34,933 nt of DNA from a virus (IMGVR_UViG_3300045988_150517), one strand, 5' to 3'; positions 1 to 34,933 are shown, numbered from the stretch's first letter. The notes: generated by a model not told the origin, from the letters alone. Numbers and translations are program-made.

Positions 1-99
1 TATTTACATTAAAATTTTAAAGTACAAAAAAGCTAGTATGTTTTAGATACTAGCTTTCATTAATTTACTATATAGAAAAATGCGGGTAGTCGGTAATGA
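1..99. repeat. Left copy of a perfect 99-bp terminal inverted repeat (partner 34835..34933)
   Basis: The reverse complement of 34835..34933 equals 1..99 base for base. Identity breaks at position 100 (c versus t). Confidence 0.95.
26..57 (-). terminator. Outward-facing rho-independent terminator inside the left inverted repeat
   Basis: 11-bp stem AAAGCTAGTAT / ATACTAGCTTT (29-39 / 47-57) with a 7-nt loop, followed by a T-run on the - strand. Confidence 0.6.
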
Positions 100-171
100 C
101 TACACACTTTCATTTGTTTTTTCTGTTGGTACACTTATAATATATCGAATTCAAATCTTTGTCAATATGCC

Positions 172-196
172 TTTTAATGTAATTTTAATGTAATTT
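172..196. repeat. Inner 25-bp inverted repeat, left copy (partner 34761..34785)
   Basis: TTTTAATGTAATTTTAATGTAATTT is the exact reverse complement of 34761..34785. It contains a tandem AATGTAATTTT unit. Confidence 0.9.
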
Positions 197-203
197 ATTT
201 ATT

Positions 204-347
204 TTAATTTTTACAAGAAAATCCTTCTTTCACTCCATTCTTATAAATCTTGTATGTATAGTTTTTAAAAAAATGTAGTAATATTCTATCTTTTAAGGTT
301 AGGTTCTGTTTCAGCTCTTGTAATATAAAATTTCTTTCATTTCTCAT
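204..347 (-). CDS. Hypothetical small protein (47 aa)
   Basis: ATG at 347 is preceded by TAGGAGGT. ORF MRNERNFILQELKQNLTLKDRILLHFFKNYTYKIYKNGVKEGFSCKN. Too short to appear in the ORF track. Confidence 0.4.
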   Translation of the reverse strand: MRNERNFILQELKQNLTLKDRILLHFFKNYTYKIYKNGVKEGFSCKN

Positions 348-490
348 TGTATAATACCTCCTATATAATTTTCTTGCCTACATATATTTTACCATATTAT
401 GTAATCAAAAATAACTATACGCAAGGTTAGGTATTATCTTCTATTTCTCTTGATATAACTATAATACATAATTCGACATTATTCGACTTT

Positions 491-658
491 TTATTTTATA
501 TCTTGTATCAATTTATCCATATAATCACTTACTGGATCTACTTCTTTATCGATTTCTCTTCTTTTAGTCTTAATATATTCAGAAGCCTCAAAATATTCTT
601 CTCTTTCCAAAAAGTTATTTATTTCATTTAAAATATTAAGCACATCCGCATTTTTCAT
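491..658 (-). CDS. Hypothetical small protein (55 aa)
   Basis: ATG at 658 is preceded by AGGAGA. ORF MKNADVLNILNEINNFLEREEYFEASEYIKTKRREIDKEVDPVSDYMDKLIQDIK. Confidence 0.45.
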   Translation of the reverse strand: MKNADVLNILNEINNFLEREEYFEASEYIKTKRREIDKEVDPVSDYMDKLIQDIK

Positions 659-805
659 AATATATCATCTCCTATTTAGTATAAATATATTATAACATAA
701 ATGTCTATATTGTAATATAGTTATTCGCATTTTAAGTCAATTTGCGGATAGTTATTTTTTTTATTGCTTTCTTATAAAATAGTTATATTGTAAGGAGGTG
801 ATAAC

Positions 806-1024
806 ATGATTCAAGTAAATGTTAAAGAATTATTAAAAAAACAAAAAAGAAGTAAATATTGGTTTGTAAAAAATATGGAAGGTGGTTATCAAGCTCTCAC
901 TAGACTTATGGAAAATCAAACAAGCAGTATTCGCTTTGATACTTTGGAAAAAATGTGTGATCTTTTTGATTGTGAAATTGGTGATATTATAGTTAGAAAG
1001 AAAGGGAAAAAAAAGCATGAGTAA
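806..1024 (+). CDS. Short XRE-family helix-turn-helix regulator (72 aa)
   Basis: TAAGGAGG RBS. HTH-like core ..YWFVKNMEGGYQALTRLMENQTSSIRFDTLEKMCDLFDC... Its stop overlaps the next start (ATGAGTAA). Confidence 0.75.
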   Translation: MIQVNVKELLKKQKRSKYWFVKNMEGGYQALTRLMENQTSSIRFDTLEKMCDLFDCEIGDIIVRKKGKKKHE

Positions 1025-1400
1025 GCTACTAATTCAATATGAAGAACTAAAGAAAAAAAATTCTAAAAAAATTTATATATTTAAAGTTGGTATTTTTTAT
1101 AATATATTAAATGAAGATGCAAGGTTGGTTTCAAAAGAAATCGGCTTAAAATTAACCGATTTGAGCCCTGAACTAATAAAATGTGGATTTCCTCTTTCTG
1201 CCCTTGAGAAATACACAAATTTATTATCAGAACATCATATCGAGTTTGAAGTTGTATCTAATCCTGCATCTTCTCCTCAAAATACTTCTTATGATAATAT
1301 TATTAAAGAAATTCAAGGTCTGGACTTAAATAATACTACTTGCAAGGAAGCATTTGATATATTATATAATATACAACAAAAAATAAAAAATATTCAATAG
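1017..1400 (+). CDS. Stand-alone MutS domain I (mismatch-binding domain)-like protein (127 aa)
   Basis: LLIQYEELKKK..IYIFKVGIFYNILNEDARLVSKEIGLKLT....KCGFPLSALEKYTNLL aligns by eye with the MutS N-terminus (MQQY..lK....llFyRmGDFYElF.eDA...s..L.i.LT....aGiP.....Y...L). No other MutS domains are present. Confidence 0.55.
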   Translation: MSKLLIQYEELKKKNSKKIYIFKVGIFYNILNEDARLVSKEIGLKLTDLSPELIKCGFPLSALEKYTNLLSEHHIEFEVVSNPASSPQNTSYDNIIKEIQGLDLNNTTCKEAFDILYNIQQKIKNIQ

Positions 1401-1418
1401 AGGAGTTTTCTCCTCTAT
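1397..1418. terminator. Bidirectional hairpin between convergent genes
   Basis: ATAGAGGAG-TTTT-CTCCTCTAT (9-bp stem) overlaps the stop region of 1017..1400 and lies just before the endolysin stop. Confidence 0.6.
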
Positions 1419-1419
1419 A

Positions 1420-2406
1420 TTATTTCAATTTTCTATTAACGATTGTTTGTATTGCATTATAATCATATCCTGCTGCTTGAAGTCTTGATTTTCTTTCTGT
1501 ACCATTTCCCCATTTACCTTGTATAACTTCATTTGCAATAACTTCATTTGATTTCTTATTTGATGTTGTAGTTTTTGCACCTAGAATTTCATTAACTCTA
1601 TTTTGAATTGCATTTCCATCGTATCCAGCTGCAGCTAATTTATTAAATCTGTCTTGTCCATTACCCCATTTGCCTGCAATAACTTCTTTTGCGACTTCAT
1701 CTACGGATTTTAAATTTGGTTTTGAGTTTGTCGAATTACCACTTAGTTTTGCATTTACTATACTTTGAATTGTACTAAAATCATAACCAGCATTTGTTAA
1801 AGCTGTTTTTCTATCTGCACCATTACCCCATTTACCAGCTATTACCTCATTAGCAATTTCTTCATTTGATTTTTTACTTGTGTTTTCTGTTGTAGAAGAT
1901 TCTTGTCCATTTATTTTATTTGCTTGTTCTGCAATATAATCCATTTTAGATAATAGATAATCACCAGGACAAGTTGTCGCAGCATACATTCTATGCCATA
2001 CTAAATTTTGACCTTTTACAAGTTTGCCTAAATTATTTCTTTTTGCAATATCTGCAACTAATTCTATAAGTTTATTTAAAACAGCATCAGAAACAGGATA
2101 ATCTCCTCCTAATGAACTATTTGATGTTTCAATAGTTACTGATTTACAGTTAGAGTCCCAATTCGAATTGCAATATGATGTATTTGCTTCATCTACATAT
2201 AAACCTACTTCTGCATCTTTTCCTATACCATAGTTACTAGAAGCTTTTCTACTTCCATTTTGGAATATTCCACCACATTGTTTTGCAGTTAATATTCCTG
2301 CCATGTGATGAATTGCTATTTTTTCAATTTTTCTTCCGCTTCTTCCAATAGTATAATTGTTAGAATGTGCAGGTACTTTTACATTTACTAAACTTGAATT
2401 ACTCAT
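1420..2406 (-). CDS. Endolysin: N-acetylmuramoyl-L-alanine amidase (Amidase_2/PGRP type) with three CW_7 (Cpl-7-like) wall-binding repeats
   Basis: N-terminal ..KIAIHHMAG.. and ..VWHRMYAATTCPG.. motifs. Three repeats of GKWGNGxxRxxxLxxAGYDxxxIQxxVN. Confidence 0.9.
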   Translation of the reverse strand: MSNSSLVNVKVPAHSNNYTIGRSGRKIEKIAIHHMAGILTAKQCGGIFQNGSRKASSNYGIGKDAEVGLYVDEANTSYCNSNWDSNCKSVTIETSNSSLGGDYPVSDAVLNKLIELVADIAKRNNLGKLVKGQNLVWHRMYAATTCPGDYLLSKMDYIAEQANKINGQESSTTENTSKKSNEEIANEVIAGKWGNGADRKTALTNAGYDFSTIQSIVNAKLSGNSTNSKPNLKSVDEVAKEVIAGKWGNGQDRFNKLAAAGYDGNAIQNRVNEILGAKTTTSNKKSNEVIANEVIQGKWGNGTERKSRLQAAGYDYNAIQTIVNRKLK

Positions 2407-2483
2407 TATTCTTCCTCTCCTTTCCCATTTGTGAATTCTATTTCCATTTCCTCTGTCATAACTACTTCTTCTTTTTCATCCAT
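2406..2483 (-). CDS. Acidic 25-aa micro-ORF translationally coupled to the endolysin
   Basis: ATAAGGAGG RBS, ATG at 2483, peptide MDEKEEVVMTEEMEIEFTNGKGEEE. Its TAA shares one nt with the endolysin ATG (TAATG). Confidence 0.3.
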   Translation of the reverse strand: MDEKEEVVMTEEMEIEFTNGKGEEE

Positions 2484-2507
2484 AACGATGACCTCCTTAT
2501 AAAAAAT

Positions 2508-2542
2508 AATACTGGAAGTTTTTTTATTTTTCTTCCAGTATT
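2508..2542 (-). terminator. Strong hairpin between holin and endolysin (terminator or attenuator-like)
   Basis: 11-bp stem AATACTGGAAG / CTTCCAGTATT (2508-2518 / 2532-2542) with a T/A-rich loop and a T-rich tail on the - strand. Confidence 0.5.
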
Positions 2543-2575
2543 TAAAAATCACAAGAATAAATTTCTTGTATTAAA

Positions 2576-2830
2576 TTATTGATTTTTTGCATCATAAGCC
2601 ACAACTGCAGTTCCTACTCCACCTACGGCAGTTATTACTGCTGTTATTACATCATTAACGCCTAAATTTTCTATATGTATTAAGCAACCTACTATTGATG
2701 CAATTGCAATTATGATTATATTTTGAACTGTTATAGGTAAATCATAATTCCATCCAAAGTGTTTTGACACTTTTCCTGCAATATAAGTAAATAATGTTGT
2801 TATAACATATACTAAAAATTGTACTGTCAT
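2576..2830 (-). CDS. Holin-like small membrane protein (84 aa)
   Basis: Hydrophobic segments with a charged C-terminus. GGAAGGAGGG RBS. Lies between XhlA and the endolysin. Confidence 0.7.
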   Translation of the reverse strand: MTVQFLVYVITTLFTYIAGKVSKHFGWNYDLPITVQNIIIIAIASIVGCLIHIENLGVNDVITAVITAVGGVGTAVVAYDAKNQ

Positions 2831-2846
2831 ATTACTTCCCTCCTTC

Positions 2847-3161
2847 CTATTTTAATCCTAATTTAAAAAGAGCAAATGCTACTATTGCATAGAATAAATA
2901 ATCGATCAACTTATCCCATTTCATCCCTTTTACTTTATCTGTTTTAGTAGATTCCTCTACTATTGCTTTATCATGTTTATCTAGCTTTTCATTTATGCCT
3001 GAAATGTTTTTTTCTACATTTCCCATTCTGTAATCCATCTTTTCCATGATTTTGTATGTGTTTTGTAACTCTTTTATTTGTTCATCATGTTCATCTATTC
3101 TTTTTGTATTGGACTTCGCTCTTTCTTCTAAATGTGCAATTGCAATTTCTGGACTATCCAT
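2847..3161 (-). CDS. xhlA: XhlA-family lysis-associated membrane protein
   Basis: Likely start is ATG 3161 (AGAGGAGAAAGCCG ATG). N-terminal coiled coil (IAHLEERAKSNTKRIDEHDEQIKELQ) plus a C-terminal TM helix, as in PBSX XhlA. Confidence 0.7.
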   Translation of the reverse strand: MDSPEIAIAHLEERAKSNTKRIDEHDEQIKELQNTYKIMEKMDYRMGNVEKNISGINEKLDKHDKAIVEESTKTDKVKGMKWDKLIDYLFYAIVAFALFKLGLK

Positions 3162-3206
3162 CGGCTTTCTCCTCTCTTGTAAAATTAATAAAAAAAGCAA
3201 AAAAAC

Positions 3207-3234
3207 AACGCTTTAAAATCAATTTTAAGGCGTT
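3207..3234 (-). terminator. Rho-independent terminator after the xkdX-like gene
   Basis: ~12-13 bp stem AACGCTTTAAAAT / ATTTTAAGGCGTT with one G.U pair, followed by a T-run on the - strand. Confidence 0.6.
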
Positions 3235-3303
3235 TATTTTTTTACTTAATATACTTTTATTGCCTGAATTCAAGGCATTTATGGACTTTTGCTCTGAAAG
3301 CAA

Positions 3304-3447
3304 TTACTCATAATCTTCTTTAGTTATTTCTTTGTATTCTTCTGCCGTAATCCACTTTCCAACTGCATTATATACTCTTGCTTCATTCCAAATTCCATTA
3401 TCATAATAGTTTTTTACCTTTTCAAAATTTTTGCTATGTTCGTTCAT
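3304..3447 (-). CDS. xkdX: XkdX-family phage protein (47 aa)
   Basis: MNEHSKNFEKVKNYYDNGIWNEARVYNAVGKWITAEEYKEITKEDYE matches the XkdX pattern (..YY..G.W......V..G.IT.EEYkeIT). Too short to appear in the ORF track. Confidence 0.8.
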   Translation of the reverse strand: MNEHSKNFEKVKNYYDNGIWNEARVYNAVGKWITAEEYKEITKEDYE

Positions 3448-3450
3448 TGA

Positions 3451-3771
3451 CTACACCTCCTCAAGATCAACATCAGTCATCATTGCTAGATATTCTATAT
3501 CTGCTTTTGTTTTTATTTTATCAATTTCATCTGCAGATAATTGTCTTAATACAAAATAATAGCCATCTTCATAATGAACAATTTGTACTAATTCTACATG
3601 TTCAAGTTCTTCAGATGTTTTATCAGTTTCATTTTCAATTGTAATTTTTGATAATTTACCTTTAAAATCATCTTCAGTTATTTTTGTTTTTGAAATATAA
3701 TTATTTCCACTCAATTTTAAGTCTTTAAGTTGTGTTCCATCAGATAACGTAATTTTCCATGATTTTTCCAT
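3451..3771 (-). CDS. Hypothetical phage protein in the XkdW position (106 aa)
   Basis: Strong AAGGAGG RBS 7 nt before ATG 3771. Lies between the tail-fibre/DGR block and xkdX. Confidence 0.55.
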   Translation of the reverse strand: MEKSWKITLSDGTQLKDLKLSGNNYISKTKITEDDFKGKLSKITIENETDKTSEELEHVELVQIVHYEDGYYFVLRQLSADEIDKIKTKADIEYLAMMTDVDLEEV

Positions 3772-4877
3772 TTCGGTACCTCCTTAAATAAATCATAATA
3801 TAATTGCGACATATTACTTATTTGTTGCATTGACATTTTTTTATAATTTCCTGCCATCCAACTTTTAAAACTATTTTCTATATCGTTACTTTTCATTTTT
3901 CCTTTGTCCAATAGTCTTTTGTATGCTTTTAGTTTTCTTCTTTCTCGAGTTACTGTTTTTGTACTTATCTTTTTTATTATTCTTCCTGTTGGTGTTAGTG
4001 AATAATTTATTTGTAATACTTTAAATTGTTGAGATAATTTTACTATTCTTGTTTTCCTATCATTAACTATTAATCCTAGTTTACTTGATATAATTTTTAT
4101 TTCTTTTAGTAATTGCTTTAAAAATTCTTTATCTTGATGAATGATATAACTATCATCCGTATATCTTCCATAATATTTGCATCCTCTAACAATTTTTATA
4201 TAATTGTCTATTTGTGATGGATACGAAATTCCTATATTTTGAGATGGTTGACTTCCAATATCTACGCCTTTTCCATTTTTATTATCTATATTAAATACAT
4301 CAAATAGATTTTTTAAAATCCACATAGTAATTTTTGCTTCTTCAGGGTTTACTTTTCTTAAAAAATATTGTAACTTCTTTAAACATAAATCATGAGGAAT
4401 ACTTGCATAATATCCGCTAAAATCAATTAACAATATGTATCCCTCATTACTTTTATATTTTCTATAATATTGATGTAAGTGTGTTTCAAATCTTTTTCTA
4501 TGAAAAGCCACACCTCTATTCTTTTGACTTGCACCATTATCATAGATTAAATATGGAGAAATAGCTGGACTTAAAACATTATCGCAAAGTAAATGATTAA
4601 TTGTTTTATCAACCATATTATTACTTGTAATATGTCTTATTTTTCCTCGTTCATTTATAGTAAATTTTTTTCCTGCTACTGGTTTATATTTCCACTCTTT
4701 CAAATCTTTTAAAATTTGTGCTGTTTCTATCAAATGGTTCATTTCGAACAATTGTGATTGATATTTAAAAGGTGCTCCTTGAATTGCCTTTGTTCCAGCT
4801 TCATAAATTTTATTTGCATCATAAAAAATATTCATAAAAATCACTTTAATAGTATTACTGGTCGTAACCAAATACAT
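3717..4877 (-). CDS. DGR-type reverse transcriptase
   Basis: RT motifs ..LLIDFSGYYASI.., ..YDNGASQKNRGV.., ..GRYTDDSYII.. (YxDD), ..LGLIVNDRKTRIV... An alternative start at ATG 4835 (MNIFYDANKIY) is likely. It lies immediately downstream of the TR. Confidence 0.9.
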   Translation of the reverse strand: MYLVTTSNTIKVIFMNIFYDANKIYEAGTKAIQGAPFKYQSQLFEMNHLIETAQILKDLKEWKYKPVAGKKFTINERGKIRHITSNNMVDKTINHLLCDNVLSPAISPYLIYDNGASQKNRGVAFHRKRFETHLHQYYRKYKSNEGYILLIDFSGYYASIPHDLCLKKLQYFLRKVNPEEAKITMWILKNLFDVFNIDNKNGKGVDIGSQPSQNIGISYPSQIDNYIKIVRGCKYYGRYTDDSYIIHQDKEFLKQLLKEIKIISSKLGLIVNDRKTRIVKLSQQFKVLQINYSLTPTGRIIKKISTKTVTRERRKLKAYKRLLDKGKMKSNDIENSFKSWMAGNYKKMSMQQISNMSQLYYDLFKEVPKWKNHGKLRYLMEHNLKT

Positions 4878-4980
4878 AATGATTAGTATTTATCAATTCT
4901 GCTATTGAAGGGATAATCTTTCCTTTCCTTTTCCCATATCCATACGATGGAATCAAGTCCATATAAATAAATTGTATGGG

Positions 4981-5079
4981 TTGTGAAATCAGGACGAACA
5001 CCGTTGACATTCGAAGCGTTGTTGTAACTCGAATTACCATTGTTGCTGACATTCGCGAAATTCGTAGAAGAAACGACAT
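4981..5079 (-). repeat. DGR template repeat (TR); core 4991..5079
   Basis: Aligns with 5751..5849 (VR). The sense strand is rich in AAY codons (9 Asn codons in the phantom translation VVSSTNFANVSNNGNSSYNNASNVNGVRP). Confidence 0.9.
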
Positions 5080-5100
5080 ACAAAGATTACCCACTAATTA

Positions 5101-5613
5101 TTATTTTTTTATATTTTTTAAAAACCTATTGTCAGTTTGTCGAAGTGATTTTATCATATTAAATTCTTTTTGAATTTCTAGAACCAAATTCATATACTTA
5201 TTCAAATCAGCATATAAACATTCTCCTGCATATTGCAATTCGTCTTGAAGTGCATTACAACAAGCCATAGCTCTGTCCATTTCTATACGTCTTTCTTCAA
5301 ACTCTGACATATATGTTGGAAATATTGTATTTGCAATTCTTAAATGCCTACTTATTCCTGTTGCTAATTCTATTACATTGTCTGATACTCTATTTATTTG
5401 ATTTCTATAAAATTTATACATATTTTCTTTTATTCTTATTTGTTCCTTTTCATCAAGTCCTTTTATTCTATTGTTTATTTTCTCTTCTATTTTTGAAAAT
5501 GTTATATAAAAATTATTTTCTGCTAAATTTGTTACTGCCATTCTTATCATATATGCATTATGAATTGTTTGCAATTTTGATTCTTTTCTTTCACTTTTCT
5601 TTATCTCTGACAT
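5101..5613 (-). CDS. avd: DGR accessory variability determinant (Avd)-like four-helix-bundle protein (170 aa)
   Basis: Lies between the target gene and the TR. Helical, with ..RIANTIFP....ERRIEMDRAMACCNALQDELQYA.. resembling the Avd / 23S-IVS four-helix-bundle family. Longer than a typical Avd. Confidence 0.6.
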   Translation of the reverse strand: MSEIKKSERKESKLQTIHNAYMIRMAVTNLAENNFYITFSKIEEKINNRIKGLDEKEQIRIKENMYKFYRNQINRVSDNVIELATGISRHLRIANTIFPTYMSEFEERRIEMDRAMACCNALQDELQYAGECLYADLNKYMNLVLEIQKEFNMIKSLRQTDNRFLKNIKK

Positions 5614-5712
5614 TGTAAAATAATACTATTTCTCCTTTTCTATTTTTTCAACAGAAATTATATCATTTTTATTTTCTTATTTTAACTATCTTGAAAGCTA
5701 ACTATACTATAT

Positions 5713-5733
5713 GACAGGGCATAAAGCCCTGTC
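5713..5733 (-). promoter_or_regulatory. GC-rich hairpin just downstream of the VR (DGR target-recognition hairpin candidate; may also terminate)
   Basis: GACAGGGC-ATAAA-GCCCTGTC, 8-bp stem, 10 nt past the target gene stop codon. Confidence 0.6.
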
Positions 5734-5742
5734 GATGTCTGA

Positions 5743-6603
5743 TTACACGATTAGGAAAGCAGGACGAACACCGCAGACATTCGAAGCGCTGACGTAACTC
5801 GAATTACCATAGTCGCCGACATACGCGAAAGACGCAGAAGAAACGACATCTCTTAACCAGTACCAATATCTATCTCCAGCATCATTTCTAGCAACAATCG
5901 AATCATGTCTTAACCTGAATAATGATAATTGAGAATTGTCTATTTGATAATTGTTAGGAAATGTAGATCCATTTGTAGCATTTTTGAATATTTGACAACC
6001 ATAAACCATTATCTCATTCATCAATTCTATATCAGAATCGTACCATGTTCCTCCGGTCTCACATCCATTTGAAACTGCATTTTGTAAATGATTTCTATGC
6101 TTTAATATGTGACTTGTTTCAAAATCATTTTTTATTACTGTTTTAAATTGTGCTAAATTTGTTTTATACATCGCACTACCAATATAAGCTCCATCAGTTA
6201 TATTACTAGCATTCATTTGTGCTGTTCCCATTATTCTTTCCGGTATCATCAAAACATGAGGTTTTGTACATTCTGTATCTCCCATGTGTAATCTATAATT
6301 AATATCGGCTACTAAATATTTTCTACCACTTGTTTTTCCTATGATATAATCTCCAACGAATATATCATCAAATGTTCCTGCTGCAATTTGTTTACTTAAT
6401 GTCCCATCATAAAATAAATCAGTAATATCTTTTCCTCTATAAATACTATTATGTGCACCTGCATTTTTTTCTACAAGTGCAGTAAGTAATGTGGAAATTT
6501 TAACTTTTTTAGTTGTTCCATTTTCCACATCAACAACAGGTAATATATCTGTTGTTTGAAGATTCTTTAATTCTTCAAGTTCTGAAATTTTTTTAATTCC
6601 CAT
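5743..6603 (-). CDS. DGR target: tail-fibre / receptor-binding protein with a C-terminal variable (C-type-lectin-like) region
   Basis: N-terminus MGIKKISELEELKNLQTTDILPVVD..GTTKKVKISTLL is tail-fibre-like. The C-terminus ..WYWLRDVVSSASFAYVGDYGNSSYVSASNVCGVRPAFLIV carries the VR. Confidence 0.85.
   Translation of the reverse strand: MGIKKISELEELKNLQTTDILPVVDVENGTTKKVKISTLLTALVEKNAGAHNSIYRGKDITDLFYDGTLSKQIAAGTFDDIFVGDYIIGKTSGRKYLVADINYRLHMGDTECTKPHVLMIPERIMGTAQMNASNITDGAYIGSAMYKTNLAQFKTVIKNDFETSHILKHRNHLQNAVSNGCETGGTWYDSDIELMNEIMVYGCQIFKNATNGSTFPNNYQIDNSQLSLFRLRHDSIVARNDAGDRYWYWLRDVVSSASFAYVGDYGNSSYVSASNVCGVRPAFLIV
5751..5849 (-). repeat. DGR variable repeat (VR); core 5761..5849
   Basis: 89-bp core versus TR has 12 mismatches, all at TR T on the + strand (A on the sense strand). 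The 10-bp 3' extension adds 2 more A-site changes and 1 non-A change. Confidence 0.9.
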
Positions 6604-6627
6604 AATTGTAAAATCCTCCTTATTTTT

Positions 6628-7494
6628 TTACATTCCAACTACTAATCTTGTATTATCCTCTGTTGCAATATAATATCCATCTTCTGTTATAATTGGCGAA
6701 ATTGCATCTTCTAAATTCTCTCTTGTTTCATTTAAAATAGTAGTTAAATTATCTATTTCTAATTGTATTTTTCCTGCTGCATCTTCTGACAACTGATTTT
6801 TCATCTTTTCAAACCAATTAGTAAACTCCTGTTCTTCAGTATTAAAGAAATTTGCCATAATATTTTTAAATTCTGTAAAATATGTATCGTGTTCCGCTTC
6901 TTGATCTTCATAATATTTCTTATATGCCTCTTGCCATTGTGCATATAATGTTGATGTATCAACTTGATATATTAAACTTGTAACCCAAGGACATTCACTA
7001 CTACCTCTACAGTCTTTTATTAAGTCTTGTGTAATTTTTATACAAGATGGACTAATCGTAATATCAGCTAATCTAAATTCAATGATGTTTTCTTCAGTAT
7101 TTATTGATGGATGTACTGGGTTGCTTGATGCAGTCCCTTTTCTATATACTATATTTCCTGCTCTTCCTAATTGAGTTTTATCCATTTGAGCTATAATACT
7201 GTCTATTCTAGTTAATACATCAGAATTTTGTGCTGTAGTTATTGTCAAATTGCTTGGATTTTCAAACCACTTATCCCCAATTAGTGCATAACCTGCTGAA
7301 ACTATAATATTCATCCCATTATTTGCAGTAAAAACTTGCAAATAATCGGAAGGTTCACCTTTTGGAGTTGCAAAAACACCATTACTTATTAATTTTCTAT
7401 ATGGTCTATTCATATCATCTGCTGAATAAACACGATCATTATTTATCGCATCAAAAAAACCAGCAGTAACTTCAAATTTTACATCGTTTTCCAT
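6628..7494 (-). CDS. Tail fibre / baseplate-associated structural protein (288 aa)
   Basis: N-terminal ..AGFFDAINNDRVYSADDMNRPYRKLISNGVF.. motif seen in Firmicute phage tail proteins, plus a coiled-coil C-terminus. Lies in the tail module. Confidence 0.5.
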   Translation of the reverse strand: MENDVKFEVTAGFFDAINNDRVYSADDMNRPYRKLISNGVFATPKGEPSDYLQVFTANNGMNIIVSAGYALIGDKWFENPSNLTITTAQNSDVLTRIDSIIAQMDKTQLGRAGNIVYRKGTASSNPVHPSINTEENIIEFRLADITISPSCIKITQDLIKDCRGSSECPWVTSLIYQVDTSTLYAQWQEAYKKYYEDQEAEHDTYFTEFKNIMANFFNTEEQEFTNWFEKMKNQLSEDAAGKIQLEIDNLTTILNETRENLEDAISPIITEDGYYIATEDNTRLVVGM

Positions 7495-7503
7495 TTTTGC
7501 CTC

Positions 7504-8664
7504 CTATTCACTTTTTATATTTTGAAATGTCGGTTCCATTTTATATCCATTATCATCTATACTCTCTAATATTTCAGATATCCTAACATTAATTGAAATT
7601 CCGTATTCATTTACAATATTTACAATATCACCTAGATTATAATCATCTTTATATGTATAATTAGCTCCTATAATAACATCTCCTGTAAAAGATGTAATTG
7701 ATTTATATTCAGACATTTTTTCATATCCAACACTTTTTAGGTTTTCAATATAAATATTATTACATAATACTACTTCAGTAATTTCTCCATCATCATTTTT
7801 TGTTAAAATAGCTATATTAGTTCCGTTTACTTGATAATATATTGTGCCATTTATATTCTTTTCATTACCATTAGGATAACTACTTAATAATTCATCATAA
7901 TCAATTGAACTTGAAACATCTCTTGCATCCACATATAATTCATGTCTGTTAATTCCTGTCCCACTACCAATTGTAACAGTTTTTCTTTCTATTCCTTCGC
8001 CTTCTCCTGCAACAATAGCAATATTTTTTATATTGCTATCATCTTTGGTATAATCCGTTGTAGATATGTTATCATAGTTTTGTGAAAATTGAACATAATC
8101 ACTTCTATCTTTCCCTTTATATAAAGAAAATACAAATTTTCTATCTTTTATAACAATTTTATATCCCCACTCGTAATTCTGACATAATTCTTGAATTTTT
8201 GTACCTACATAATCATAAGTAACTTGTTCTCTTATTGTTTCTTTAAATCCTACTTTATCTGCTAATACAAAGTTTTCTATTTTTCTTTCTTTGTTGGTAG
8301 GATTTATTATAGAATCCGTAATTAAAGTTCTTATATAATCTTCAACTAATCCATTAAAATTCGTTTGTTTGGCTACTATTCTTGAATTTAGTATATTTTT
8401 TATATCTGTACCTGTTATAATTAATTGATCTCCATTTTCTTCATCAGTTTTTATTTCAATTTTTGTTATTTCGCAAACCATATCGTCTTTTTTCCTAGCA
8501 ATATATTTGCATTCTTTTATTTTTTTGATATTTTCAATAGTTGCAGAAATAACAAGTTCACAATCTCCCAATTCATTATATCTAGGAACCCATAAAATAC
8601 TTGAATACATATCTATTATGTATTTTTTAATTAAATCTTTATCTAACAAATATAATTCATCCAT
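7504..8664 (-). CDS. Tail tip protein (Siphovirus Gp37-like)
   Basis: MDELYLLDKDL..IDMYSSILWVPRYNELGDCELVIS resembles the Sipho_Gp37 N-terminus. It follows the Dit gene. Confidence 0.5.
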   Translation of the reverse strand: MDELYLLDKDLIKKYIIDMYSSILWVPRYNELGDCELVISATIENIKKIKECKYIARKKDDMVCEITKIEIKTDEENGDQLIITGTDIKNILNSRIVAKQTNFNGLVEDYIRTLITDSIINPTNKERKIENFVLADKVGFKETIREQVTYDYVGTKIQELCQNYEWGYKIVIKDRKFVFSLYKGKDRSDYVQFSQNYDNISTTDYTKDDSNIKNIAIVAGEGEGIERKTVTIGSGTGINRHELYVDARDVSSSIDYDELLSSYPNGNEKNINGTIYYQVNGTNIAILTKNDDGEITEVVLCNNIYIENLKSVGYEKMSEYKSITSFTGDVIIGANYTYKDDYNLGDIVNIVNEYGISINVRISEILESIDDNGYKMEPTFQNIKSE

Positions 8665-8670
8665 ATAATT

Positions 8671-9531
8671 CTATACCCCTAAATATACACGATAATATTT
8701 AAAACTAATATCCACTAGCATATCCTTCTCTCCATCATCAGCTAAAAAACTAAATCTATTATCTCCAATTCCTAATTGAAAAAATGTTGATTCACTTCTA
8801 ACTTGTGGAATTAAATTATATTCAACCGCTTCTCTAGTTAAAATTACCGATTTTTTTCCTCTATTACAATTAATTATTAATTTATCATTTTTCATAAACT
8901 CATAATCAATTATAAAATTTTCTCCTGTTTCAATATTACGAATTTCTAGCTTATTTACAGTTCCCATAAATCCAATATTAATAATTAAACCTGTTTCACT
9001 TTCACTATCGTTTATAACATTTGTTACCTTTTCAAGATCTACAGAAGAAATTGCAATAGGTTGATTACTATTTATAGAAAATGGGAAAGAGAATTTTTTT
9101 ATTGTTTTTGAAATACTTTGAACTATGGTATTAATATCTTTAAAATATGGATCAGGACATAAAATAGAAATCTGTGCAACTTGTTTTTGAACGAATATTG
9201 GAACTTCAAAAGTTTGCACATATCCTTCTATAAAAACATTTCTGTTATCATCTTCATAATAAATTTTACACCATTGTTTATTTCTAAAATATTTATAAAG
9301 TTTTAATCTATTTTGAGAAACATCTCCATTTATATATACTGTAATAACAATTTCCCTATTGGGAATTTTTGAACTATTAAAGGCAGAACCATCTCCATTT
9401 GCATAGGTTGAAGTATTTATATTAGCATTTGGAGGGGTTATTCCTTCTATATTTGCTATTTGATAATCTTCTTCGTTATCTGTTAATTCAAGGACTGCTC
9501 CTTTAATATTTTCAACTTTTAAAGTAAACAT
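8671..9531 (-). CDS. Distal tail protein (Dit) / phage tail family protein
   Basis: Immediately downstream of the tape measure gene, 286 aa. Call rests on synteny. Confidence 0.6.
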   Translation of the reverse strand: MFTLKVENIKGAVLELTDNEEDYQIANIEGITPPNANINTSTYANGDGSAFNSSKIPNREIVITVYINGDVSQNRLKLYKYFRNKQWCKIYYEDDNRNVFIEGYVQTFEVPIFVQKQVAQISILCPDPYFKDINTIVQSISKTIKKFSFPFSINSNQPIAISSVDLEKVTNVINDSESETGLIINIGFMGTVNKLEIRNIETGENFIIDYEFMKNDKLIINCNRGKKSVILTREAVEYNLIPQVRSESTFFQLGIGDNRFSFLADDGEKDMLVDISFKYYRVYLGV

Positions 9532-9545
9532 TTTTGATTTCCCTC

Positions 9546-12500
9546 CTATGCATTTACTAGATTTAATAAATTCCTTGTCTGCCTATATAATTCTAGTCTA
9601 GATGGTTGTTTTGGAGCATTTATTACTTGAGTAAAATTATTAACATTAGATGTTGAATTAGATATATTGTTAATATTAGAAGCATTGTTTTTCATTTCTT
9701 CTTTCATATCATTTGCAACAGCTTTTATCCAGCCTTTATTTCTTTCAAGAGGAACAACCGCTTCTGCTCCATTTCCTTCAAGTAAACCAACTTGTCCTTT
9801 TTCTAATACCCCACCTCTATATAATTTTGGTATATTTAATGTATTGATTCTTGATATATTTACACCTGGAATTGCATTGATTATTCCTATCGCACCGTTA
9901 ATCATATTAATAAATCCATTTACTGTGTTTTCTATCATTCCTAATAATCCATTAATACCTGATTTAACAGCTCCACTAATTGCATTTCCTATATTAGTTC
10001 CAATGTTTGAAAATTTATCACTTATTGTATTCCATAATCCTCCGAAAAAATTACCAATATTGCTAAAAATACCAGTAATATTATTCCAAGCTTCTCTAAA
10101 TCTATCTCCAAACCATCCTCCTACATTAGAAAATACATTTTGTATTCCTTGCCAAGCACCTTGAAAAAATGATCCTAATTGTTCAGGTAATTGTGCTAAT
10201 CCTTGGAATATAGAACTAATTATCTGTGGCAACGCCTTTAATAATTCCAAGCATATAGTTGGTATTGCTTGAACTAATGCCATAAATAATTGAATTGCAC
10301 CTTGTAGTAATACTGGTATATTTTGTATTAAAACATTAATTATAGTAGTAACAATAGTTGGTATTTGAGGAATAAGTGCTTGTATAATCAATGGTATTGC
10401 TTGAATAATAGCCATTAACAATTGCACTGCTCCTTGTAATACAATTGGTAAATTTTCAACTAAGCCAGTAATAATAGTATTTATTATTGTTGGAATTGCA
10501 TCTACTAACGCAGGAATTATAAGTGGTATAGCTTCAACTATTGAATTTAATAATTGTACTGCTCCTTCTATCAATCTTGGAATTGCATCTGTTAATCCAT
10601 ATAAAATAGTATTTATTATTTCATCAAGATTTTCTGTTAATGCAGATATTATCTCAGGGATTGCTTCAATAATTCCCATAAAGAAACTAAAGGCTGCATC
10701 GATAAGATCTGGCAAACTGTCAACCAATACTCCAATAATCTGATTTACAACTTGTACTAATGCAATAACTAGGTTTGGAATTGCATCTGTTAATCCATTT
10801 ACAAGACTTATAATAATTTGAACTCCTGCTTGAAGTAATTGTGGAATTGTCATCTGCAAAACATCTATTATTTGAGGTATAATACCAATTATTGCATCAA
10901 CAACCGTTGGTAAAGCTTCAATTATTCCCTGTAGTAATTTATTCATTCCATCCATTACATCAGGTAATAGTTCTGTTATTAAATCAACAATTTGTGGGAA
11001 TAACTCGATGAGTAATGATATAATACTATCAATTACAATTTTTACTTTTGGAACTATATTTTGAATAACAGTTCCTATACTATCTATTAAATTTTCCATT
11101 AAAGTATCAAAATTTGCATTTTCATCTGCCATGCCAGTTAATAAATTACTCCATGCAGACTTCATTGCTCCAATAGATCCTTGAATTGTTGTACTTGCTT
11201 CTTTTGCAGTAGTTCCTGTTATGCCCATATTATCTTGAACCAAATGTATAGCTTCAACAACATCAGCATAACTTTCAATTGTCAAATTTCCAGCTTGTCC
11301 TTGTGCTTTTGCTAATTTGTTAGCATCTCCAATAAGTCTTTCCATTTCACTTTTAGTTCCACCATATCCAAGCTTCAAATTATCAAGCATTGTATAGTTT
11401 TGTTTTGCAAAACCTTGATATGCATTTTGTATAGATTCCATTGATGTACCCATTTTATTTGCATTGTCAGACATATCTGTAATTGCTTTATCAGCTACTT
11501 CTGCTGATTTTGCAGTATCACCATTTAAACTTTGTAATAATGATGCAGAAAATGAAGTTACAGTGTCCATATATTCATTTGCAGAAAGCCCAGCAGTTTT
11601 ATATGCATTATTAGCATAATTTTCTACAATGCCTGAGCTGTCCTTAAATAATGTTTCAACACCACCAACTAATTGCTCATAATCAGAATAACTAGCTATT
11701 GCCTGTTTACCAGCATTAAGTAAAGCACCACCTAATTTCAAAATCCCATTTATGCACCCTTCAACCGCATCTGCTGCTAAATTTGCTAATGCTCCTTTAA
11801 GAACTGTAAAACCACCATTTGAAGCATCATCTGCTGATTTCCCAGCACTATCGATACTTTTATCTAATTTATCAGCAGCACTATCAAGTTCCTGCATTTT
11901 GGTTTTATTATCATTTAAATCACCTGATAATGTTTTAATTTCTTTTGCTAAATTTTTGGCTTCTGATGAATTTTTACCATATTGTAGTACCGCATTCTTA
12001 TATGCCTCTTTTGTATCATCTACCGCTTTTTGTTGATCGTCTATTGTGTCAGATAATTTACTTGTACTACTATTAGCTCTTTCTTCAGCTTTTTGTAAAT
12101 TTTGTAATTGTGTACTATAATTACTGTATTCTTTTTCAATTTTATTTACCGCAGCCTCTTGATTGTTAATAGTAACTGTTAAATTCGATATTTGTTGTTT
12201 TATGCTTGAATGAGCTTGTTCTGCGGAACTCAATTGACTTTGTAAATTTCTAACTTCATCAGAATTTTCTCCATAGGCTCTTTTTGCATCTTCTAGTTTT
12301 TTCTTCAAATTTTCAATTTCACTAGCAGACTGCTTTTCATATTTTTGTGCAGTTTGTAACTGCGTTTGATATGATTGCAATTTACTAACTTGTGCTTCCA
12401 TCGTAGATTTTAATTGTTTCAACTTTGCACTTAAACCATCTGTAGACTTTGTCCAATCATCCATACCAGAACTTGCTTTTTTAAATTCGGAATTTGCGAG

Positions 12501-12590
12501 TTTAATATAATTATTAGCTTCAGATATATTCTTTTTTAAATCCGATATATCCAATTTATATCGAGTTGTAATATCTTCTCCTTTTGCCAC
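9546..12590 (-). CDS. Tail tape measure protein (1014 aa, GTG start)
   Basis: N-terminal coiled coil, central Ala/Ile/Pro-rich tandem helical repeats (..AIPxIIxAL..), Gly-rich C-terminus. RBS GAAAGGAGG. Confidence 0.9.
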   Translation of the reverse strand: MAKGEDITTRYKLDISDLKKNISEANNYIKLANSEFKKASSGMDDWTKSTDGLSAKLKQLKSTMEAQVSKLQSYQTQLQTAQKYEKQSASEIENLKKKLEDAKRAYGENSDEVRNLQSQLSSAEQAHSSIKQQISNLTVTINNQEAAVNKIEKEYSNYSTQLQNLQKAEERANSSTSKLSDTIDDQQKAVDDTKEAYKNAVLQYGKNSSEAKNLAKEIKTLSGDLNDNKTKMQELDSAADKLDKSIDSAGKSADDASNGGFTVLKGALANLAADAVEGCINGILKLGGALLNAGKQAIASYSDYEQLVGGVETLFKDSSGIVENYANNAYKTAGLSANEYMDTVTSFSASLLQSLNGDTAKSAEVADKAITDMSDNANKMGTSMESIQNAYQGFAKQNYTMLDNLKLGYGGTKSEMERLIGDANKLAKAQGQAGNLTIESYADVVEAIHLVQDNMGITGTTAKEASTTIQGSIGAMKSAWSNLLTGMADENANFDTLMENLIDSIGTVIQNIVPKVKIVIDSIISLLIELFPQIVDLITELLPDVMDGMNKLLQGIIEALPTVVDAIIGIIPQIIDVLQMTIPQLLQAGVQIIISLVNGLTDAIPNLVIALVQVVNQIIGVLVDSLPDLIDAAFSFFMGIIEAIPEIISALTENLDEIINTILYGLTDAIPRLIEGAVQLLNSIVEAIPLIIPALVDAIPTIINTIITGLVENLPIVLQGAVQLLMAIIQAIPLIIQALIPQIPTIVTTIINVLIQNIPVLLQGAIQLFMALVQAIPTICLELLKALPQIISSIFQGLAQLPEQLGSFFQGAWQGIQNVFSNVGGWFGDRFREAWNNITGIFSNIGNFFGGLWNTISDKFSNIGTNIGNAISGAVKSGINGLLGMIENTVNGFINMINGAIGIINAIPGVNISRINTLNIPKLYRGGVLEKGQVGLLEGNGAEAVVPLERNKGWIKAVANDMKEEMKNNASNINNISNSTSNVNNFTQVINAPKQPSRLELYRQTRNLLNLVNA

Positions 12591-12616
12591 TTACTTTCCT
12601 CCTTTCATCAAGCAAA

Positions 12617-12853
12617 CTAAAACCAGCTATCACTAGCTGGTCTTCTTATTTGTTTTTTCCTTTTATTTTTATTGTTTTGATTATTTGCTTCATCATAAAT
12701 TCGTAATCTTCTAACTAATAGAAAAATCTCTCTCATTTTTTCTTTTCTTATTGAAAATGGATCAACCGTTGGAAAACGATTACATATTTCCATTTCAAGT
12801 TCAAAGAATATTTGATAGAGGGGAATAGCAGTATTCCCCTCTTCTAGTTTTTT
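12617..12853 (-). CDS. -1 frame extension (gpT part) of the tail assembly chaperone G/GT
   Basis: The -1 frame is open from the slippery site to TAG 12617..12619. It encodes ..EEGNTAIPLYQIFFELEMEICNRFPTVDPFSIRKEKMREIFLLVRRLRIYDE...RRPASDSWF. Confidence 0.7.
   Translation of the reverse strand, partial: KKLEEGNTAIPLYQIFFELEMEICNRFPTVDPFSIRKEKMREIFLLVRRLRIYDEANNQNNKNKRKKQIRRPASDSWF
12818..12853 (-). promoter_or_regulatory. Programmed -1 ribosomal frameshift signal
   Basis: Slippery heptamer A_AAA_AAC (12847..12853) in the correct phase, a 5-nt spacer, then a 10-bp hairpin GAGGGGAATA-CTGC-TATTCCCCTC (12818..12841). Confidence 0.75.
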
Positions 12854-13179
12854 CCATCATTTCCTTTTGTTATTTGATTTATAGAATAAGCTATAATTTC
12901 GGCTATAACATTCATTATTTCTTTTAATTTTGTATGTCTTAATTCTTCATCTGTTAATCCATCAAAAACTTCTTTTAGCAATGGTTTAACAATATTCATT
13001 GAACTTGCCAAAACTTTTGCAATTGCTTTTAGTAACTCTGCTTTGTTACTAGCTTGAATATTATCAATATCAATAACATCCAACAAATCTTCTACTGTTC
13101 CAAACATTAAATCGTAAGTTTCAGCAGTATATGTTTTTGTTATTTCTTTTTTGTCGTAGATATTTAATTTTAAATCCAT
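12844..13179 (-). CDS. Tail assembly chaperone (gpG-like, 111 aa)
   Basis: Lies between the major tail and tape measure genes. Acidic, and ends at the slippery site. Confidence 0.75.
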   Translation of the reverse strand: MDLKLNIYDKKEITKTYTAETYDLMFGTVEDLLDVIDIDNIQASNKAELLKAIAKVLASSMNIVKPLLKEVFDGLTDEELRHTKLKEIMNVIAEIIAYSINQITKGNDGKN

Positions 13180-13194
13180 ATTTTTTTCCTCCTA

Positions 13195-13815
13195 TTAGGC
13201 TTTTGCCTTTAAAGTATCTATTGTTGTAACAGTATCAAAGAATGTACTAACATCTGCTAGGTCTTTAGATAAATCAACATTAATAGCTTTTGCAGTTTTA
13301 CCTGTTTTGGTGAATTTATGTGTTGTTGAAATTCCTGTATATGTTACTTCTTGACCGTTAGAGTCTGTTCCATCATTTTCTGTTGCATGTGTACTATCAG
13401 GAATACTAAATGTTCCTTTATGTCTCCAAACATATACTTCATCACCATTAGTTTTCTTTGTTTTATAACCAAGAGCAAAGTATTTGGTTTTTCTTTCTCC
13501 CTCAATTAATGTTCCTGTTGTTTCATCATAATCTTGTCCTGTTATAAATGCTAATTTATCTAATGGAAGTACAGATGTAGAACATTTTATTTCATCTGCA
13601 CCAACAGAGTTGATTACAATTGCAGCCATATTATTATAATATTTTGATTCACTTGAATTACTTGTACTTTTTGAAATTTCTCCAACACCAGCTAATTCAT
13701 ATACCTCTCCTGTTTTGTAGCCTTCTCCTTCTTTATTATTATCAGATAATACTTCTGCCACAACTAAATCTGTGACACCTCTATACTCAACGATTTCATC
13801 TAAATTCTTATTCAT
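13195..13815 (-). CDS. Major tail protein (phi13-family-like)
   Basis: 206 aa. N-terminus ..VEYRGVTDLVVAEVLSDNN.. is typical of Firmicute siphovirus major tail proteins. Synteny supports the call. Confidence 0.75.
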   Translation of the reverse strand: MNKNLDEIVEYRGVTDLVVAEVLSDNNKEGEGYKTGEVYELAGVGEISKSTSNSSESKYYNNMAAIVINSVGADEIKCSTSVLPLDKLAFITGQDYDETTGTLIEGERKTKYFALGYKTKKTNGDEVYVWRHKGTFSIPDSTHATENDGTDSNGQEVTYTGISTTHKFTKTGKTAKAINVDLSKDLADVSTFFDTVTTIDTLKAKA

Positions 13816-13830
13816 ATAGATTTTACCTCC

Positions 13831-14175
13831 TTATAAATTTTCTATTATTCTTACTGCTATACCTCTTCCAGTTTGTGTGGGTTCATCACTTTCAACATCA
13901 TATCCTTTGCCACTCACAATAAACCCATCCCTTTTTAATTTTTCTTTTAAATTTAATAATTCTTTATCTATTAGGTCAGAATTGTTAGAATAAAATGCAA
14001 CAATAAAAAGCCATACAATTTTATGTTCTTCATTATTGTAAAAAGCATCTCCATCAGAAGACATATTTTTAAAAGTGAAGTACGATTCAGGATAACCTTC
14101 TTCTTTATTCATCGTACCTTGTTGAAAATATGGATAATTCATGCTCTCTAATACTTTTGTTAATTTATCTTTCAT
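13831..14175 (-). CDS. Tail terminator / head-tail joining protein (114 aa)
   Basis: Called from synteny only: it lies directly upstream of the major tail gene. Confidence 0.45.
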   Translation of the reverse strand: MKDKLTKVLESMNYPYFQQGTMNKEEGYPESYFTFKNMSSDGDAFYNNEEHKIVWLFIVAFYSNNSDLIDKELLNLKEKLKRDGFIVSGKGYDVESDEPTQTGRGIAVRIIENL

Positions 14176-14646
14176 TTACCCTTCCAACCTCCTTATTTCA
14201 TTATTAAATATTTCTTGTTGTGCTTCTAATACTTCTTTTCTTGTGCTTGTACCAAAAATTGCATTATACATTTTTTTATCTTTTTTATGCTCTGCCATAA
14301 TTCCAAGATTTTTTCCGTATTGGTTACTAACACTGTGGCTTTGTGTTCCATACATCAAAAAAATTGAAGCTAGTCCACCCTCGCTTATGCTAAAACCTAC
14401 TTTTACACTTGCTAATGTACCAGCCCATTCAATTTCTGCTTCTTTTTTCAAAGCTTTTTCAGTTCTCTTAGTTTCATTATGTGGTGTAATCGCTTCTTGT
14501 GCTTTTTTTGTAATAATTTCGTGGGTTTTCTTTAATGATTTTTCTGATATATTTTTTGTATTTGCATTTAATTTATTAAGCCTTGCTATTGCTTCATTAA
14601 AACCCTCAAATTCCAAATAAGCCTTGTTACTCATACTAAGCACCAC
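14176..14646 (-). CDS. HK97 gp10-family neck / tail-completion protein
   Basis: 156 aa, begins ..KAYLEFEGFNEAIARLNKL... Synteny supports the call. Confidence 0.55.
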   Translation of the reverse strand: MVLSMSNKAYLEFEGFNEAIARLNKLNANTKNISEKSLKKTHEIITKKAQEAITPHNETKRTEKALKKEAEIEWAGTLASVKVGFSISEGGLASIFLMYGTQSHSVSNQYGKNLGIMAEHKKDKKMYNAIFGTSTRKEVLEAQQEIFNNEIRRLEG

Positions 14647-15022
14647 CTTTTAATCTTTTGACCTTAAATTTTAAAAATTGATGTCTTTGATTTATATCTT
14701 CAGGTTCATTTATTATATCGAATACAGCCTTATCTTCAGCTCTTGCAATTCTGCAAACACCAGTAATATCTGATCGATACATAGTTTCAATGTTTGCTGT
14801 ATCTTCAATGGAATACACACCATTTACCGTTTTCTCCGTTCCACCATAAGTTTTAAAACTGCCAAAAAAAAGATTAATAGAATTACCATTTTTATCTTTT
14901 TCTGCTAATGCTTCATCAACAGTTGGATATTCCTTATTAGTGATACCCTTTTTTGTTGAAATCTTTGGTATAAGTAAAACAAGTGGAATAGGATTGGTTA
15001 TATTTATTGAAAATCCACTCAT
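14636..15022 (-). CDS. Head-tail adaptor / head closure protein
   Basis: 128 aa. Called from synteny, with overlapping stop/start to its neighbours. Confidence 0.5.
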   Translation of the reverse strand: MSGFSINITNPIPLVLLIPKISTKKGITNKEYPTVDEALAEKDKNGNSINLFFGSFKTYGGTEKTVNGVYSIEDTANIETMYRSDITGVCRIARAEDKAVFDIINEPEDINQRHQFLKFKVKRLKGGA

Positions 15023-15270
15023 TTTCCATCACCATCCTTATATGCTAGTTGAGTAGCTCTTTGCCAAAAGTATGATGATAAATTTGCTTTTTGAAAATAT
15101 ACATCATCAACACCTCTTGCAATCACACCAGCTGATTTTACATCATTAACAACAGATGATGGAATTCCTCCATCTATCATCAATTGTTGTATTTCAGCAA
15201 TCCAATTTTTAAGAATTGTATCTTGGTAAGTTCCTGTAATTCCCAAGCATTCCTTTACTTTTTCTAACAT
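15019..15270 (-). CDS. gp6-like head-tail connector protein
   Basis: 83 aa. MLEKVKECLGITGTYQDTILKNWIAEIQQLM resembles the gp6-like connector / DNA-packaging family. Confidence 0.6.
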   Translation of the reverse strand: MLEKVKECLGITGTYQDTILKNWIAEIQQLMIDGGIPSSVVNDVKSAGVIARGVDDVYFQKANLSSYFWQRATQLAYKDGDGK

Positions 15271-15285
15271 ATTACTGCTCCTTTT

Positions 15286-15708
15286 TTAGTCTACTTTTTC
15301 AACTAATCTTCTTGTATCAGATAATAATTCACTTGCTCTTTCTTTCTCAAATTCAACAATATCATTTTCTTTATAGTCTCTATCATTGTATTTGTCTGTA
15401 AATGCAATCCTAATTTTAAGTTTTATTTTTTCATTATCTGATCTTTTGTTGTTTGTCTTTCTACTTGTTTTTTCTTTCTCTTCTTGTTCTTCTAAATGTT
15501 CTGTCTTTTCTTCAGTTTTTTCTATAGATTCTTCATCTACATCAGTATTTTTTTCAATTGTAACTTCAGGTGAATTAACATCTATTACATCATTTTCCTT
15601 TAAATCTTCTCCTGATACAATATCATTTTCATTAATTACAACTTGTTCTTTTTCAACAATTTCATTTTTTTCAGCAGTTTCATCTGCTTGATTTTGTGTT
15701 TTTGCCAT
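15286..15708 (-). CDS. Highly acidic hypothetical head-module protein (140 aa)
   Basis: Glu/Asp-rich N-terminal two thirds. Lies just downstream of the capsid gene and its hairpin. Confidence 0.5.
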   Translation of the reverse strand: MAKTQNQADETAEKNEIVEKEQVVINENDIVSGEDLKENDVIDVNSPEVTIEKNTDVDEESIEKTEEKTEHLEEQEEKEKTSRKTNNKRSDNEKIKLKIRIAFTDKYNDRDYKENDIVEFEKERASELLSDTRRLVEKVD

Positions 15709-15742
15709 TTTATATACTCTCCTTTTTTAAAATAATGAATTA

Positions 15743-15760
15743 AGGGGATTCTCATCCCCT
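15743..15760 (-). terminator. Hairpin after the major capsid gene
   Basis: AGGGGAT-TCTC-ATCCCCT (7-bp GC-rich stem) immediately after the capsid stop codon, with a T-rich tail on the - strand. Confidence 0.5.
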
Positions 15761-15764
15761 CATC

Positions 15765-17153
15765 TTACCCTTTTACAGATTTTTTTAATAAATAGATATA
15801 GTTTGTGTTTAATGGTTTACCATCTAAAATAACTAAACCTTTTGTAATCCATTTATTTTTATCTTCATCGAAATATCTCTTATATCCAAATGTCATATTT
15901 GAGTTAATACCATAAGCTTTTTCAGGAACCCAGAATATTCCAAAATATTCTCCATTTGCACATAAATCAAATGATTTGAATAAATCTTGTTCTGTTCTAA
16001 GTACAGGATATTCATTGAATTTATATTGTTTATCACTAGCATCAAATCCAGCCTTATTTATTGGTTGATTATTAGCATCTTTTAAAGTACATAAATTACC
16101 TACATAAGTTTGTTTTGCCATAGCAAATTCAGGATTAGCTCCTTCCATTCCTAAAGGTATATTAGCAAATAATTTTTTCTCCCATGCTGTCCAATCTGCA
16201 ATTTCTTCTTCTGTAAATTCTATAATGTTACTTGCTGGTATTCTTTTTAATCCTGCTGCAACATCTGTAAGAATTCCAGTTGGTTGTGCATTTCCTGTAC
16301 CTTTTAAAACTGCTATATCTCTAGCTTTTAAATAAGCAGTTAATAAAGCATTTATTAATTCTTTTTCAAATACTTCTACACTTAATATGCTTTGAAGTAA
16401 TGATTGTGCTATTCTTATTTCTCCAATATGGTAAGAGAATACAACACTTCCTGTAGCTCCATCAACTTTTTGATCTTCGCTGACACCATGTTCTTTGTCA
16501 GCTCCATCTGTTCCACTCCATGTAAATGTTGCATCAAAGTCAGATATTGGAACTTCAACACCACCTTGAACATTTAACATACGAACTCTTGAAGAAAATT
16601 GTCCATATGAACCTTCTATTTTTTTAATTAATTCTTGTAATACTGTATGTGGAATCAATACTCCTAATGCATCACTTGTTACTTCTCCTGCTGCTCTTGT
16701 TTCAGTGCGATATTGTGTTAATATTTCATTTAATTTTGCACTTCTTGTTCCTGTTTGAGCATATTGTTTGAAAGCCATTCTATATTCCATTGAAGAAAGT
16801 ATATCTTCTTCATTATTTGAAGCTTGTCCTCTTTGATTCATTTTTGCTCCTCCTATAACGTTTAAAACTGCATTTGGATTAAATCCATTTGCACTTCTTC
16901 CTTCATTTGCTTTATCATCTTTTTTGTCATCTTTGTTATCTTCTGCACCTTCATCTTTGCCATCATCATTTCCGTTGTCTTCTTCTAATTTTTTTAATTG
17001 CTCTTCTGCATCATTTATTTCATCACGCAAAGCTATTAAAGTTTCTCCTAGACTTCTTACTTCTGTAATGTCTTGTGAATTCTTCATTCTTTCCTCTTTT
17101 TCTTTTAACTCTTGTTTTTTTCTTTCAATTAATTTCTTTAAAAAATCTTTCAT
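15765..17153 (-). CDS. Major capsid protein, HK97 family, with an N-terminal coiled-coil delta domain
   Basis: 462 aa. Charged coiled-coil N-terminus followed by a capsid-fold-length domain. It follows the prohead protease. Confidence 0.85.
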   Translation of the reverse strand: MKDFLKKLIERKKQELKEKEERMKNSQDITEVRSLGETLIALRDEINDAEEQLKKLEEDNGNDDGKDEGAEDNKDDKKDDKANEGRSANGFNPNAVLNVIGGAKMNQRGQASNNEEDILSSMEYRMAFKQYAQTGTRSAKLNEILTQYRTETRAAGEVTSDALGVLIPHTVLQELIKKIEGSYGQFSSRVRMLNVQGGVEVPISDFDATFTWSGTDGADKEHGVSEDQKVDGATGSVVFSYHIGEIRIAQSLLQSILSVEVFEKELINALLTAYLKARDIAVLKGTGNAQPTGILTDVAAGLKRIPASNIIEFTEEEIADWTAWEKKLFANIPLGMEGANPEFAMAKQTYVGNLCTLKDANNQPINKAGFDASDKQYKFNEYPVLRTEQDLFKSFDLCANGEYFGIFWVPEKAYGINSNMTFGYKRYFDEDKNKWITKGLVILDGKPLNTNYIYLLKKSVKG

Positions 17154-17154
17154 T

Positions 17155-17808
17155 TTAATTTCCTCCTAATAAATATTTAATTTTTAGCTTTTCAAGCTCT
17201 AATTGCTTTGGAGTAGTCTCCACCGCTCCACTTCTAGCAGTCTCCACCGCTAGGCGTGCAGTATCCACCGCACTTTTATCTCTAGCAGCTATCGAAGTAT
17301 CTTCATATGCAGGAAATGTTACTGCACTAACTTCAACAACTGTTGAAATTGATTTTATATGTCTTGTTGGATAGTCTGTGTCTAGCCCTTCCCATTCTTC
17401 ATCTTCTATTCCAAACATAAATGACATACCTGTTATGTCGCCACGCTCTATTGCACTATATAAATTTCTAGCCTCACTATTATTTTCTACATCTAGTTCT
17501 ACTCTAATTTCCATACCTTCATCATCAACTGTTAATTGCATTGTAGAATTTTTTGTATTTTTCCTTGATCTTGCAAGTGGTATTTTAGATTGATCATGAT
17601 TTACAAGAAATCTAACATCTTCCAGATTGGTTTTCTTCAAAGCCCCTCTTTCAATTATTTCTGCGAAAAAACCTCCTATGTCTGTTTTACTATCATACAC
17701 AATTGGTCTTCCAACAATAATGTTTCCTTTCTTTTCATCCTTTTCTGCTCTAATTTCAAAGTCGTAATTTCTTCTAATTAGTTCATTCTTCATTTTTGTT
17801 ACCTCCAT
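17155..17808 (-). CDS. HK97-family prohead protease (S78)
   Basis: ..FEIRAEKDEKKGNIIVGRPIVYDSKTDIGGFFAEIIERGAL....VRFLVNHD.. is typical of the family. Lies between the portal and capsid genes. Confidence 0.85.
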   Translation of the reverse strand: MEVTKMKNELIRRNYDFEIRAEKDEKKGNIIVGRPIVYDSKTDIGGFFAEIIERGALKKTNLEDVRFLVNHDQSKIPLARSRKNTKNSTMQLTVDDEGMEIRVELDVENNSEARNLYSAIERGDITGMSFMFGIEDEEWEGLDTDYPTRHIKSISTVVEVSAVTFPAYEDTSIAARDKSAVDTARLAVETARSGAVETTPKQLELEKLKIKYLLGGN

Positions 17809-19000
17809 CCTTTTTTATTTTGTTATTTTCTGCATTTGCTTTATTACTTGACATAGCAATTTGTCCTGCAAGTTCTGGAAGTGGTCGCATTCCAAATGCA
17901 GTTCTTAATTCATTTTTATAGCAACTTGCACTATCAACTAATACATCAAATAATTCTATTTTTTGACTTGTATCCATAAATATCAATTCATGTGGATACA
18001 TCATAACTTTATTTTTGAAACCTTTTTCTCTATTTGTAAACATTGTCATTGTAAATGATTCGCCTGTCCTTTTTAAAATTGGTTCTAAACTTTTTTGATA
18101 AAATGCTTCATATTGTGGTTTAGTATAATCTCCTGTCAAAATTGGAAGCGAGACACCTATATTTCTCAATATCTTTTCATCTATGAATTTTAGTGTTGTA
18201 GCATCTACTAATTGTATTTTATTTTGTAGTGGGATGTATTCTCCCTTTATATCTAATGGCAAAAATCCACTTTCATTATTAGCTAGCCTTTTTTCTATCT
18301 CTTTGATGTTATTTTCCATCTTTCCATCATCCATTAATGTGTTATATTTAATAACTCCATTAATAGAAAAAGAACTTTTTAGTGCTTTTGCAACTCCTTG
18401 AAGCAATGTATTGTTTAATTCCAATGTTTTCAGTAATGCTCTATTATCAGGTTGTCCAAATTCGTTACCTCCCATGAATTCATTGATGGAATATCTATAT
18501 CGTATATGTATTACATCTGAATATGCTAGCATTGTTTTGTATCCATTTCTGAAAGTAAATTCTATTCCAAGTTTACCTTCTGGATCTTGTAAAAATGTAA
18601 CATTTGTTGGTTGTATTGGATAAAGTCCTGTATAATGCTTATTTCCCTTTATATCCTTATAATAAGTTGGAATTATAAAAGAGTTATAATTTAAAAATAA
18701 TTGCCAATATACTTTTTCAAAGAAATCTGTTTGTGTCATTCTCTCATTTGGTTGATCTAATAATTTCTGTATCTCACTATTTTCTACTGGTACTAAATCA
18801 CTTCCACTTTGCTTTATGTGAAATGGATTCGCTTTTGTCAACTCCGTAACTAAACAAGCTATAGCTTGTTGTACTACATCGCTTGCATAAATATCCTGCC
18901 CAAACTGCGAAAAAATGGGAGTGTACCCATTTAACATTTTTGCATAATTTATATTTGGTTTTGTTTTCTTAAATTTATTAATAAAATCAATTAATCCCAT
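17783..19000 (-). CDS. Portal protein (HK97 family)
   Basis: 405 aa, directly downstream of terL. Its size and position are typical. Confidence 0.8.
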   Translation of the reverse strand: MGLIDFINKFKKTKPNINYAKMLNGYTPIFSQFGQDIYASDVVQQAIACLVTELTKANPFHIKQSGSDLVPVENSEIQKLLDQPNERMTQTDFFEKVYWQLFLNYNSFIIPTYYKDIKGNKHYTGLYPIQPTNVTFLQDPEGKLGIEFTFRNGYKTMLAYSDVIHIRYRYSINEFMGGNEFGQPDNRALLKTLELNNTLLQGVAKALKSSFSINGVIKYNTLMDDGKMENNIKEIEKRLANNESGFLPLDIKGEYIPLQNKIQLVDATTLKFIDEKILRNIGVSLPILTGDYTKPQYEAFYQKSLEPILKRTGESFTMTMFTNREKGFKNKVMMYPHELIFMDTSQKIELFDVLVDSASCYKNELRTAFGMRPLPELAGQIAMSSNKANAENNKIKKDGGNKNEE

Positions 19001-19012
19001 TTTGTTTACTCC

Positions 19013-20684
19013 TTACTTATTTATTAACTTGTGAAACTCGTTTCTGTAGCGTCTGTATATCTCGTATAAAATTATTAATGTTACAGCACCATCAATTCTC
19101 TTGCTAGCTTGTTTCTTTACTTTAACACACATAATATTACCTAGATTATCCATTTCAATTGCTGCATTTCCAAGGCACCATCTATCCATTTCATTTTCAT
19201 TGTAATTTATTACTTGGTCTTTTAAGTCTGCCTCTACCAATTTCATTGCATTAGACAAAACTTTACCTTGTAATATCATTTCTGTTTCAAGACTGTATTC
19301 TCCCATTCTGTCTGTAAATGATTTTGAGAACCTTTGGTCATAACCTGTCATATATGTTTTTATGTTATAGTTTTTGTACAGTGAATAAAACCAGTCCGCA
19401 ACCTTTGATAAATCAATTTCATTTCCTTCGTGTATTGTAAGTATTCCTTTTTTTGCCCACTCTTCATATTTTGCTCCTGCTTCTTTATCGTTACTATCTT
19501 GAAGTTTGCTTTCTGGTATCCAATAATGTGTATGAACATATTTTGTTTTGCAGTCTGGCTTCATTAATAATATTTTTGCATTTGATAAGTCAGTAGTTGC
19601 AGATAGATCAACTGCCCCCAAACAAAAAGAACCTCTAAACTCTTCAAGTTCAAAAGGTTCTGTTACATAACAGTAATCTTCATTCATTAACCATGCTTGA
19701 GCATTGTTTTGTTTTATATTAAAGTCCTTGCAAAGTGTGTGCATTCTTTTCGATTTAGACTTTTTGGATTTTTCAATTTCTGTTCGTAGTGATTTCCATT
19801 TCTTCACTACTCCTAAACCGTGGATTTGATTTATACCAACTTTGTTCATCCTGCCATATTTCCTCTTCACTATCTTGCGTGTATAACCATGGCAAATAAT
19901 GAATATCATCCGTTTCATCAAATATTACTTCTCTTGCATATACTAATTCATGATCTAAATATCCATCATTGATAAATCCTTCCGTTGTCAAGTTGATGAA
20001 TAATGGCTCATCTTTTGTTGACATTGATTTCTGCCCTGCTTCTGCTATTTCATCATTTGGTGCATCGTGGCTTTCATCCATATACATTTTATCTATATTT
20101 CTACCATCTTTATTTTGCGTTTTACTTGACATTTTAAATATTGTTATATTTTTCTTTGTATTGCAAATTTGTGACATGTTTTTATGTGTAATTTTTGAAT
20201 GTGGATCTATTCTTTTCCTCATATTGTCTACTTCATTCCATAACAAACTAGCTTGCTTGTCATCATTTGAGGCACAAACTATATCCATACCACCTTCGCC
20301 AATTCTCAAATCTGTGTGTGCATCTGCTGCCATAAGTGTTGTTTTTCCATTTTTTCTTGCTATTAGTAAAAGTATATTTTGAAATCGCCTTACCCATCGT
20401 TTTAATTCTTCATCATATACTTTAAATGAATAAATTGTTTCTATAAATGCTTTTTCCCATAATAGTAATTGCATTGGCATATTATAAAATGGCTTTTTAC
20501 TTTGTAAACATAGATTTTCCATAAATTCTATTCTTAAATGGCTTTCTTCTAAATCATATCTATATCGTGGATCATCTAAATCTCTTATCAATTTTTGTAA
20601 TTCTGTTTTTAACTCTAATCCTACAATTATATTTCCTTTTTGAATTTCACTATAATATTCTTTTAAATAATTAACTTCCTCCAT
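19013..20684 (-). CDS. terL: Terminase large subunit encoded in two frames. The ATPase part is in frame 0 (19773..20684) and the nuclease part is in frame +1 (19013..19819). It needs a +1 shift at CGG 19818..19820, or else it is a pseudogene.
   Basis: Walker A ..LLLIARKNGKTT.., ..YMDESH... The conserved junction ..WYKSNP|GLGVVKKWKSLRTEIEKSK.. is only continuous if one nt (the C of CGG) is skipped. Confidence 0.8.
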
Positions 20685-20988
20685 ATTTTTTTCTTTGCTC
20701 CAAAAACTTTTGTACAGGATCCTCTTCTATTTCATGGCCATTAATCATTGAATACACCATTCTTATTGCATTCATATAACTTTGAGAATGCTCTTTATAT
20801 AGTTTTGCTGCCTTAGTCACTTTTTGTTTAGTTGGATCTTTGGGATGAATTCTAATAAATGGCATTTTCTTTAGCTCTTCCATTCTTTCTTCCAAAAAAG
20901 CTATATCATCTAAAAGTGGATTGATTAATTCCTTCTTATTTGTTTCTACATCCTTAAAAATTTCATCTAACTTTTCTCTTCTTGTCAT
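20671..20988 (-). CDS. terS: Terminase small subunit, P27 family
   Basis: Likely start ATG 20988 (MTRREKLDEIFKDVETNKKELINPLLDDIAFLEERMEELKK..). Overlaps the terL start by 14 nt. Confidence 0.7.
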   Translation of the reverse strand: MTRREKLDEIFKDVETNKKELINPLLDDIAFLEERMEELKKMPFIRIHPKDPTKQKVTKAAKLYKEHSQSYMNAIRMVYSMINGHEIEEDPVQKFLEQRKKYGGS

Positions 20989-21114
20989 AAAAACACCTTT
21001 CTTTCTGTATCTTCTTTTTTGAAATCCAAAAAAAATGAATTTTTTGCCTCGTGTGAAAAAGAGGTACCCCTTACAGTCCCCAGACACTAGTTCATCATTA
21101 AGCTAGGCGGGGGG

Positions 21115-21783
21115 CTATGGTTGAAAACTTTCAAACCATTCTTCTATATATTTTCTCCAAGCATCGTTTTTTGCTCTGTTTAAACATATATCCTTTTCTG
21201 TTTCTATAAATATCAGTTCTGCTCCTAGTTTATCTGCCAGTCTTTGTCTTTCCATCTTTAATGGATATGTTCCTACTATAAAAGCATTTTGCCAATTTCC
21301 CAGTCGCATCTTTATTTGCTCTAACAAAGTATTTCTTATCTCAAAAACATTTTGCTGTAATTTCTTTGGTTTATTATACTTATCGCAAAAACTAATACAT
21401 TCCCATATTTTATCAATATCTACTATTAAATCATCCGCTGTTGCCTGTTCATCAACCCATGTTGATTTACCACTGCAAGGCGAACCATAAACAATATATA
21501 CTTTTTGTGGTAATTCATATCCAAATCGATGATGTACTTTATTATGACATTTGAAATGTATTAACATTATATTTTCTGGATTAAGACTTATATTATAATC
21601 ATTAACATTTATATTATTTAGTGGTATTTTATGATGTCCTATGCAATCGTAAGCCTTTACTATTTCCTCTCCACAATACTCACAAATGAGTTTTCCCTCT
21701 TCATTTACTCTTTCTAGTTTCAAATTCTCTAGTAATTGCTGCCACTCTTTAGATTTATATAAATCATGGGGATTTTCAAACAT
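21115..21783 (-). CDS. HNH endonuclease fused to a P-loop NTPase/kinase-like domain
   Basis: HNH: ..CEYCGEEI....GHHKIPL......N....H..CHNKVHH... C-terminal Walker A: VYIVYGSPCSGKST. Confidence 0.75.
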   Translation of the reverse strand: MFENPHDLYKSKEWQQLLENLKLERVNEEGKLICEYCGEEIVKAYDCIGHHKIPLNNINVNDYNISLNPENIMLIHFKCHNKVHHRFGYELPQKVYIVYGSPCSGKSTWVDEQATADDLIVDIDKIWECISFCDKYNKPKKLQQNVFEIRNTLLEQIKMRLGNWQNAFIVGTYPLKMERQRLADKLGAELIFIETEKDICLNRAKNDAWRKYIEEWFESFQP

Positions 21784-21798
21784 AACATATTCCCCTCC

Positions 21799-22422
21799 TT
21801 ACCATAATTCATCTTCTGCTTGTTTTTCTTTTAGTTCCAACTCTCGTTTACTAAATCCTAACTTTATCATATTTTCTCTGCTTTTTCTTTTTGCTTCTGT
21901 CACTCTTGTAAGTCCATCTTCTATTCTTTGGATTTTATCAACAGTTGCTTCCGCTTCTGTTACTGTTTCTATTGCACCATCACTATTCTTTTTTCGAATA
22001 TGTCCTATTGTCATATCTTTATCTGCTTTTTCCAGTTTTCTTATTCTTCGTAGCATTCTAACTTCTCGTATGGTTAGCAATTTGTATTCTGCCATGTATT
22101 CTTCCATTAGCAAATTATCTATGTCACTTATCTTATAATTTTTAAATAATTCTTTTTCTTCCTCTGTTAAAACATCAGTATATATTTTTTCATATTCTCC
22201 AGTAGTGATTGCGTTTTTGTTCTTAGGTGGAGCATGTCCGCCTTTGTTGCTTTTGGCGTTTTGGTTGCCTTTAAGTATTTCACTTTTATTTCTTGTTAAT
22301 TTATATTGATTTATAATCTTTTTTAAATCAGACAAAGTAATGTTGTATTTTTTAAAAATGTTTTTATATGTCATTCCACCTAAATAATCTGTCTTTATTC
22401 TTTCAATTTTGTTCTGTGTCAA
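21799..22422 (-). CDS. HTH protein of the putative phage terminase small subunit type
   Basis: N-terminal HTH (..GGMTYKNIFKKYNITLSDLKKIINQY..) followed by GNQNAKSNKGGHAPPKNKNAITTGEYEKIY, as in the Phage_terminase (GNxNA-repeat) family. Confidence 0.5.
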   Translation of the reverse strand: MTQNKIERIKTDYLGGMTYKNIFKKYNITLSDLKKIINQYKLTRNKSEILKGNQNAKSNKGGHAPPKNKNAITTGEYEKIYTDVLTEEEKELFKNYKISDIDNLLMEEYMAEYKLLTIREVRMLRRIRKLEKADKDMTIGHIRKKNSDGAIETVTEAEATVDKIQRIEDGLTRVTEAKRKSRENMIKLGFSKRELELKEKQAEDELW

Positions 22423-22441
22423 CGCAACTCACCCACCTCCA

Positions 22442-23725
22442 TTACTTTTTTTCTAACTCTGCTTTTTTTCCTGTTAGTGTTTCCCAGCGTTTTACTATAA
22501 CATCACAATATTTTGGATCTAATTCCATCATATAGCAAGGTCTACTTAATTGTTCACAAGCTATTAGAGTTGATCCGCTTCCACCAAATAAATCTACGAC
22601 ACATTCATCTATTCTACTACTATTTTTTATTAATCTACTTAGTAGCTTTATTGGTTTCATTGTTGGATGTAAATCATTTATTGTAGGTTTATTTTCTTCT
22701 ATAATTGTTGTACTAATTTTATCTGCATATATTTCTTCTAGCATTTTTACTAGTTCTTCTTTCTTTAATTTTCTAAAATCTTGATGCTTATCTTCTATAA
22801 CTGTTGCTTGTGTTCTATCATCTATGAAATAATGTGCTGCACCATCTTTCCAGCCATAAAGACATGGCTCATGTTTCCATTGATAGTCCTGATTTCCTAA
22901 TATAAACATATTTTTATTCCATATTATCTCTTGTCTGACTTTTAATCCATTTTCATTTAATGCTTTTTCAAAATTTATATGTTCTCTTGAAGCAAACCAT
23001 ATATAAAATGCTCCACCTGCTTTCAGTATCTCTGATAGATTTTTAAATGCTTTTGTTAAAAATTCTCCAAATGCCTTATTGTCCATATTATCATTTTGAA
23101 TTTTCATTCCTTGACTATTTTCAACATTCACATTATAAGGTGGATCCGTTAATACCATATCCGCTTCTCTATTATTCATCAGTCGCTCTACTGCCTCTTT
23201 ATTGGTACTATCTCCACATACTAGCCTATGTTTTCCTAATATCCATGTATCTCCTATTTTTGTTATAGGTTCTTTTATTTCTTCTAGTTCTTTTTCTACA
23301 TCAAAATCATCTTCTGTTGCTTCTAATGTATCATTAAAAATCTCATTCAATTCCTCTGCACTAAAACCTGTTATATCCATATCAAATTCTAGTTCTTTTA
23401 ATTCTGCAAGTATTTTTTCTAATTTTTCATTATCCCAAATACCATTTATTTTATTTAATGCAAGGTTCAATGCTTTTTCATGTGTTTTGTCAAGATTTTG
23501 GACACTACATTCTATTTTCTTATATCCTAAATCCTCTAATACTGTTAATCCTTGATGTCCACCTATAACGGTCATATCTGAATTTATAACAACTGGTACA
23601 ACATATCCAAATTCAACAATGCTTTTTTTCAATTGTTGATATTCTGGATCTGCTGGTGTTAATTCTTTTCTTGGATTGTATTCTGCTCTTTTTAGCTGAC
23701 TTATTTCTACTACTCTTATTTCCAT
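22442..23725 (-). CDS. ParB-like nuclease domain fused to a DNA methyltransferase (DPPY, N6A/N4C type)
   Basis: Likely start ATG 23725 after TAAGGAG. ParB-N: ..ISQLKRAEYNPRK... MTase motif IV: VLTDPPYNV. SAM-binding: ..VVDLFGGSGST... Confidence 0.85.
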   Translation of the reverse strand: MEIRVVEISQLKRAEYNPRKELTPADPEYQQLKKSIVEFGYVVPVVINSDMTVIGGHQGLTVLEDLGYKKIECSVQNLDKTHEKALNLALNKINGIWDNEKLEKILAELKELEFDMDITGFSAEELNEIFNDTLEATEDDFDVEKELEEIKEPITKIGDTWILGKHRLVCGDSTNKEAVERLMNNREADMVLTDPPYNVNVENSQGMKIQNDNMDNKAFGEFLTKAFKNLSEILKAGGAFYIWFASREHINFEKALNENGLKVRQEIIWNKNMFILGNQDYQWKHEPCLYGWKDGAAHYFIDDRTQATVIEDKHQDFRKLKKEELVKMLEEIYADKISTTIIEENKPTINDLHPTMKPIKLLSRLIKNSSRIDECVVDLFGGSGSTLIACEQLSRPCYMMELDPKYCDVIVKRWETLTGKKAELEKK

Positions 23726-23825
23726 AATTGTACTCCTTAAAACAACTTGATTCATATCTGCAGTTTTTGCATTCTCGTGTCATACATCTACTTAAATTCA
23801 TAGGCATATACCTCATTTGTATTAT

Positions 23826-23898
23826 TGGTTGCGGACAGAGGATTCGAACCTCGTCTAGGAGTTATGAGCCCCTTGTGCTGCCATTGCACCATCTCCGC
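23826..23898 (-). tRNA. tRNA-like gene, anticodon CAU (Met or lysidine-modified Ile2), with non-canonical stems
   Basis: GCGGAGA-TG-GTGC-AATGGCA-GCAC-A-AGGGG-CTCATAA-CTCCT-AGAC-GAGG-TTCGAAT-CCTC-TGTCCGC-A. D, anticodon and T-loop features are good. The acceptor stem has a G.G mismatch and the T stem is only 4 bp (or one nt is shared). Confidence 0.65.
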
Positions 23899-23906
23899 AA
23901 TATAAT

Positions 23907-23945
23907 AAAAAAGCTACCCAGAAAGGAAAAGAAGGTAGCTTTTAC
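23907..23945 (-). terminator. Rho-independent terminator after the ArpU-like gene
   Basis: 9-bp stem AAAGCTACC / GGTAGCTTT (23910-18 / 23934-42) followed by a T-run on the - strand, immediately upstream of the tRNA. Confidence 0.6.
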
Positions 23946-24049
23946 TAAAAATATTAATTTGACTATACTTAGTTTTTTTGCAATTATAATTATAACAGAT
24001 TATTTTTTTAAAAAATACAGAAAAAATATATAAATTTTATATAATTTTT

Positions 24050-24475
24050 CTATAATTTTTTATTTTTGTTATATTCTCGTTGCATTTTTGTTATAGAATT
24101 TTTTAGTGTTGTTGTTATTGCACCATATGTTTTACTCTTTTTTACGGCTATTTCTTCTATGCTTATTTTTTGATAGTATCTCATATCTATCACATCTTGA
24201 TTATATTTTTTTAATGTTTTTACTAAATCTTCTACTATTTTCAATTTTTGTTTTAGCCTTTTTATAAATCTCTCTCTTTGTTCTATCTTCTCTTGCTTTT
24301 CTATTATTTGATTTTCTATACTTGATTGTACATATCCTTTTGCTTTTGGCATACCATCTAAATTTGCACTTTTTATATCAACTATCTCATCATTTAGATC
24401 TTGTATTTCCGCTTCTACCATACTTATCTTAAATTTATATGTATTATAATTTTCAAGGACTTCTTGAATATTCAT
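24050..24475 (-). CDS. ArpU/RinA-type phage late-gene transcriptional regulator
   Basis: Start ATG 24475, 8 nt after AGGAGG. ~141 aa. ..LDGMPKAKGYVQSSIENQII.. and the C-terminal HTH-like ..IDMRYYQKISIEEIAVKKSKTYGAITTTLKNS.. resemble ArpU family proteins. Confidence 0.65.
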   Translation of the reverse strand: MNIQEVLENYNTYKFKISMVEAEIQDLNDEIVDIKSANLDGMPKAKGYVQSSIENQIIEKQEKIEQRERFIKRLKQKLKIVEDLVKTLKKYNQDVIDMRYYQKISIEEIAVKKSKTYGAITTTLKNSITKMQREYNKNKKL

Positions 24476-24487
24476 CTTTGGCACCTC

Positions 24488-24754
24488 CTAAATTTTATAA
24501 ATAAAGAAAGTCAACACTATAATTGCCCATATTTCTATCACATTGATAATATTGTTTTTATTGCTGTCTTTCGAATTTAATTCTTTTGCTATTTTTGACA
24601 GTGCTAATATTACTAAAAAAGATATAAATATAATTTTTAATATTTCAAACATAATGTCCACCTGCCTTTCCAGATTATTTTTTTCTATTGAGTTCGTTTT
24701 TGAATTTTTTATTTTTTTAATAATTTTTTCTATTTTTTTCTTACTGCTATACAT
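24488..24754 (-). CDS. Hypothetical membrane protein (88 aa)
   Basis: ORF with two hydrophobic helices, packed in the operon. Confidence 0.45.
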   Translation of the reverse strand: MYSSKKKIEKIIKKIKNSKTNSIEKNNLERQVDIMFEILKIIFISFLVILALSKIAKELNSKDSNKNNIINVIEIWAIIVLTFFIYKI

Positions 24755-24774
24755 TGTTATTGTTTTTTTATTGG

Positions 24775-24957
24775 TTATTGATTTCTTTTAAAAACATTTT
24801 TCCAAAAATATGCCATATTATCTATTGCCTTTTGCATTATTTCAGCCATGGGTTCTACTATTTCAAACATAAATTCCATAAATGTACTAAAAACTTTAAT
24901 TATTATATATATTGGTGTAAGCATTATAACTAAGACTAAATATATAAATTCTTTCAT
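24775..24957 (-). CDS. Hypothetical membrane protein (60 aa)
   Basis: ORF with an N-terminal TM helix. Overlaps the stop of the upstream gene. Confidence 0.4.
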   Translation of the reverse strand: MKEFIYLVLVIMLTPIYIIIKVFSTFMEFMFEIVEPMAEIMQKAIDNMAYFWKNVFKRNQ

Positions 24958-25139
24958 CTTACATTTCCTCCATATAAATTTAATATTGTATTATTTCTTA
25001 GATAATCTATTTTTCTAATGATTTTTAAATCTTTTTCTTTTATTTTTGTTGGTGTACTTTCGGCTCCAAACTCTTTCATTGCAACCACTCTAAATTTTGC
25101 CAACAATGTTTGTAATTGTATATATTCTTCTTCATCCAT
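24954..25139 (-). CDS. Hypothetical protein (61 aa)
   Basis: ORF with a GGAGGA RBS. Confidence 0.5.
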   Translation of the reverse strand: MDEEEYIQLQTLLAKFRVVAMKEFGAESTPTKIKEKDLKIIRKIDYLRNNTILNLYGGNVR

Positions 25140-25148
25140 AGTATCCTC

Positions 25149-25505
25149 CTAGTTTTTTTCTAGCAGCTGTGTTTCTATTGAGCCATATTCAATATCTGTG
25201 TTTTTTAATTCATTTATAAAGTCTTTCATCACATCTATTTTTCCTTTTAGATATGCTATTTCTTTATCTTTTTCAATTAATTGCTTTTCTAGTTCTTTAT
25301 TTTTATTTAATATTTTTTCTTCTGCTTTTTTAGCTTCATTTATAACTCTTCCAGCTTGTACCATTATCACTTCAGGATTATTTAATAATTCATCAATTAT
25401 TGTTCCAATAGATTTGCTATTTTCTTTTTTTGATATGCTGCTATTTTCATTTGGTGGTTCTAGTCCATCACTATTTTTATTTCCTTTTGGTTTATATCCA
25501 CTCAT
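25149..25505 (-). CDS. Hypothetical coiled-coil protein (118 aa)
   Basis: ORF whose ATG overlaps the upstream stop. Confidence 0.5.
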   Translation of the reverse strand: MSGYKPKGNKNSDGLEPPNENSSISKKENSKSIGTIIDELLNNPEVIMVQAGRVINEAKKAEEKILNKNKELEKQLIEKDKEIAYLKGKIDVMKDFINELKNTDIEYGSIETQLLEKN

Positions 25506-26011
25506 TACTTTCCCTCCATTTCTTTATTTCTTTTCAGTTTTGCAATTACTGTAGTTTTATTATAATTTTTAGCTATTAAATATGATGTATATCCATCAAT
25601 TAAGTTGTAGTCTAAATCAATCACTATCTGCGATTCAAATTTATGATTTTCTTTGTAATATTTAAATTTTTGTTGTAGTTTCTTTGGATTTGGTTTTGAA
25701 AAATGTTCAGGTATTTTGATTTTACTTATTTCTATTTCTACTGCAGTTTCATTCATTAAGGCATCTATGATCTCTTTTTTTATTTTGCTGTCCGCTTCTT
25801 GAATATCAATAATTGCCTCATTTCCTTTTATTATTTTTAAATCACAATATCTCATTAATGCTATTGTTATCCATAATAATCCACATATTATCCATGTTTT
25901 ATTTTCACTTATTATTGATACAGTTATGTCTAATATTCCATTCATAATATAAAATACTAGCATTAATATATCTGTTCTATTTAATTTCGTTGCTTCTTCC
26001 CAAGTTTTCAT
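25505..26011 (-). CDS. Hypothetical membrane-anchored protein (168 aa)
   Basis: Two N-terminal TM helices. The C-terminal segment ..IVIDLDYNLIDGYTSYLIAKNYNKTTVIAKL.. is vaguely ParB-N-like. Confidence 0.5.
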   Translation of the reverse strand: MKTWEEATKLNRTDILMLVFYIMNGILDITVSIISENKTWIICGLLWITIALMRYCDLKIIKGNEAIIDIQEADSKIKKEIIDALMNETAVEIEISKIKIPEHFSKPNPKKLQQKFKYYKENHKFESQIVIDLDYNLIDGYTSYLIAKNYNKTTVIAKLKRNKEMEGK

Positions 26012-26012
26012 A

Positions 26013-26324
26013 TTATCCCTCCTCTAAATCATTAAATATTTTTTTATATGTTTCTACTTCATTTAATTGATTAAGTATCTCTTTTACCTCTTTTTCTGAT
26101 AACAACTCAATTTTGTCTTTATCCTGATATGATACACCAGTGTTCCCAACATATTTTCCAACATGCACAAAGAAATTTCCTTTTTGCGTTTTATATAATG
26201 TACATTCATATTTTGGATAACTATATAATCCCCAAATTGATTTTTGCTCTATTGTCTTTATATACTTTAAAATTTCTTCTGCTTTTTCTGTATCATATAC
26301 TTTATTATTTAATAGGTATTTCAT
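26013..26324 (-). CDS. Hypothetical protein (103 aa)
   Basis: ORF with a GGAGG RBS. Confidence 0.5.
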   Translation of the reverse strand: MKYLLNNKVYDTEKAEEILKYIKTIEQKSIWGLYSYPKYECTLYKTQKGNFFVHVGKYVGNTGVSYQDKDKIELLSEKEVKEILNQLNEVETYKKIFNDLEEG

Positions 26325-26613
26325 AATTTTTTACCTCCACTATTTTTAAAATTTTTAGAATATAATAATTTATATTAGGTTCTGCTCCCCAACCTACTTG
26401 TCCCTCTCCTATGGTTACAGCACATTTGCATTTAATTGTTGGAGAATTATATTTGTAACCATTTCGTAATAATACCATTGCAATTTTGCCTGTTCCCACT
26501 GTCAAATATCCAAGTCTTTTATCATAATATGGTTTCATTTCTCGATATTCTTCTTTCTTCTCTCCACTAGCAATCATATCAAACCATTTCTTTTTTATTG
26601 GTAATACAATCAT
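26305..26613 (-). CDS. ASCH-domain protein
   Basis: Likely start ATG 26613 (AAGAGGTG RBS). MIVLPIKKKWFDMIASGEKKEEYREMKPYY matches the ASCH N-terminal pattern. Confidence 0.65.
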   Translation of the reverse strand: MIVLPIKKKWFDMIASGEKKEEYREMKPYYDKRLGYLTVGTGKIAMVLLRNGYKYNSPTIKCKCAVTIGEGQVGWGAEPNINYYILKILKIVEVKNYEIPIK

Positions 26614-26893
26614 CTTCACACCTCTTTTTCGTGTTATTTGTTTCATCTATCATTTTCTTAACTACTTCCCATACCGTTTCTTCATCTTTGCCTGTTTCTT
26701 CTATAACCATTTTTATTGTTGCAGCTACGCCCATTAAAACATCTCCAACTGTTATATCTTCTTTTATGCAATATACATTTACCCCTTCCTGATCTTTTGT
26801 AAATTCAATGAATTTCTTTTCATCATAATAACAACCACGACATCCCATCTTCTCAACTCTGCAAGTATCCCATTCTTTTCCTGTACATTTCAT
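26579..26893 (-). CDS. Hypothetical Cys-containing protein (104 aa)
   Basis: ORF beginning MKCTGKEWDTCRVEKMGCRGCYY... Confidence 0.45.
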   Translation of the reverse strand: MKCTGKEWDTCRVEKMGCRGCYYDEKKFIEFTKDQEGVNVYCIKEDITVGDVLMGVAATIKMVIEETGKDEETVWEVVKKMIDETNNTKKRCEDDCITNKKEMV

Positions 26894-27276
26894 CCTTCTG
26901 TACCTCCTTTTATACTTTCTTTAGCTTCATACCAACTATTATGTATTTTTAAATTACTATTGTTTTCAATATATTCTATTATTTTAAATAATAAGCAGTT
27001 ATTTCCTTTCAAGTCATTTATAGAATTATAAGCCTCTAATGGTGGATCTACTCTTTCTCCACTTTTACTTATTTTGAATATTAATATTGGTTGAAAAAGT
27101 CCGCTTCCTATCATATTTTTTGGATATAACATTTGTAATAATATTCTCCATTCCTCATTTGTTACTTTACTTATATTTTTACTCATAATTTGTTTTATAA
27201 TTTCTTCTGTAAAATCATAATACCTGTATCTTTCACTTTCAATTAATTTTTTATCATCTTCTTTATAATTTAACAT
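26890..27276 (-). CDS. Hypothetical protein (128 aa)
   Basis: ORF with overlapping start/stop to its neighbours. Confidence 0.5.
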   Translation of the reverse strand: MLNYKEDDKKLIESERYRYYDFTEEIIKQIMSKNISKVTNEEWRILLQMLYPKNMIGSGLFQPILIFKISKSGERVDPPLEAYNSINDLKGNNCLLFKIIEYIENNSNLKIHNSWYEAKESIKGGTEG

Positions 27277-27562
27277 TTTTATTTTCCTTTCTTAATTTCA
27301 CTATAGCATTTGACCAACATTTTGTGCATCCTATTCCTTCGTAATTGCAAGTATCTTCTTCTTTTCGCTTATCTATCTTTTCTGAGCCGAATACATCTGA
27401 TGGACACATATTTATTCCACCATAGCAAAATATCTGATGACATCTCTCTTCTGTTGCATGTTCTACCACTATTTGCATTATTTCTTTATATGTAATATTT
27501 ACATCTGGTTCTTCTGTAAATATTACTTTCTTTTTTCCTTCCATATCATAAATATTAGACAT
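27263..27562 (-). CDS. Hypothetical protein (99 aa)
   Basis: ORF with a TAAGGAG RBS. Confidence 0.5.
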   Translation of the reverse strand: MSNIYDMEGKKKVIFTEEPDVNITYKEIMQIVVEHATEERCHQIFCYGGINMCPSDVFGSEKIDKRKEEDTCNYEGIGCTKCWSNAIVKLRKENKNVKL

Positions 27563-27577
27563 ACTCTTTTTTGCTCC

Positions 27578-27736
27578 TTATAATTTTATTTCTGTATCTC
27601 TTGCCTCTTTATTCATTATCAACGGTGAGTTGGTTGTTATAATTAGTTTTCTCTTTCTAAAATTCTCACAAGCCTCTTGTTGAGAGTCCTGTATTTTATT
27701 GCAAAATGGATATTTTCCACATTTTATACATTTCAT
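27578..27736 (-). CDS. Hypothetical small Cys-rich protein (52 aa)
   Basis: AGGAGG RBS 7 nt before ATG 27736. MKCIKCGKYPFCNKIQDSQQEACENFRKRKLIITTNSPLIMNKEARDTEIKL. Too short to appear in the ORF track. Confidence 0.45.
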   Translation of the reverse strand: MKCIKCGKYPFCNKIQDSQQEACENFRKRKLIITTNSPLIMNKEARDTEIKL

Positions 27737-27746
27737 ATCATTCCTC

Positions 27747-28172
27747 CTAATACTCTCCTATTTGAACTATAACTTTTGGTGTCTTGGCATACTTTTTAAA
27801 AATTCTTACATCTGTAATTTGTGAGTCATCTTTGAAAGCAAATTTATTTAGTGCATCACTAACTATTTTTCCTATATTGTCCCAGTCAGGTTTCTTTGTT
27901 GGACTTATTGCTCCACAAAGCATTTCCGCTTCTTTCTTTTTGCTTGTACTTTTAGGAATTTCAAAATAGGCTATAATTGTCATAGTTACTCTGCCCTCAA
28001 TTGGTTTGTATTGTGGATATTTATATACAAAAATCTGTCTTACCAAATATTCATAATTTTTTGTTTTTGTTGGTGTATATGCCCTTCCTGTATATGTATT
28101 CATTCGTGGTCTAGCTTTTCCAGTTATACTTTCCTCTATTTCAATTTCATATTTTAATTTCATTTGTACCAC
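27747..28172 (-). CDS. rusA: RusA-family Holliday junction resolvase
   Basis: ..ITGKARPRMN..GRAYTPTKTKNYE.. and ..KKPDWDNIGKIVSDALNKFAFKDDSQI.. are RusA signatures. Confidence 0.85.
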   Translation of the reverse strand: MVQMKLKYEIEIEESITGKARPRMNTYTGRAYTPTKTKNYEYLVRQIFVYKYPQYKPIEGRVTMTIIAYFEIPKSTSKKKEAEMLCGAISPTKKPDWDNIGKIVSDALNKFAFKDDSQITDVRIFKKYAKTPKVIVQIGEY

Positions 28173-28180
28173 CTCTTTAT

Positions 28181-28726
28181 TTACTTTTTTCCTGCATCCA
28201 TTTTTTTGATTTCTTTATCAATTAATTCTATATCTCTTCTTATATATTGTTCTTGCATTTTTACTTCGCTAAGTGAATGTATTAAAGCATCTTTTTGTCC
28301 TATCAAATATAATTTTTGACCATTTATTTGGTTTGAAACTAATTGTATTTGATAACATACTTCTCTTATTTCAATAAATATTTCGTTTGTTGTCCACTTT
28401 TTGCCACCTGTTCTACACAAAATTGGATATTTCTCCTCAAATCCTATGTAATCTCCATAGTGTGCATAGTCCCAACCTATATACCAGCCTTCTGTTGCTT
28501 TTTCATTTCCTATGTGTAATCCCTCTTCTGAATAAGTAATTCCTCCATGGACATTTATATCTATTTCACTTATTTCTTTCCCATAAAATTTATTGTTTTT
28601 AGGAATTCTAACATATGCTGTTGGATGTGTTCCTAAATTTAAAATATAGTATAATAGTCCAAAACATGTTCCTGTTTCTAATATTTCTATTTTTCTATCT
28701 GCTTGATATATCATTTCCTTTCTCAT
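28181..28726 (-). CDS. Hypothetical protein (181 aa)
   Basis: AGGAGA RBS. Conserved-looking ..VHGGITYS....WYIGWDYAHYGDY.. block of unknown family. Confidence 0.55.
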   Translation of the reverse strand: MRKEMIYQADRKIEILETGTCFGLLYYILNLGTHPTAYVRIPKNNKFYGKEISEIDINVHGGITYSEEGLHIGNEKATEGWYIGWDYAHYGDYIGFEEKYPILCRTGGKKWTTNEIFIEIREVCYQIQLVSNQINGQKLYLIGQKDALIHSLSEVKMQEQYIRRDIELIDKEIKKMDAGKK

Positions 28727-29144
28727 ATCTCATCTCTCCTTCAAAAATTTTTTCTCCAATTTTTAATTTAAATATTGGTTTTATGTTATAGCATTCTAAA
28801 AACACCATTAAGCCAATCATTGTTCTATATTTGTATTTTTCCATATATTCTTGGTGCATCTTATTAGCCTTATTTCTTTGATACCCTTTACTCATAATTA
28901 ATTTTATAAATCGTTTCTTTTTCATTGTTTTAGGCATTACGATCAAGTTTAATTCTCCTGAATATTCTTCTTCCCCTATTTCAGCAAAAGCTACACATTC
29001 ATTTTTAATTCCACCTTTAGCATATTTAGGACATCTACTTTCTTCATCAGTTAAACCAAGTTGTGCTTTTCCTAATGGCTTCATTTCTCCACTTAATCCA
29101 TTTACTGCATAAAATACAGCTTTTAAATCGCTATCTTCTCCCAT
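28695..29144 (-). CDS. Hypothetical protein (149 aa)
   Basis: ORF in the early operon. Confidence 0.5.
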   Translation of the reverse strand: MGEDSDLKAVFYAVNGLSGEMKPLGKAQLGLTDEESRCPKYAKGGIKNECVAFAEIGEEEYSGELNLIVMPKTMKKKRFIKLIMSKGYQRNKANKMHQEYMEKYKYRTMIGLMVFLECYNIKPIFKLKIGEKIFEGEMRYEKGNDISSR

Positions 29145-29432
29145 TTATTTCTCCTTTTCCAGTTCTTTCAATGCAGGTTTTAAACATTTACTACACAATG
29201 CTAATTTTAATTCTCCTCTTCCTGTAATAGTGTGTGGTATTATTGCAATTCCGCCCACCATTTCATGTCTTTTTTCTTTTATTTCTATTTCCGCTCCGCA
29301 ATAATCACATTTATAAAAGTCATATTCTTTCTTCTTCTTTGCATTTACAACTGAGCTGCCTCTTTCTATTGTTTTCATTTTTACATATACAGGAACCGTA
29401 GTTCTGTTATATAGAATGTCTAAGTTTCCCAT
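29145..29432 (-). CDS. Hypothetical zinc-ribbon-like protein (95 aa)
   Basis: CDYCG...C..C pairs. Its ATG overlaps the upstream stop. Confidence 0.5.
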   Translation of the reverse strand: MGNLDILYNRTTVPVYVKMKTIERGSSVVNAKKKKEYDFYKCDYCGAEIEIKEKRHEMVGGIAIIPHTITGRGELKLALCSKCLKPALKELEKEK

Positions 29433-30359
29433 TATACTGCCCCCATTTCTATTGTATAGGCATCATATTGTGTACTTAACTCTGTTTGTCCTATTGCGGA
29501 TAAAATACATTTTTTAAAATATTCCTTTGGTTTTTGAATTACAGTCTTCGTATTTGCTATTGAGTATTGTTTCAGTGCATATAATAGTTTTTTAGAGTTC
29601 ATCTCTTCGACTTTTTCCTTAGTTTTTAAATCCATATACATTTCTTTTAATATTTCTTTGATTTCGATAGCAAGAGCAGGATCCAAAACATGTAATTCAC
29701 AATTTTGTATAATTCTCTCAAATTCCATCTTGTCTATCTCATCCATCTTAGTTTTTGTTTTTTCTTCTTCTGGATCAGAATGATAGATAGATTTAATTTT
29801 ATTTAATTTAATTTCATTTAATTTGATTTGATTTAATTTGCATAATTTTGCATATACTTTTTTGAGTTTTGCATTACATTTGTATCGTTTTTTATATGCA
29901 CTTGCATTGCTTTTGCAATATTTTTTTATGCTTTTGCATTTTTTTGTATTTTTTACTGGTTCTGTGTTTTTTTCTTTATTCCATCTTGCATTTGCTGCTC
30001 GTTTTCTTTTTTCTTTTAAGTCTTCATATTTTTCCATTCTTCTAATAAAACTTTCAGACCAAAACATACCATCTTTTGAAGTAAATAATCCGTTTCCACT
30101 TTCACTGTCTTTATATTCGTTAATACAATCATTTATATATTGCTCTACATCTATTGTTGTGTTAGTTTGCATTTTTATCGCCCTATATGTATTCCTATTT
30201 AGTGGTAATTTATATGTTGATTCATTCCTTAACATTTCCAAGATTGCCCAATATAGACCATAGCCGTTCTAGGCCATAATCACAACGCATTGAAAGTATT
30301 TTTGGATCCGTTAGTGCATTTGAGTCATGGCTAAAATAATATGCATCTTTGTTTGCCAT
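29432..30359 (-). CDS. Replication organizer (DUF4373 / Lin1244-like N-terminus) encoded in two frames. It needs a +1 shift at CGG 30264..30266, or else it is a pseudogene.
   Basis: Frame 0: MANKDAYYFSHDSNALTDPKILSMRCDYGLE (ATG 30359, GAAAGGAG RBS). Frame +1 continues GYGLYWAILEMLRNESTYKLPLNRNTY... Together they rebuild the conserved AYYF.HD.N...DPKI....YG.EGYG.YW motif. Confidence 0.75.
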
Positions 30360-30420
30360 GTGATATACTCCTTTCTAGTATTCGACAAAATCTCTTGTTT
30401 CCTGAAAAACTATTGATTTT

Positions 30421-30789
30421 CTAAGTATTGTCAATTTTATTCATAATTCTATCTATTAATAAAAATAGCAAAGCCTTATTATTAATAGGATAATCTGTTT
30501 TAAATATTTGTTTTAAATTTAAATCCATATAAGCATAACGCATTGCTCTTTCTACTTTAGCAGCTGTTGTTCTATGCTTTTTGGCTACACTGCAGTATAA
30601 ACTCATCATTACAATTTTTCCTTCATCTTCTATGACAAGTGCTAGTGCTGTTTGCCAGTATTTAAATCCTAACAAATTTACTTTAATTCCTATTTCTTTT
30701 AATAATTGCTTTGCTATTTTCTTGATTTGTTCTGATTTTTCATCTTTATTTATATTTTGCCTATTTATTATTTTCTTATCTTTTTCCAT
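30421..30789 (-). CDS. Spo0A C-terminal (DNA-binding effector) domain-like protein with no receiver domain
   Basis: ..GIKVNLLGFKYWQTALALV...MSLYCSVAKKHRTTAAKVERAMRYAY.. compared with B. subtilis Spo0A ..GIPAHIKGYLYLREAI...[24 protein letters not shown]... Confidence 0.7.
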   Translation of the reverse strand: MEKDKKIINRQNINKDEKSEQIKKIAKQLLKEIGIKVNLLGFKYWQTALALVIEDEGKIVMMSLYCSVAKKHRTTAAKVERAMRYAYMDLNLKQIFKTDYPINNKALLFLLIDRIMNKIDNT

Positions 30790-30839
30790 AGTCTTTTATT
30801 CCCCCTTTCTTAATCGTTCAAGGTATCTTTTGTCCAGTA

Positions 30840-30989
30840 TCACATCGTACTTGCAATTCTTATTGGAATTACAACTTTTCTGTTACATTCATCACAGCAT
30901 CTTTCATCATTTATTGGTTGTGCATTGTTTCCATATCCATCATATTTTTTTCCACAAATGCTGCATATATGTTCATCTATTTTCAACAT
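30840..30989 (-). CDS. Hypothetical small zinc-ribbon protein (49 aa)
   Basis: MLKIDEHICSICGKKYDGYGNNAQPINDERCCDECNRKVVIPIRIASTM. Too short to appear in the ORF track. Confidence 0.4.
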   Translation of the reverse strand: MLKIDEHICSICGKKYDGYGNNAQPINDERCCDECNRKVVIPIRIASTM

Positions 30990-31063
30990 TTTTCTTGCCC
31001 TTTCTTACTTTCTGTGATAAAATATATAAAGAAAGTATTTTTATAAATATTTTTGTGAATCAT

Positions 31064-31216
31064 CTATTTTTCGATTTGGTTGTCGGTAGATGGTTCTTTT
31101 TTTAGGTTATCTTCACAGATAAATAAAATTTGTTGTAATATTTCTCTCAATTCCGCTTCGTTGTGAAATTCATCTATATCAGAAATAAGATCTTTTATAT
31201 CTTGATATCCTTTCAT
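31064..31216 (-). CDS. Hypothetical small protein (50 aa)
   Basis: GAAAGGAGGAAAA RBS. MKGYQDIKDLISDIDEFHNEAELREILQQILFICEDNLKKEPSTDNQIEK. Confidence 0.45.
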   Translation of the reverse strand: MKGYQDIKDLISDIDEFHNEAELREILQQILFICEDNLKKEPSTDNQIEK

Positions 31217-31294
31217 CTCATTTTCCTCCTTTCAATTGCTTTAATTTATATTGCATTGTAGCCAATGTTATAATGTGCCAAATATAGCATTTAT

Positions 31295-31456
31295 CTAGTT
31301 TGTCCATTTGATTTGCCCTTCCTTTCTAAATGTTCCCAATATAACATTTAATGCTTCAACTTCTTTTATTTGTTCTTCTGTTCTCCCCTTTTGTCTGGGC
31401 TTTCCATATCTGTAGCACATATTTTCTAATATATTAACCGCTTCTTCTATATACAT
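31295..31456 (-). CDS. Hypothetical small protein (53 aa)
   Basis: Its ATG directly follows the upstream stop. MYIEEAVNILENMCYRYGKPRQKGRTEEQIKEVEALNVILGTFRKEGQIKWTN. Confidence 0.4.
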   Translation of the reverse strand: MYIEEAVNILENMCYRYGKPRQKGRTEEQIKEVEALNVILGTFRKEGQIKWTN

Positions 31457-31600
31457 TTACATTTCCCCCAATACCCATTCTAAAGCCTCAATTATTGCTG
31501 AATGCATTTTTTGTTCTGTTGTTCTATCTTCAAAATTTGTGTTTTTTAAATGTTCTTTATGTTTTCTAATTTCTTCTTTTATTTGATTTTCTGTTTTCAT
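31457..31600 (-). CDS. Hypothetical small protein (47 aa)
   Basis: MKTENQIKEEIRKHKEHLKNTNFEDRTTEQKMHSAIIEALEWVLGEM. Confidence 0.4.
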   Translation of the reverse strand: MKTENQIKEEIRKHKEHLKNTNFEDRTTEQKMHSAIIEALEWVLGEM

Positions 31601-31811
31601 GTTTTTTATTCTCGCTTTCTTCTAAAATTGTTTCTAAAACTAATACTATAATTAAGCCTAATATTGGTATTAAGTATTCTCCTCCATATCCCTTGTAGCC
31701 TCTTATTAATGTTGCATATCCTATTGCTTTTATTGTTAATATAATTGTTGCTATTATTACTAATAGTTCTATTATTCTTACTATAAATTTTTTCTTATTA
31801 ATTATCTTCAT
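31566..31811 (-). CDS. Hypothetical membrane protein (81 aa)
   Basis: Two TM helices and a basic C-terminus. Confidence 0.5.
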   Translation of the reverse strand: MKIINKKKFIVRIIELLVIIATIILTIKAIGYATLIRGYKGYGGEYLIPILGLIIVLVLETILEESENKKHENRKSNKRRN

Positions 31812-32112
31812 TTTCTTCTTCCCCTTTCATTTGGTTTACATTCATTCTTTTTAATTCAAAATAGATCATACTTAAAATAGTTTCTTTAGGATTATTTTTG
31901 ATTTTTACACCTTGAATATATAATCTTGCTGCCTCTTTATCTGCCCTGCCTATATTTCCAATATCTGATTTTGGTATTTTAGGAAAATCAGGTTTATCAA
32001 AAATATTCCTAGCACTTACAATTCCTATTCCTAGTATTTTGGATAATTCTTTAGGTGATATTGTATCTGGTGCTTCATCCCAAGCCATTGTTGGTTTATT
32101 ATCAACCCTCAT
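31798..32112 (-). CDS. Excisionase-family / HTH_17-like DNA-binding protein
   Basis: ..ISPKELSKILGIGIVSARNIFDKPDFPKIP....ADKEAARLYIQG.. resembles MerR-superfamily excisionase-type HTH proteins. Confidence 0.5.
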   Translation of the reverse strand: MRVDNKPTMAWDEAPDTISPKELSKILGIGIVSARNIFDKPDFPKIPKSDIGNIGRADKEAARLYIQGVKIKNNPKETILSMIYFELKRMNVNQMKGEEENEDN

Positions 32113-32181
32113 AAATAATCACTCCTTGTTTTGTGTGTCGTTCCGCATTTTTTAATTCTTTCATATTATTTCCTTTCTTTT

Positions 32182-32198
32182 ACTGAATTTTATTCAGT
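32182..32198. promoter_or_regulatory. 17-bp palindromic operator-like site (copy 1)
   Basis: ACTGAAT-TTT-ATTCAGT, overlapping the cro-like gene stop. Confidence 0.5.
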
Positions 32199-32405
32199 TT
32201 TTTCTTCAAAAAAATAACTATAAACATCTTGCTCAGATATTTCCAAAACTTTAGCTGCTCGTTTTATTTGCTCTGTATCAAAAAATGATAGCCCTTTGAA
32301 TTTTCCACTAAGTGTTGGTGCTGACATGCCAATTAATGCAGCAAATTCTTTTTCTGAAAAACTTTTTTCCTTAATTCTTCCTCTTAATTTAGAATAGTCT
32401 GGCAT
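32190..32405 (-). CDS. Cro-like XRE-family HTH regulator (71 aa)
   Basis: ..FSEKEFAALIGMSAPTLSGKFKG... Divergent from the cI-like gene. RBS AAAGGAGGGG. Confidence 0.75.
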   Translation of the reverse strand: MPDYSKLRGRIKEKSFSEKEFAALIGMSAPTLSGKFKGLSFFDTEQIKRAAKVLEISEQDVYSYFFEEKTE

Positions 32406-32427
32406 CCTAATCCCCTCCTTTCTTTTT

Positions 32428-32444
32428 ACTGAATTTCATTCAGT
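32428..32444. promoter_or_regulatory. 17-bp palindromic operator-like site (copy 2)
   Basis: ACTGAAT-TTC-ATTCAGT, between the putative cro -10 and its RBS. Confidence 0.55.
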
Positions 32445-32451
32445 TTTTATT

Positions 32452-32480
32452 ATAATATCTTAACATCTTTCTTTTGTCAA
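32452..32480 (-). promoter_or_regulatory. Putative early (cro-side) promoter
   Basis: On the - strand: TTGACA (32475..32480), a 17-nt spacer, then TATTAT (32452..32457). Confidence 0.45.
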
Positions 32481-32487
32481 TACTTTT

Positions 32488-32504
32488 TTTGAATTTTTTT
32501 CAGT
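32488..32504. promoter_or_regulatory. Degenerate operator-like site (copy 3)
   Basis: TTTGAAT-TTT-TTTCAGT has the same geometry as the two perfect palindromes. It lies between the divergent promoters. Confidence 0.4.
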
Positions 32505-32529
32505 TTTTTTTATTTTTATTAAAATTTTA

Positions 32530-32558
32530 TTGACTTTTATTAAGTTTTTTTTTATAAT
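32530..32558 (+). promoter_or_regulatory. Sigma-A-type promoter of the cI-like repressor
   Basis: TTGACT (32530..32535), a 17-nt spacer, then TATAAT (32553..32558). Confidence 0.6.
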
Positions 32559-32588
32559 AGTAAATAATAATTGTAGGAGGTGTGCAAT

Positions 32589-34933: not shown

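What the first reader, a model, noticed from the sequence alone, without database searches (positions are those of the whole stretch)
3717..6603. Complete diversity-generating retroelement inserted in the tail-fibre / lysis junction
On the - strand the order is: target gene (5743..6603, VR at its 3' end), Avd-like gene (5101..5613), TR (4981..5079), RT (3717..4877). This is the canonical DGR layout.

The RT has YTDD and the DGR-typical ..SQ..RG.. block. The target has a tail-fibre-type N-terminus, so the element most likely diversifies host-receptor specificity (tropism switching, as in Bordetella phage BPP-1).

DGRs are an established class, but functional phage-borne examples in AT-rich Firmicutes are little studied. 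This Avd is unusually long at 170 aa.
Basis: partly seen in the sequence, partly recalled or inferred. Interest (0 to 1): 0.7.

Follow-up and report, generated by a model that had tools for sequence, protein, structure and literature searches.

The report
Active DGR diversifying a prophage tail protein
This is a complete diversity-generating retroelement in a gut Clostridia prophage that rewrites the tip of a tail protein at adenine-templated positions; it is an ordinary member of a well-known class, except that its helper protein belongs to an unannotated family that is Avd-like in predicted fold only.

Summary
On the minus strand the order is target gene (5743-6603), accessory gene (5101-5613), TR (4985-5079) and RT (3717-4835 or 4877).

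- **Repeat pair:** TR and VR (5755-5849) are 95 nt in register. All 13 differences lie at TR adenines (P about 7e-10).
- **Template design:** all 24 TR adenines sit in codon positions 1 or 2, nine of them in AAY codons. No stop codon can arise, and about 1e13 protein variants are possible.
- **RT:** its only solved-structure relative is the Bordetella phage DGR RT. It carries IGSQPSQ and YTDD, and it scores far below the group II intron and DRT cut-offs.
- **Activity in nature:** loci with an identical or near-identical TR carry different VRs that differ only at TR-adenine sites. The target's 90 %-identity protein cluster has 4656 members. In 16 aligned sequences (15 cluster members plus the window protein), 9 of the 10 most variable columns are the AAY codons.
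- **Target hairpin:** a G+C-rich hairpin follows the target stop codon. Its structure is conserved across relatives but its sequence is not.
- **Accessory protein:** the 'Avd' matches no Avd family by sequence. It is basic, helical and Avd-like only in predicted fold, and it defines a family of about 500 clusters that is always found in the order target-accessory-TR-RT.

Verdict: a real, probably active DGR and a new member of a known kind. Interest is modest.

The parts
5743..6603 (-). DGR target gene (286 aa), a putative tail receptor-binding protein with a DUF6273 C-terminal domain
   Evidence: ORF. Pfam DUF6273 at residues 224-285, E 1.2e-5, above the gathering score. 2227 homologues, some 423 aa long with an N-terminal PF12571 domain. 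It lies directly after the tail module.
5755..5849 (-). Variable repeat (VR), codons 252-283 of the target
   Evidence: 95-nt repeat of the TR with 13 of 13 mismatches at TR adenines. Hypervariable in natural relatives at the same codons.
5755..5773 (-). IMH-like 3' end of the VR (CGGTGTTCGTCCTGCTTTC); the TR counterpart at 4985-5003 differs by one fixed A/C (4989/5759)
   Evidence: This segment lies after the last diversified adenine. The A-to-C difference is present in all 8 VRs compared and again in phage Fontainebleau. It therefore behaves as a fixed IMH/IMH* marker rather than as mutagenesis. Its function is inferred.
5713..5733 (-). G+C-rich hairpin/cruciform (GACAGGGC-TTTAT-GCCCTGTC) starting 10 nt after the target stop codon
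   Evidence: Sequence; predicted fold of -16.7 kcal/mol for the 58-nt flank. Two compensatory pairs in L008. Unrelated stem sequences occupy the same position in 11 of 13 relatives folded; L012 and L017 carry theirs further downstream. No T-run follows, and the scan does not call it a terminator.
5101..5613 (-). Accessory gene: a 170-aa basic helical-bundle protein, Avd-like in position and predicted fold only
   Evidence: pI 9.05. AF2 pLDDT 82 with five helices. The best Foldseek hits are 23S-rRNA-IVP/Avd-type bundles 2rld and 2gsc, and BFVD 'Avd-like protein', at E 0.01-0.1. No Avd family matches by HMM or hhalign. It always lies between target and TR-RT in relatives.
4985..5079 (-). Template repeat (TR)
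   Evidence: It has 24 adenines, none in a third codon position, nine of them in AAY codons. It is identical in L004 and differs by 1 nt in L002, although their VRs differ.
4836..4984 (-). TR-RT spacer, the presumed structured 3' part of the DGR RNA; 4836-4899 is the most conserved stretch of the cassette
   Evidence: 91-94 % identity across loci against 59-87 % for the coding segments (RT 77-86 %). The consensus fold has 3 compensatory pairs among 6 sequences, which is weak evidence. GATTTCACAAC at the TR 3' end is conserved even in the G+C-rich Fontainebleau locus.
3717..4877 (-). DGR reverse transcriptase (386 aa from the first ATG; probably 372 aa from the ATG at 4835)
   Evidence: RVT_1 E 1.3e-12. 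PHROG 1423 E 2e-51. The only PDB sequence match is bRT 8ub7, E 2.6e-7. BLASTP against BPP-1 Brt: 23 % identity, E 1e-13 over 300 aa, including IGSxxSQ and YxDD.

Best explanation
This is a complete and probably currently active diversity-generating retroelement carried by a temperate siphovirus-like prophage of a low-G+C gut Clostridia bacterium.

Proposed mechanism, step by step:
1. An accessory-TR-spacer-RT transcript is made (inferred).
2. The RT, helped by the basic helical-bundle accessory protein, copies the TR RNA into cDNA and misincorporates opposite template adenines. This step is inferred from the BPP-1 paradigm; the sequence pattern it leaves is shown here.
3. The cDNA replaces the VR at the 3' end of the 286-aa target gene. 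Targeting is by the G+C-rich IMH-like VR end and the hairpin/cruciform just downstream. The elements are shown; their role is inferred.

Because every TR adenine lies in codon position 1 or 2, up to about 1e13 stop-free variants of 13 residues can be produced. Those residues lie in the C-terminal DUF6273 domain of the target. This most likely alters the receptor specificity of a tail protein, that is, host tropism (inferred).
For: - **Adenine-specific TR/VR differences:** 13 of 13, P 7e-10.
- **Template design:** all 24 TR adenines in codon positions 1 or 2, nine in AAY codons, no stop codon reachable.
- **RT:** closest to bRT and carrying the DGR motif IGSxxSQ plus YTDD. It is not a group II intron or DRT family member.
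- **Same TR, different VRs:** L004 has an identical TR and L002 differs by 1 nt, yet the VRs differ only at TR-adenine sites.
- **Population variation:** the target's 90 % cluster has 4656 members. In 16 aligned sequences (15 cluster members plus the window protein), 9 of the 10 most variable columns are the AAY codons, with 5-9 residues each. The 254 positions outside the VR have at most 3 residues each.
- **Hairpin after the VR:** conserved in structure, with compensatory or entirely different stems.
- **Conserved cassette order:** target-accessory-TR-RT holds in cassettes whose accessory proteins are only 27-43 % identical, and A-biased repeats recur there.
- **Context:** a tail-module position, and relatives of the target fused to a PF12571 domain.
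Against: - No experiment or read-level data come from this element itself. The VR variation is seen between assemblies, not within one population.
- The accessory protein cannot be linked to Avd by sequence. hhalign against a bAvd profile gives probability 0.1 %, and only 1 of 58 members gives a marginal PF05635 hit. The fold matches have weak E-values of 0.01-0.1, and helical bundles are common.
- The target's C-type-lectin fold was not recovered: pLDDT is 61.7 overall and below 50 in the VR, and no Foldseek match is meaningful.
- The hairpin loop has 5 nt (TTTAT), unlike the GRNA tetraloop that BPP-1 requires (PMC3240598).
Confidence: 0.9

Rival explanations
1. The cassette is a fossil DGR. 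It was once active, but the present copy no longer diversifies, and the TR/VR differences are a frozen record.
For: No within-population read data exist for this element. The 5-nt loop differs from the loop that BPP-1 needs (PMC3240598). No canonical Avd is present.
Against: All ORFs are intact and the catalytic YTDD is present. Elements with an identical or 1-nt-different TR carry different VRs. There are 4656 distinct sequences in one 90 % cluster, with variation concentrated at AAY codons. This implies recent and repeated diversification in this lineage.
Confidence: 0.07
2. The 170-aa ORF is an unrelated phage gene that merely sits between the target and the TR. The RT would then work alone or with a host factor, like the DGRs that lack accessory genes.
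For: No sequence similarity to any Avd family. The Foldseek E-values are not significant. Wu et al. describe a simplest architecture, Architecture A, that lacks accessory genes, reported as 29 % (75 of 372) of DGRs (PMC5758913).
Against: In every contig long enough to judge, even at 27-36 % identity, the gene lies immediately upstream of the TR-RT and downstream of a GVRPA-type target. It is basic, like Avd (pI 9.05; family mean 8.6). Avd-family bundles are the top-ranked hits in two independent structure libraries. The DGR-free phage JCL1032 lacks it at the equivalent junction.
Confidence: 0.2
3. The diversified protein is not the host-receptor binder. It could be an adhesin for another ligand (mucus, host glycans), or a protein expressed from the lysogen, so that the DGR does not switch tropism.
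For: No structural or functional evidence for receptor binding was obtained here. The neighbouring upstream gene (6628-7494, phrog_1220) and the Gp37-like protein could be the primary receptor-binding proteins. Non-tropism DUF6273 targets ('tentaclins') have been proposed (PMC10743442).
Against: The gene is the last one of the tail module. Close homologues carry an N-terminal PF12571 domain; its tail-collar fibre identity is from my own recall. In JCL1032 the protein in the equivalent position is annotated as possibly associated with host specificity.
Confidence: 0.25

Closest known systems
Bordetella phage BPP-1 DGR (mtd-avd-TR-brt)
   Same: - Identical gene order and strand logic: target with a 3' VR, a small basic accessory gene, the TR, a spacer and the RT (one search compared).
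- Adenine-specific TR/VR differences and an AAY-rich TR.
- A G+C-rich VR 3' end followed by a hairpin.
- The RT is the only solved-structure relative (8ub7), with shared IGSxxSQ and YxDD motifs.
- Position at the end of the tail module.
   Different: - The RTs are only 23 % identical.
- The accessory protein is 170 aa against 128 aa, with no detectable similarity to bAvd/PF22296.
- The target is a 286-aa DUF6273 protein, not Mtd.
- The TR is 95 nt against 134 nt.
- The hairpin loop is the 5-nt TTTAT instead of a GRNA tetraloop (PMC3240598).
DGRs of gut Firmicutes (pro)phages with DUF6273 targets (Faecalibacterium phages Roos, Pioen, Lelie; phages nd4/nd12)
   Same: - DUF6273 target with the VR at the C-terminal end of the domain (PMC11792537, PMC10743442).
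- Gut Clostridia hosts.
- RTs about 30-32 % identical.
   Different: - These are distant relatives only.
- tblastn finds no homologue of the window's accessory protein in those phage records; the only hit in 50,697 records is Fontainebleau.
- This window has one target and one VR, whereas nd4 and nd12 have two.
Acutalibacter phage Fontainebleau (ON453893), an inducible prophage of A. muris in the OMM12 consortium
   Same: - Same synteny from the tape measure to the amidase.
- Accessory protein 43 % identical and RT 47 % identical.
- Target ending in ...WWLRDV..GVRPAFLIY.
- An A-biased TR/VR pair (16 of 19 mismatches at TR adenines), with the same fixed GGATTTCAC / GGCTTTCCT boundary and a hairpin with a 5-nt loop.
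   Different: - The locus is G+C-rich (sequence).
- The record annotates the target and accessory genes as hypothetical, and the paper that names the phage does not mention a DGR.
- It is a culturable system, whereas the window's relatives are known only from metagenome-assembled genomes.
Avd / 23S rRNA-IVP four-helix-bundle family (PF05635; PDB 2rld, 2gsc) and bAvd (PF22296)
   Same: - Small, basic, all-helical bundle encoded immediately upstream of the TR.
- These structures are the top-ranked Foldseek hits in PDB and, as 'Avd-like protein', in BFVD.
   Different: - About 40-60 residues longer, with an extra N-terminal helix-loop region and 30-40-residue helices.
- No HMM or profile-profile similarity.
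- A conserved motif of its own: ANxIxP...ExxERR...C...RQxDNRF.
CH1 accessory proteins of Avd-less DGRs (Wu et al. 2018, PMC5758913)
   Same: Similar size (160-169 aa), no identifiable motifs, and found in DGRs without avd.
   Different: CH1 proteins are acidic (pI 4.7 +/- 0.2). This protein is basic (pI 9.05; family mean 8.6).

Membership tests
Diversity-generating retroelement (DGR) | TR/VR repeat pair whose differences are (almost) exclusively at TR adenines | tested here: met
   95 nt, 13 of 13 mismatches at TR adenines, P 7e-10.
Diversity-generating retroelement (DGR) | Reverse transcriptase of the DGR clade ([I/L/V]GxxxSQ motif, YxDD), not a group II intron, retron or defence RT | tested here: met
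   IGSQPSQ and YTDD are present. The only PDB sequence relative is bRT 8ub7 (BLASTP E 1e-13). The group II RT model scores 55.7 bits against a cut-off of 300, Drt3a 41.6 against 200, and Drt5 27.1 against 550. No formal phylogeny was made.
Diversity-generating retroelement (DGR) | VR inside the 3' part of a protein-coding target, with TR adenines placed so that mutagenesis changes amino acids without creating stop codons | tested here: met
   The VR covers codons 252-283 of 286. All 24 adenines are in codon positions 1 or 2, nine in AAY codons, and no stop codon is reachable.
Diversity-generating retroelement (DGR) | IMH / IMH* at the 3' ends of VR and TR, and a G+C-rich hairpin/cruciform downstream of the VR | tested here: met
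   The last 19 nt of VR and TR are constant apart from one fixed A/C difference, present in all loci. An 8-bp G+C-rich stem starts 10 nt after the stop codon, with covariation across relatives. The loop differs from the GRNA consensus (PMC3240598). Function was not tested.
Diversity-generating retroelement (DGR) | Evidence of ongoing diversification (VR heterogeneity with a constant TR) | tested here: met
   same or near-same TR with different VRs in L002, L004 and the window; a 4656-member cluster in which variation is concentrated at AAY codons. This is between-assembly evidence, not within-sample evidence.
Avd (accessory variability determinant; PF05635 / PF22296) | Sequence membership in an Avd family model | tested here: not met
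   The window protein has no Pfam match at E <= 0.01, no NCBIfam match at E <= 0.1 and no PHROG match at E <= 0.001. Of 58 family members, 1 gives PF05635 at E 0.015 and none is listed for PF22296. hhalign against a bAvd profile gives probability 0.1 %. No PDB sequence hit to an Avd.
Avd (accessory variability determinant; PF05635 / PF22296) | Small basic four-helix bundle encoded next to the TR/RT | tested here: inconclusive
   pI 9.05. AF2 helical model with pLDDT 82. The top Foldseek hits are 2rld and 2gsc (target-normalised TM 0.65-0.82) and BFVD 'Avd-like protein', but E is only 0.01-0.1. The position upstream of the TR is conserved.
Avd (accessory variability determinant; PF05635 / PF22296) | Pentamer that binds the RT and the DGR RNA and is needed for cDNA synthesis | not testable with these tools
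C-type-lectin-fold DGR variable protein | CLec fold with the VR residues on a solvent-exposed binding surface | tested here: inconclusive
   Pfam DUF6273 matches the VR-bearing C-terminus, and the literature reports that DUF6273 models resemble C-lec (PMC10743442). Our own model was poor (pLDDT 61.7; below 50 over residues 196-269) and the fold search was uninformative.

The most novel reading that the evidence does not exclude
The 170-aa accessory protein may represent a large, so far unannotated clade of DGR accessory factors. It spans about 500 clusters at 50 % identity, in gut Clostridia phages. It would be either a remote Avd homologue beyond sequence detection or an independent basic helical-bundle analogue. 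It may have co-evolved with a different target-site hairpin (a 5-nt pyrimidine-rich loop instead of the GRNA tetraloop). If so, some DGRs counted as 'Avd-less' are not accessory-free, and the pairing of accessory protein with hairpin loop would point to what reads the loop during retrohoming.
Probability: 0.4. Interest if true: 0.5.

Novelty: new member of a known kind. Interest (0 to 1): 0.3.

Why it matters
DGRs are the only known natural system of targeted protein hypermutation in prokaryotes and their viruses. In gut phages they are thought to drive host-range switching.

This element adds little to the concept. It does offer three useful things:
- **Natural evidence of activity:** a constant TR with thousands of VR variants.
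- **A culturable relative:** Acutalibacter phage Fontainebleau in the OMM12 mouse model, where this lineage could be tested.
- **A distinct accessory family and hairpin loop:** comparing these with BPP-1 could reveal which component recognises the target hairpin, a question left open in Guo et al. 2011 (PMC3240598).

Tried and rejected
- **Megablast of 3400-6700 against 50,697 phage records:** no match. The relatives are too distant at the DNA level; tblastn later found Fontainebleau.
- **Second VR or remote target in the window:** none found when scoring non-A TR positions on both strands.
- **Avd by sequence:** Pfam, NCBIfam, PHROGs, PDB phmmer/hmmsearch with one protein and with 29- and 58-sequence profiles, and hhalign against BPP-1 Avd alone and as a 25-sequence profile. 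All negative.
- **CH1 identity:** rejected on charge (pI 9.05 against 4.7). The supplementary sequences of Wu et al. are not held, so no direct comparison was possible.
- **Target structure:** the AF2 model was too poor (pLDDT 61.7) and the Foldseek PDB hits were meaningless, with best E 1.6. The PDB profile search was also empty.
- **Hairpin as an intrinsic terminator:** rejected. No T-run follows it and the scan does not call it.
- **orf106 (3451-3771) as a DGR component:** rejected. A homologue sits after the host-specificity protein of Lactobacillus phage JCL1032, and no RT is annotated within 5 kb of it.
- **Rfam:** only the tRNA-Met matched; no known RNA family covers the TR/spacer.
- **Promoter scan:** not above chance, 27 sites against 30.7 expected, so no promoter is claimed.
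Full report
**1. Observation**

The minus strand of 3717-6603 carries, in this order:
- a 286-aa ORF (5743-6603);
- a 170-aa ORF (5101-5613);
- a non-coding stretch;
- a 386-aa ORF (3717-4877).

The repeat finder returns one strong direct repeat, 4985-5079 against 5755-5849. It is 95 nt long, 86 % identical, ungapped, and the copies are 770 nt apart. Read on the minus strand, all 13 mismatches are an A in the copy next to the RT and a non-A in the copy inside the 286-aa ORF. With 24 A among 95 positions, the chance that 13 random mismatches all fall on A is 7e-10.

Scoring only the non-A TR positions across both strands of the whole window finds no further copy. There is therefore one TR and one VR.

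**2. The template is built for mutagenesis**

In the frame of the target, all 24 TR adenines lie in codon positions 1 or 2. By chance this has probability (2/3)^24 = 6e-5. The TR encodes:
- nine AAY codons, at 258, 261, 264, 265, 267, 271, 272, 275 and 277;
- four single-A codons, at 257, 263, 269 and 270.

Randomising the adenines reaches 15 amino acids at each AAY codon and never a stop codon. This gives about 9.8e12 protein variants.

**3. The RT**

- It matches RVT_1 (E 1.3e-12) and PHROG 1423 'reverse transcriptase' (E 2e-51).
- Against all PDB chains, the only match at E <= 1e-3 is the Bordetella phage DGR RT (8ub7, E 2.6e-7). I recall that the PDB also holds group II intron, retron and defence RT structures; none of these appeared.
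- Direct BLASTP against BPP-1 Brt gives 23 % identity over 300 residues (E 1e-13). It aligns IGSQPSQ with IGSLTSQ and YTDD with YMDD.
- NCBIfam models score far below their cut-offs: group II intron RT 55.7 against 300, Drt3a 41.6 against 200, Drt5 27.1 against 550.

I did not build a phylogeny.

The annotated start is doubtful. Relatives align from residue 14-15. The 64 nt upstream of the second ATG (4836-4899) are 91-94 % identical across loci, whereas the coding segments compared are only 59-87 % identical (RT segments 77-86 %). This suggests a non-coding RNA element and a true start at 4835.

**4. Evidence that the element is active in nature**

A genome-collection scan with the RT found nine related loci in gut Clostridia MAGs from human, deer, mouse and rabbit samples.
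- L004 has a TR identical to the window's. L002 differs by one base, which is shared with its own VR.
- Even so, the three VRs differ from each other, and only at TR-adenine positions.
- In every locus with a recognisable pair, the TR/VR mismatches are at TR adenines: L001 13/13, L002 12/12, L003 10/10, L008 11/11.

At the protein level:
- The target's 90 %-identity cluster holds 4656 distinct sequences.
- In 16 aligned sequences (15 cluster members plus the window protein, 93-98 % identical), the nine AAY codons carry 5-9 residues each. The next most variable column is 270 (TAC), with 4.
- The 254 positions outside the VR carry at most 3 residues each.

This is heterogeneity between assemblies; I could not examine reads.

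**5. Cis elements**

*VR and TR 3' ends.* The last 19 nt of VR and TR (CGGTGTTCGTCCTG[C/A]TTTC) follow the last diversified adenine. The single A (TR) against C (VR) difference is the same in all eight VRs compared. It is also the same in the distantly related, G+C-rich Acutalibacter phage locus. It therefore behaves as a fixed IMH/IMH* distinction rather than as mutagenesis.

*Hairpin.* Ten nt after the stop codon lies GACAGGGC-TTTAT-GCCCTGTC (5733-5713).
- L008 keeps the hairpin through two compensatory pairs.
- More distant cassettes have unrelated G+C-rich stems of 6-10 bp, with loops of 4-6 nt that are mostly 5 nt. In 11 of the 13 relatives folded the stem occupies the same position; in L012 and L017 it lies further downstream.
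- It is not followed by a T-run and is not called as a terminator.
- This matches the hairpin/cruciform shown to be required for BPP-1 retrohoming, where stem structure but not stem sequence matters (PMC3240598).
- In that work the loop is a GRNA tetraloop, and changing its sequence or enlarging it by as little as 2 nt abolished homing. Here the loop is 5 nt and pyrimidine-rich.

*Spacer.* The TR-RT spacer has a predicted consensus fold with three compensatory pairs among six sequences. This is too few to claim a structure.

**6. The accessory protein**

This is the one non-routine part. The 170-aa protein has:
- no match in Pfam, NCBIfam, PHROGs or PDB sequences;
- no PDB match for 29- or 58-sequence profiles;
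- only one marginal PF05635 hit (E 0.015) and no listed PF22296 hit among 58 family members;
- hhalign probability of 0.1 % against BPP-1 Avd, alone or as a 25-sequence profile.

It is not the acidic CH1 protein described for Avd-less DGRs. Its pI is 9.05 and the family mean is 8.6, against 4.7 for CH1.

The AlphaFold model is confident (pLDDT 82, pTM 0.75) and shows helices at 13-32, 39-50, 55-96, 102-132 and 137-169. Foldseek ranks Avd-type structures first in two independent libraries:
- PDB: 2rld and 2gsc. I recall these as PF05635-type (23S rRNA-IVP) bundles; the table calls 2rld an 'S23 ribosomal protein family' protein. Target-normalised TM is 0.65-0.82.
- BFVD: 'Avd-like protein' at ranks 1, 3 and 20.

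The E-values are only 0.01-0.1, and helical bundles are common.

An exhaustive profile search finds 509 clusters at 50 % identity. I looked at six distant members (27-36 % identical). In all four contigs long enough to show the downstream side, the gene is followed within 190-360 nt by an RT. Wherever the upstream gene was translated, it ends in the ...WWLR..VS...GVRPA... VR motif. A-biased repeats recur in two of these contigs, L012 and L013.

I conclude that this is the functional equivalent of Avd for this DGR lineage. It is probably a remote homologue, but membership of the Avd families is not demonstrated.

**7. The target and its context**

*Gene neighbourhood.*
- Upstream: tape measure (9546-12590), Dit (8671-9531), a Sipho_Gp37-like tail protein (7504-8664) and a phrog_1220 protein (6628-7494).
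- Downstream of the RT: a 106-aa acidic ORF (3451-3771), an XkdX-like ORF (3304-3447), holin-like ORFs and an endolysin (1420-2406).
- The window also carries a portal, a major head protein, a repressor and an integrase, so it is a temperate siphovirus-like prophage.

*Placement of the cassette.* The 106-aa ORF has a homologue in Lactobacillus phage JCL1032. There it directly follows the protein annotated as possibly associated with host specificity, and no RT is annotated within 5 kb.

*The target itself.*
- Its C-terminus matches Pfam DUF6273. This domain is already reported as a DGR target in Faecalibacterium and other gut phages, and is modelled as C-lectin-like (PMC10743442, PMC11792537).
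- Some 80 %-identical homologues replace the short N-terminus with a PF12571 domain. I recall PF12571 as a phage tail-collar fibre family.
- My own model of the target was poor (pLDDT 61.7) and its fold search was uninformative. The C-lectin fold and the receptor-binding role therefore remain inferred.

**8. Closest known and novelty**

The closest isolated relative is Acutalibacter phage Fontainebleau (ON453893), an inducible prophage of the OMM12 consortium.
- It has the same synteny. Its accessory protein is 43 % identical and its RT 47 % identical.
- It has an A-biased TR/VR pair (16 of 19 mismatches) and a hairpin with a 5-nt loop.
- Its record annotates the target and accessory genes as hypothetical, and the paper naming it does not mention a DGR.

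DGRs in gut phages, including those of Firmicutes, are widely documented. I therefore file this as a new member of a known kind. The possible added value is the unannotated Avd-like accessory family and its non-GRNA hairpin loop.

Noticed in passing
window 3451-3771 (-): A 106-aa acidic ORF (pI 4.6) overlaps the last 55 nt of the RT gene. It is conserved at 43-48 % identity after the RT in distant cassettes (L013, Fontainebleau). It also follows the host-specificity protein of Lactobacillus phage JCL1032, where no RT is annotated within 5 kb. It is therefore a phage tail/lysis-junction gene of unknown function, not a DGR part.
   Followed up: yes
window 4836-4899 (-): The 64 nt just upstream of the probable RT start are the most conserved stretch of the whole cassette (91-94 % against 59-87 % for coding segments). 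They contain a small hairpin (TGGTTACGACCA) with one compensatory change in L007. This may be part of the structured DGR RNA or a translational control element.
   Followed up: partly
window 23826-23899 (-): A tRNA-Met (CAT) gene lies inside the prophage, between the DNA methyltransferase gene and the early genes (ARAGORN and Rfam agree).
   Followed up: no
window 22442-23755 (-): A 437-aa protein combines a ParB-like N-terminal domain with a DNA methyltransferase domain (phrog_498, E 4e-160).
   Followed up: no
window 6628-7494 (-): The 288-aa protein just upstream of the DGR target matches phrog_1220, labelled 'head protein', but it lies in the tail module between the Gp37-like tail protein and the target. 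The same label and position occur in phage Fontainebleau. The PHROG label is probably misleading.
   Followed up: no
L010 1-1400 and 1665-3604: An unrelated Bacteroidales DGR was picked up by the RT scan. It has three ~200-nt repeat copies (117-316, 672-873, 1173-1377). A 229-aa ORF lies directly upstream of the RT; by eye its C-terminal half resembles a canonical Avd, but this was not tested. It makes a useful contrast to the window's accessory protein.
   Followed up: no
L009 4655-5179: The most distant Bacilli relative (RT 44 % identical) shows three consecutive repeat segments about 280 nt apart, with mixed (not purely A-biased) mismatches, upstream of its RT. These may be tandem duplicated VR-like segments or a decayed pair.
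   Followed up: no
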